NCBI GenBank assembly: GCA_965287045.1
Contig: OZ336882.1
Span: forward strand, 6,634,001-6,698,000
DNA length: 64,000 bases
Direction: 5' to 3'
Source: Carcharhinus amblyrhynchos
Lineage: Eukaryota
Within the stretch, counting starts at the first letter, position 1, and each line of letters starts with the position of its first letter. Under the pieces are notes generated by a model. It was not told the DNA's origin. It worked only from the letters and a program-made list of their open reading frames with translations, and did no database searches. Below, one piece after another: positions 1 through 64,000 of the stretch. The translations under genes and the position numbers were made by a program.

Positions 1-2760
1 AGAGTGTGGTGACACAAAATCAAGCAAAACTGGGGAGTGATTAATAAACAGGTTGACAGCAAGAACATGCTGCCAAACCTTTGCAGAAATATAGCAAGGC
101 TTTCAAGAATATCTTAGGATCCATGATGGGAGTGGAGGCAAAGCTCAAGATCACACCTGATAGTAACTCCAGATGGTTCAAGGCAAGAATTTATGCAATT
201 AAATGAAAGTTAGAAGTAGAATTAGGAAAGTTAGTCAAGGATGGACTGATTGAATATGGAGCGATGGGCAACACCAGTCATCTCAGTTATTAAATTCCAT
301 GGTTCTGTACATGTCTCTGGGGACTTTAAGATGACAATTGATCCAATAATGTGTGTTGACCAGTACCCCTTGCTACCATTTGAGGACCAATTCATTGGAT
401 TGGCTGATTGCCAGAAGTTCAGCAACTAAACTTGTCCCAAACATACTTCCAAATGAGGGTGGCAACTCAGTCCCAGTACTACTGATGATTGTTACCCACA
501 AGGCAATGTCCTGGTATACCATTAGGAATGACATTGGCATTGGCCATATTCCAGAAATCAATGAATCAAATCTTATGTGGTCTCTATGGTGTCCAGAGTT
601 AGTTGAATGACATTCTCATAATAGGCAAAGGTGAACAGAGAAACTTACAAAACTTAGAGGAAACACTGGACCATCTGGAGAAGGAAAACTTCTATGTGAA
701 GAAAGAAAAAGGTGATTTTTTTTAAAAAAAAGAATCATTCATCAGTTATTAAGGTCACGTAATAGACAGGGATGGTCTCTGCAAAGAACATAAGAACATG
801 TCAGTGACCCTGGATGTGCCAAGACCGCAGAATGTGTCACAGTTGTGACGATTATTAGGAGTAATTAATTATTATGGGAAGTTCATCTTGAACCTTGCAA
901 TGCTGCAAAAGCCACTTCAGACTTCATTGTGTGTTGGCCAACAATGGAATTGGGTGAATGAGTGTGAAAGTGTGTGCAAACGAGTTAAAGACGTACTCAG
1001 ACAATCCAAGTTATTGGTCAACTTTAACCCAGAATTGAAAATTTTACTACCGTGTGATGCATTACTCTATGGGTTGGTGCTGTTGTACCTCATATTATGG
1101 CAACAGTCAAAAATGTTCACTTCACAAATATTATCAAGCGCAAATAATATTATGATCAACTTGTGTGAGAAGCACTCAGCATAATTTCTGGCATTAAACG
1201 ATTTCATCAGTACGTGTATCACAGATAATTTACTTCGTTGACCAGAGGCTGTTGAGAACCTGTCCATACCAGGGAATTCCATCAATAGCTGCAAGTTGTC
1301 TACAATGATATTATCAGAATGTAATTATGAAATCAAGTATCGGAGTTCTGAATGGCATGCCTAAGCAGATGCTTTATTGAGTTTGCCACTTCAGGACAAA
1401 ACTGAATCACAAGACGCCAGATCAACATATTATATTTCTCCCAAGTAGGTAATATCCCAATACAATTATCTCAGGCACAAAAGCACATGAGTTATTGGGA
1501 ATGGATAAAGTCATTGACGTGGGTTTTGAGAAGAACATCAGAAAGCAAACAAAATAGGAACCTCAAATTTTGACCTTATATAATGAGGGAATTTGAAGTA
1601 ACTTCCCGAAATGCAGTATTGCTATGGGAGATCAATGTGATCATCCCTGCATTGTTGCGAAGCTGAACCCTGGAGCAGTGGTCATCCAGGGGTAATGCAG
1701 ATGAAGAAAATCGCAAGGTGGCAAGGATTTGACTCTCAAATAGAATAAAAAGTGGAGCACTGCCATTCATGTGCTGGAATTCAGAAAACTCCACTTCTAC
1801 GACCATTTCACCTATGGGGTTGGTCAAAACGCCCGTGGAAGAGGATACATAGCTTCAGGGGACCCACTGATTGCTGCATTTCTTTTCTCTTAGTAGACAC
1901 TCATTAAAAATGTTCTGAAGCCAGGATGGTGAAACCTATTAGGATGGAAAGAACCGTAGAGGAGTTGGAGGAGTTGTCCACAGGATTTGGACAACCCAAA
2001 CAATTAGTGATAAAGGGATGCACGTCACTTCCCAGGTATTTGTGAATTACTGTAAGAACAATGCTGCACAACAAATAAGGATGCTTCATATTGTCTGCCC
2101 ACTAATGCATTGTTAGAGAGACTGGCAGAGTCATTGAAACATGCCATCAGCATCTCAAAATATGAAGGTTTGCTATCCAGGAGAGTAAACAGCTTTCTCA
2201 TGTCCTGTTGGAACACAGTTTATAGTATCACACAAAATTAACTGAAAATGTTGCTCCTGAGAAGGAAACTGAGAGCTAAATTTGATCTGTTCACACCACT
2301 TGACACTCAACAATAGTCAAGCAACAACAACAAGCACAAGTTACCTCACCATGAACAAACATTGAAACTGAGAACTTTCAAACAAGGAGAAAGAGTTTTA
2401 ACAAGAAATTACACTATAAATGAGAAGTGGGTGCCTGCATTCATTCTAACTAAGACAGACCCAGTTTTTTTTATCAATTGCAACTTAGTGACAAGAGAAT
2501 ATGACAGAGACACACCATTCAAATTCTCACTTCAAAGCGTGAATTAGTGGAGACAGCATCAGACACTCAAGTTTGAAAAATCCCTAAACCAAAGATTATG
2601 AATTTTGGATTTAATTCCAGTAGGACAACCAATATTTTTGATGCTGACACTGATGCAACTTCACAAAATGAAATATCTGATATTGTACCAAGGATGTCAA
2701 AGGTCAGGTTGTGGAGCCTTATATCTTACAATAACTAAGTCCATTTCCACCAAAATGACT
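1..2760 (+). mobile_element. Degenerate Ty3/Gypsy LTR retrotransposon pol (RT, RNase H, integrase)
   Basis: Frame-broken remnants WATPVISVIK..SVHVSGDFKMTIDPIMCVDQYPL (RT), LGVINYYGKFI..NL, LPCDA (RNase H), PWKRIH (integrase) and FKQGERVLTRNY...KWVPA...KTDP (integrase C-terminus). Confidence 0.88.
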
Positions 2761-2792
2761 CTCTTATTAATTATAAATATGTAGATAATGTT

Positions 2793-3150
2793 CATAGAAC
2801 TTTCATAAAATCCCTAAAATGCAGAAGGAGGCCATTCAGCAGACCAAGTCTGCAGTGACTCTGTACTAGAATATCTTACCCAGGCCTCTCCCCTTCCTAT
2901 TACTGTAATCCCACACATTTACTATTGCTAATCCACCTAATCTGCACATCTTTAGGCATTAAGGGGCAATTTAGCATTGCTAATGCACCTAACCTCCACA
3001 TCTTTGGACTGTGGGAGGATCCTGAGCACCCCAAGGAAACCCAGGAAGACATGGGGAGAATGTGCAATATGCACACAGACAGACAACCAAGACTGGAATC
3101 GAAATCGGGTCCCTGAAGCTGTGAGGCAGCAGTGCTAACCAATGTGCCCA
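2793..3150 (-). mobile_element. HE1-like V-SINE (tRNA head, V-domain, CR1-type tail) inserted in the Gypsy element
   Basis: Reverse complement of TGGTTAGCACTGCTGCCTCACAGC...TTCGATTCC, the V-domain, and a GGCCTCCTTCTGCA...TTCTATG tail. Confidence 0.85.
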
Positions 3151-3236
3151 CTTATTTATTACATACTTTTTAACGTACCTGATTTGCATCGTGTGTAATC
3201 ATTAATATTTAAAAGTTTGTTGTCAAACTATTGAAG

Positions 3237-3435
3237 TAAAAGGGGAGGTTGTAAAGTAAAGTAGCTCATCTCTGTCTAATTGGTCACATGACACAGTTTT
3301 ATGTCACCACATGCATTTGCGGGCTTTGATTCCTTTCCATGTTGGAATTTAATCAGTCATTGTAAATAAAGCTACATTTGTTTGTTTAAGTATCTCACTA
3401 TGGCACCTCAGAAATCATATTATCTTGGTGTCACA
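3237..3435 (+). mobile_element. Polypurine tract and putative 3' LTR of the Gypsy element
   Basis: AAAAGGGGAGG is followed by TGTAA at 3250, AATAAA at about 3365 and a possible CA end at about 3435. The partner LTR is not in the window. Confidence 0.5.
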
Positions 3436-3439
3436 TTGG

Positions 3440-4400
3440 TCAGAAATAATTACATATACACAAAATTGAATAATGTATTTCCATGATTCTTGTACCAGAA
3501 CAATCAGATCCCTCGATACTTCAGTATTCTGTAATCTCTCTCCATTCAGAGTAAACTTCTTTACCATTCTTTGTGCCAAATCGAACAATTCACATTTTCC
3601 TTTTTATAATCTTCCACCAATTTGTTGCCCACACACTTCTTATCTATATAAACTTGCAGATCAATTATGTCCTTTTCACAACTTACTTTCCTACCTATCT
3701 TTGCCATCCAAAAATTTAGCAACTATACATTCAGTTTCTTCATCCATACCATTGATATTTGTGCATAGTTAAAGCAACGGAATTAATTCCTGACGTGTCT
3801 ACCCATTATATCCTTCCATCCCGAGAATTATCCATTTAGTTTTCATTTTCCATTTTTTCTGAGCTAACCTCACTAATATGGCATCGTCCCAATACCAGGA
3901 GCTCTTACTTTCTGTACTAACCTTTGATGTGGCACTTTGTTAACTGCCTTCTGGAACTCTAAGTACAGCACATCCACTGAGTTGACTTTATCCATGTTGT
4001 TAATTATTTCCTCAAAGTATTCTAATAAAATAGTCAAATCATGATTTCACTTGCACAAAACCATGTTGACTCTGCTTGGTAGCATCGAGATTTACTAAGT
4101 TTGCAGTTATAACCTCCAAAATAATAGATTATAGAATTTTCTTTGGACACATGTTAAGCTAACTGGCTTGTGATCTCCAGTTTTATGTCTCCTTCCTTTC
4201 TTCTACAGAAGAATTGCATTCACTATTTCCCAATGTGATGGGAACTTTCCAGAGCCCATGAAATTTTGAAAAAAAAATGCATCTACTATCTCAGCAACCA
4301 TTTCCTTTTTAGATGAAATCCAGCAGTACCTGATAATTTGTCAGCTTTCACTTCTAATACATTACTCAATACCCTTTCCTTTGTGATTCTAATTGTTTGA
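3440..4400 (-). mobile_element. Old CR1-type LINE RT fragment
   Basis: Reverse-strand remnants of QHGF..GKSCLT and VDV.YL.FQKA (GCCTTCTGGAACTCTAAGTACAGCACATCCAC). Confidence 0.7.
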
Positions 4401-4781
4401 GGTCCTCCCCACTCTCACAAGTATCTACACTGGGCTTTAATCCACAAGATTTGGTCTCCAGAGGCAAAATTGAAGAAAAGATGACTAAGTCTCATGACCT
4501 CATTATCATTTTTAAATTATATTTCTGCTATTTAAAGATAGCATATCACCATTCCATTAACCACCCGAAGTTGTGTCAAATACAAATCTGTGGTACACCA
4601 TCTTGCTATTGTAATAAAAGTAAAATGCCGTGGATGTTGGAAATTTGAAATACAAGCAGAACATGCTAAATGAACTCTGACAACATCTGTGAAGAGCAAA
4701 ACAGAGTTAAGTTTTTCAGTCTATACGACACTTCTTCAGAAATGATACAGGTAAACAATTACACCATCTCGAGAAGTGTCA

Positions 4782-5113
4782 TGGGATGGCATGGTGGCAC
4801 AGTGGTTGGGACTGCTGCCTCACAGCACCAGGGACCCGGGCTCAATTCAGGCCTCGATGACTGTCTGTGTGGACTTTGCACATTCTCCCCGTGTCAGGGT
4901 GGGTTTCCTCTGGGTGCTCCAGTTTCCTCCTTCAGTCCAAATATATGCAAGTTAGGTTAATTGGCTATGATAAATTGCCCTTAATGTCAGGGGGATTAGG
5001 AGGGTAAATATGCAGGGTTATTGGGACAGGACACATCCAAGGTTGGATTGTTGATGGTGCAGACTCGATGCGCCAAATGGCCTCTTTCTGCGTTGCAGAT
5101 TCTATGATTCTAC
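4782..5113 (+). mobile_element. HE1-like V-SINE
   Basis: GGTGGCACAGTGGTT head, TTTGCACATTCTCCCCGTGTC V-domain and GATTCTATGATTCTA tail. Confidence 0.88.
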
Positions 5114-5895
5114 GGGATCATTGACATGCAGCCAAAACAGAATGTGTGACCTAAATTTAAGGTCCAATCTGAAGAATTCTTATGCGATTATTAAAATTAC
5201 CCTAAATATATGATATCTTGCATAAAGACATAAGCCACATTGTTTGCAATAAAACAGAACAAGATTAACCTTAAAATAATAATTGAATAAACAAAGAACA
5301 CTGTTATATTTAATGAAAATCTGGCTTTCATGAGACAGATGGCTTGATACTAAAGGAGAAGGCAGTTTGGCAGAGGAAGTGATTCACCAAGGCTATTAGC
5401 TGGATGCGATCCAAGCCACATAAACATTTTACTGTCTGATAAATGCTGATCTTCCCATGGCTGTCATTGGCTACAAGAAAATTGGAACATACACAATACT
5501 CTCCATTACACTGTATTTACAATTCCTTTACTTTCACTAAATGACGTGGCAAAAATGAAATGTTTAAGATGAACTCATTAAATTCAATATTCTGCTGATT
5601 CTGATATCATTTTTCAGGTGCATGTTTTCTTTTAAATTTAAAATCACTTTGATTTTGCCCTCTTCCGTGACAACTGTTCCAGGTGAAACCAGATTTTCTG
5701 GACCCTTGCCATTCTGATGAACTGATCATTTAACTCTGGATATTTCCAGCACAGATGCTGATGACCTCTAATTCTATAATATAGGACTTTCCTTCACTTG
5801 TCCTATCTCATTCACTGCTTTGAGATGGTCAGTCATACTGTTGTTATCTTGTGTGTTTTCAGAACTCTGACAACAGCTGACATGATTTTCTCAGA

Positions 5896-6195
5896 GTCAT
5901 AGCATCACAGAACCCTACAGTGCAAAAGGAGGCCATTCGGCCCACGAAGCCTGCACCAAAACAGTCCCACCCAAGCTCGATCTCCATAGCCCCAAGTATT
6001 AGGGGCTAGTTACCCCAAAAACTAAGAGGCAATTTAGTACAACCAATTGACCTAACCCACATATCTTTGTACAGTGGGAGGAAACCCATGCAGGCATAGG
6101 AAGAATGTATAAACTCCATAAAGACTGTCTCTCAAGACTAGAATTGAACCAAGATTCCTCGCATTGTGAGGCAACAATGCTAACCACTGTGCTAC
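5896..6195 (-). mobile_element. HE1-like V-SINE
   Basis: Same head, body and tail in reverse orientation. Confidence 0.85.
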
Positions 6196-7439
6196 AGTGC
6201 AGCTGCAAGGAAAATATCACAAACAGAAAGAAGACCATTATATGTTGCCTTGATCGATCACACCAAGGCATTTAACCATGTTAGCAGAGGTGGTCTATTT
6301 AAGCTGCTAGAGACTTTTTGTTTTGTTCTCAGAACCTGCTCAGTATTTTTTACTCTTTCCACTTCAACACGATGGGCAAAGCGAGCTAAGAACCCTATGA
6401 GATCCCAAGTGAGTTGGCACTGATACAATTTGACAGACTCTCATCTTTGCTGTGTTCAGTTGCCTTCAATTCATCTACAGAAGGTGTTTACTTAAATACC
6501 AGAACTGACAGAAAGCTGTTTGCCCTAAGTCCATTAAAGGAGTAGGCAAGTAACTCACAATGCAGTGCCAAACTAGCATTCCATAATAAAGGGACACCTT
6601 CAATGGCAAATGGAAAATTTCTCTCATGATTGTAAAAAAATGTTTTCACAATCCATAGCACAAATGCAAATGCTATGGTGCAGGGCATTGCCATGTCACT
6701 GCCTGTTCACATTCAAAATGATGCTGGAGATTGATGACACTTTCACATATCTAGATTCTCCTCTGAAATCAACACATACAATGTAAATGCTACAGCATTA
6801 TGTCCAAACTGGGTAAACGAGTTTGGGAAACAGCAACCTGACTGAGAACAGCATGTTGCCAATCAATTAAGCCTGAGTCCTCAACACATTCTTTACAGGA
6901 GTGATATCCGGACAACATATGCCATGCAAACGAAAAAGTCAAACACTTTTCACTCCTGCTGTTTTTATTCCATAACGTTACGTAAGATATAGAAGCAGAA
7001 TTAGACCATTTGGAGCATTAAGTCTGCTCCTAAGTATTTTGTAGTGGGACAAGGTCAGCAACGCAGAGGTCTTGGAGCATGTTAAGAGCATCATCATACA
7101 CTCACTGCTGATCCAAGAACATCAGCATTGGCCCAGTCACATTCATCATTTGAATAATGTCCTAGATCCAAAGATGTTCTGTACAGTGAACTAGCTAGTA
7201 GTTGATGGCCTGCTGGATGTCGATACCCCTGCTACATTGATGCCTGCAAATGTGATCTAAAGATGGGAGATATTGACATGAGAACTGGGAGGTATTTGCT
7301 CTTGGTTGTGACCTTTGGACTGTTTGGATGGGAAGTGAAAGACATAAGCAGAAATTAAGAGCTAAGTTCATTGAAAAATCAAAGGTTGGCAGACCCTGTG
7401 ACTTCTTGTTCCACTGTTGCCACCGCAGCAAATGTGGCA

Positions 7440-8935
7440 GAAACATGGGAATATAAGAAAATCAGACTCAAAAGCAGATGTAGACCATTCAGCCCTTCGA
7501 TTATGCTTCACTGTTCAATGTGTTCATATCTGATCTGCTTCTGGCCTAAACTCAACTTGCCGCCTGCCCCCCATTCCCCTTGACTGCACTGTGTATCTAA
7601 AATCTGATAAATTGCCCGGAATAAATTTAATGACCAACTTCCACTGCTTCCTGGGAAAGAAAATGCTGACGACTATATGAAAACAACAAAAATCTCATAA
7701 TATCTGACTTAAATGATTGTGCAGTTATGCATAGACTGTGTCCTTTGGTTCTCCCCAAAGTAGGAGTATCCTCACAGTATCTACCCATTAGAAACATTCT
7801 CACATTATCTACAGTCTCAAATCCCCTCAGGATCTTATATGTTTCAATAAGGTCCCTCCTCAAAGAATAAAGAACAAAGAAAATGACAGAAAAGGAACAG
7901 GCCCTTTGGCCCTCCAAGCTTGCACTGACCATGTTGCTTGGCTCAAATGAAACCTCTACCCTTCCAGGGACTGTATCCCTCTACTCCCATCCTATTCATG
8001 TATTTGTCCAGACACCCCTTAAAACTCTATTGTATCTGCTTCCACAACCTCCACTGGTAGCGAGTTCCAGGCGTCCACCACCCTCTGTGTAAAAACTGTG
8101 CCTCATGCATCTCCTTTAAACCTTGCCCCTCACACCTTAAACCTATGCCCCCTAGTAATTGAATCTTCCACCCTGGAAAAAAAAAGCTTCTGGCTATCCA
8201 CTCTGTCCATGACCCTCATAATCCTGTAGACTTCTATCAGGTCTCCCCTCAACCTCTGTCATTCCAGTGAGAACAAACTGATTTTCTCCAGCCTCTCCCC
8301 ATAGCTAATGCCCTCCATACCAGGCAACATCCTGGTAAATCGTTTCTATAGCTTCTCCAGTCTCCATATCCTTCTGGTAGTGTGGTGACCAGAATTGAAC
8401 ACTATATTCCAAGTGTGGCCTAGCTAAGGTTCTATAAAGCTGCAACATGACTTGCCACTTTTTAAACTCAATGCCCCAGCGGATGAAGGCAAGCATGCTG
8501 TATGCCTTCTTGACGATCTTCTCCACCTCCATTGTCACTTTTAGTGAACTGTGTACCTGTACACCCATATCCCTCTGCCTATCAATACTCGTATGAGTTC
8601 TGCCATTTACGTATTTTTCCCATCTTTATTAGGCATTCCAAAATGTATTAGCTCATGTTTGTCTGGAGTAAACTCCATCTGCATCTCTCCGCCTTCCTTG
8701 TTCTCCTACATTCCAATGGTTATAGACCTGTTCAACATTTCTTCATAAAATAAACCCCTGATCACATGGGTGAGTTGAATGAATCTTCTCTGTATTTTTC
8801 TGAAACAAACTTTCAATTTTCAAATCAAGAAACTTAAACAGTATACAGTACTCCGGATGTGTTCTCATTAATACTATGTACAAGGCCAGTATAACACCCT
8901 GCATTTATATTCCATTGCTTTTACAGTAAATTAAC
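7440..8935 (-). mobile_element. Two nested CR1 LINE 3' ends (a younger copy at about 7862-8690 inside an older one)
   Basis: ORF 8305-8568 GVQVHSSLKV...LYRTLARPHLEYSVQFWSPHY and ORF 7627-7932 RRDLIETYKILRG...RTKGHSL are CR1 ORF2 C-termini. Two separate tails lie at about 7440 and 7862. Confidence 0.88.
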
Positions 8936-9190
8936 GTCATGTCAGAATTGGGCTCCTGAGCCATAGCAGATAATGTTTAACACAGAGTTGCTAACAATGG
9001 CATGCAATGCCATGCCATGAAGTGCAAGAATGTCACTATAAATATTTTAACATATGCAGGAAGGTGAATCTCTTGGCTGGTCTCACATCTACCAGGCTCC
9101 ATAATCGAGTGCTCTAGAAGTTTTATTTTTATTTTTAACAAAATAACAGAGCTGCTAAGAACCTGGCAAAACATTTTCTTTGTCCACCAT

Positions 9191-9492
9191 AGGGTGGCAT
9201 GGTGGCACAGTGGTTAGCACTGCTGCCTTGCAGCACCAGGGACCTGGGTTTGGTTGCTGGCTTGGGTCACTGTCTGTGTGGAGTTTGCACATTCTGCCCA
9301 TGGGTTTCCTCCAGGTACTCTGCTTTCCTTCCACAGGCCAAAAGATGTGCTGGTTAGGTGCGTTGGCCATGCTAAATTCTCTCTCACTGTACCCCAACAG
9401 GCGCTGGACTGTGACGACTAGGGGATTTTCACAGTAACTTCATTGTAATGTTATCGTAAGCATACTTGTGACTAATAAATAAACTTTACTTT
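9191..9492 (+). mobile_element. V-SINE with an alternative 3' tail
   Basis: Same head and V-domain; the tail is GGATTTTCACAGTAACTTCATTG...ACTTGTGACTAATAAATAAACTTT. Confidence 0.85.
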
Positions 9493-9646
9493 TCATTTTA
9501 TTTCGGCAGACACAAGTTAGCACATCTCAATTAGGATTAAGTGTCAATTCTCAGAAGTAAGTTATCACATTTGACAGGCATGCTATCTATCATTTCGTGT
9601 AGGTGGATGATTATAGGTTCACTTTGTTTTATATTGTTTCACTTAC

Positions 9647-12091
9647 CTTACTGACAATATTAAAGTTTTGTTTCATCTGCTGATTGCACCCTGAGAAACA
9701 TAGGTCAGCACCCTTTGTATCATTTCTCCGCGTTGCAGAACTGCACGGCGTGAGAACAACACAATTCCTGTTCTCTGCTTCAGTTGTTGAGCGAACCTTG
9801 TAGCAGTAAGTTTCAGAGAGGGACCCGGTTCCGCGAACTTCCATAAAATTTGCGGTTGGTTGAACTTTGGGGCCTATCCGAGGGTTTGCATTAGACTGAT
9901 TCACTATATTGCTTGTAACCTCACGTCCAAAGCAACAAGTATTCAGAGAACAATCGCCATCGAGGTCATTGGTATTGTGGCACATGGTTGTAACGAGAAC
10001 AATTATTACAAACAGAAGGATGATAGAGACTGTCCCAAGTGATATTATTATATACATGGCCAAACTTGAAGACTGTTCAATATTTTGGGACAGATTACGA
10101 ATGCCTGACATAATTTCAGCAGTTATCTCCATCAATGACACAGTGGCGGTGACAGTGGCAGAGAGGGAAGGATGACCATTGTCCTGTACCAAAATTACAA
10201 GCACTTGTGTAGTTGAATCTCCCTCTTTAAAGAGTCGTTTTGTTCTGATTTCCCCTGAGTTGTGTTTTACAGTGAAAAGAGTTCGATCAGTAGCTTGGAT
10301 CAATTGGTAAATCAGTCTGGCATTCTGCCCAGAATCCGCATCAACTGCAGTCACCTTTGTCACTAGATAGCCTGGATGCGCAGACCGAGGTATCATAATG
10401 CGCGTCCCGTTTTTTGTCAGGGAAGATGTTATTACAGGAGGGTTGTCATTTTGGTCGAGGATTACTACATTCACGATAACATCACTGCTGAGGAGCGGGA
10501 TTCCTGCATCCTGAGCTTGAACATGGATTTGAAAGTTCTTGAATTGCTCATAGTCAAAAGAACGTTGTGAAAATATTGCACCATTTTCTGAATTAATAGA
10601 TACAAAAGACAAGACGGACGTACCTTCAATCTGACTCGGCCTAATGGAGTAAGAAATGACCGAGTTTTGACCGAGGTCAGAATCAAAAGCAGTCACAGAG
10701 CAGATAGCTGTGCCCGGTGTGTTGTTTTCTGATACGTAGGCTGTGTACGAAGACTTCGTGAAGCGGGGTGCATTGTCATTAATGTCTGAGATCTCCAGTG
10801 GGATGATTTTGTTGGCAAAGAGAGGAGGCGATCCAGCGTCCGAGCATGTGACGTTAAGTGTGTACTGGGAAACAGTTTCCCTGTCCAATAAAGCATTAGT
10901 GACCAACATGTAAGAATTCTTGAAAGACGATTTCAATTGGAATGGGAGACTATTAGGAATGAAACAGCTAATTTTACCGTTTACTCCAGATTCGGTATCC
11001 GTTACACTTATTAGAGCTACCATAGTGCCGACAGGAGCATTTTCAGTAATGGGGCTGGATAATGACATCAACGTCATCTCAGGTTCGACGTCATTCACGT
11101 CCACAATCTCCACTACAACTTTGCAATAGACAGGTACAGAAGTAGCACCCTGGTCCCTAGCTTGCACATTGATTTCGTAAACGTTGGCTTCTTCGTAATC
11201 CAGTGCTCCTTTAACTATGATTTCTCCGGTATACGGTTCTACACTAAACAGCTCACGGACTCTGTCTGGGGTGTAACTGCTGAAAGAATAGATAATATCC
11301 GCATTCGTGCCTTCATCCAAATCAGTGGCACTGAGGTTAATAACTACTGTGTTTTCGACTACATTTTCAATCAGCTTCACCCAATAAACATCCTGATCAA
11401 ATATAGGCACATTGTCATTGACATCGAGGACCGTGATTATAATTCGGGCACTGCCAGATCGCTCTGGGATCGCGCCATCTAAGGCACTGAGAAGTAAGGT
11501 ATGGATGGCTTGTTCTTCTCTGTCCAAGAATTTATCAAGCAACAAAGACACACTTTTAGATCCATCACTGCTGTTTTGAACGTCCAATGTGAAATGCTCA
11601 TTCGGACTGAGGATATAAGTGTGAACAGAATTTGTACCCACGTCCGGATCATGTGCGCTCTGAAGTGGAAAGCGTGTTCCCGGTGGAGTTGACTCAAGAA
11701 TCTCCAAACGTAGCTCATCCTGGGAAAAGCTAGGGGAGTTGTCATTGATATCTTGTATTTCAACCTCAGCACGGTACAATTGTAATGGGTTTTCCGTAAC
11801 AATCTCGAGATTTTGTAAACATGGCAGAGTTTGACCGCAGAGCTGCTCCCTGTCAATGTTGTCATTAACAAACAAAACACCATCCTGTAAATTGACTTCG
11901 AAATACCTTTTCTTTGCAGCTGACATAATGCGAAACCTACGGCTGGACAGTTCTCTCACATCTAATCCAACATCCTTAGCAATGTTTCCAACAAAGGCGC
12001 CGTTTTCTAATTCTTCTGGAATCATATAATGAATCTGGGCTGATACAAAATCCCAGGCATAAAGCAAGATAATGAAAAGCACCGTTTGCAT
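9647..12091 (-). CDS. Clustered protocadherin variable exon 1 (signal peptide, EC1-EC6, TM, variable cytoplasmic domain), 815 codons to the donor
   Basis: The 820-aa ORF has signal peptide MQTVLFIILLYAWDFVSA, the EC1 C-X5-C motif (CGQTLPC), repeated PE/LDRE/DxNDN cadherin motifs, TM LAMYIIISLGTVSIILLFVIIVLV and cytoplasmic EVRGTGSLSETYCYKV. Donor AAG|GTAAGT at 9647/9646 is phase 0; the ORF's last residues (VSETI) are intronic read-through. Confidence 0.96.
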
Positions 12092-12336
12092 TATCTGTGA
12101 GAAGACGGTCTTTCATTCGCACTGTGATGTAAATGTTAATAAAATAAAGATATCGCTCAGAGCCGCCTGTCTTAATGCGAAGTCCAAAGGCAAAGGATTG
12201 ATAAATAACATGCCCTCCTAAGGTAGAGCGACTGGAAGTGAAGAAGATCAAAGATGGCTGGAGATGCAACCGCAATATGCTTCCTGCTTTCCTTTCTCTT
12301 TCTTCTTTACCGTTGTGTGCGGTGCTGCGGGACGTC

Positions 12337-12410
12337 TGATGGATTTCTCATCATTTTTCAATTCCTCATTGGTAGACAGCGACACAACGAGTCTTATCTA
12401 ACAATTACAC
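12337..12410 (-). promoter_or_regulatory. Pcdh promoter conserved sequence element (CGCT box + CCAAT) for exon 1
   Basis: The + strand reads ATTGGTAGACAGCGACACAA at 12368-12387, the motif found before every variable exon. The GGGTGG block is degenerate here. Confidence 0.88.
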
Positions 12411-13149
12411 GTAGCACTTCTTAAAAGTCATGTCGTCTCTCAGCGTAAAGATTTCTTCGCACGTTGAATCTGTAATAGTCTTGTCACAATTAATTGAAAC
12501 AACGTCAGCACTTTCGGAGAGCTCAAGTTATCTGCCAACGAAGTTAATGTAATTTTAGTGGCATGCTAACAATTCTTTTGCTTTTTTTGCCGAACATTTT
12601 GTCTAATTTATTTTCCTTTAGGAGATTAAAATAAACTTTGCCGGAAACCAAAATATTCTGTGCATAATGTATGCTGGCAGCAATGTGGCTGCCTGAGTGA
12701 AAACCAAAATACTTACTGGAGTGATTGTACTTTGTAAACCCGACCTGTAACACTATTGCGTTAGAACATTGATAGTACTGACATTCTTTGTCAACTTGAT
12801 ACGGGAATAAAATTTGAACAAGATCTCACATTGATTAAGGAACTTAATCGTACTATTACACTGATAACGCAGAACTATTCTCCTTGATATGATTTTTTCT
12901 TGAACGCAGCTCTTCTGTGCACTCTTAAAAAAACCTTTAACTCCGTCAGGCTGTACTTTTTTGTTTTTCTAATTCTTTTTTCAAATCATATGGAGGAATA
13001 TATTTCTACTAATAAATACTCTTTACCATGCAACAGTTGGCTACCCCCTTCAAACTAGCCCTCAAAAAGAAAGTTAAGTTGAAAGCTTCCTCAGAAAATG
13101 TGTGATTCTTCCTCAGCGTAAGTTGCACACTATTTTCAATGGCATCAAC

Positions 13150-13940
13150 TATGTTATGTAAGTTTCCAAGTAAACGGCTTCAAGGAAGAGACATGAAACC
13201 CACTCATCACACAAACTCCGCAATAACGGGTCAAGTTTTGCTACACTACCCTTCTGCAACCATGTTCCTCTTCCCACGCGAATCACCTTTAAAACCTCAG
13301 TGGATGCACATCGAATATGGAACAAGATAAAATCATCCGTGATACGACTAAGTGCTCTTGGGCGCATTTTTGTCAGTTTGGCTGAGAGGGGCGCAAGGGA
13401 TATCGCGGAAGTTCGAGTCAGTTCAGCGGACAAACACTTTCCCGCTGGGTGACCTGGGGACGCGTCACAACTGGCAGTGGCTGGATGTAGCTTACAGCCG
13501 GCTGGTTGGAAAGGGTGGCGGATACAGGGGCGCGGTGAGGAAGTCGATGGGATACATGGCGTTGGCGAACGGCTTCCTCCCACCAATGTCACCGCTTCCC
13601 TCTCACCTCACCGGATCCGCGGTCATCAACAGACCACATCTTCCTTTCCACACGGGCGACTCCAGAGCTGTGACAATTGTATTTCCTAAATAAATCTTAG
13701 TCTTTTCATTGGACGCCTGGAGACTTTCCCACCGAGATAATGCCTGAGCACAACTCTGATCGAGTTTGCAGTCTCGGGGACCTGCCTGTAATTCCTAATT
13801 GGACAAAGAGTCCGGAGGTGGGCTTTTCACTGGCCACCTTAGGGAAGATTTCCGGGCCATAGTGCCCATTAACTATTGCAGAGTCAGTCCTCAGTAATGA
13901 GGCAATCCTCGACTATGCCGCAAAGTGGTTCCGTCTGGTA
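13150..13940 (-). pseudogene. Highly decayed Pcdh variable-exon relic A, 3' part (EC5 end, EC6, TM, cytoplasmic)
   Basis: Minus-strand conceptual translation gives, in the correct order: CTCGATCAGA (LDQ, identical in exon 2), GSGEVRGKR*HWWEEAVRQRHV...PVSAT (compare NSGEVRSVRRFKDTDASMQTLL...PALSAT), and SAELTRTSAISLAPLSAKL (compare SSDLAFYIIISLGIISFLL). Confidence 0.65.
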
Positions 13941-14209
13941 AGAGTAAAGAAAGTTAAATATAAAGAAAAGAGCAAAAACCATCTAACCTGTTCTACTGAT
14001 GCTGTTTGAGGAGTACATATTAACCACGTCAATAAGTAGAAATCCCCTGTTCTCCTCCGAATAGTCCCATGGAATCATACTAACACTACCGATTCTGGAA
14101 CCCACTGTAAATTATAAAGGCTTATCACTTATTTGTTTTTGATTCATTCGTGGGATGCTACAGCAGCATCTGTTACCCATCTATAATTCACCCTTAAGAA
14201 TAGGTGTGA

Positions 14210-14525
14210 TGTGGCGACAGAGTGGTTGGCACTGCTGCCTCACAGTGCCAGGGACCCAGCTTTAATTTCAGCCCCGGGCCACAGCCGGTGTGGAGTTTGC
14301 ATGCTCTTCCGGTGTCTGCGTGGATTTTCTCCAGATGCTCCAGTTTCCCCCCTCAATCCAAAGATGCGTGGGTAACGTTGATTGGCCATGCCAAATTGAC
14401 ACCAGTGTCAGGGGAATTAGCAGGGTAATTATGTGAGGTTAGAGGAATAATGCCTGGGTAGCGTTGTGGTCGGTGCAGACTCGATGGGCTGAATGGCCTC
14501 CTTCTGCACTGTAGGAAACCTATGT
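14210..14525 (+). mobile_element. HE1-like V-SINE
   Basis: Head, V-domain and GAATGGCCTCCTTCTGCACTGTAGG tail. Confidence 0.85.
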
Positions 14526-14547
14526 GGTGGCGAGCTGCCATCTTGAA

Positions 14548-14760
14548 TCATGACGTGGTGATGCCAATGTTTGACTGGGTTGGGCACAGTTGAAAATTTC
14601 ACAAAACCAGGTTAAAGTCCAACCAATTTATTTGGAATCACGAGGTTTTTCAGCACTGCTTCTTTATCAGATGACTCACCTGATGAAGGAGCAGCGCTCT
14701 GAAAGTTCATGATCCAAAAAAACTTGTTGAACTTTAACCCGGTATTGTAAGACTTCTTAC
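14548..14760. mobile_element. Palindromic Penelope-like-derived short element carrying a minimal hammerhead-like motif
   Basis: About 85-bp inverted arms centred near 14674; CTGATGAA-GGAGC-AGC-GCTCT-GAAAG at 14680-14705. Confidence 0.72.
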
Positions 14761-14769
14761 GAGTTCAAA

Positions 14770-15220
14770 CATATTCTTTATCTATCTCGCCATCATTTCA
14801 GCCCATGCACGACAGTTTAAAACTTATCTGGCATTCACAGTAGTTTCGAGTTTTATATTTTCTGTATCACAATTACTGGCTTATTTTCAACTCCAGGACC
14901 ACTCCAGTAGCTGCATCTGCTTCTAACTCAGTCAATTAAAACCTTTATCCATGATTTTGTCATATTTTAAATGAGCTCTTTATGCCTCCTTGGCCCTGAA
15001 ACCTAAACTTAAACCGATCCATAATGCGATAGCCCATATCCAATTTTGCACTAGCTCCCAATTACCCATTCCACACAATCTGAGCTATGTTAGTATCCGG
15101 TGACCAAGATTTCACAATTAAAGCCTCATTCTAATGTCTTCACCCGTTGTAATCTTTTGCACATCTTTCAAACTCTTCAGTCCTTTGAAACTGCACTATT
15201 CCTCCCAAAATTTCAGTGAA
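14770..15220 (+). mobile_element. Old L2-like LINE fragment predating the duplication (paralog at about 26010-26440)
   Basis: AAACTTAAACCGATCCATAATGCGATAGCCCATATC resembles KLQLIQNAAARI; present in both units. Confidence 0.55.
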
Positions 15221-15229
15221 TAAATGGAA

Positions 15230-15550
15230 AGGTGCAGAGTAATTGTTGTTACTGGCCAAAGAGACATCAGGATTACAATTGGGTGGATAAAATTGAGATC
15301 CCAAACATGTTGTCACTAAAATTATATTTCGTTTTCCCAGATGTAGATAAGGCATCAATTTAGTTAGATAATAATTTACAAGATTGAAGAAGGTACACAT
15401 GATGCTCTATATGAACTGAAAGGAATGTTTGGAAATATGTTTAATCGTGTAGGTGGAAATAAAGTTATAGTTTGCCCCAACTCTGATGGAAAATATAGAA
15501 GTCACAAGAGGAAAGTTAACTGAATCTAATGCCTGGCACTGAAAGAATGC
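15230..15550 (-). pseudogene. Decayed Pcdh relic A, 5' part (EC1 end to EC2 start)
   Basis: ORF 15140-15400 contains IILVTTCLGSQFYPPNCNPDVSLAS, compared with EILESTPPGTRFPLQSAHDPDVGTNS in exon 1. A paralogous copy lies at about 26450-26760. Confidence 0.5.
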
Positions 15551-15629
15551 ACTGCTGGTATGAGGCTTCATAAAGGCAAGTGAGGCAAGAGTAAAACATA
15601 CTTCTATTAGCTGAATGGCTGTAAACTGG

Positions 15630-16345
15630 GAGAGGGGAGTGTGCACCAGCCACTGAAGGTAAGCATGCAGATGCAGCAGGAGATAAAGAAGGCTAATGGT
15701 ATGTTGGCCTTCATTGTGAGAGGTTTCGACTGCAGGAGCAGGGATGTGTTGTCGCAATTACACAGGGCTTTGGTGAAGCCACACCGAGAGTATTGTGCGC
15801 AGTTTTTGTCTCGTTTTCTTGAGGGTGGATGTTCTTGCTCTCGCGAGAGTGCCGTGAATGTTTACGAAGCTGATTCATTGGAATGGCGTGATTGATGTAT
15901 GAGGAAAGATTGATTAGATTAAGACTATTTTTGCAGGAGTTCAAATGAATGAGGGGGTATCTTATTGAGACTGATAATATTCTAACAGGATTAGACAGGG
16001 TACATTCAGGCAGGATATACCCGATGGTGGGGGAGTCTCGCACCAGGTCTCACAGTCTAAGGATTCAGGGCCACTTCAGACGGAGGTGAGGAGACATTTC
16101 TTCACTCAAAGAATGATGAGCTTGTGAAATTCATTACCACAGGAAGTTGTTGATGCCAAAACATTGAACACATTCAAGAGACGGTTGGACATAGCACTTG
16201 GGGTGAATGGGATCAAGGCTTATGGAGAAAATGCAGGATTAGGCTATTGAGCTGCAGTAGGCTATTGAGCCAATATTGTAATGAATGGCAGAAAGGGTCA
16301 AATGGCCTCCTCCGGATCCAATCTTCTATATTTCTGTGTTTTCAT
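15630..16345 (+). mobile_element. CR1 LINE 3' fragment specific to duplication unit 1
   Basis: HQPLKVSMQMQQEIKKANGMLAFI...LVKPHREYCAQF; absent at the paralogous site near 26780. Confidence 0.88.
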
Positions 16346-17199
16346 TATATTTCCCCTGCAATTGTTGGAAATGGAAGAAGGCCACAGTGAAACTATTTGG
16401 TTACCAGTGCAAACTGCAGTGTCAGTGATGTAGACACTTACAATCGACTGCATGACACCTTCTCCCCGCCTCTCCCCATCCCCACCCGCCCCCCCTTCCC
16501 TCCGCCACTCCATATAATAAATGTAAATGAATAATTGTAAAAGTTTGACTTTTAATGTTTACCTTTCCTTCTAAATGTTTGGTTAATCCATGTTATTTTC
16601 GTCTGATATTCCCTAGCATTTTCACTCGTAAAAATGAATGTGCAGCCTTCCTCTGCTTCTCTGGAAGCAAGGATGAGAAACTTTGCAACATTCTGGAAAT
16701 GACTTTGGAGTCCTTGAGTAAAAATTTCCAGCAACGTATGGCGTACTATTCAGTTCAGTCCTGTCTGTGCTCCTTGATCACGCAGATTATGTAGATGTAT
16801 AGTATCACATTTACAAACAAACAATCACTGCTGTTGCTCCCTTTATGACCTTCCAACATATTGTGGGCATGTTGAAATTCCAATCACATCGACAGAATAT
16901 AAGCATGGTAGGCAACTACATAAACAAGGTACGATGAAATTGAATGTAGCCAAATCCATTTCCAGAATATATATTTTGCTGCTGCGTGGTCTAGCTGACA
17001 AGGAACTGGCAAAATTACAAGATATATATAACGGTTGAAATCTATGAATAGATAAAGTGTTTGATTATTTTATAAGTCTTAATTGTATACCACAAATTAT
17101 GCTTTAGAGTATACCAGGTAATTGCCTTCGTTCTAGCTCAGCATTAATTAATATCTGGGATTTCCATAAGATAGTGATTGAATTTGATGATTGTTAACA

Positions 17200-17545
17200 T
17201 AACATGAGGGGCTTGGACACCCTGAGTAGGCAGTAGCTGTTTCCCTTGGTAAAGAGGACTACCACGAGGGGACAAAGCTTTAGGGTGAGGGGCAGGAGAT
17301 TCTGAGATAATTTGAGGAAACATTCCTTCACTCAGAGGGTGGTGGGAATCTGCAATGCACGACATGGGATGGTAGGGGAGGCCGGAAAACTTACAACCGT
17401 TAAAAAGTATTTAGATGAGCACTTGAAATGTCAACATTCAACGATATGGGAAAATTCCTGGAAAGTGGAATTAGTCTGATATTTTGCGGCAGTTTATGCA
17501 TGTGCAGGCTCAAGGGCATTTTCTGTGCTGCATGATTCAAAGACT
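17200..17545 (+). mobile_element. CR1 LINE 3' end
   Basis: TTCACTCAGAGGGTGGTGGGAATCTG (FTQRVV..W) and a CR1-type tail. Confidence 0.75.
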
Positions 17546-17875
17546 ACAACAAAATGTTAGATATTGGAAAAAAAAGAAACAGATTAGAGTACTAAATATT
17601 CACAGTAAAGCCTAATATTTGACATTGCATTAATTCCTTATGAAACGCAAGTGGATTGCTTTTTGGCAAAAACGATGTTGGTTAACGTGCAACGTAGTAA
17701 GAAACGATATATTGAGGGTTTTGATAGAACAAACTGGGACAAAAATAGAAAATGCTGGAAATCCAAAACAGCTGGATCAGCACCTGAACTTTAGGTTATC
17801 TGTTTCTTCCAGGTGCTGGTCCTCAAGCTATAATCTTCCAATATTGTTTTCTTTACTGAGACGTGCGATACTCAC

Positions 17876-20386
17876 CTCACCAGAAAAATACGGCCGGCTT
17901 TTCGTTAAGCTTTCAGATTGTTCTGATAGGCATGTTCTATTATTCTTCCTAGAAGACCCAGAAGTTGTTGGACTGACTGGAGCGAAATACATCAATTCCA
18001 TTTTGGTTGCCTCTGGTGCTGATCGAATCTTGTAACGGTATGGTTCTGAAAGAGACCCGTTTCCTCGAACCTCAAGGACGTTAGTAATCAATGTGGAGTC
18101 TGGTACAACCTGAAGGTTGGCATGCGAATTCTGCACTCTCGCTTTGGCCTCTAATTCTCTGGCACAGCAACAATTGGTAAGAAAACAATTCCCAGTGCGG
18201 CCTGATTGTCTTTCGCTTGGGCAAATGACAATAACAAGGACAATTATTATAATAAGAAGTAAAAAAGATATTATTCCCAAGGAAATTATTATGTAAAATG
18301 CCAAATCGGAAGATTGCTGCACATCTCGATGAGGATCCTGAACCTCTGACCGAATTTGTTCATCCGGTTCAATTATAGTGAGTGTAATCGTTGTACTGGC
18401 GGAGAGAGGAGGGTGTCCATTGTCCTTTACCTGGATGACCAGTCTTTGTGTGACGCCGTCACTATCCTTAAATCGGCGAATACTTCTAATTTCTCCCGAG
18501 TTTGGTGTAACTCTAAATAGTCCTGGGTCGGTGGCTTGCAGGATTTGATAAGAGAGCCGTGCATTCTGTCCAGAATCAGCATCAGAAGCAATTATCTTCA
18601 TTACCAAAAATCCTGGCTCTGCAGATCGAGGAACAACCGTCTTACTGTGGTTCACTGCGCTAGGTGTAGTAATGACAGGATAGTTGTCATTCTGATCGAG
18701 AATAATCACATTGACGGTGATGTTGCCAGTAAGCAATGGCAAGCCCACATCTTGAGCTTGAACTCGAATCTTAAAGCTTTTAATCTTCTCGTAATCAAAG
18801 GAGCGCTGCGAATAGATAATGCCATTTTTGGAATTGATTGAAACATATGAAGACACTGGAGCTCCCTGGACATCACTTTCCTGAATTCTGTAGGATATCT
18901 GGGAATTTTGTTCAGTGTCTGGGTCGAAAGCGGTTACTGATCCAATTGAATTTCCAGGTGTGTTGTTCTCGGCCACATACACTGTGTGTGAAGACTGTAC
19001 AAAGCTGGGTCCGTTGTCATTTACATCTGAAACCTGTACAATCATGGTTTTATTTGTGGATAGCGGAGGACTTCCCTTGTCTTTACATGTCACAGTCACT
19101 GCGTATTCCTGGGTACGTTCCCGATCCAGCACGCCGTTTATGGTCAGTCTGTATGAATTTCTAAAGGAGGGGCTCAGCTCAAATGGGACATGTGAGGATA
19201 TCTGACAATCTGTACGGCCGTTATTATGTGCGTCCCTATCTGTAACACTGACAAGTGCTATCAATGTCCCTGTTGGAGCATCCTCGCTGATTGTACTGGA
19301 AACTGGTTTTAAAATCAATTCCGGCTCATTGTCATTAACGTCCTTAATGTCCACCCGAACAGTACAGTGTGCAGATAGTGATGGTGTCCCCTTGTCCTTA
19401 GCTTCCACGTGAAATTCATAAAGATGTATTTCTTCAAAATCCAAATTTCCCTTTACGCTGATTTCACCGGAATTTGCATTAATTCTAAATACTTCCGGTA
19501 CTTTTTCCTCGCTGTAGCTACTTAAAGAATAAACAATGTCGCCGTTGGGCCCATCATCCAAATCAGTCGCGTTCAGTTTTGCCACTAAAGTACCGAGTGG
19601 AACATTTTCCCTTAAACTAGCAACGTACAAGGACTGTTGGAAAACTGGCGCATTGTCATTAATATCGAGGATAATGATGGTTACCTCAGCAATTCCTGAC
19701 CTCTCGGGTATTCCGCCATCAACAGCAGTGAGCAACAAATGTTGTGACGATTCTTTCTCGCGGTCAAGAGGTTTCTCCAACACCAGTTTAGGAATTTTCC
19801 ATTTTCCAAGAGTCTGTACATCTAAGACGAAGTGTTCATTTGGAGTGAGCTGGTAAATTTGGACAGAATTACTTCCAACATCAGGATCCTGTGCGGCCTC
19901 CAGAATAAACCGGGTTCCAGGTGTGGCCGATTCCGCAATCTCCAAACGGATTTCTCTGTTGGAGAAACTGGGGGAGTTATCATTTATATCCACAATCTCG
20001 ACCTCGATATCGTACTGTTCCACAGGATCATCAATCTCAAGTTCCAAAGGCAGAAAACAGGTAAGACTCTGTCCGCAGAGTGTTTCCCTGTCTATTCTTT
20101 TATTCACAAATAATATTCCATTCTGGAGGTTTACATCAAAATATTGCAATGGCGATTTGGAAACGAACCGGAATCTGCGAGTTAAAAGCTCATCTGAATT
20201 TAATGCCAGGTCTTTGGCGATTGTTCCTACCAAAGCACCGTACTCTAATTCTTCTGGAATGGAGTAACGAATCTGCCCCGAAACCAGGCTCCAGGCACAT
20301 AACAGCAAAATGGACGCCGTGTTTCTCATCAAGAAACCCTCTGTACGTGTTAAATCCTTTCCGGGGATGTGTTTTGCGATCCTCAT
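17876..20386 (-). CDS. Clustered protocadherin variable exon 2 (recent paralog of exon 3)
   Basis: The 852-aa ORF has six cadherin repeats, CGQSLTC, a TM and EVRGNGSLSEPYRYKI. Donor GAG|GTGAGT at 17876/17875 is phase 0. A second in-frame ATG at 20329 (MRNTASILLL) may be the true start. Confidence 0.96.
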
Positions 20387-20544
20387 CGTTTCTTGTGTCT
20401 GGTATTATCAGTTATTCCGTCACAAGAAAGTCAGATGATGCAGCAGATACGTTGACAAGCAAGGAGACCTTCTCAGCGGATAGCTCGGTGTATTCACTTG
20501 AACGGCAATAACCTGCCTGCTTTCATCCCTCAGTGTTGGGGGCT

Positions 20545-20622
20545 GGGTGGTGGATCTCCAGCTAAATTTATTTCCCTTATTGGTAGACAGCGACACAAAG
20601 AGTCTTTGCCTATAACTACACT
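20545..20622 (-). promoter_or_regulatory. Pcdh promoter CSE for exon 2
   Basis: ATTGGTAGACAGCGACACAA at 20579-20598, flanked by GGGTGGTGGATCTCCAGC and CTATAACTACA blocks. Confidence 0.9.
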
Positions 20623-21579
20623 GAGGTCATATTAAAGCTAGGCATCAGGTAATTTGTGAAAATCTCTACTTTCTGATGTCCACAGTACCTTCACCTCAGT
20701 GTTAATGTAAGTCTACTTGTGACAGTAATAAATAAGTGTAATTGAATAAATTTAGGAGAGCACTTAGCAGATAAATCATGTGTTGATGATTTGATTCATT
20801 TTATTGTTAACAAGTAAATTAACTATTGCATTTGCAGTATACATTTTTAAGACAATACAGCATATTTTTGCGGCCACAGAAAAGGCCATGTCCGTGTTTT
20901 GTGTTATTTTGTTTTTATTCCTAGCAGTCGTAATGTGTGGAAATGCTGTAAATACTCTGCTGATCTGGCAGCATCTGCAAAGTGTGAAACAAGAGTTTAA
21001 TTTCAGGCCTGTGACTTCTTTCAGAACTGGGAAAAGTTAGGTAAATGGGTTCTGAGCAAGAAATGAGTGGGATAAGGACAAAAGGAAGGCAGAAGAGATT
21101 AAAAAGACAGCTTCCAACGCCAAAGTGATATAGACATGACAAAGAAAGAAACAAAGTATGCACTTAGAGCAGGTGTGCTTTTGATTTTAAAAAGGGATAA
21201 AAATGTGAAACAGGAAGATAAAAGTAAACCAAATGCTCACTGAGATATGTTTTGAAATTGCTGAAAGTGATTTCGTTTCTTCCAAATTCTACTGGATTTT
21301 TCACGGAGATGACTTGGCGTCTAGATAACAGTAGTGTACTTGATTTAACCGATGTGGACTTCAGGGGGACTCTAGACGAGATCCCACATGGCATCCAGAG
21401 CAATTTGATTAACTGGATTCCAAAATTGGCTTCGTGGCAAGAGGCAGAGTGCGATGGTTGAAGATTGTTTTTGTGACTGGAGGCTAGGGTCCAGTGGTGC
21501 TCTGCAGGGATCAGTGCTGGATCCCTTGTTGTTTGTAATGTACATTAATTACCTGGATGTCAGCAGCTCAGTGGAAAAG

Positions 21580-21920
21580 TGGGCAGCATGGTGGTACAGT
21601 TGTTAGCACTGCGGCCTCACAGCTCCAGGGGCTCAGGTTCAATTCCAAGGTTGAGAGACTGTGTAAAGTTTGCATGTACTCCGTGTATCTTCGACGGTTT
21701 CCTCCAGGTGCTCCAGTTTCCTCCCACAGAGCAAAGGTTAGGTAGATTGACTGTGCTAAATCGTCCCATATTGTCCCAAGATGTGTAGTTTAGGAGGATT
21801 AACAAGTAAATATGTGGTGTTGTGGGGATAGGGCGTGTGTAAGATCCTCTGTTAAAGAGTCTTTGCAGACTCGATGGGCCGAATGGCCTCCATCTGCATT
21901 ATAGGGGTCCTATTCTATGA
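21580..21920 (+). mobile_element. HE1-like V-SINE nested in a CR1
   Basis: Head, V-domain and CR1-type tail interrupt the CR1 RT remnant. Confidence 0.83.
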
Positions 21921-22496
21921 GTGTAGCAGGTGTGACAAGTAAGCTCGCAGCTGACGCAAAGTTTTGTGCTAAATAGTGAGAAGCTTAGTTTCAGATTACA
22001 GGACAGTAAAGATGGACTGGCTGCAAGGCAGAAAAGTGGCAAATAGAATTTTAGGCTGAAAAGCATGAGGTTATGAATTTTGGATGGCTTAACAAGGCAA
22101 GAGAATATACAATGAAACATCGGGCCCGAGGAAGTACGAAGGACCAGACAGAGCTTGAGGCGCATGTCCATTGATCCCCGAAGACAGCAGAACAAGGAGA
22201 TATGGTGGTAAAGAAGGCACATGGGACATTTGTCTTTACTAAACGAGAATATGATACAGCTGTATAAAGTGCTGGAGTTCAGTATACGGTTCTGGTTGCC
22301 CAATATAGGAAGGTAGTGGTTGCACTAGATCAGGTGCAGAGGAGATTCACCAGGATGGTGCCTGGATTTGAGCGTTATAGCTCGAGAGGCTGTTATTATT
22401 TTCCTTGCAGCAGAGAAGGCTGAAAGGGGACCTGAGTGAAGTGTATAAAACAATACAAAGCATGGATAGGGGGGAAATTTTCCCCTCAGTAGAGGG

Positions 22497-22798
22497 GGTG
22501 ACATGGTGGCACTGTGGTTAGCACTGTTGTCTCACAATGTTAGGAACCCAAGTTCGATTCTTGGCTTGGGTCACTGGCTGTGTGGACTCTACACGTTCTC
22601 CCTGTGTCTGCGTGGGTTTCCTTCGGACGTTCCAGTTTCCTCCCACAATCCAAAAGATATGCTGGTTAGGTGCATAGGCTATGCTAAATTCTTCCTCTGT
22701 GCACCCAAACAGGCAACGGAGCATGGTGACTCGGGAATTTTCACACCAACTTCATTGCAGTATCAATGTAAGCTTTTAACGCTAATAAATAAACTTTT
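22497..22798 (+). mobile_element. V-SINE with the alternative tail, nested in a CR1
   Basis: Head and V-domain followed by ACTTCATTGCAGT...AATAAATAAACTTT. Confidence 0.83.
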
Positions 22799-23074
22799 AG
22801 TAATTAGCGGGCATAGATTTAAGATAAGGGGCAGGGGATTTAGAGGGGATTAGAGGAAAAACGTTTTCATCCAGAGGAGGGTGGGAATCTGGAACTCATT
22901 GCCTGAAAGGATGGTAGGGCACGCTCACGATCTTTGAAATCTTGCCCTTACAGAGTTGTGACCGTGCAGATGAAGGTCATTCGACCATCATGTGTCCACC
23001 GATTCACCTACGGTATAACTTAAAGTCATTTCCGTGTTTTTCCCGTACCCCTGAGCATTGTTTCTATTTGAATA

Positions 23075-23404
23075 ATCATAGAATCACAGAACTCCTACAG
23101 TGCAGAAGGAGGCCAGTCGGCCCATCGAGTCTGCACTGATCACAATCCCACCCAGGTCCTATCCCCGTAACCCCACATATTTACCCTGCTAATGCTCCTG
23201 ACACTATGGCCAATTTAGCACTGCCTGCCAACCTAACCGGCACACATTTTGACTGTGGGAGGAAACTGGAGCACCCGGAGGAAACCCAAGCAGATACGGC
23301 GAAAATGTGCAGACTCCACATAGACAGTGACCCAAGCCATGAATCGAACCCAGATCCCTGGAGCTCTAAGGCAGCATCGCTAACCAATCTGCTACTGTGC
23401 CGCC
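23075..23404 (-). mobile_element. HE1-like V-SINE, relatively young
   Basis: CATAGAATCACAGAACTCCTACAGTGCAGAAGGAGGCC...GGAAACTGGAGCACCCGGAGGAAACCC on the + strand, with CpGs retained. Confidence 0.9.
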
Positions 23405-23649
23405 AATCATCTAATGCCTTCTTGTGATTTTTTTGTGTGATACCCATTAGATTTTCTGTAACTAAATCAGAAGTTTGCACAGAAGGCATGTCTGTATTAT
23501 GGGGCAGCTTTTACTGTCAAAATGAAAAGTCAAGTAGCTTCTTGCGAATCTTGTAGACCGCCCCTCAATTTCAGGATGATGTCCGCACATGATCGCGCGT
23601 TTTTGCCATGGTCTGGATAGAACTAAATATATTGATTCCGGACCAAAGA

Positions 23650-24990
23650 TTTTCGGACACGTGGGCAGGATTTCATGGTAGCGGGAGACGGAATGCAGAA
23701 TTTATTTATCTTTTGTTCCTTCTCTGCTACCACTCTGCCTGTTGAGGATTTTGGATTTAAAGCATCATACGCTCGATGGATAAATAGTCGATCTTTTAAA
23801 CTTTTAATAGCAAGTTCCTCTCAGTCATTAATGTCGATGTTGTTCCACGTCAAGGGGGTCTTCGGCTATCCGGGTAAAATATCCAGGCCAGCATATGGTT
23901 TTATCAGGGCTACTGCCTGTACGCTTGGGGGTCTGGCTTCAAGAAGGTCACTAGCGCTTGTTCAGTGTTTCTTTGTATTCATTCATGCGATGTGGGCGTC
24001 ACTGGCTGGACCAACATTTACTGCCCATCCCAAACAGCTCTCCATTTCAGAGAGGCATTTAAGAGTCAACCACATTTCTGTGGCTGTGGAGTCACATGTA
24101 CGCCAGACCAGATTAAGGCGGCAGATTTGTTTCACTAAAGGTAATTAGTGAACACGATGTGTTTTTGTTTTACGACAATCGTTTCATGGTCATCATTAAA
24201 CTTTTTAATTGCAGGTGTTTACTGAATTCAATTTCACCATTTGTCTTAGTGGGATTTGAACCCAGGTCTCCAAATCTTCACCTGGATTATTCGTCCAGGA
24301 AAAATACCACGACACCACTGCCTCCCTGGAGAATTTAGTGTTCTAAATGACGAACAATTGCCCGGAAATATCATACTTGCAATGGGCCCACTTTACGCGG
24401 GGAACCAACTCGCATCAACAGAAAAAAAACAAAGGAAATCTTCCATTTACATTGCGCATTTTAGGTGGGAGGGATTTCACAGAGGTTCGCGCCAATTCAA
24501 TGGACTTCTTCGCTTCAGGCAACCTGAAACGGATGACAAATGGCAGAGGCTAGAGGTAATTTTCATGTAACTGACTGGAAATGTTGAAGGTTGCCTACAA
24601 TCACCAGCACTCTTCCTTCTGGGCTCACTGGATCCGCGCCCACTAATGGGCCACCGCTGCGGTGGGCAGGTGACCTTTCGAGGAGCTTCCCTTTCACATG
24701 GTTAACCTCAGAGCTGTGATAATTGTTGCTTAAATAAATCGTAACCCCTCCAAAGACCTGGAGATGGAGAAGGCTCACGTTCACACCGAGACAATGCCTG
24801 AACCCAACTCTAATCTTGTTTGCAGAGTCAGGAACCTACTTGTCATTCTTAAATGGACAACAAACACGGAGGTGGCCTTTCAATCTTCAGCAAGATTTCC
24901 AGATGGGTGTGCCCAATAGTCACTGCAGAGACAGAACCCAATATTTACTTGACCCTCAACTGTGCCTTAAAGTGCACACGATTTCATCCG
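23650..24990 (-). pseudogene. Decayed Pcdh relic B (duplicate of relic A), interrupted by a SINE at about 23975-24325
   Basis: Colinear with 13300-13940. TATTTAAGCAACAATTATCACAGCT resembles exon 4 TATTTGGCAACAAAAATCATTGCT (YLATKIIA). GSSEPR matches SGExR, and the part left of the SINE reads LDV...LRGTCY*KF (compare LEVRGNGSPSGTYRYKI). Confidence 0.6.
23975..24325 (-). mobile_element. Second tRNA-derived SINE family (GATGGGCA...AAATGCTGG...ATGAATGAAT tail)
   Basis: Matches copies at 35305-35645 (-) and 55780-56103 (+). The tail is shared with the LINE 3' end at 58255-58305. Confidence 0.75.
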
Positions 24991-27789
24991 GTATGAAAGC
25001 AGTAAAGACACGTTAAAAAAGAACGAAAAAAACAGCCATTTTTTTTGAGTGGTACATATTAACGACGTCCATTGGTAGAAATTCTCTTTCGCCTTTGAAA
25101 AGCCCCATGGATTCATACTAAAACCAGCTAGTCTGACTTAATTTGTAGGATGAGGGGCAGAAATTATTATTTATTCATAATTACCATTGAGAATGAGGTG
25201 GCTAGCTGCCATTTTTAACCGCTGCAGTTCACATGGCATGGATACAACTACAATGATGTAGGGTGGCATTTGCAGGATTTTGACACAGCAACAGGGCAGG
25301 AACAGCGATATAATTCCGAGTCAAGATGATGTATGGCTTGGAGTAGGACTGATGTTCCCGTGCATGATGCCCCCATGTTCCCTGGTTGCCCTCGCGCTCC
25401 GAGGCGGCAGAGGTCCTCTTTGCACGTAGTCCCGATTATCATCATGCACAACTCTTGTTTTGGAAGGTGCTGTCGAAGGAACCTTGATGAGTTTCTGCAG
25501 TGCAGCCAGTAGATGGCGCACATTGTTACCACTATGCTTCCGTGGTGGATTTTAATACCGTGGTTGGAGTGCCAGTCAACCAGGATTAGTTGTTCTGGGT
25601 AGCTACAGGTGCGTGAGTGTTGTTGGAGCTGTTCCCTCCAGACAAGTGGAGAGTATTCCACAACAGTCTTGATTTGTGTCTTTTAGATTATGCACATGCT
25701 TTTTGGAAGTCTGCCAGTGAGTTACTCTGCGAATTCCCAGCCTCCGAACTGTTCTTGTAACTACAGTAATTACATATATATGGCCAGTCCAGTTCAATTT
25801 CTGGTTAATAGCAACTCCCAAGATGTGATAGTGAGGGACTCACCGAGGATATTGCCATTGAATGTCAAGGGGAAATTGTGTGATTCTCTCTTGTTGGCGA
25901 TGGTCTTTGAGTAACACTGGTGTGACTGGTGTGGTTACGCGCCACCATTCAGCATGCAGTTTAATATTGTCCATGTCTTGCTGCATACACAAACGGATTG
26001 CTTCAAGACACTTTCTTTTCCTGTTTATGGCCACCGTCTCAGCCCATGAAGGCCGGTTTGCAACATATCTGATATGCACATTAGTTTCCAATTTCATACC
26101 CTCTATATCACAATGATTATTTTTTGCACCTCCAGGATAACTCCATCAGCCGCCTTTGCTTCTTCCTCAGTCCACTGAAACCTTCATTTTCTCACACTTT
26201 GCATGAGCTTTGCCTATGCTTTCCTGGCAACTCTGAAACATAAACTTAAACTGACCCACAATGCTATAGCCCAGATCTTATTTTGCACCAAGTCCCAATT
26301 CCTCATCAGTCACAAGCTGAGCTTTGCTGGTTTGTTGTGACAAATGATTCACAATTAAAACCTCATTCTCATGTCTTCACAAGTTCTTGTCCTTATCACT
26401 TTCAAAATCTTTAATCTTTTGAAACTGTAGTACTGCTCCAGAAACTTAATTGAATAAGTAAAAAAGATCAGAGGGTAATTGATCTTATTGAGCAAAATAA
26501 TATCAGGATTACAATAGGGTAAAAAATTGAGATCCCAAAGATGTTGTCGCTTAAATTATACTGAGTTTTCTTAATATGGACAAAACATCAATTTAGTTAA
26601 AAAAATTGCAAGATAGAAGATAGTGCAAGTGTCGCACTGAAATGGGTGGAATGTTTGGAAATATGTTTCATCGTGTAGGAGGAGGTAATAGTTTTCCCCA
26701 ATTCTGAAGTTAAAACAGATGCCAAAGAGGAAAGTCAACTGAATCTAATTGTGGCGCATGAAGAATGAGCTGTTATACTTATTATACTTCCTCTGTAACT
26801 GTTGGAAATGGAGGAAGGCGACAGTGAAATTATTAGTTGTCAATGCACATTGTAACGCCAGAGACGTAGGCAATTATTATCTACTGCGTTTTTCCCCCAG
26901 TATAACAAAAGTAAACAAGTAATCGTATTGTTTCACTTTTACTGTGTACTCTTCATTGTAAAAGTTCGTTTCGTCTGATGTCCCTCAGCACAAATTTGTT
27001 TAGCCCTCTTCTCTCAGGAACGATGAGAAACTTTACCAATTGTGGAAATTATTTCTGATCTGATGTCTCACGGTAAATTGTTCCATCAGCTTATTGCATG
27101 ATATTTAGCCTACTTTTATCTCCTATTTGGCTGTGTATCTTAATCAGGTGTATTATTCCAAGGGAAAGTTTTAAACTAATAAACATAACTTCACTGTTGC
27201 TACGTCCATTCTCACATTCCAGCTGATTGTTGGCATGTCAAATTTCCAATTATATCCCCAGAATATAAGCATGGTAACCAATCATGTCTATTTAAGTTAC
27301 TTAACTTAATACCATGAATAATACAAAACTGAGGCATAATTAATGGAAAGAAAATAGTTTTAAAAATAAAATGATACTATCTCCATAACTGCAGTGAACA
27401 AGATACTGTGGACTTTAGTTTAGTCGAATATATTTTCAATATATGCCTTTTGCTACAGAGTAGTCTAGTTGATGAGGAACTGCCTCAGTTACAGACATAT
27501 CTTTCAGCTGAAATCTTGTATATATAAGCTGTCTGATTAATTCAAAAGTCTTAATTTTTGCCACCAGTTTTGCTTTAAAATACACTTGTAAATTGTACTC
27601 ACTCTAGCTCAGTTTTAATTAATGAATATCTGGAATGCCCACAAGACAACTCTTGAGCCTGATGACAGCAAACAACAAAATGTTAGATATTGAAAGAGTA
27701 AACAGTTTAAAGTATTTAGTATCCACATTACTGAGATTTTGCATCAAGCAGGAGACAGACTGTTTGCAGAATAGGAACACAGCATAATA

Positions 27790-30775
27790 GAGTAAAGCAA
27801 TCAAGTCAGAGGGATGTTTCAAGGGAGAAAGGCAAGGCTGGTGGGCCTCTACTTAAATAGCAGGAGTGTTACAGATAAAATGATGAACTAAAGCACGGAT
27901 TGAAAGATGGAATTTTGATATAGTAACCATCGCAGCGACGACGTTGAGGGCGGGGGCGGGAGGTGTGGAGTGGGGGGCAGTGCAGGATTGGCAGCTCAAT
28001 ATTTTCGGATGTAGAATATTCAGGAGAGACAGGGGAGGGTGTAATAGAGGAAGAGACATTGCATTACTAGTTAAGGAGTCAGTTATTGCACGAAGGAAAG
28101 TTTGCAGCTTGGAAGTGGCATCAAATGATTTTTTGTGGATACAGTTTAAGAATAAAAAATGGGCAGTCACATTGCTAGGTATTCATCATTGAACTCCAGT
28201 TGGTCAGATGGGAATTGCGGAGCAAATGTGAGCACAATTCATGGAGGTGTGTTAAAAACATTACCAACAGGACAACTATAATAGGCGAGTTCAACTTTCC
28301 CAACTTTAATTAGCTTAAACATAGTGCTAAAAGTTTGGGTTGTGGTTTTCTAGAAAAATGCACAGGATAACCTTTTTAAGTCAATGTGTGGCTGCTCCAA
28401 CAAGGGACAGTGCAGTGCTGGACCTAATTTTCGGGAACACAGTGAGACAGGAGNNNNNNNNNNNNNNNNNNNNNNNNNNNNNNNNNNNNNNNNNNNNNNN
28501 NNNNNNNNNNNNNNNNNNNNNNNNNNNNNNNNNNNNNNNNNNNNNNNNNNNNNNNNNNNNNNNNNNNNNNNNNNNNNNNNNNNNNNNNNNNNNNGGGGAG
28601 CTGGACACATTTTAGGGACAGCGATTACAACATGGCACAATTTAAGATTGTTATGGACACGATCATGGACAAGTTGCAAAAACTGTTTGAATTGGGGGAA
28701 AACAGATTTAATTAAAATAAGTCAGATATGGCCATGGTAGACTGCACCCAGCTATCTGTGGGGAAATGCACACAAGGGCAGTGGGGGACGTCCAAAAAGG
28801 AAATGGAGAGGATCCAGGCCCCACATGTTCCCTTCAGGCTGATAGGAAAGAGTAATAAGTCCAGAGAACCGTGGATAACCAGAGATGTTCAAGATACAAG
28901 AGCAGGTGCTAGGGGAGTAAATAAATGGAGGCATTAGTGGAGTACAGGAAGGGCAGGGTGGAGTTAAAAAAAAACAATGAGAGCAAAGGGAAGACAAAAA
29001 CGATCTTTGGCTGGCAAAAGTGGTGAAAATCCAACGAAATTCTCTAAATACATCAATGGGAAGAGGATAACAAGGGGAAGAGTAGAGCCCATTACAGTCA
29101 AAGGGGATAATCTATTCGTGGAGTCAGTGGGCATTAGTAGAGTGTTGAACCAGTACTTTATATCCATCTTGACAGAAGAGAATGAGATGAAGGTATGGAA
29201 TTCAGGGAGAGAATCTGCGAAGCTCTTAAGCAAATTGACATAGGGAGTGACAAGTTGTTGGAGGTGTTGACAGACTTAAAAGTGTACAAATCTCCAGGTT
29301 CATTTTCCCATGGAGGAAGTTCCAAGTGCAGAGCAGCTAACGCGGTCCACAACTTGTAGAAATAAGCCAGGGAACTACAGACTAGTGAACCTCACGTCAT
29401 TGGCAGGGAAACTACTGGCAAAATTCTGAAGGAGAAGATCTATCTCCACTTAGAGAAGGAGGTTTAGTCAGGGGTAGTCATCATGGCTTTGTCAATGAGA
29501 CAATTTTTTTGAGGAGGTGACCAGGTGGGTAGAAGAGGGCATTTCGGTTCATCTAGTCTCTATGGATTCCAACGAAGCCCTTGGCAAGGTCTAACATGGG
29601 AGACTTACAAAGAGGCCTTCTTTTGCACCGTAGGGATTCCATGATTCTGTGAAAGCAAATGCACATGGAAATGCAGGGTAATTTGATAAGATAGGTGCAA
29701 AATTGGCTTAGCTTTCAGAGAGAAAAAGTAATGGCAAAGGGATGCTCTTTTGACTGGAAGCCAATGTCCAGTGGCATACCACAAGGGGGATCTGTGCTGT
29801 GTCCCTTATTACTCGTCATTTATGAACAACATAGTTTCCTACAAGGGCAGGATGATTAGCAAGTTCATGTATGACACAGGGATCTGATGGGTGGTTAACA
29901 GTGAGGTTGAGTGCCTTGGGTTATAGGAAGACACGGATAGCTGTTCAGATGGGAGAACAATGACAGATGGAAATTAACCCTGAAAAGAGTGAGGTAATAC
30001 ACTTTGGAATGAGTAATTTGACAAGGAAGAATTGAATGAACGGCATGACATTGGGAAGTATTGAGGAACAAAGGGACCTTGGCATGATTGGCCGCTGATC
30101 TCTAAAGTTAGAAGGGCGTATTCATGGGGTGATGAAAAAGCACATGGGGCATTTGCCTCCATGAGTCGAGGCATAGATTACAAAAGCAGGGAGATCATGG
30201 TGGAGGTGTGTAGAACTTTGTTGCGGCCACAGCTGGAGTTCTGTATGCAGTTCTGGTCGCCACATTATAGGAAGGAAGTGATTGTATTGGAAATGGTGGA
30301 GAGGAAGTTTACCGGGTTATTGTCTGGGATGGAACATTGAGGTTATGAAGAGAGTTGGATAGACATGGATTGTATTTTTTTGGAGCAGAGAAGACTGACA
30401 ACCTAATTGATGAGTACAGGATTATGAGAGACATGGTGAGAGTGGAAAGGAAGTAAATGTTTGCATTAGTTGAAAGGTCAGTCACGAGGGGACACAACTT
30501 CAGTGTGAGGGGAAAGGGTTTAGGAGGAATGTGAGGAAAAACTTTGCTCAACCAGAGGGTAGTGCTAGTCTGGAATGCGTGCCTGGGAGGGTGTTGGAGT
30601 GATTTGGCTGCATCCTTCAAAAAGTACATGGATGACCACTTGGCACACCATAACATTCAAGGCTATAGGTCAGGTACTATTAAATGAGATTTTGCAGATC
30701 ATTAAGATGTTCCTCTCGTGTCGATGTGCAGACAATAAGCCGAAGGACCTCTTTTCCATTGTTTGATTCTATGAT
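27790..30775 (+). mobile_element. About 3 kb degenerate CR1 LINE ORF2 (endonuclease, RT, 3' tail) specific to duplication unit 2
   Basis: QDWQLNIFGCRIFRRDR..RGRDIALLVKE, PTRDSAVLDLIFGN, NPTKFSKYINGKR and a GATTCTATGATT tail; unit-1 colinearity resumes at 30781. Confidence 0.9.
28454..28594. other. Assembly gap (141 N)
   Basis: Run of N inside the CR1. Confidence 0.99.
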
Positions 30776-31060
30776 TACAACCTAACATTTGATACTACAC
30801 ACATTCCGGAGGAAATTAAACAATGTTAGTGGACTGCTTTTGGCTAATATAACATGGATCAGATTTGTTCAATTGCAATGTAGTACGAAACAATACATTG
30901 AGAGGTTTGATAAAATCAAAGTGGGACAAAAATAGAAATTGTTGGAAGTCCATAACAGCTGGATCAGCACCCGGACTTTAGGTTATCTGTTTCTTCCAGG
31001 TGCTGGTCCACAAGCTGTCATCCTCCATTTTTTTTCTTTACTGAAACGTGTGATACTCAC

Positions 31061-33571
31061 TTCACCAGAAAAATATGGCCAGTTTTTCGTTAAGCTTTCA
31101 GATTGCCCTGACGCGCATGTTCTGTTATTCTTCCTAGAAGATCCACTTGTTGGATTCACTGGAGCGAAATACATCAATTCCATCTTGGCTGCCTCTTGTG
31201 CTGATCGAATTTTGTAACGGTATGGCTCTGAAAGAGAACCATTTCCTCGAACCTCAAGGATGTTCGGAATTAACGTGGAGTCTGGCACAACCTGAAGGTT
31301 GACATGCGAATTCTGCCCTCTCGCTTTGGCCTCTAATTCCCTGGCACAGCAACAATTGGTAAGAAGACAATTCCCAGTGCGGCCAGATGGTCCTTCGCTT
31401 GGGCAAATGACAATAACAAGGACAATTATTACAATAAGAAGTAAGAAAGATATTATTCCCAAGGAAATTATTATATAAAATGCCAAATCGGAAGATTGTT
31501 GCACATTTCGGTGAGCATGCTGTACCTCTGACTGAATTTGTTCATTCTGTTCAATTATAGTGAGTGCGATCGTTGTACTGGCGGAGAGAGGCGGGTGTCC
31601 ATTGTCCTTTACCTGGATGACGAGTCTTTGTGTGGCGGCGTCACTATCTTTAAATCGGCGAACGCTTCTTATTTCTCCCGACGTTGGTGAAACTGTAAAT
31701 AGGCCTGGGTCAGTGGCTTGCAGGATTTGATAGGACAGTCGTGCATTCTGTCCAGTATCAGCATCAGAAGCAATCACTTTCATTATTAAAGATCCTGGAT
31801 CTGCAGATCGAGGCACAGCCGTCTTACTGTGGTTCACTGCGCTAGGTGTTGTAATGACAGGAAAGTTGTCATTCTGATCGAGAATAATCACATTGACGGT
31901 GATGTTCCCAGTATGCAATGGCAAGCCCACATCTTGAGCTTGAACTCGGATCTTAAAGTTTTTAATCTTCTCGTAGTCAAAGGAACGTTGCGAATAGATA
32001 ATGCCATTTTGGGAGTTGATTGAAACATATGAAGACACTGGAGCTCCCTGAACATCACTTTCCTGAATTTTGTAGGAAATCTGGGAATTTTGTTCAGTGT
32101 CTGGGTCGAAAGCGGTTACTGACCCAATGGAATTTCCAGGTGAGTTGTTCTCGGCCACATACACTGTGTGTGAAGACTGTACAAAGCTGGGTCCGTTGTC
32201 ATTTATATCTGAAATATGCACAATCATTGTTTTGTTTGTGGATAGTGGAGGATTTCCTTCGTCTTTACAAATCACAGTCACTGCGTATTCCTGGGTACGT
32301 TCCCGATCCAGCACGCCATTTATGGTCAGTCTGTATGAATTCCTAAAGGAGGGGCTCAGCTCAAATGGGACATGCGAGGATATCTGACAATCTGTACGGC
32401 CGTTATTATGTGCGTCCCTATCTGTAACACTGACGAGTGCTATCAATGTCCCTGTTGGAGCATCCTCGCCCACTGTACTGGAAACTGGTTTTAGAATCAA
32501 TTCCGGCGCATTGTCATTAACGTCCTGAATGTCCACCCGAACAGTACAGTGTGCGGATAGTGACGGTGTCCCCTTGTCCTTAGCTTCCACATGAATTTCA
32601 TAAAGATGTATTTCTTCAAAATCCAAATTTCCCTTTACGCTGATTTCACCGGATTTCGCATTAATTCTAAATACTTCCGGTATTTTTTCTTCACTGTAGC
32701 TACTTAAAGAATAAACAATGTCCCCATTGGGCCCATCATCCAAATCAGTGGCGTTCAGTTTTATTACTAAAGTGCCGAGTGGAACATCTTCCCTTAAACT
32801 AGCAGCGTACAAGGGCTGTTGGAAAACTGGCGCATTGTCATTATTATCTAAGATAATGATGGTTACCTCAGCGGTTCCTGACCTCTCCGGTATTCCACCG
32901 TCAACAGCAGCGAGCAATAAACGTTGTGATGATTCTTTCTCGCGGTCAAGGGGTTTCTTCAACACCAGTTTAGGGATTTTCCATTTTCCAAGGGTCTGTA
33001 CATCTAAAACGAAGTGTTCATTTGGAGTGAGCTGGTAAATTTGGACAGAATTGCTTCCAACATCAGGATCCTGCGCGGCCTCCAGAATAAACCGGGTTCC
33101 AGGTGTGGTCAATTCCGCAATCTCCAAACGGATTTCTCTGTTGGAGAAACTAGGGGAGTTATCGTTTATATCCACAATCTCGACCTCGATATCGTACTGT
33201 TCCACAGGATCATCAATCTCGAGTTCCAAAGGCAGGAAGCAGGTAAGACTCTGTCCGCAGAGTGCTTCCCTGTCTATTCTTTTATTCACAAATAATATTC
33301 CATTCTGGAGGTTTACATCAAAATATTGTAATGGTGATTTGGGAACGAACCTGAATCTGCGAGTTGAAAGCTCATCTGAATTTAATGCCAGGTCTTTGGC
33401 GATTGTTCCTACCAAAGCACCGTACTCTAATTCTTCTGGAATGGAGTAACGAACCTGCCCCGAAACCAGGCTCCAGGCGCAAAGCAACAAAATGGAGGCT
33501 GTCTTTCTCATCAAAAAACCCTCTGTAAGCGTTATGTCCTTTGCAGGAATGTGTTTTACCGTCTTCATCAT
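31061..33571 (-). CDS. Clustered protocadherin variable exon 3 (recent paralog of exon 2)
   Basis: The 862-aa ORF differs from exon 2 by about 4-9 aa per EC domain in EC1-EC5 (manual count). Donor GAA|GTGAGT at 31061/31060 is phase 0. An alternative in-frame ATG lies at 33511. Confidence 0.96.
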
Positions 33572-33734
33572 TTCTTGCGTCCGGTATTATCAGTTATTCC
33601 ATCGCAAGTAAATCAGATAATGCAGGAGATACGTTGACAAGCGAGGAGACCTTCAAACCTTCTGAGCAGATAGCTCGGTGTTTTCATGTGAACGGCAGTT
33701 ATCTGCCTGTTTTCATCTCTCAGTGTTGGGGGCT

Positions 33735-33812
33735 GGGTGGTGGATCTCCAGCTGAATTTCTTTCCCTTATTGGTAGACAGCGACACAAAGAGTCTTTGCC
33801 TATAACTACACT
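33735..33812 (-). promoter_or_regulatory. Pcdh promoter CSE for exon 3
   Basis: ATTGGTAGACAGCGACACAA at 33769-33788 with the same flanking blocks. Confidence 0.9.
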
Positions 33813-34429
33813 GAGATCATATTAAAGCTAGGCTTCGGATAATTTGTGAAAATCTCAACTGTCTTGTCATAATTAAATTAATTTAGGAGAGCACCTAGCA
33901 TAAAAATTAGGTATTGATAATAACTGGTTTGTTTTAGTGATACCAAGTAAATGATCTGTTACATTTGCTGTGTCCATTATTAACATAACACAACACATTT
34001 TTGGCCCCAAATAAAAAGCTTTGTACAGGCTACATGTGTTTATTTTAATTTTCAAGCTAGCTAGTCGTACGCTGTGGAAATGCTGCCAATACTCTGCTAA
34101 TCTGGCAGGATCTGTGGAGCGAGGAAGCCTGTGAACTTTCTTCAGAACTGAGAGGAGTTAGGAAAGTGGATTCTGAACAAGGGGTGGATCGGAGAAGGAC
34201 AAAACGAAGACAGGCAGATTGAAAAAAACAGAAGAGTTCGTCTTTCAGGGCCAAAGGGAATGAAGATGTGGCAAGAGAAGGTGCACTGTTGACTGAAAAC
34301 AAAGGAACAGTGAAACAAAAAAAAAGTCCGTACAGTGGCACAGTGCTTGGCAATGCTTCATCACAGCATGAGGGAACCGGATGAGCTGGTGTACACACGG
34401 GTCACCTACGTTCTGACTTAGTGACAGTC

Positions 34430-35270
34430 TCCTATCTTTTCCCCATACGCCTGCACATAGCTTCTATCCCAATCATCATCGAATGCCCTCTTGACAGCCA
34501 TAATTGAACTTGCTTGCAATCTAATTCCAGGCAATGCATTCCAGGTTCGGACCACCCGTTGTGTGAAAAAAGTTTTTGTTTTCTCACATCACATTTGCTT
34601 CTTTTGCAAATCACTTTAAACCTGTATTTTCTCGATCTTGATCCTTTTACAAGTGAGAACAATTTTACCTGTCAATTTTGTTCAGCCTGCTTATGAATTT
34701 GAAAATCTCCATCAAATTTCCTCTTAGCCTTCTCCACTACAAGGAAAACAGTTCCAACCCCTCATATCTATTCTGATAATTAAAGTTTCTTATGCCTGGA
34801 ACATTCTTGCAAACAAACCTCTTCTTCACTCTCTCCAATACATTCGCATAATTCATATAACGAGGAGCACAGATATGTACATAATGTGCCAGCTAAGGCC
34901 TAACTAGTGCCATGAATAAGTTCAGCATAACCTGCTGTTCCTATACTCTGTGTCCCTATTAATAAAACTTAGGATATTATATGTTTTATTAACTGCTCTT
35001 TTCAGCTTACTTGCTACCTTCAATGATGCATGCACATACTCTTGCCCCTTTCAATAATGTGTGCACCTGATCACCTTAAGGATCTTGACCCATATTTTAT
35101 ATTACTCCTCATGTTCTTCCTACTAAAATGCATCACCGCGCACTCCTTATTTAACTTCATCTCTCACACACCTGCACTCTCCATCAACTTGCATACATCC
35201 TTTTGCAGTTCTACACTGCCCTCGCCACAAACTTTGAACTCTCCCCGTGCATACCGTCCTCAGCCCACCT
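34430..35270 (-). mobile_element. CR1 LINE 3' fragment
   Basis: ORF 34432-34662 FSLVKGSRSRKYRFKVICKRSKCDVRK and flanking CR1 motifs. Confidence 0.78.
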
Positions 35271-35304
35271 TTTGCCAGACAAAAGTTCACAGTCACAATA
35301 TTCA

Positions 35305-35645
35305 TTCATGAGTTATTTGTGTTGCTGGCTGTCAAGCATTTGTTGCCCACCCCTAGTTGCCTTTAGAGGCCAGTTGAAAGTCAACCACATCGGTATGGCT
35401 CTGGAGTCACTTGTAGACCAGGAAAGGGCAGTCGATTTCCTCCCCTCAAGGACATTAATGAATAAGATGGGTTTTCCCGAAAATTCACAATGGCTCCATG
35501 ATCATCACTGGATTCTGGGTATTTTATATTGAATTCAAATTCCACTACCTGCCATAGTGGAATTCCAATCCAGGTCCTAGAATGGTACCTGGATTTCTGG
35601 ATGAATAATCTAGCCATAATACCACAAGGCTATCACATCCCCCTT
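35305..35645 (-). mobile_element. Second SINE family copy
   Basis: GTCAACCACAT..GGCTCTGGAGTCAC and GAATTCAAATTCCAC blocks are shared with 23975-24325. Confidence 0.72.
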
Positions 35646-36399
35646 TTCGAAGTTGTTGTCCCTCCACTAATTGTTGAGCAGTTTCACAAAGTTTTTTTTT
35701 ACTTCCGTTTCCTTTGCTATGGGTTCTTACTTCGAGTGACACACAGAGGCTTCACTCCAAACTGTGGCTCCTTGCCGAAAAGACGTCCAACTTTAAAATA
35801 CCAATGACTACTTGAAAACCATGCTGACACCTAGATCTCTGCAACCATGATCAGGAAACTTCCCTAACACTGACCACTAATTATTACTTCCTACGCAAAT
35901 TATCTTCAGGTATATCAAAATACCACATTTTTCCTTTCTGGTCAGTGGCTCTTGTTGTGAAACTTAAGGAGTACATTGCGATTTCTGAATATCTGATAGA
36001 CATACTCGAAACAAAACAATAACTTGGCACAAAAGCTAGACTGTTTGCATTATTGGGTAGCTTCTGCAGTCAAAATTAAAAGCAAATCAGCTCTGACAGA
36101 GGGTCGTTCAGAGTTGAAACGTTGGTTATATTCTCTATCCACAGATGCTGGCAGATCTGTTGAGATTTTTCAGCATTTTTCAGATTTTGTTTGAGGCTGA
36201 TTTAGTGTTGGATCTCTATGCCGACGGAAAGGCTGACTCTACTGCGTGAAGAATTAAAGAGATTGGGAGATGCTCGTAGTGCGGAAGACTCTGGTGCATC
36301 CAGAAGAAAGTGGGAAAGCCTACTTTTTTGTCAAGAAAAGCTTCCTCCCCTTTTGGAGTCAGCAAACCTTATCCTGAAAAGGGACTGCTCAGCCAAGAT

Positions 36400-37800
36400 G
36401 CTGCCGTCCAGCTTCACTTATGACCTGACACTGGTGTCCAATAACCTCCATGCATCTGTCACCTGTGTGAAGATTCTTGACTGTCGACTCCCAGGTTCAC
36501 TGTCCTTTTACCATTGTCAATTCCCCACTGCAATAGAACTTTGGAATGGGATCGTGGTAGAAGTCTCCGTGCGACTCTGTTTATTGTGAGGAACTTGGAG
36601 TTAAAAGGAAGCGTTCCTGAGGCATACGAGAAGGTAGAACTTACCATGACTGTATAGAGGATCATGATGTGCCAAACTTTGGTGATGTGTTGAGTCACAA
36701 TGACTCAGACCACTTTGCCGTTGCAAACTTATTCCACAATACCAGCCAATGAGAAGCTCAATCTTCCTTCACCTATGTTGCCATTGAACTGAACATTGTG
36801 TGGCATCTCCCCCAAAACCTTGCTCTCATGGTGGTCATAACAAGAGCAAGAAGTTCACTACGGTTTGCTCATAGGACCACTGAAGTGGCCAAGCCTCTAC
36901 ACTATGGCAAGATCACAATCTATGCACTACTATGTTTATCATTACTGAGAATGGTATTTGGAGGTGCTGTGCAAAAGGCAACCAGTGTTTTCATCAACTG
37001 CTTCAACAGAAGGATGTAAAAAGCAAGCGTCATTCAGGTATCCAAGAAGGTGAGATGTCCAATCAGCATTCTGATGACGAAATTCACTTATTAGTGAGCT
37101 CCAAGTGCACAAGCCACAACTCTATTGATTAAGACTCATGATTAGTACCTGGAAAATATAAAGTACTTCCGGGACCTTGGAGGTTATCTTCCATGGAAGG
37201 CTAACATTGATGAAGAAATCCACCGTCATCTGATTTCTTCTGGCACAACATTTCACCATCGGAGGAAGAGAGTGAAGATCAGAACACCTTAAAACAAGCT
37301 TACGCTCTATCACGTGGTCGTGGTCCATTCAATGCTGTACAGGGTTAAAACATGGACACCCTGTACAGCAAATAGGAGGCACTTCAAAGCATTGGTGCCT
37401 CACCGCCGATGATGTCTGCAGAAAATGTTACACGTTTTTTGAGAGGATAGATGTACCAACATAGGTGTCCTCTCACATGTAGACACCCAAAGCATCAAGG
37501 CTATGGAAATGCTCCATCTGCTTCATTTGGATCTGGTCATATACTTTGGTGTCAGGTACGAATCTTTACAGAAGATCTTCTTCGCTCAACTCAGGGTAAA
37601 TGTATGAGACAGAAGAAACACTTCAAAGATGTCCTGAAAGCCAACGTGAAGAAATGCAACTGGACTAGATAGCAACAAAATCTGTGAGAAGGATCCCAGC
37701 ACTTTGACACCAAAAATTGCAAAATTAAGAAAATACGCAAAAACAGCAAAGGAAAGTGCTTTAATCCAAGCACTCAACATGACAGCCCACATGACAACAG
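36400..37800 (+). mobile_element. Degenerate RTE-clade LINE; related fragments at about 6300-6950 (-), 7030-7440 (+) and 53900-55150 (-)
   Basis: EDRCTNIGVL...QGKCMRQKKHFKDVLKANVKKC here, PKDVLYSELAS at about 7170 and RYKDYLKLSLK at about 54260 are RTE-type C-terminal motifs. Confidence 0.65.
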
Positions 37801-37927
37801 GTGTTCTACGTGCCAAATATTCTTCATATTCAGAAACGGCATCATGTTATTTGAAGATCCAAAACACTTCACCCACTGATTCCCTTTAATGTTAAGCCAT
37901 CTTTGGACTCCTGGAAGACAACCAACC

Positions 37928-38265
37928 ACAAAGAACAAAGAACAACACAGCACGGGAAACAGGCCCTTCGGCCCAACGAGCCCGCGCCGCCATTTTAACA
38001 TTGTGAGTTCCCTCTTCCACCCATGACCTTTGTGTACGCTTATGGCACTCCATATTGGAAACCAGATTGAGGGGAGACTAATTTAGGGACAATTTGTTAC
38101 ACCAATTAGCCAAAGAGCACATCTTTGGGGTATGGGAGGAAACTAGAGCACCCAGAGAAAACCCACGCAAGCACGGGGAGGATGCGCAAACTCCCACAGA
38201 TACTGGCCCAAATCCATGTATCTGCACAGCAAACAGTGATAGTCACTGAGCTGTCGTGTTGCCCA
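37928..38265 (-). mobile_element. V-SINE-like element with a (TTGTTCT)n CR1-type tail
   Basis: V-domain at 38130-38195; tail ACAAAGAACAAAGAACAA...GGCCCTTCGGCCC on the + strand. Confidence 0.65.
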
Positions 38266-38544
38266 TCAGCTGGTCCAGTTTAAGCGTACACTAACGACGT
38301 GAAGCACTAGGCTACTCTCGAAACATCCAAGAGCAGCCCTCGCACGACCCACCGCGTGTATGCCCCTTGTTGGACAACAAGGCGGACCGAAGCACCTGTG
38401 GATTAAAGGAGAAAAACATCAATAACATGCACATCTTATGCAAACATCCAAGGGAATCCCCAGAAGCTCAAAAGTAAAACAAGTGAGCCAGAAGATATGT
38501 TGGAAGGTCCATAGGAATCAATTGATTCCCAGGAACGTCCCAAG

Positions 38545-38940
38545 GCTCTTGATCCTTATTTAAGACAGTTTCCTATATCCCTCTATCTCTATTCTGCTCA
38601 TGTGCCTGTCTAAGTATCCCTTAAACAACTCCAGCGTGCCTGCTTCCACCACCTTACTTGGCAGTGCATTCCATACCCCCACAACCCTCTGTGTGAAAAA
38701 CCTCCCTCTAACATCCGAATTATACCTCGCACCCCTCACCCTAAGCCCGTGGCCCCTCGTAATATTTGGTTCCAATTTGGGAAAAAGCTTACCACTGTTT
38801 ACTCTATCTATACCCTTCATAATCTTATACACTCTATTAGGCCTCCTCTCATTCTCCGTCTTTCTAAGGAAAACAGCTCCAATTTGCCCAATCTTTCCAC
38901 ATAACGCAGTCCTTCCATACCAGGCAGCATGCTGGTAAAC
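38545..38940 (-). mobile_element. CR1 LINE 3' fragment (left arm of the head-to-head pair)
   Basis: ORF 38560-38832 YKIMKGIDRV...TRGHGLRVRG...FFTQRVVGVWNALP. Confidence 0.9.
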
Positions 38941-39420
38941 TGCCGGAGTTGAGGGGGTAGAGCTATGAGGAGAGGCTGAATAAACTAGGCTTGTACTCGT
39001 TAGAGTTTAGAAGAATGAGGGGAGATCTCACTGAGACGTATAAGATGATGAATGGGATGGATAGGATAGAGGTGGAGAGACTCTTCCCACTCAGAAAGGA
39101 TAGTAGGACTAGGGGGCACAGCCTCAAGATAAAGGGGGGGGCGGTTTAGAACGGAGTTGAGGAGGAACTTCTTCACTCAAAGGGTGGTGAATCTCTGGAA
39201 TTCTCTGCCCGTTGAAGTGGTGGAGGCTACCTCGCTAAATATTTTTAAGACGCGGGTTGATGGGTTTTTGATAAGCGAGGGGATAAAGGGTTATGGGGAG
39301 CGGGCGGGAATGTGGAGCTGAGCCAAGACAGATCAGCCATGATCTTATTGAATGGCGGGGCAGGCTCGAAGGGCTAGTTGGCCTACTCCTGCTCCTATTT
39401 CTTATGTTCTTATGTTCTTA
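38941..39420 (+). mobile_element. Young CR1 LINE 3' end with a (TTCTTATG)3 tail (right arm)
   Basis: SYEERLNKLGLYSLEFRRMRGDL...FFTQRVVNLWNSLP; tail TTCTTATGTTCTTATGTTCTTA. Confidence 0.92.
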
Positions 39421-40325
39421 TCTCTAAAGAGCAAGAGGAGAGCCAGGGAGAGGAATTCCCCACTCAAAAACAGGGCAGAGAATCTAAGCATGGAGCCAAG
39501 GGAAATGGGTGAGATATTAAATGAGTATTTTGCCTCAGTATTCACTAAAGGGAAGGACTTGGTGGACGATGAGTCTGAGGAAGGGTGTGTACATTGTTTG
39601 TGTCATGTTCACATTAAAAAGGAGGAGTTCTTGGGGTTCTTGAGAAACATTAAGTTGGGCAAGTCCCCAGGGCCTGATGGGATATGCACCAGAGGGAGCC
39701 AAGAGAGGAATTTGCTGGGGCCTTGAGGGAAATCTTTGTATCCTCATTGGCTGCAGGGAGGTTCCAGAGGATTGGGGAATATCCAATGTTGTTCCTTTGT
39801 TTCAGAAGGGTAGCAAGAATAATCCAAGTAATTACAGGCTGGTGAGCCTTACTTACATCAGTGGAAGGGAAATTATTGGAGAAGAGTTTTCGAAGCAGGA
39901 TTTACTCCACTTGGAAATAGGTGGACATATTGACGAGAGGCAACATGATTTTATGAACAGGAGATTGTGTCTCACAAACTTGAGCTAGTGTTTTGAGGAA
40001 GTGACAAAGACGATTGATGAGGGTAAGATATTGTCTACACGGACTTCAGTAAGGCCTTTGACAAGGCCCCTCATGGGAGATTGGTACAGAAGGTGAAGTC
40101 TCACAGGATCAGAGGTGAGCTGGCAAGATGGAATCAGAACTGGCTCGGTCATAGAAGACAGAGGGTAACAATGGAAGGGTGCATATCTGAATGGAGGACT
40201 GTGACAAGAAGGTATTTGGCATGCTTGCGCTCGTTGGCTGGGGCATTGAGTTTGAAGATTGGCAAGCCATGCTGTAGCTTTATAGAACCTTAGTTAGGCC
40301 GCACTTGCAATACAGTGTTGAATTC
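39421..40325 (+). mobile_element. Older CR1 LINE RT fragment
   Basis: EILNEYFASVFT, KSPGPDGI, VPEDW..NVVPLF.KG...NYRLVSLT and QHDF...CLTNL. Confidence 0.88.
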
Positions 40326-40665
40326 CTTCTTTCTTAAGTTTTCCTTCTTTTCCTTACCGAATGCTATATATCCCTTGACATCCAGGGTTCTCTGAACTTG
40401 TTGATCCCAATTGTTTTCGGTGCACTTAGTATTCACCTCTTTCTATAGTTTCAATTTTCCCCTATGTTTTTCATCCCTTTTGTTTCAATCCTATTGTTTT
40501 TCGCAAGCCCTTAGTTAGTTACATAGTTCTTTGACTCTACTCACTATTTGATAAAATGTTTCCCACGGCTGTACTTGAAATATTTCCATTCTGTCTACAA
40601 ATGTGGCCCTGAGCTTTGATCACTTGCCATTTGATGCTTGGTATCATTCTGAATTCTCTGAACTT

Positions 40666-40927
40666 CAGTAAGAAGTCTCACAACAACACGTTGAAGTCCA
40701 ACAGGTTTATTTGGTAGCATGAGCTTTCAGAGCGCTGCTCTTTCATCCTTCACCGCTCATCTGATGAAGGAGCAGCTTGAAGGGTGGTGAAGGGTGGCCC
40801 CATGCACCAGATGAATAAGCAGAGCTCCGAAAGCTTGTGCTACCAAATATACCTGTTGGAAATTAACCTGATGTTGTGAGATTTCTTATTGTATCCACAC
40901 CAGTCCAACGCCAGCATCTCCACATCA
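40666..40927. mobile_element. Palindromic Penelope-like-derived short element, second copy with a rearranged centre
   Basis: GTAAGAAGTCTCACAACA...TGTTGTGAGATTTCTTA inverted arms; CTGATGAAGGAGCAGC at 40761 and GCTCCGAAAGCTTGTG at about 40825. Confidence 0.75.
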
Positions 40928-41365
40928 TTCTCTCCTCCTCCATTTTTCGAATAAGTTCAACTGAACCTAGAGGAGCAGCAACTCATCTATTTGTTTGACT
41001 TTTTTCCGGCCTTCAGGACTGAACATCAAGTTGAAAAATTTCACATGATTATGACTGCTTCCATTTTTTAAGGCAGCAGCAAGGTTAACATACATTTCTG
41101 CAGTTTTTATCAAACGTATTGTTTGCGTTTAGCAAACTAATAAATCGCACAATTGTCAAGAACGATTATAATTTTTTCTTGGGGATTGTTTAACAAAAAA
41201 AGCCTAAAATTCTGGACACATGAAATACATGCAGAGAAAGTTGTAAGCAGATGAAATGCACCTGTAGAAGTATATCAGTGTGCCTATCAATCTGACAGGA
41301 GTACCTTTCTTTTCTTGCATTTATGTTTCACCATTAAGACGTTAACTTTTGTGTGATCTGCTCAC

Positions 41366-43807
41366 CTCGCGTAATGCATCGGACCAGTTGTTATTCAGCT
41401 TTGCGCTCTGCGATGAAACGGACAATGCGTTCCTCCCAGGAGTTCCAGCCATTTGCGGACTGAGAAACATTTCAGCTGGTTCCGGCGCTGAGCGAATTTT
41501 ATAACGGTAGGTACCTGAAGGTGAGCCATTTCCACGAACCTCGAGGATATTTGGAATTAAATTGGAATCCCGAACAATTTGAACATTGACATTTGAATTC
41601 TGATATTCTAATTCCCTGCTGCAGCAACAACTAGTAAGAGAACAAATCCGACCATAAGAGGGACCTCTGCCCGTTGGGCATATAGCCACAGCAAGCACAA
41701 TTATAACGACCAGCAAAAAAAGCGAAGTTACTCCCAAAGAAATTATTATATAAAAGGTTAATCTCTGTGAATTTTGGGAACTCTTGTGGGGTTCAGTAAA
41801 ATCCGCTTGAATGTTGATATTTTCTTCGACTATTGTCAAAGTAATAGTGGCCGTGGCGGAGAGAGCTGGATATCCATTGTCTTTCACTTGGATAAGTAGC
41901 GTTTGCATGCTGGCGTCGGTATCTTTAAATCGTCGAACACTTCTCACTTCCCCCGAATTGGGTGAAACGGAAAAGAGACCTGGATCACTGGCGTGCAAAA
42001 CTTGATATAATAATCGACTATTCTGACCTGAATCAGCATCCGAAGCAATGATTTTTGTTGCCAAATACCCTGGGTTTGCAGAGCGAGGCACACTTGTATT
42101 GGCATGCTTTCTTGATCCAGACGATATTATAACTGGAGGATTATCGTTTTGATCAAGGATAATCACATTCACAGCAGCATTGCTTGAAAGCATTGGCAAT
42201 CCCGCATCTTGAGCTTGAACATGGAGCTGAAAACTCTTAAGCTGTTCGTAGTCAAATTGACGCTTTGAATAGATGGTGCCATTTTCCGGGTTAATATAGA
42301 CATACGAAGACACCGGCAAAGCCTGAATCTGGTTCTGCACCATTGTGTAAGACACTTGTGAATTTTGGCCTACGTCAGGATCGAAAGCTGTCACTGATCC
42401 AATGGATCTACCAGGGACGTTGTTTTCTGTCACGTAAAATGTATATGAATTTTGCGTAAACCGCGGCGCATTGTCATTTATATCTGAAATTTGCACAACG
42501 ATTGTTTTGTTGGTGGCTAAGGGAGGGAATCCACGGTCCTTACAGGTGACCGTGATTTTATATTGAGGAGTGCTTTCCCGGTCAAGGACATTATTTGTGA
42601 TAAGTCTATATGAATTTTTAAAAGAAGATTTCAGGTCAAAGGGGACGTTTGGAGAGATTGAACAATCGGTATAGGCGTTGTTCTTGAAATCTTGGTCTGT
42701 AACGCTAATCAATGCTATTAGCGCACCAATAGGAGCATCTTCACTAATTGCACGCGAAATTGAATTCAATATCAAATCTGGAGGATTGTCATTGATATCT
42801 TTGATCTCCACTCGCACATTGCAGTGCGCAGATAATGGTGACGAACTACGATCCTTAGCTTCTACATCAATCTCATAAATACTGGCTTCCTCAAAATCCA
42901 ATATACCCTTTACCTGGATCTCCCCGGATGTTGAATTAATCCGAAATATTTTAGGTATGTCTTCTTCATTGTAACTACCAAACGAGTAGAGCACCTCACC
43001 ATTAGGACCCTCGTCCATATCAGTAGCATTAAGGTTAATCACCAAAGTGCCCGGTGGTACGTTTTCCATTAGACTGACAGTGTACAACGACTGCAGAAAA
43101 ACCGGTGCATTATCATTAATGTCCAAGATAGTAATGGTTATATGCGCGGTACCTGTCCTTTCTGGGAATCCACCGTCAAACGCCGTCAGCAATAAATGAT
43201 GTTTTGTTTGTTTTTCTCGGTCGAGAGTGCTCTGCAAGACTAGTTCGGGCACTTTCCGTTTTCGGCGACTCTGCACGTCTAAAATAAAATGGTCATTTGG
43301 AGAGAGCTGGTATGTGCGGATAGAATTGTTTCCTCCGTCAAGATCATGAGCGTGTTCTAAGCGGAAACGCGCTCCAGGCATCGCTGATTCCGCAATTTCC
43401 AAATGAATTTCACTGCTCGGAAAACTCGGAGAATTATCATTGATATCCAGAATCTCAATTTCCACGCGGTATTGCTCCACAGGATTTTCAATTACAGCTT
43501 CCAAAGACAGTAAACAGGTAACACTTTGTCCACAGAGTTGTTCCCTGTCTATTCTTTTATTCACAAATAAAATTCCATTCATGCGATTTACATCCAAATA
43601 TTGCAAAGACGAAGCAGACACCATTCGGAATCTACGGCGTAATAGTTCCTCCACGGGCAAACCCAAATCTTTGCCGATATCTCCCACGAAGACACCGTGT
43701 TCCAGTTCTTCGGGAATGGAGTAACGAATCTGCCCGGAAACCAGATTCCAGGCACAAAGCAGGAAGGTGGATGATATAAGCACCGAGCGACTGCCCGGTT
43801 TTGTCAT
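41366..43807 (-). CDS. Clustered protocadherin variable exon 4
   Basis: The 821-aa ORF has a signal peptide, CGQSVTC, six EC repeats, a TM and EVRGNGSPSGTYRYKI. Donor GAG|GTGAGC at 41366/41365 is phase 0 (814 codons). Confidence 0.96.
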
Positions 43808-44009
43808 TTCTTTTTCAGGTATGATTGTTCCAAACCTTACAAATTCTTCTGGCTGATAGCATTCTGCATCTTACGCCAAGTAAATCGTTCAATATGGAAA
43901 ATTAGATGAAACACGGAGAGGCCATGTGAAGAGGTGACTCGCCTTGTTCGTACAAACATCATCATTCCTTCTGCTTCCTTCAACGGATATTGGGGGATGG
44001 GCCATAGAT

Positions 44010-44088
44010 GGGTGGTGGATCACCAGCAGTATTTCATCTCCTTATTGGTACACAGCGACACAAAGAGTCTGGGCCTATAACTGCACTG
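44010..44088 (-). promoter_or_regulatory. Pcdh promoter CSE for exon 4
   Basis: ATTGGTACACAGCGACACAA at 44044-44063 (one mismatch). The upstream module reads exactly TGCAG on the minus strand (44081-44085). Confidence 0.9.
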
Positions 44089-46019
44089 AGAAAATACCAA
44101 AGCTGAACAACATTGAAAATAACAAAATTGTGACTTTTTGGTTATTTTTCTCACAGATCATGAATGTATTTTGCAACGGAGTTATTGCACAGCTATTCCT
44201 ACGAAGTTCTATTCATCTTAGCGACAGGAAATAGTTAAATGACAGGAATAATTCAAATTATTTATGCGGCTTACATAGCATATCTTAAAACTTACATCGT
44301 AAAAAATCCAGACAATTTAATAGCATGCCCTTCATTTAAAGCACTATCTATTCAAATGACTAGTATATTTCAACACTAGAAAATAAAAGTCAATGTCAAG
44401 TTCAACATTTTCTTCACTTTTATTTGAAAGACAGATTAAAACTGTAATTATTTTCGAGTTTGTTTCAAACAGTTATGTTGTTAATATTTAAAAATGCATT
44501 TTCATCTGTAATTATATATATATATGTAATTATATATATTCGTGTCTACCTGAGGGTGAGAAGACTCATTAGAACATGGAACTTGTACTATGTCACAGGG
44601 TTTCAAATACAGTTGAGATATGTCTGTGATATGTCAGTTATATCTGTGCTATACCAATTATATAATATCTGTTTCGTGGAATTAATGTATCCTAATCAAA
44701 CTTCACAGAATTACAGACAAGTTCAAGTGTAAAACGTTACATTTGAAAACAGGAAGCATTAAATCATTACAACTAAATGGTTCACAGTATATGGTGAAGT
44801 ATGATGACAACTTTAGTATATTAATTAATCTTAAAACATTTGTATTTCACGTATTTCTTGTTTTGATATGTTCGATACACCTCATTGCCAAGTCTTTTCA
44901 ATTACTATTTCCTAAGTTCAAATTGCCAATGTAAACTTTCCACGTTGTAATTACACTAGACATCCTGAGGTAGCGCCATAGTGGTTCAGTTGAGCAAATC
45001 TCAGCTCCTGTCCAGAATGGTAGATAAACCATTGTACTCCAAAAATGCCTATCTGTTATTTATGCCCCATTTTAATATTTCATTCCAAATAATGAAATAA
45101 AAAAAAGTATAGTACCAGAATAAGGGTACTTCTAATGACTCTAAATGACAGTGAATTATATCTGTACATCTTGATTTTATGATCCCCTAATCTATATTCC
45201 AATTTTAAGGTAGAATCATTTGGTCTTAAATCCCACGTGCAAAGATTAAGTTATTTATAATAAACTTGCTAGACACGTACCAAAGTTGCAGATTCAGAAA
45301 AGTTTCGGCCATCAAGTTTTACACGAGGACAAGCTTGTTGTAAAAGCCGAAAACACATAAATATTCCAAAGTAGCTTGTTACTGAGTACAAAAAACCTGT
45401 CAGTGATAGAAACAACAACGTTTTTGTTTGACTGTACATGCCATTTCTAGTCATTTCAAGTGAAAACAATTATTACAAGATTTTTTCAAAAATCCATCAA
45501 GACCAGAAGAAGAGTGCCGAAAGCCTGAGTTTTATTTTCCCTCCAAATTACTGAAAAAATTAGATAGAATACAACTTGCAGTATTTCGAATGATCACGGT
45601 CGTGCAATATATGTGTAGAAAGTCTTTAATTCTTTAATTCTGTTCAGAACTAAATCTGAGTTAACACAGACAATCCTACATTTTACACATATTAAAATTC
45701 GACTCTATTATCTGGCTTTGTTTCATCAACCTGGCACAACATTTCAGAACAGGATCACGTAGGAGGTAAGATAGGGGGAGGACGTGGAAGCAGATACGAT
45801 AATGACTCTTAGAGGGCGTCTTGACAAATACACGAATAGGGTGGGAATAGAGAGATATGGCGCCCGGAACGGTAGGGGTTTTTTAGTTCAGTCGGACAGC
45901 ATGGTCGGTTCAGGCTTGGAGAGCCGAAGGGCCTGTTCCTGTGCTGCAATTTTCTTTGTTCTTTGTAAATTATGTTCCTAACTATTAACTAGTTTGTTTT
46001 GAGCAAATCTATCCAAACT

Positions 46020-46950
46020 ACATTGAAATATAGCAATAACTGCGCAACAATCTTATTCTGGTTGTCATATTTGTTATCACAACGTTTTGTTCCCTTGGAC
46101 GCTCTGAATTGTACTTGCATATTTAAAAAAAAACGCAAGTTGATCCATGCTTTATTTACGACATCCTGCCAGTGAGTTAGCTAGAGTTTCAGTTTTGTCA
46201 ATATGGAACCAGCACCCACGCTGGATTAGGGATAAACTATCGTCATCACACTAAGGACTCTCGCGAAAACCATGTAAAACCGTGGTCAGTGGGATAAATT
46301 CAGAAACAATGTATCTGATTAAAATTGCGCTTTCACGCGCCGCGGCAGGCCATCAACAACAAAATTGTACGACACAATTACTGCCGCATTATCCTGCATT
46401 GTTCAACCATAACATCAAAATAGCGCACTAACCTTAGTTCGAAGACGACGGAAGAAGTGCATGCCAGCATCATAATAGCTAAATATGAAAAGAAAGCCTT
46501 TTTACGTTACAATATATGATTGCATGAATGTTAAACAGAGCAACAAAAAACATGCCGAATGACATGTCAATCCTCAATGACATTCCCACAACTAATATTT
46601 CAGATTAAATATCTGCTGTACTTCCCCAACAAGTCATGAATGCCGGTGCGCAATTACACAGCTAAAGGTATAGGAGATACTCCGAGCGTTTCCATTGACA
46701 ATGACGCAGTGGCCCAACTTGTCAGTGTACAAGATAAGGCTGATTCATTTGCAACCAGATGTATGCAGGATTGCAGATCAGCGATCCATTCCAGTCTCCT
46801 CCTGAGGTTGCCAGATTGAAAGATGCCATACTTTAACCAAGCAAATTCACTCCATCTGATGTCAAGAAATGGCTGAATGACCTGCCCCCAATTCCCAGCT
46901 GCAATGCGGAACGTTTGTCCATCAGAACTATCTGCACCAAGCCGTCCAAG
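46020..46950 (-). pseudogene. Decayed Pcdh relic C (EC4-EC6)
   Basis: In order on the minus strand: HLVANES...CTLT...PIPLAV (compare YMLVTNAL...YTLN...IIPLEI), NCAPAF...TADI*SE (compare NDNAPRF...TAYVSE), DNAAVIVS...LPR (compare DNAPVIVS...VPR), and AAGTACAATTCAG...GAACAAAACG at 46081-46117 (compare exon 1 KHNSGEIRTKR). Confidence 0.55.
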
Positions 46951-46959
46951 CACACCTAC

Positions 46960-48080
46960 TTGAATCCCCTTCACTGACACTAGTGCTTCTTCGAATACAT
47001 TCTTGTATTTATCCAGAAGGCGCTTTGGCATCGACCAGTCTGTTGACAGCACTTCAGTTAAGTTTTGTCTCCTCCAAACTTGACCTCCGAAATAGAATTA
47101 GCAAATTACTATGGAACGCATGGAGGGACAACTCCACTGTTTGCTACATCGACCATGGTGTAATCTTTTAATGTCATGATCTCTTCCTTGTATGTCATTA
47201 AAATCCCATCAGCCCGTTATAAAGGAAGAAGTTCGAGTTTTTGTTGGCATGTAATCTCAGTCATTAAAGGTACAGCAGCACTAGTATCACCATCCATCCT
47301 AATAGATTGTCCACTTCAGAATCACACAGAATCTATCTGATGTATCCAAAATGGACAAGACGTTCAGTTGGAGCTCTTTATCATATTTCTGGCCATTCTC
47401 TTCTTCACAGTACTCCTTGTTCAGTGTTGCAGATTATATTTATAGAATGCAATTTGTTCTTCTTGAAGATACCGAGATTCTTCTTCTGAATATTCTTCTC
47501 AGGGGAAGCCAACCTATCCCACCAAGCTTTGGCAATGTTACCCATTTTGCCTCAATTCTTAAATCTGCTATCCTTGCTCCAGCATTCACTCACTGAAAGG
47601 TCCATTTTGGCACATGTGCGATGTGCTTGTTACTGTTTTGAGTTCTTATGGGCAATTCGCAACTTGTGGACCTTCATTTCTGCACAAAATTGTAAATCCT
47701 CAATGCAACGAGTTCCATTGACACTGCAATTTTTATTGATGTCTTTAAAGTCAGAGCATATTTAGCAATATCACAATCTTCTTTGGATAGTCTAATTTTG
47801 GAGACCAAAATGTAGATGATCTCGAACAGCATCCTCTAATGACTCACCAAACTCACAATGTTGTGCCTGCCCTTTTAAATATGCCACAACATGAGCAATG
47901 CTTTTGCCTTCCAATTAATTCCTTCGATGGAATCTTCAATGTTGATCATTGGCTTTACAGAGTACTGTTCTTCAAGGATCATTGTCAAGTTAATGTAAGC
48001 TTTAGTTCCTGGTTTTGCTGTGTGAACCAATCTCCAGAACACATTGACGATTTTACTTCATATTGTGCTTCTCTCTCAAA
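46960..48080 (-). mobile_element. Degenerate Gypsy-like gag/protease fragment
   Basis: KRLLDKYKNVFEEALVSVKGIQV resembles the protease-RT junction and is also similar to positions 70-150 of the first Gypsy. A zinc-knuckle-like HIAHV remnant lies near 47610. Confidence 0.55.
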
Positions 48081-49501
48081 AGTTCCTGAGTCTTTTGGAA
48101 TTTTCTTCCACAAAAGGAAGTGGCGGCAGAGTCTTTGAATATTTTCAGGTAGAGGTACATAGATTATTGATGAGTGAGGGATGAAAGGCTATCGTAGGTA
48201 GACTGCAATGAGGCTACAATTAGATCAACTATGATTTTTAAATTGTGGGGTGGGCTCGAAGGTCAGAATGGGTTACTCCTTCTCCTAATTCACATGCCAT
48301 CAACTAGAAAAAAAAATCCTGGGCACAAAGTGCAAGGGTATTCTAATCAGGTGAATTACCATCGTTCCAACCTACTTACAATTATTAGCACATGATACGT
48401 GGCTCCAGCCCTCTTTGCAGCAAATAAGAACAAGAGACCAAAATTCCAGAGTCATGACAAGAGTGACAGCTTTTGACATCAAAGCAGCCTTTGGTATCAA
48501 GGAGCCCTCGCATTATTTAAGTTAATGACAAACTTCACTGGCTTGAGTTATGGCTGTTCAAACGGTTGTAGTCATTGGAAATATCTCAACCCCAGAACGT
48601 TCTTCGGGGCATTTCCCTAGACCCAACCATGCTACTTTGCTTCAACAGTGACCTTCCACAGGAACAAAATAAAATACAGAAACAAAATAGGTCAAATGTA
48701 CTGAATGAACACTTCACCTTAAGGTCAGATATAAGGATATTTGCTAATGATTGTACAATACACAGATATAACAAAACAGTCCAAGCCTGCATGCAACATG
48801 CTTGAGGTAACATTATATTTCGGCTGACAATTGGCAAATAACGTTCAAGCCAGAAAATTGATTAGTAATGATTATCCCAAACAGGTGGCGAAGCATTTTT
48901 GTTTCACTTTTAACAGAGATCACCATTATTAAATCCCCCAGGATCAACAACATGAGTGTCACCATTTACCCAAAATGGGGGAGCCACATAAATGTTTTGG
49001 CGCTATGACCATGTCAAAGAATGTGAAGCCTGAGGGACGTAACACACATCCTGATTCTCTAAATCTTTTTATAAAGCATATCTACAAATCACAAGTCAGG
49101 TGTAGAATGGAATGCCCTCCTGCTAAATGGATATGAATAAATACTCCTGACTGCTATCTCCTAAAAGATACGATAAATGAGTTTTATATGCAATGCTTCC
49201 AATTAAAATAAGCTCCACCTGGCCTTCTTCACTCTCTTAGCTCCTTTCAGTTTTCAAAGATTTACAGTAAGAAAAATTATTGCGAATAGCTGAAATACTG
49301 TTTCAGAATATTTCATTACATTGTCTCAAGTAAAAGTGGGTCGAAATGGTAACGAACTTAACACGATTAACTTGGAAAAATAAGTCAGAAATTGAGGTAT
49401 ATCAGCACCTGATCGTTAACTCCGACTGGGCTAATTGCTCTGCATCAGCGCAAATTCCATTTCTGAGCTACATTGGCTTTGTTTCAATGCATAGCACTTA
49501 C

Positions 49502-49908
49502 CTCATTGATGTTATGAGGCCAGTCATTGGTTACTTTCCCATCACATTCAGATACAGCTGTTCTCTTGTTCTCCCGGTTCGTACCTGATGTTTTTAGACA
49601 GAAGGGTCTGAAAACCATGAACTCGGTTGTAGCTCGTGGCGCCGAATGAACTCTATATTGGTATGCATCTGGAAAGGATCCATTCCCGCATACCTCAAGG
49701 ACATTTGCAACAACTTTATGATCAAGCTTGATAATTCTTCCCCGTTCAGTCCCAAATCTTCTGCGATTTTTCCTACGGATGCACCCCAGTCCTGTTCTTC
49801 GGGAATGGAGTAACGGATCTGCCCCAAAGTCAGAGTCCAGACACAAAGCACAAAAATGGACGATATCGCCGGCACGCTTAGTGTCCATTGACTATCTGAT
49901 CGTAACAT
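49502..49908 (-). pseudogene. Internally deleted (mini) protocadherin variable exon: signal peptide plus EC1 start fused out of frame to the cytoplasmic end
   Basis: ORF 49594-49908 begins with a signal peptide and QIRYSIPEEQDWGASVGKIAEDLGLNGEELSS. ORF 49484-49888 ends NVLEVCGNGSFPDAYQYRVHSAP...WPHNINE|VS. The junction is near 49726, donor GAG|GTAAGT at 49502/49501 is intact, and so is the promoter at 50120. Confidence 0.92.
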
Positions 49909-50085
49909 TTCTTCTGCAGAATAAATGTGTTCGAAGCGCGTGAATGAACTGTTGACCGATATTTTGCATTATCATGTTATTCAGGGCAAGCTTAGAGAAA
50001 CTGGAGGTGTGGCGGATGAGATGTTGCATTTGGTTTGCGTAAGCGCTACTGATACGTTTACATCCTCCCTTTGATGTGACTGGAT

Positions 50086-50162
50086 GGGTGGTGGATTACT
50101 GGCTAGATTTCTTCACCTTATTGGTAGACAGCGACACAAAATGTCATAGCCTATAACTACAT
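50086..50162 (-). promoter_or_regulatory. Pcdh promoter CSE for the mini exon
   Basis: Perfect ATTGGTAGACAGCGACACAA at 50120-50139, plus GGGTGGTGGAT and CTATAACTACA blocks. Confidence 0.9.
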
Positions 50163-50829
50163 GAGATTACATTAAAGTCAAACTTCAATAAAAAAAAGTC
50201 AAAACTAGAAGCTGAATCTTTCTATAACTGAATGTTCTTCGTCTTTGCTTTACTAAAGTGAAAGCAAATCCTATCTCTATTCCAAAATTCTATTGCAACA
50301 AGTTTTGACCCTAAATATGAATCCCATATGCCCAAGCAGGAAACATTCTATAGGTACATTCGTTTAATAATTTCAGCATAGCTGCAGGATTACAGATTTA
50401 AGCGGATATTTCCAGAATAATTTAGTGTTATTCAATACACTTCCAAGACTTACGAAGGTTTAAGGAACATTCTGATAATGTTTCATCAGTTCTCAACTGT
50501 GGTGACCAGAACCTGAAGGAATATACTTGTTGTTACTTAACCAGAGCTTTATACAAGTTCGTCATAACTTTCCTGCTTTCGGAAAATCTAAATTCCATAC
50601 GTTTTACTCTCCAAAAATACATTGCACCTTCAAAGATTTGCGCACTCGAAAGGGTCACATTTCCACTTTAAACTCTTGAGAACTAAGGTATTCCTGGTTA
50701 TCCTACCAGCCAAAACGCATCTCCTCACACACTTTTCTCTAATAAATTCCATCTACTAATTTCCTGCCCATTGTACCAGGCTCCCTGTATCTCGAACTCT
50801 CTTTCCATCTGAAAAAACACTATTTCTCA

Positions 50830-51715
50830 CGACTGGAGATGTTTGGTCTTGAAGTCATTGTTTATCCAATTTGACGCTGACCATCTTATTCAATATGCTG
50901 CAATATGAGTAAGCGACATTTTACTTCATCAAACACTTATCTGAAAATTCGTATCGGCAGCATCCAATTATGTTTCAAGTTTATTTGCAATTTCATCAAC
51001 TTCATGTTGATAACTGCAGTTATCTGGTCTCCACATTCACCAAACGTTTGTCACTTGTTGCAACAATCGCTTGCCTTGCAAAATTTGCAGCTGTTCTACC
51101 CACGCAGAGTAAAAAACGGAACTAACAGCAGCCTGGCAGAGAAAAACAAATTATGACTCTGCGAAGCTTCTGTCGTTAGTGCACTGCTCCAGATTAGTAA
51201 GACTTGTACAACGTGTGCTGGATGGATAGTTGGTGGATATTAGTGCAGCAACTAGGAGACAATCATCAATGACCAGTCCTCCAGAGCGTGAACATTCAGA
51301 GTGGTATTGGAGAGGAGAGGAACAACGGAAAGTTCAGCTGGCTGACTAGGAGGTTCGGAGAAAACAAAACAGCGAATCCCACACCTTCACAGTCTATTAT
51401 GTTCCTTTCAGCCAATGTTGCAGGAGCTATCATGACAGAGTGTGGCTTCTTATCCACAACTGGTGCTGTTTAGTACAGAATGGACGTAAACTAACATTTC
51501 ATGACGTGGAAGGCTGCAACATTGAGTATATAGATTGATATTATATGCATAGCCAGATGCAGGATTGTAAAGGCAATTCGAAAAGTTGTTTTCATACTCA
51601 GGTCTGAAAATACAATTAGTATTCCTTTTATTGACTTCATAACAGTATTATGTGCATAACTTTTCATAGAATGTTCACAACTCAATTTTGTTGGGATTTT
51701 GCTTGAACAGTAAAG
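50830..51715 (-). pseudogene. Decayed Pcdh relic D (EC1-EC3)
   Basis: In order on the minus strand: KGILIV (NGILFV), GVGFAVLFSPNLLV (GTRFPLQSAHDPDV), TLNVHALEDWSLMIVS*LLH (TLDVQNSSDGSKSVSLLLD), and LDAADT...NVAYSYCS (LNATD...DIVYSLSS). Confidence 0.55.
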
Positions 51716-51885
51716 GCCCTATCCTCTCCCAGCCGTTTCCAATGCATTAGGATTCGGAGGAAACGCACACAGACACAGGGAGAATGTGCAAACTTCGCAC
51801 AGACAGTGACTCAAGCCGGGAATCGAGTCTGGGTGCCTGGCATTGTGATGCAGCTATGCTTACCACTGTGCCACCGTGCTGTCCC
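51715..51885 (-). mobile_element. Partial V-SINE
   Basis: Head plus part of the V-domain in reverse orientation. Confidence 0.75.
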
Positions 51886-54800
51886 CAATTTTTGGGAGTA
51901 CCAAGTCATCTCTCAGCATTGAATTAATATTCTGTTTTTATCCTAACAAAGTGAGAACATCATATTTGCACTCCTTATAACCTATCTTCAATTTCCCCAC
52001 TTACTTAATCTATCTACATTCCTTTGTATCTTCCGCCTTGCTCACAATATGCTTTCACAAATACGTTTGCATGGCCAGGAAACTTAGTGACAATATGCTG
52101 TACCCCTTTATCCAAATCATCAATATAAATTGCAAATTTATTGTAAATTGCATGGAGCCTGTGACACTCCATTCGGCCGAAATTCAATTTCTCTTTCTAA
52201 CATCGAAAATTACCAATTTATCACTTCCAGTTACTAATGCTCTGTCAATGCTAACATATCACCCCAATATCAGAGCGTTATAATGAAAGATCTATTTCAT
52301 GTAGCAACTTATCAACTGCCTTCTGGAAATATCTGTTCGTTTATTTTACTTGTACTTTTTCACATCCTCCAAGAACTCTAATTCATTTGTCAAAAACAAA
52401 TTGTCTTTGATAAGCGTGATGATGCTTGTTGTTTACATTGTCATTTCTGAAGTGTCGTGCTCCTGCTTCCTCAATGGTGGAGACTAACAATTTCCTAATG
52501 ACAGATGTTACGTTATCTGGGCTAAAGTTTTCCTGCTTTCTGTTTATCACCTTTCATGAACACATTGGTCGTTTTCCAATCATTTGGGGCTTTTCCAGAA
52601 TCTGGGGATTTTGCGAGATTATACTTTCTCTGTGGCCACTTACATTAACGCCAGAGAAAGCATGACACAAAGGTATTGGGACTTGTTTGTTTTTAATCAC
52701 ATTATGTTTGCACTTTATAGAGATGGCTTGATGTTCCCCCGTCCATGTTTTCCCTTGATGTTCTACTATTGAAGTGTTTTGTACCTTGTACCGTGAGGGT
52801 GGGCACAATGTACCTGTTCAATATATTCTGTTGAAGTTAGTAGTTATATTGATTGACAAATATATAAGGCATTGAAAAAGGCATCAAAGGTAAGTTATTA
52901 TTGAGGATGTAACAGGAGAAATGCAGAAGGAAATATATTACATTAAATACGACACCACTGAGAAGTTGATCACAACCAAAAATAAAGTCTGAAAACACAA
53001 ATTATTTCCAGCCATATTATGAATCATTTGTCAACATTACTGACTTGCAGACAAAGGAACAAAAGTTGAGAATTTTAGAATACAATCGTGTCTTAACACA
53101 GAATATGAGAGCAAAGATCCAAATATCTTGTAGAACCATGTTTACGAGAGGAATTTGTTTAGATGGTCACTCGAGTTATAACTGAATTCCTTCAACAAAA
53201 AGGTGATAGCTTAATAGATTGGTTACAGCACAGAAAAGGGCCTTTCGAACATTTCCATGTCGACCCTCTTCAAGATCAAATAATCAATCTCCACCACCAG
53301 TTGGCATTTTACTTTATTTTCCTTTGCTTGAAAATCACAATTCCAAATACTCGTGATAATGCATTCCAGATCCCAACCAATCAATGCGTAAGAACATTTT
53401 CCTTAATCACCGTTAGTTCTGTTGCCAATCAACTTACATCAGTGTTGCCTGCTTCACGACTCAAATCAATGATAATATTTGGTCTTTATCGACATTGTCT
53501 AGATGTTTCTAGATTTGAAGCGCTCCTATCAAGCCTCCTTTCAACCTTCCTTTCTTTAAGAAGAATTATTTCAGTTTCTCCAATCTACCACTCTACAAAT
53601 GAAAGAACTGGTCTCTGGGCCCATTCTCGCATAATCTTTTCAGTGTCCTCTGTAAAACCGTCACAGTATATTGTCATCAATGGACACAACCGTACACTGA
53701 GAATGCACCAGAGTTTTATAAATGGCAATCAAAATGTCTATTGTTTAATACAATGAAAACGATCAGAATGCTATCATTGTTATTACATGAGGAATGTACG
53801 GAATGCTCGAAGGTGAACGAGAAAGGAATTGTTACAGCAGCAAATATTTCAATTTTCCTGAAAGTGTCTCCTAAAACTTTTCCTTCTTAACTAGTTCTCC
53901 GTTTACTGGAGAGCATGCGAACAGCACCATAGTCATTCTTGAGAAGCAAATACTGTTCTTTGATTTGGAGATGCGGCCTTTTTAGTATTGTGAGTTTCCC
54001 TCTTGGTTTTTCATGTGACTGAAGCAGGCCGTTTCTTAAGGCGCAGATTTTTAGGTTCATATGGCAGAATGCCCCAAGAGGTCGTGGGATCCGGAGTGTA
54101 GAACTTGTTTCCTTTTGTTTCAGTAGCTACCACCACTCTGCCTCAACATTAAAGGGTTTGAAGTCAAGCTTGACGGGCAAGTTGTTACCAATTCAAACAA
54201 TTGGTAGCAAGCTCCTCTCTGGCATTAAAGCCCATGCTGTTGCCCTTCAAGGAGAGTTTCAGATAGTCTTTGTAGCGTATTCTTTCTGATCCCATGTAAC
54301 ATCGCTGATTTGAGGGTTGGAAAAACAGAATATGCTGGGCGAGTTGTTCTGTTATCTGGATGCAATGTTTAATTCTTCACTGTTGATATTTTGCATGAAT
54401 ACGCGAAGAGGTGGCTTCAAGAAGGACATCAGCCTTTGTTCAGAGGTCTTTCTATTTAGGTTGGAGGATGTGACCGAGTCACGATTTGAGGGATTTCTCT
54501 CCTTCTTGTGCACGCAGAATCCATGTCACATTTGACAGCATTGGCTCTGCCTTTTGAAGACTTACAGAAGTTTTTTGGCAAGCGCTTGTTGCCATTTTTA
54601 CTGAGCTTGCATAAGTGATCAATTACTGAAAGAAGTGGCGGCCAGGTTTTGGGAAATGTTCAACGTATTGCAATCTCTCTGTCAACATATATTGTAGGTG
54701 ATTTGGCTGAATTGATTCGTTCGCTTTATTTCGGTATTATTCAAGAGCAGGTCGAATCGCTTTTGTTAGATTTGAAGAGACCGAGAGTGATTTGCTAATC

Positions 54801-55779
54801 TGATGTAGATTGGGAACTAACTCTGCAGTTATACGCAAACTGTAGTTCACGTATACTTATGGTGGCCACTTCAGTTGTGACATAGAGGCGACTAATGGGA
54901 GAGTGTTCCGCTGATACACCAGAGGGCGGATTTTCGATAAGGTGAATAACCACAGCCAGGTAGATTGCAAAAACTATAAGTGTTATCAGAGAGCTTTGCT
55001 TGGCACTGGTTCAGATTTTCAAGGGGATTGTTTCAGAACTTGAACTCAAAACAGACTCAGTCAAGTCATCACGAAGCAGCTGCAGGGTTGGGATGAAGTT
55101 TCTGGGACATCTAAACTGCTGGAGTACCATTCACGTAGCCTCGCGATTAACTGAGCCAAATGCTTAGGTCCAGTTGATGAACGTATTGAGTAATTTCTGT
55201 TTTTGTCCTGAGAAATATTCTTGGATTTGTCTGTCAATGATTACCATGTCAGAGGGTCTGCTGCAAAGCATAAGCTGTCTTTGGGTGTTTTTCCTCAGCC
55301 ATAGGAAGTGTGGGATTCGGGGAACTAATGTCAGGACATTTTCTCCGAGGAACATTGTTCAATCATCAGCGAACATCCCCACTTCAAACCTTATGATGGA
55401 AGGAAGGTCACTGATGAAACATTTGAAGATGGTAGGGCTGAGACACTACTAGAGGAACTTCTGCATTGATGTCCTGAAGTTGAGATGATTGACCTCAACA
55501 ACACAACCATCTTCCTTGTGCGAGGCACGATTCCAACCAGCGGATGATTTTCCTCCTGATTCCCATCAAGTCCAATTCTATTAGGGCTTCTTGATAGTAT
55601 TTTGGGTAAAACGACACATTCATGTCAACGGCAGTCACTCTCACCTCACAAAACTGGCGTTCAGCTTTTGTCCCTGTTGGAACAGGGACTCTCCCTCTTC
55701 ATTTTTGTTGCTAATACTTTTCTCAGTTCCCTGGCTTTCGATGATATATATTTTTCTTGTTAATACGATCCTTAACCAG

Positions 55780-56103
55780 AGGAGGTGATGGCCCAGCAGT
55801 ATTTTCGCGACGCCATTAAGCCAGAAATTCACGAATGTTCCAAAGTAGATGGTGGAATTTGAATTCAATAAATAAACTATCAGGAATTAAGAATCTTGTT
55901 GAAACCATTGTCAGTTGTCGGAAATACCCACCGCGTTCACTATTGTCCTTTAGGGTAGGAAATCTGCCTTTCTTATCTGATCTGGCCTATGTGTGACTCC
56001 AGAGCCACAGCAACGTGGTTGACTCTCAACTGCTCTTCGACAACCAGAGGTGGGCAATAAATGCTGGCCAGCCAGTCTCGCCCATGTCCCACCAATGAAT
56101 GAA
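55780..56103 (+). mobile_element. Second SINE family copy
   Basis: GTGGAATTTGAATTC...GTGACTCCAGAGCCACAGC...GGGCAATAAATGCTGGCC...ATGAATGAA. Confidence 0.72.
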
Positions 56104-56159
56104 ATTTCCCTTCCAGGAATCCTTCTCCCTCACTTAGACATGTCTTTGTTGTTAGTCAC

Positions 56160-57640
56160 GAACTATTTTCATACACATCTATCATTTTTTATCAACTGCA
56201 GTTTCTGCTCAACTCTTTTTTCTGCCCAACCACCTCTGCTCTCATGGCTTTATAATTAACTTTCTCTAATTTTCGCACAGATGTTTGTGACCCAATTTTA
56301 GCACTCACAACCTGAATGCTAAATTCTACCATGTTGTTACCATTGTTTCCTAGGAGATCTTTTGCTCTGAGATTTTAATAACACAGCCTCATTACATATT
56401 ACCAGGTCTACAGCAGTCTGATCCTTGGTGAGGTCCATAACAATTTGTTCAAGGAAACTTCTGATAAATGCCATGATTCCTTCCTGATGGCTGAAACCTG
56501 CCAATTTGATTTTCACAATTCAAAAGTCACCAACAATTAATGTACTGCCTTTTTTACTTTCCTTCATTATCTACCCATTTTTTGTCTGTCCTATAGCATG
56601 GCTACTAATAGGGAGGCTATAGACTACTCTCACGAGTGTCTTCCGTTTGTTGTTTCTTACCTCCACCTATCTTGATTCCATATCTTCTGATCTAAGACCA
56701 TTTCTTGCAACCGTACTTATTCCACCTCCTATAAATAAAGCTACCCCATCCATCTTTCCTTCGTGCCTATCCTGACGAAAAGTCACAAACCACTGAATAT
56801 TTATTTCCCAGCTTTGAACTCGTTGTAAATACGACTCAGTAATGGCTATATTAGATCATCCGTTAACCTTGATTTGTGTTGTGAGCTCATTTATCTTGTG
56901 CGGAATGCTACGTGTATTTAAGCAAAGAGACATTATTTTTCTCTTTTTACCATAATTTCCCATTTACCTCCATGCGTTGCTTTATAATGTTTGTACGCTC
57001 GTTTCCTTTTTGGCACATTCGTTACCTAAATAGTGCCCTGCAATGCTTCCATGCACTTTTGCTTTGCACCCTACATGTCCCCTCACAGATCTACTGATCA
57101 CCGATCACCCCCCAGACCCCGCCCTCCCCGCCCCTATCACCATTTTTTTCTTTGAGAGCCCTGGCTACTTCTATAGTAATATGGTTTGCAAGAATACAGG
57201 TCCCAGCACAGTTCCAGATGTATGCAGTCTCACCAGGACATCCCAAATTTCCCATTACTGACGTCGCTGCCCCAGAAACTGAAACAACTGCTCCAAACAA
57301 ATCTTTGAACCACGTATTCATCTCTCTAATTGTATACACTCTCTGCCAATTTGCACGTGGCTCAGGAAATAATCCAGAGAATATAACCATGGAAGGCCTG
57401 TTTTTTAACTTAATGCCCAGCTCCTTAGACTCCTTATAAAAAACCTCTTTCCTCGTTTTACCTACGTCTCTTCGACATACGCGGACCACGACAGCGGGAT
57501 CCTCCATCTCTCATTGCAAGCTCCTCGTCAGGTCGGAGCAGATGTCCAGAACTTTGGCTGAGGGCAGGCAACAAAGACTTCTGTACTTCCACTCTCTTCT
57601 GCAGACAACCGCCCTGGTGTCCCTCACTATACCCTCTAGG
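56160..57640 (-). mobile_element. CR1 LINE 5' part (ORF1 esterase-like domain and ORF2 endonuclease start)
   Basis: ORF 57091-57507 EDPAVVV.V...DVGK...VIFSGLFPEPRA; CLNTRSIPHKINEL near 56900. Confidence 0.8.
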
Positions 57641-57659
57641 TTGCGAGTAAATCGTGGCA

Positions 57660-58310
57660 TTGCTGTCGCTGAATTCCAAATTATCAACATCCTGGGCATT
57701 AGAATAACCAGAAAATAAAGTGGCCTAGATATCTCATTAATGTGTGTGCGACAGAAGATCAGAGGCTAGGAATTTTGCAGGAGTAACGCACCACCCGACT
57801 CTCCAAAGCCTGTCCGCAACCTACAAGTTAGAACTGTGATAGAATAATCTCCAATTTCCTGGATGAGTGCAATTGCAACAACACACAAGAAGCTTAACAC
57901 CATCCACAGCAAAGCAGTACCCTTAATTGGCAGAATTTACACAGACATTCACCCCGTCCAACACTGTTAAACAGTGGGAGATCGGTGTGTCATCTGCAAG
58001 ATGCACTGCAGGAACTCAGTAAAGATCCTTCGACAGTATCTTTTAAACCTGTGACAGCTGTTTTGGGCAGCAGATGCCAAGCAACACCGGCACTTGAGGT
58101 TCCCCGTCAAGTCACTCATCATCTTGTCTTCCTGCACTGTTGCTGGGACAGAACCCTGGAACTCCCTCCCTAGCAACACTTTTGGTGTACCCACACCTCA
58201 GGGCTGCAACCGTCAAAGAAGCGACTTGCTCACCACTTTCCCAAGGGCAAGTAGGAATGGGCAGTAAATGCTGAACTAGGCAGCGGAACATACATCCTGT
58301 AAATAAATGC
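57660..58310 (+). mobile_element. LINE 3' end of a second CR1/L2-clade family; related fragments at about 25170-26000 (-), 48400-49140 (+) and 55345-55680 (-)
   Basis: Shared blocks EYSP..W...T...L..IQ, TGGAACTCCCTCCCTAGC and the tail GGAATGGGCAGTAAATGCTG. Confidence 0.7.
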
Positions 58311-58701
58311 ATATATAAATCCCCGAATGTGCCCAGCACCACCGGCAGGACAGACTTTCCAGAGGTAGTAGCACAGTAGCATACATTCTGGAGCGACGTG
58401 AATTAGGAGTCATCAAAATTGACCCTGGACCCCACGAAATCTCAAGGCATCAGGTCAAAGATGGCCAAGGAAACCTCCTTACTGGCTAACAGCTACTGTC
58501 TCAACCCTCCCTCTTCTTACATTACAGTACTCCTCAATTTTGAACGCCACATTCAAGAAGTAGTGATGACGCCAAAGGTAGAAAATATACTCTTCGTGCT
58601 ATTTTTAATCTCCATTACCAAGGGTAGTTCGGAAGAATCACCATTGACCCGTTTGGGTGAGCCCTAAAGTATAGAGCTTCTCGGCTGGGTGTGTGACAGG
58701 T

Positions 58702-58798
58702 CACAGTAAGAAGTCTCACAACACCAGGCTAAAGTCCAACAGATTCATTTGATAGTAAACGCCACAAGCTTTCGGAACACTGTTCCTTCGTCAGGTGT
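58702..58798 (-). ncRNA. Single arm of the same element with the best-preserved minimal type-I hammerhead-like motif (58763-58797)
   Basis: The minus strand reads CAC-CTGACGA-A-GGAAC-AGT-GTTCC-GAAA-GC-TT-GTG. Activity is untested. Confidence 0.6.
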
Positions 58799-58829
58799 GT
58801 CGGGTCACCAGGGGACGTGTAACCTTGCA

Positions 58830-59360
58830 CATTCTTTCATTCTGGATGGCAAACCAATTCCCTTTTGAATACCTTGATCGAACCTGCCTCTACTACCTTC
58901 TCAGGACGTTTATTTCACACAAAAACAACCCTCTGGGTAAAAACAAAATCTCATTTTACTTGTCCTAGTTTTGCCTATTATTGTGAATCTGTGCCCTTTA
59001 GTTCTTGATGCTCTGTTGAGTGGGAACAGTTTCTTACTATTTGCTCGGTCCACACCCCTCGGGATCTCGAATACTTCTATCACGTCTCTTCTCAGCTATT
59101 TTTTGTTTCTCCAAGCACAACAGTTCCAACTTCTCTAATCTGTCCTAGTACATACATTGTTTACCACGCGAATGATTCTTGTGAATTTCCTCCACCCCTT
59201 CCAGTGCCTTTACACCCTTTCTCAAGTATGGCGCTGAGAACTGGATGCAGAACTCCAGATGAGACCAAACTAGTGTGGAATATATTTCAATATTCCCTCC
59301 TCACTCTTGTACTTCATGCCCCATTACTAAATCAGGATATAATACTTGCTTTATTAACTG
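58830..59360 (-). mobile_element. Old CR1 3' fragment
   Basis: GAACTGGATGCAGAACTCCAG is the reverse complement of LEFCIQF; AACCCTCTGGGTAAAA is the reverse complement of FTQRV. Confidence 0.7.
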
Positions 59361-60483
59361 CTGAAAGGGTTAGTAATCACATAAGTTTAAAAATCACACA
59401 ACCTGTTGTGAAAAAAATAAATGTCTTCTTATAAGAGCCGTCACAGACGGACATCAAGGCTATTAGTCTGGCAAATCTCATTAAATCAGACATCTTTAAC
59501 TAGGCGGAAGGAAGTCACCTGTACGATAATAAGTTACAGCAATAATCTATTACGTTTTCACGCTGGTTGGATCTTATAATGAAACATGGATAAAGTATTG
59601 TGATTGGTATATGTTAATTACTTGTAATTGAATTTGAAAACCATAATTAATTGTGCATGTTGGAATGCGCCACTCTGTCAATCTACAGAGATGTGTGCTG
59701 TATTGTCCAGCGTCCTTGCTGTAGTTTGCATTAAAACAGCTGTTTAAGACAACTTTGGTTTCGTTACTCAAAGAGTAGAGCTGTGATCATTTAAAAGGCT
59801 GACATCAATGCCTGCAATACTGCCCTGTCAGCATGCCGAACCATTTTAATGATCTATGTACATATACACGAAGTTCCTTTAAATTTCTGCGCCTCATTTA
59901 TTGTTCTAGCCTTTATTGTATACTTTCACTCCATATGCCCCCTCCCAAACTTAATCACCACCCCCTCCCCCACCCCGCTTCTCTGCATTGAACTTTATCG
60001 TTCACTTCACTGCCCAATGCACCAATATGCCTGTTTCCTTTGTTTGCATGTTTCTGTAGCCAAGGACGATCATATTCCTCGAAACAATACAGCAAAAATT
60101 ACATTTAGTAAATTACAAAGGACTGGAAGAAGAATAGTGCTTATGGTACCAACATACAAATTATAAGTAAACAACCTACTCTGCAATTAATTTGCATGCA
60201 AGAACTGTTCTGAACAATGGTAACCGTACAATCTGCAGAGGTGTGCAATTCCTATCTTCTAAATAAGTCACTAAAAGCCACATAAGCTGCTTTATTCAAA
60301 CATATATGAGTTTTACAGCCATACTGCTGAATACATTATGAAGTGGCCATCACCTCTCTCTATTAACTGTGTTACAGCAAGGACAATTAAGTCATGGTTG
60401 ACCAAATGCAGATATGGCCATTTATCATCCTGTGATAAGCAAATATAATAGTTATTCATGAATTGTTGCACTGAACATCTTAC

Positions 60484-62925
60484 CACATCAGTGTCATTGG
60501 CGAAATTATATGCTGTCGTCTCAATCCATTCCGAAAAAGCATTGTCAACATTGGTAACATAATTTCTATATTCTGGAGGCCCGCACTGTTGAAAGACCAA
60601 AGATGAACCCTGGGGAGTCCTTTCTTCTGAAGGTACCTTGTAGCTGTGCGTTTGGCAAAGAGATCCTGTTCCGCGAACTTCAATGCAATTGGAAATTACA
60701 TTAGAGTCCGTTGCTATTTGAAAGTTAATGTGTGGATTTCTGAACTCCTTATTCTTGTTGTTGCCCCCGGAATGGCAACAGCTTGCGAGATGGCTGCCAC
60801 GGCCCGTGTGGCATATCATTGCAATGAGAACAATAACACCAATCATAAGAAGGAATGTGATTCCACCTAAAGAAATTATTATATAAAATGCTAGGTCTGA
60901 CGAATATTCATCAGCTTGTGGTACACTCCTCAGGTCAGAATGTACTTCTGCAATGGTATCCGTTATGGAGAGTTCTATAGTTGTAGAGGTTGATAGAGCT
61001 GGATATCCATTGTCATGCACAACGATAACGAGAGTTTGCACCGTAAAATCGTGATTTCCAAATCGGCGAATTGTTTTGACTGCCCCAGAACTCTGTCCAA
61101 CAATGAAAATTCCCGGGTTCGCATCTTGAATAAGTCGAAAGGAAAGACGGGCATTCTGCCCTGAATCAGCATCCGTTGCCATTACCTTGGTAACCAGATA
61201 GCCTGGATCAGCAGATCGTGGAACAGTTATCTGAAGACCGTTCTGTGGCAAAGGCGACACGATTACGGGTGCATTGTCATTCTGATCCAGGATAATCATG
61301 TTTACTGTAACGTTGGCACTCAGTGATACTATTCCACCATCTTGTGCCAGCACTTGGAACTGAATGTTTTTCATCTGCTCATAATCAAACGAACGTTGGG
61401 CATAAATAGTACCGTTTTCTGAACTAATAGAAACATATGATAAAACAGGAACGCCACTAATTCTTGTGTTCATTATAGAGTAAGAAATACGTGCATTTAT
61501 GTCTAAGTCTGAGTCCATTGCAGATACTGAAAAAATAGAAGTCCCAGGAGTGTTGTTTTCCATAATATAGCCCCGATACGAAGGTTGCGAAAAACGCGGT
61601 GGATTGTCATTAATGTCTCTTACGTGAATTACTATTGTTTTGTTCGTAGAGAGAGGAGGGGACCCAGAGTCTTTGCACAAAATATCAACATTATATTTAG
61701 ATACAACTTCTCTGTCCAGCATATCCCTGGTGACCAAAGTGAAGGAATCCTTAAAAGAGGATTTCAGTTGAAATGGGAGATAACTGGGAATATGACAATT
61801 GTTTTTTCCATTGTCCCCTGAATCTAGATCAGTTACACTAATCACAGCAATCATAGTTCCAATTGGAGAATCCTCGCGGACTGTGCTGTATGTTGACATT
61901 AGCTTCACTTCTGGGGCGTTGTCATTTACATCCTCAATGTTGACCAAAACAGTACAATGCACAGGCACTGCATATGAGCCTTTATCCTTCGCCACAACGT
62001 TAATCTCGAAACTTTTATTTTCTTCGAAATCGATCAGTGCTTTCACTCGAAGGTTTCCTGTTGTGCGCTCCAAGGTAAAGAGCTTTCGCACTTTATCGGG
62101 ATTGTACTTACCAAGGTAATACTCTATGTCGCTATTTAATCCTTCATCCGTGTCGGTTGCGTTAAGTTTGATCACCAAAGTACCCACCGGCATGTTTTCC
62201 AATAATTTGACCGTGTACAAAGACTGGTGAAATATAGGTGAGTTGTCATTTGCGTCCAAAACTGCAACGGTAATGCGAGCAGTGCCAGATCTCTCTGGTG
62301 AACCACCGTCAATGGCTGTTAACAGTAAATGATGCATGGCTTCTTTTTCTCGATCCAATGCGTTTTGTAGGACGAGTTCCGCTAATTTACGTTCACCGCG
62401 AGTCTGTACCTCCAAAATGAAGTGCTTGTTTGAACTGAGCTGGTACGTACGTACTGAATTTACACCCACATCAGGATCGCGTGCGTCTTCCAAGGGGAAG
62501 CGCATACCCGGTGAAGTTGATTCAAAAATGTCCAAATAAATCTCACCATTAGGGAAACTGGGGGAATTGTCATTTATATCCAGAATTTCGACCTCAGCAC
62601 GATACAAATTCACAGGGTTTTCAGTCACTATCTCCAGTGGAATAACGCAAGTAAGGCTGCCTTTACACAGCTGTTCCCTATCTATTCTTTTGGTCACAAA
62701 TAATATTCCATTGTTCAAATTCACTTCGAAATACTGTGGATGCGGATCAGAGATGATTCGCAAGCTAAGATCTGATAGTTCTTTTAATTTTAAACCCAAG
62801 TCGTTTGCGATATTCCCAACAAAAGTACCTTGCTCCAGCTCCTCGGGAATGGAATATCGGACCTGCCCAGAAACGAGATGACAGATACAAAACAGCAAAA
62901 TGGAGGACAAAGCTGTTCTTTCCAT
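60484..62925 (-). CDS. Clustered protocadherin variable exon 5
   Basis: The 870-aa ORF has a signal peptide, CKGSLTC, six EC repeats, a TM and EVRGTGSLCQTHSYKV. Donor GTG|GTAAGA at 60484/60483 is phase 0 (814 codons); the remainder of the ORF is intronic read-through. Confidence 0.95.
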
Positions 62926-63116
62926 TTTATGTCGCTGATCTGCATTTACTCCTACTAAATATCAGATACCCTCGAAAATACTCAGATATTTGTATCCACA
63001 GGGTGAAAATACCTTTTAATAACTTGTTCCTGTAGACTCGAGCCGTAATGAGATGCTGACTCCGCGATTTGGATGCTCGATAAAATGTCTGCGTCATCTT
63101 TCCCCTGCCGGGGGAT

Positions 63117-63193
63117 GGGTGATGGATCTCCAGCTTCGTTTCAATCCCTTATTGGTAGACAGCGACACAAAGTGTCTCGGTCCATAATTACAA
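63117..63193 (-). promoter_or_regulatory. Pcdh promoter CSE for exon 5
   Basis: ATTGGTAGACAGCGACACAA at 63151-63170 with GGGTGATGGATCTCCAGC and CCATAATTACA blocks. Confidence 0.9.
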
Positions 63194-64000
63194 TGAAACC
63201 ATCTGAAAGCAGCATGTTAGCAAAATGAATATGTCGTCTGATGTCGTTAATGATATTTAGGTGTTGTTACCGAATACTCAGCCATTACTGCTGTAAATCC
63301 AAAAAATTACGCACATTATTAAATTGCAAACTATTACTTAATTCTTTTTGCACTTCGGAAACTGTTTGACTTCCTACTAATTCCATTATTTCTCAACTGG
63401 AGAGCATAACTTCCTCTGACGACTTACGTCAAAGCTAACTTAAAAACATTTTGTTCGGAGCATAAGCATTTGAAATTTCCTACTTTTTTGAAATCTTAAG
63501 CGAATTAAAGTTATTCTTACATATTCAATTTACAAACGCCTACCGAATTTGCCATATAAAGAGCAATATGACAATCGCGACGGGCAAATGACAATCTTTT
63601 TTTTTCCATTTCATAATTTCAACTGTGATCATAATAATCGCAATACAGAAGAAAAAAATCTGAAGTGTAAATGATCAAAAATAATAAAATATGTGTAGAA
63701 GATGGTTTGGTAACTGATACGGCTAAAATAAATTTGACTCACAGCCCGAAACAAACGTCTTCTAAATGTTAAGACACCAAACGCTTGATTTGATTTCATT
63801 TATTATTGTTACGTGGAGTGGAATACAATGAATGGCATTGTTTCTTGCGCACTATACAGACAAAAGCATGCCGTTCATAGAGTACATTGGGGTGAAGGAA
63901 AAGAGAGGGTGGAGAATATAGTGTTACATTTATAGAAAGGATGAAGAGAAATATATACTAGGTCCATTCAAAAGCCTGATGGCAGCAGGGACGAAGCTGT

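What the first reader, a model, noticed from the sequence alone, without database searches (positions are those of the whole stretch)
49502..50162. Mini variable exon with intact promoter and donor that could encode an ectodomain-less Pcdh isoform or act as a promoter-choice decoy
Seen: about 2 kb (most of EC1 through the TM) is deleted, yet the CSE is a perfect match with both flanking blocks, and the ATG at 49908 and the GAG|GTAAGT donor are intact. ATG 49908 gives a 104-aa signal-peptide product that stops about 90 nt before the donor, which should trigger NMD. A second ATG at 49888 opens a stop-free 129-codon frame that enters the true variable cytoplasmic domain and reaches the donor in phase 0. 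Known: Pcdh isoforms are chosen by stochastic promoter activation and spliced to shared constant exons, and proteolytically released intracellular domains have been described in mammals. Inference: this unit could produce a genetically encoded soluble intracellular-domain isoform, or act as a null choice that absorbs enhancer contacts. Caveats: ATG 49888 has T at -3 (weak context), and a recent neutral deletion would look the same.
Basis: partly seen in the sequence, partly recalled or inferred. Interest (0 to 1): 0.8.

Follow-up and report, generated by a model that had tools for sequence, protein, structure and literature searches.

The report
Young deleted shark protocadherin pseudogene exon
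One of a shark's many neuronal barcode (clustered protocadherin) genes recently lost its middle 2 kb, and the leftover promoter, start and splice site look like an ordinary young pseudogene rather than a new signalling isoform.

Summary
The deletion is real. A mu-type Pcdh variable exon lost about 2,078 nt, from EC1 codon 61 to past the transmembrane segment. Single contigs span the junction in a second sample (X4) and in a 1%-diverged organism (X5). Two relatives 3-9% diverged keep other sequence there, 1,900 nt in X7. Both halves fall in one orthologue clade that is full-length in four other sharks. Both ATGs, the 104-aa and 129-codon frames and the phase-0 donor are as described. The CSE is not perfect: it has a private C>T at 50141. 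Intactness is expected at this age, and 3 of 10 broken exons surveyed keep a perfect CSE core. The 49888 frame is uncommon (about 2-3% by chance) but shows no sign of selection. It sits behind three better-context ATGs and has two amino-acid changes to one silent change versus X5. No RNA could be tested. Verdict: a young pseudogene, plausibly still transcribed as a null choice; a selected decoy or soluble isoform is unlikely.

The parts
50116..50161 (-). Promoter conserved sequence element (CSE): upstream block 50161-50150, eroded middle block (private C>T at 50141), consensus CGCT-box/CCAAT block 50138-50116
49892..50029 (-). Upstream ORF (45, 27 or 25 aa from ATG 50029, 49975 or 49969; the last two have A at -3) overlapping ATG 49908 and ending 3 nt before ATG 49888; whether it is in the mRNA depends on the unmapped transcription start
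49822..49908 (-). Ancestral start codon and signal-peptide codons 1-29
   Evidence: 65-68% identity of residues 1-60 to three of the four orthologues
49729..49821 (-). Stub of EC1 (codons 30-60)
   Evidence: Pfam PF08266 positions 1-36 of 83, E 8.8e-08
49721..49732 (.). Deletion junction (49729 | one unassigned base 49728 | 49727), about 2,078 nt lost; lies in a perfect 12-bp palindrome
49502..49727 (-). Remnant of the variable cytoplasmic domain (last 75 codons), open in its native frame; in-frame ATG at 49618
   Evidence: 65% identity to catshark P0041
49594..49908 (-). 104-aa frameshifted ORF from the ancestral ATG; stop 92 nt before the splice junction; cut to 40 codons (W41 to stop) in X5
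49502..49888 (-). 129-codon frame from weak-context ATG 49888: about 54 codons of shifted signal/EC1 sequence, then the native cytoplasmic frame, phase 0 at the donor
49496..49501 (-). Splice donor GTAAGT; partner constant exons lie outside the window at G000:C13:6585246-6585188, 6562915-6562839 and from 6407659, with canonical splice sites

Best explanation
A young deletion pseudogene of one mu-subcluster protocadherin variable exon. SHOWN: a single internal deletion of about 2,078 nt removed most of EC1 through the transmembrane segment of a gene that is full-length in other sharks. It arose after the split from relatives 3-9% diverged and is shared with an organism 1% diverged. INFERRED: promoter, ATG and donor survive because little time has passed, and the CSE has begun to erode. 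The promoter is probably still chosen in some cells (about 60%, by analogy with mouse mutants) and the short exon spliced to the constant exons. Most ribosomes would start at the upstream ORF or at ATG 49908 and stop early, so the choice yields no surface protocadherin and the mRNA is a candidate NMD target. Any 266-aa product from ATG 49888 would be trace leaky-scanning output. A null-choice effect would be a by-product shared with other pseudogenes of the cluster, not an adaptation. The gene may have been dispensable before the deletion.
For: Junction spanned in X4 and X5; 1,900 other letters at the junction in X7; X6 contigs break at the same two bases. Both halves group with P0023/P0027/P0053/P0041 (support 0.998 combined, 0.99 for the 3' half, 0.88 for the 5' half), with no excess amino-acid change against catshark (14 vs 14), as expected of a recent loss. 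No full-length copy in the assembly (best hit 61%, the neighbour). Neutral survival probabilities are high. 10 of 71 exons in 1.0 Mb are broken; 7 of those 10 keep a CSE within 4 mismatches and 3 keep a perfect 18-mer, two of them despite 5 and 7 stops. The ancestral frame has gained a stop in X5. The 49888 frame differs by G35R, K99T and one silent change, and the exon is no more conserved than its flanks (3/387 vs 12/1114, Fisher p=0.77). Three upstream ATGs have a purine at -3, whereas 49888 has T. The long copies in X6 and X7 carry indels, and X7's middle is 178 nt short. Frameshifted and fused mouse Pcdhg exons remain transcribed and spliced (PMC6957209 sections 8 and 14).
Against: The long open alternative frame is uncommon: 0 of 16 paralogs of the same subcluster and 1.4% of simulated deletions, 2.2% of frameshifting ones; 5 of 61 over the wider cluster. 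The only new stop seen (X5) hits the ancestral frame and spares the 49888 frame. Three substitutions give no power to detect selection either way. Two of X5's 15 differences and 87 differences overall were not listed, so the X6/X7 promoter and start codons are only partly known. The indels in X6 and X7 can also be read as frame-preserving (see noticed items), so decay before the deletion is not shown.
Confidence: 0.8

Rival explanations
1. Functional, genetically encoded soluble intracellular-domain isoform: ATG 49888 is reached by leaky scanning or re-initiation after the upstream ORF and gives a 266-aa protein (about 54 novel residues with a basic cluster, 75 variable cytoplasmic, 137 constant) that mimics the gamma-secretase product.
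For: Frame open to the end of intact constant exons, no hydrophobic segment (maximum 19-residue hydropathy 1.14). Open in the window, X4 and X5 while the ancestral frame is truncated further in X5. Base rate of such a frame about 2-3%. The upstream ORF would divert ribosomes from ATG 49908. Released intracellular fragments are described in mammals (PMC7811963).
Against: Weak start context behind up to three better ATGs, and only a 3-nt gap after the upstream ORF (that this is too short for efficient re-initiation is my own knowledge). Two of three changes in the frame are non-synonymous. Neutral survival at 0.5-1% is 0.88-0.94. The ATG comes from a Gln-Trp codon pair of the signal peptide, the Trp being conserved in orthologues. 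With the indels listed for X6, this ATG falls in the cadherin frame instead. No such protein was found among the records searched (weak evidence).
Confidence: 0.07
2. Selected promoter decoy: the unit is kept because its CSE/CTCF site absorbs enhancer contacts and tunes how many or which isoforms a neuron expresses.
For: The CGCT/CCAAT block equals the consensus. Promoter competition for shared enhancers is the working model in mouse (PMC4151104). Two older pseudogenes with 5 and 7 stops have only 2 of 45 CSE mismatches.
Against: The CSE has a change at a position that is C in 15 of 16 paralogs. Across the other 9 broken exons CSE decay runs from 1/33 to 15/33 mismatches, a gradient that looks like ageing. 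Survival of the 23-nt block is 0.50-0.89 under neutrality. That shark mu exons are chosen stochastically by CTCF looping is an extrapolation from mammals.
Confidence: 0.08
3. Chimera of two adjacent variable exons made by unequal crossing-over, fusing the 5' end of one to the 3' end of another.
For: The 5' half alone is placed with only moderate support (0.88), and another shark orthologue group (P0044/P0048/P0055) has no member among the 10 own exons in the tree.
Against: One X7 contig carries both sides 1,900 letters apart with no shared letters at the joint, and both halves group with the same clade.
Confidence: 0.02
4. Assembly collapse or private allele.
For: X4 belongs to the same study as the possible source sample.
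Against: X4 (another sample, 2 differences) and X5 (another study, 15 differences and a 3-nt insertion) each span the junction in one contig at uniform depth. No full-length copy in G000.
Confidence: 0.01

Closest known systems
Clustered protocadherin pseudogenes / degenerate variable exons (14 pseudogenes beside 71 intact exons in anole, PMC2764143; intervening pseudogenes in human, PMC8787164)
   Same: Broken variable exon in a tandem array, lineage-specific loss of a gene intact elsewhere; a similar share here (10 broken of 71 surveyed).
   Different: The lesion is one large internal deletion rather than point lesions (half of the anole cases are single-base indels), and a shifted frame happens to reach the donor.
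Chondrichthyan Pcdh mu subcluster (elephant shark Pcdh mu5 and mu7, P0024 and P0119)
   Same: Same constant region and same exon family.
   Different: No ectodomain or transmembrane segment; orthologues of this exon are full-length (820-922 aa models).
CRISPR-made mouse Pcdhg frameshift and fusion alleles (PMC6957209)
   Same: Promoter and donor intact with the reading frame broken; such exons are transcribed and spliced, giving a null choice.
   Different: Engineered, mammalian gamma cluster; here natural, and expression is untested.
Proteolytically released Pcdh alpha/gamma intracellular fragment (PMC7811963)
   Same: The hypothetical 266-aa product would hold variable plus constant cytoplasmic sequence without a membrane anchor.
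   Different: Made by cleavage of a surface protein, not from a separate exon; lacks a shifted-frame N-terminus; here only predicted.
Short human PCDHA/PCDHG splice variants that use a donor inside the variable exon (recalled from memory; not found in searches)
   Same: Transcripts that join the start of a variable exon to the constant exons without most ectodomains.
   Different: As recalled, they arise by alternative splicing of an intact exon and keep the signal-peptide frame; not verified here.

Membership tests
Clustered Pcdh variable exon (mu subcluster), by descent | Homology to variable exons and place in the tandem array upstream of shared constant exons | tested here: met
   lies between two intact exons; constant exons start about 98 kb downstream
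Clustered Pcdh variable exon (mu subcluster), by descent | CSE with CGCT box about 200 bp upstream of the ATG | tested here: met
   block starts 230 nt upstream; one private change at 50141; defining text in PMC4978886
Clustered Pcdh variable exon (mu subcluster), by descent | Phase-0 donor after the variable cytoplasmic domain | tested here: met
Functional clustered Pcdh isoform | Signal peptide, six cadherin repeats, transmembrane segment and cytoplasmic tail in one frame | tested here: not met
   only 36 of 83 positions of the first repeat, then a frameshift
Pseudogene (deletion relic) | Disabling lesion in a gene intact in relatives, with no intact copy in the genome | tested here: met
Pseudogene (deletion relic) | Neutral sequence evolution after the lesion | tested here: inconclusive
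   3 exon changes versus X5, Fisher p=0.77 against flanks, one new stop in the ancestral frame; too few changes for power
Encoded soluble intracellular-domain isoform | Open frame from an ATG through the constant exons, without a membrane segment | tested here: met
   266 aa
Encoded soluble intracellular-domain isoform | Spliced transcript and translation from ATG 49888 | not testable with these tools
   one search listed no RNA run holding the stretch; only DNA-type contigs were laid
Encoded soluble intracellular-domain isoform | Frame conserved under purifying selection | tested here: inconclusive
   open in X4 and X5, 2 non-synonymous to 1 synonymous change; neutral survival 0.88-0.94
Promoter-choice decoy | CTCF occupancy, enhancer contact and effect on neighbouring isoforms | not testable with these tools
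   no chromatin data
Promoter-choice decoy | CSE conserved beyond neutral expectation | tested here: inconclusive
   4/40 mismatches, at the top of the intact range; age too low for a test

The most novel reading that the evidence does not exclude
A recent deletion turned a surface protocadherin exon into a promoter-chosen source of a soluble cytoplasmic-domain protein: the upstream ORF steers ribosomes past the dead signal-peptide start to ATG 49888, so neurons that pick this promoter get Pcdh intracellular signalling, possibly nuclear through the basic clusters, without adhesion or proteolysis.
Probability: 0.07. Interest if true: 0.7.

Novelty: new member of a known kind. Interest (0 to 1): 0.2.

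Why it matters
As a young pseudogene it is one more case of birth-and-death in Pcdh clusters, here bracketed between taxa 1% and 3-9% diverged. Its modest value is as a natural allele: carriers and non-carriers could show whether a dead exon with a live promoter costs a neuron one of its choices. If the 49888 product were made and conserved, it would be an encoded adhesion-free Pcdh signalling isoform, of which I found no report in the library searched (most subscription papers are not held).

Tried and rejected
No RNA holder was listed for 48500-51500; this says nothing on expression. Only 4 of 18 runs could be laid; the possible source runs X1-X3 were not. The protein-representative search with the 129-codon frame gave one hit, P0121, a Pseudomonas Ig-like repeat protein at 28% identity that BLASTP does not align to the Pcdh halves; rejected as spurious. 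A search for longer proteins found only the catshark orthologue. Neither window ORF is in the protein collection by exact sequence. A scan for a second CSE-like site inside exons, which the deletion might have removed as with the exonic CTCF site of mammalian Pcdh-alpha, found none in 17 exons (best score -6.9). The matrix was built from promoters and would miss a divergent site, so this is inconclusive. The relative-rate test showed no excess decay (14 vs 14), so a long-dead gene is rejected. Three look-ups of earlier findings returned nothing. Its simulation used the 8 of 16 exons with a called donor, one of them doubtful, and the 40-codon threshold was chosen after seeing the case. PMC4977153 (passages) held nothing relevant. 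No supplements were read.

Full report
Setting. The window is G000:C13:6634001-6698000 of a 2.92-Gb genome. It holds five intact protocadherin variable exons on the minus strand. Their best named matches are shark and ray proteins; two are 91% identical to a Mustelus protein. The constant exons annotated on such proteins, which match the tails of elephant shark Pcdh mu5 and mu7, lie downstream at C13:6585246-6585188, 6562915-6562839 and from 6407659, with canonical splice sites. So this is the mu-type subcluster of a shark. The subcluster names come second-hand from passages of PMC2764143 and PMC4978886; I did not read the original elephant shark paper.

Observation. ATG 49908 gives 104 aa ending 92 nt before the donor. 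ATG 49888 is open for 129 codons to a phase-0 GAG|GTAAGT donor. Residues 1-60 are a signal peptide plus an EC1 stub (Pfam PF08266 positions 1-36 of 83), and the last 75 codons are variable cytoplasmic sequence. Joined to the constant exons, the 49888 frame gives 266 aa with no hydrophobic segment. Two corrections apply. First, the CSE has a perfect 3' block but a T at 50141 where 15 of 16 intact paralogs have C and none T. It also has a one-base gap upstream and 4 of 40 mismatches against 0-4 in the 7 nearest intact exons. Second, an upstream ORF (ATGs 50029, 49975, 49969) overlaps ATG 49908 and stops 3 nt before ATG 49888. Upstream ATGs are common in the paralogs too (15 of 16).

Is the deletion real, and how old? 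I laid 4 of the 18 listed runs, all assembled contigs. X4, a second sample of the same study, spans 49000-50500 in one contig with 2 differences. X5, organism A from another study, spans it in one contig with 15 differences and a 3-nt insertion (1.0%). In X7 (organism C, 5.6-6.9% diverged) one contig matches up to 49729 and from 49727, with 1,900 other letters between. In X6 (organism B, 3.4-9.1% by piece) two contigs stop matching at the same two bases and run on. So the deletion is germline, shared, and younger than the split from B and C. Four named shark proteins (catshark P0041, horn shark P0027, sawshark P0023, bamboo shark P0053) form one clade with both halves (support 0.998 on the combined columns). 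They put the lost part at 2,078 nt (2,072 in bamboo shark). All four are single-exon read-through models, so they show an intact frame but not splicing. G000 holds no full-length copy: the best match to P0041 is the neighbour at 61% (a search with a stricter first look). Amino-acid changes unique to the relic equal those unique to catshark, 14 and 14, as expected if the loss is recent.

Does the intact promoter mean selection? No. For a branch of 0.5-3% substitutions, neutral survival is 0.89-0.50 for the 23-nt CSE block, 0.96-0.79 for the donor region and 0.94-0.68 for the 129-codon frame. I surveyed C13:5930001-6280000 and 6400001-7058000; the rest of the cluster was not surveyed. It gave 73 match units: 61 intact exons and 12 broken pieces, which are 10 broken exons because two are split by insertions. 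Seven of the 10 keep a CSE within 4 mismatches of an 18-mer. Three keep it perfectly: this one and two with 5 and 7 stops. Across the other nine, mismatches at near-invariant columns run from 1/33 to 15/33. A dead exon with a good-looking CSE is therefore routine here. The two older cases with 2/45 mismatches leave some room for constraint on CSEs in pseudogenes generally.

Is the 49888 frame special? Such a frame (ATG, at least 40 open codons to the junction) occurs in 0 of 16 paralogs of this subcluster and in 1.4% of 12,000 simulated deletions, 2.2% of the frameshifting ones. Any rescuing upstream ATG occurs in 19% of frameshifting deletions (8 of 16 exons used, threshold chosen after the fact). 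Over 61 intact exons, 5 have the same shifted frame open for 39-47 codons, about 3% after allowing for phase. It is thus a coincidence of about one in forty. Against function, the ATG is formed by the Gln-Trp codons of the signal peptide, and the Trp is conserved in the three orthologues that extend that far. It has T at -3 and lies behind ATGs 49975, 49969 and 49908, all with a purine at -3. Versus X5 the frame has G35R, K99T and one silent change; K99T also separates the window from X4, so K99 is the window's own variant. The exon is no more conserved than the flanks (3/387 vs 12/1114, p=0.77; this counts X5's 2 unlisted differences as flank, which I could not check). In X5 the ancestral frame has a stop at codon 41. 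That fits decay, but it is also what a switch of frame would allow. With only the listed X6 changes applied, a net 4-nt loss closes the 49908 frame and puts ATG 49888 in the cadherin frame, so the shifted frame is not a shared feature there. 87 differences were not shown, so the X6/X7 readings are partial.

Mechanism. Shown: the lesion, its age bracket, the frames and the intact constant exons. Inferred from mammals: the CSE binds CTCF and promoters compete for shared enhancers (passages of PMC7811963, PMC4151104 and PMC8787164). In mouse Pcdhg, small indels generally did not lower transcript levels and fused variable exons were transcribed and spliced (PMC6957209, sections 8 and 14 read in full, other passages seen). 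So this promoter may well still fire. For Pcdh-alpha, a paper title seen only in a reference list reports NMD of frameshifted transcripts (Kaneko 2009). A stop 92 nt before the first junction meets the usual 50-55-nt rule (own knowledge), but the mouse gamma data show that decay is not guaranteed. The likely outcome is a choice that puts no protocadherin on the surface, with at most trace soluble product. Whether the mu subcluster is chosen stochastically in sharks is untested.

Comparison and novelty. Degenerate variable exons are a known feature of Pcdh clusters (14 beside 71 intact in anole). This is a new member of that kind. It works like a null allele and fails the membership test for a functional isoform. 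I found no paper on this exon or on an encoded ectodomain-less variable exon in nine searches of the held library, which lacks most subscription papers; no supplements were read. Short human splice variants lacking ectodomains are recalled from memory and unverified.

Verdict. Real, shared, young deletion pseudogene (0.80); selected decoy 0.08; functional soluble isoform 0.07; chimera 0.02; artefact 0.01. Interest 0.2. RNA and ribosome data would settle the open part.

Noticed in passing
run X7 (organism C) laid on window 49502-49908: The long copy is 178 nt shorter than the orthologues in its middle and has +1 nt at 49605, so ATG-to-donor is exactly 769 codons. The insertion lies about 10 nt before the stop of the shifted frame, which could be a compensating frameshift pair or chance (1 in 3). 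The middle could not be read.
   Followed up: partly
run X6 (organism B) laid on window 49884-49895 and 49757: A net 4-nt loss closes the 49908 frame and brings ATG 49888 into the cadherin frame, giving a shorter signal peptide, plus an in-frame 3-nt loss. This may be a start-codon switch in a working gene, or decay. Depth 5.5, partial differences only.
   Followed up: partly
window 49721-49732: The junction sits in a perfect 12-bp palindrome; such palindromes occur 29 times in the 64-kb window. The conserved Pro before the Asp reads Leu here, so fold-back templated repair is a possibility.
   Followed up: partly
G000:C13:6244878 and 6182736: Two pseudogenes with 5 and 7 stops plus frameshifts keep CSEs with only 2 of 45 mismatches. 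The second has a C>T at the same CSE position as the mini exon, and the first also has an internal deletion of about 390 nt.
   Followed up: partly
G000:C13:7025562/7016834 and 7043719/7042042: Two variable exons are split by insertions of about 7 kb and 1.2 kb; the inserts were not identified.
   Followed up: no
tree: A second shark orthologue group (P0044, P0048, P0055) has no member among the 10 own exons included, so another mu-type gene may be wholly lost in this lineage.
   Followed up: no
window 17828-20386 and 30983-33571: These two exons are 91% identical to each other and each 91% to one Mustelus protein; they group together in the tree, suggesting a lineage-specific duplicate.
   Followed up: partly
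G000:C13:5932551-6144438: 26 of the 28 intact exons of this subcluster have no match to the mu-type CSE 18-mer within 4 mismatches, so they use a divergent promoter element.
   Followed up: no
G000:C13:6725837: An intact exon whose CSE is by far the most divergent of the 17 scored (score 18.9 against 52-85).
   Followed up: no
window 28454-28594: A run of 141 N, far from the finding.
   Followed up: no
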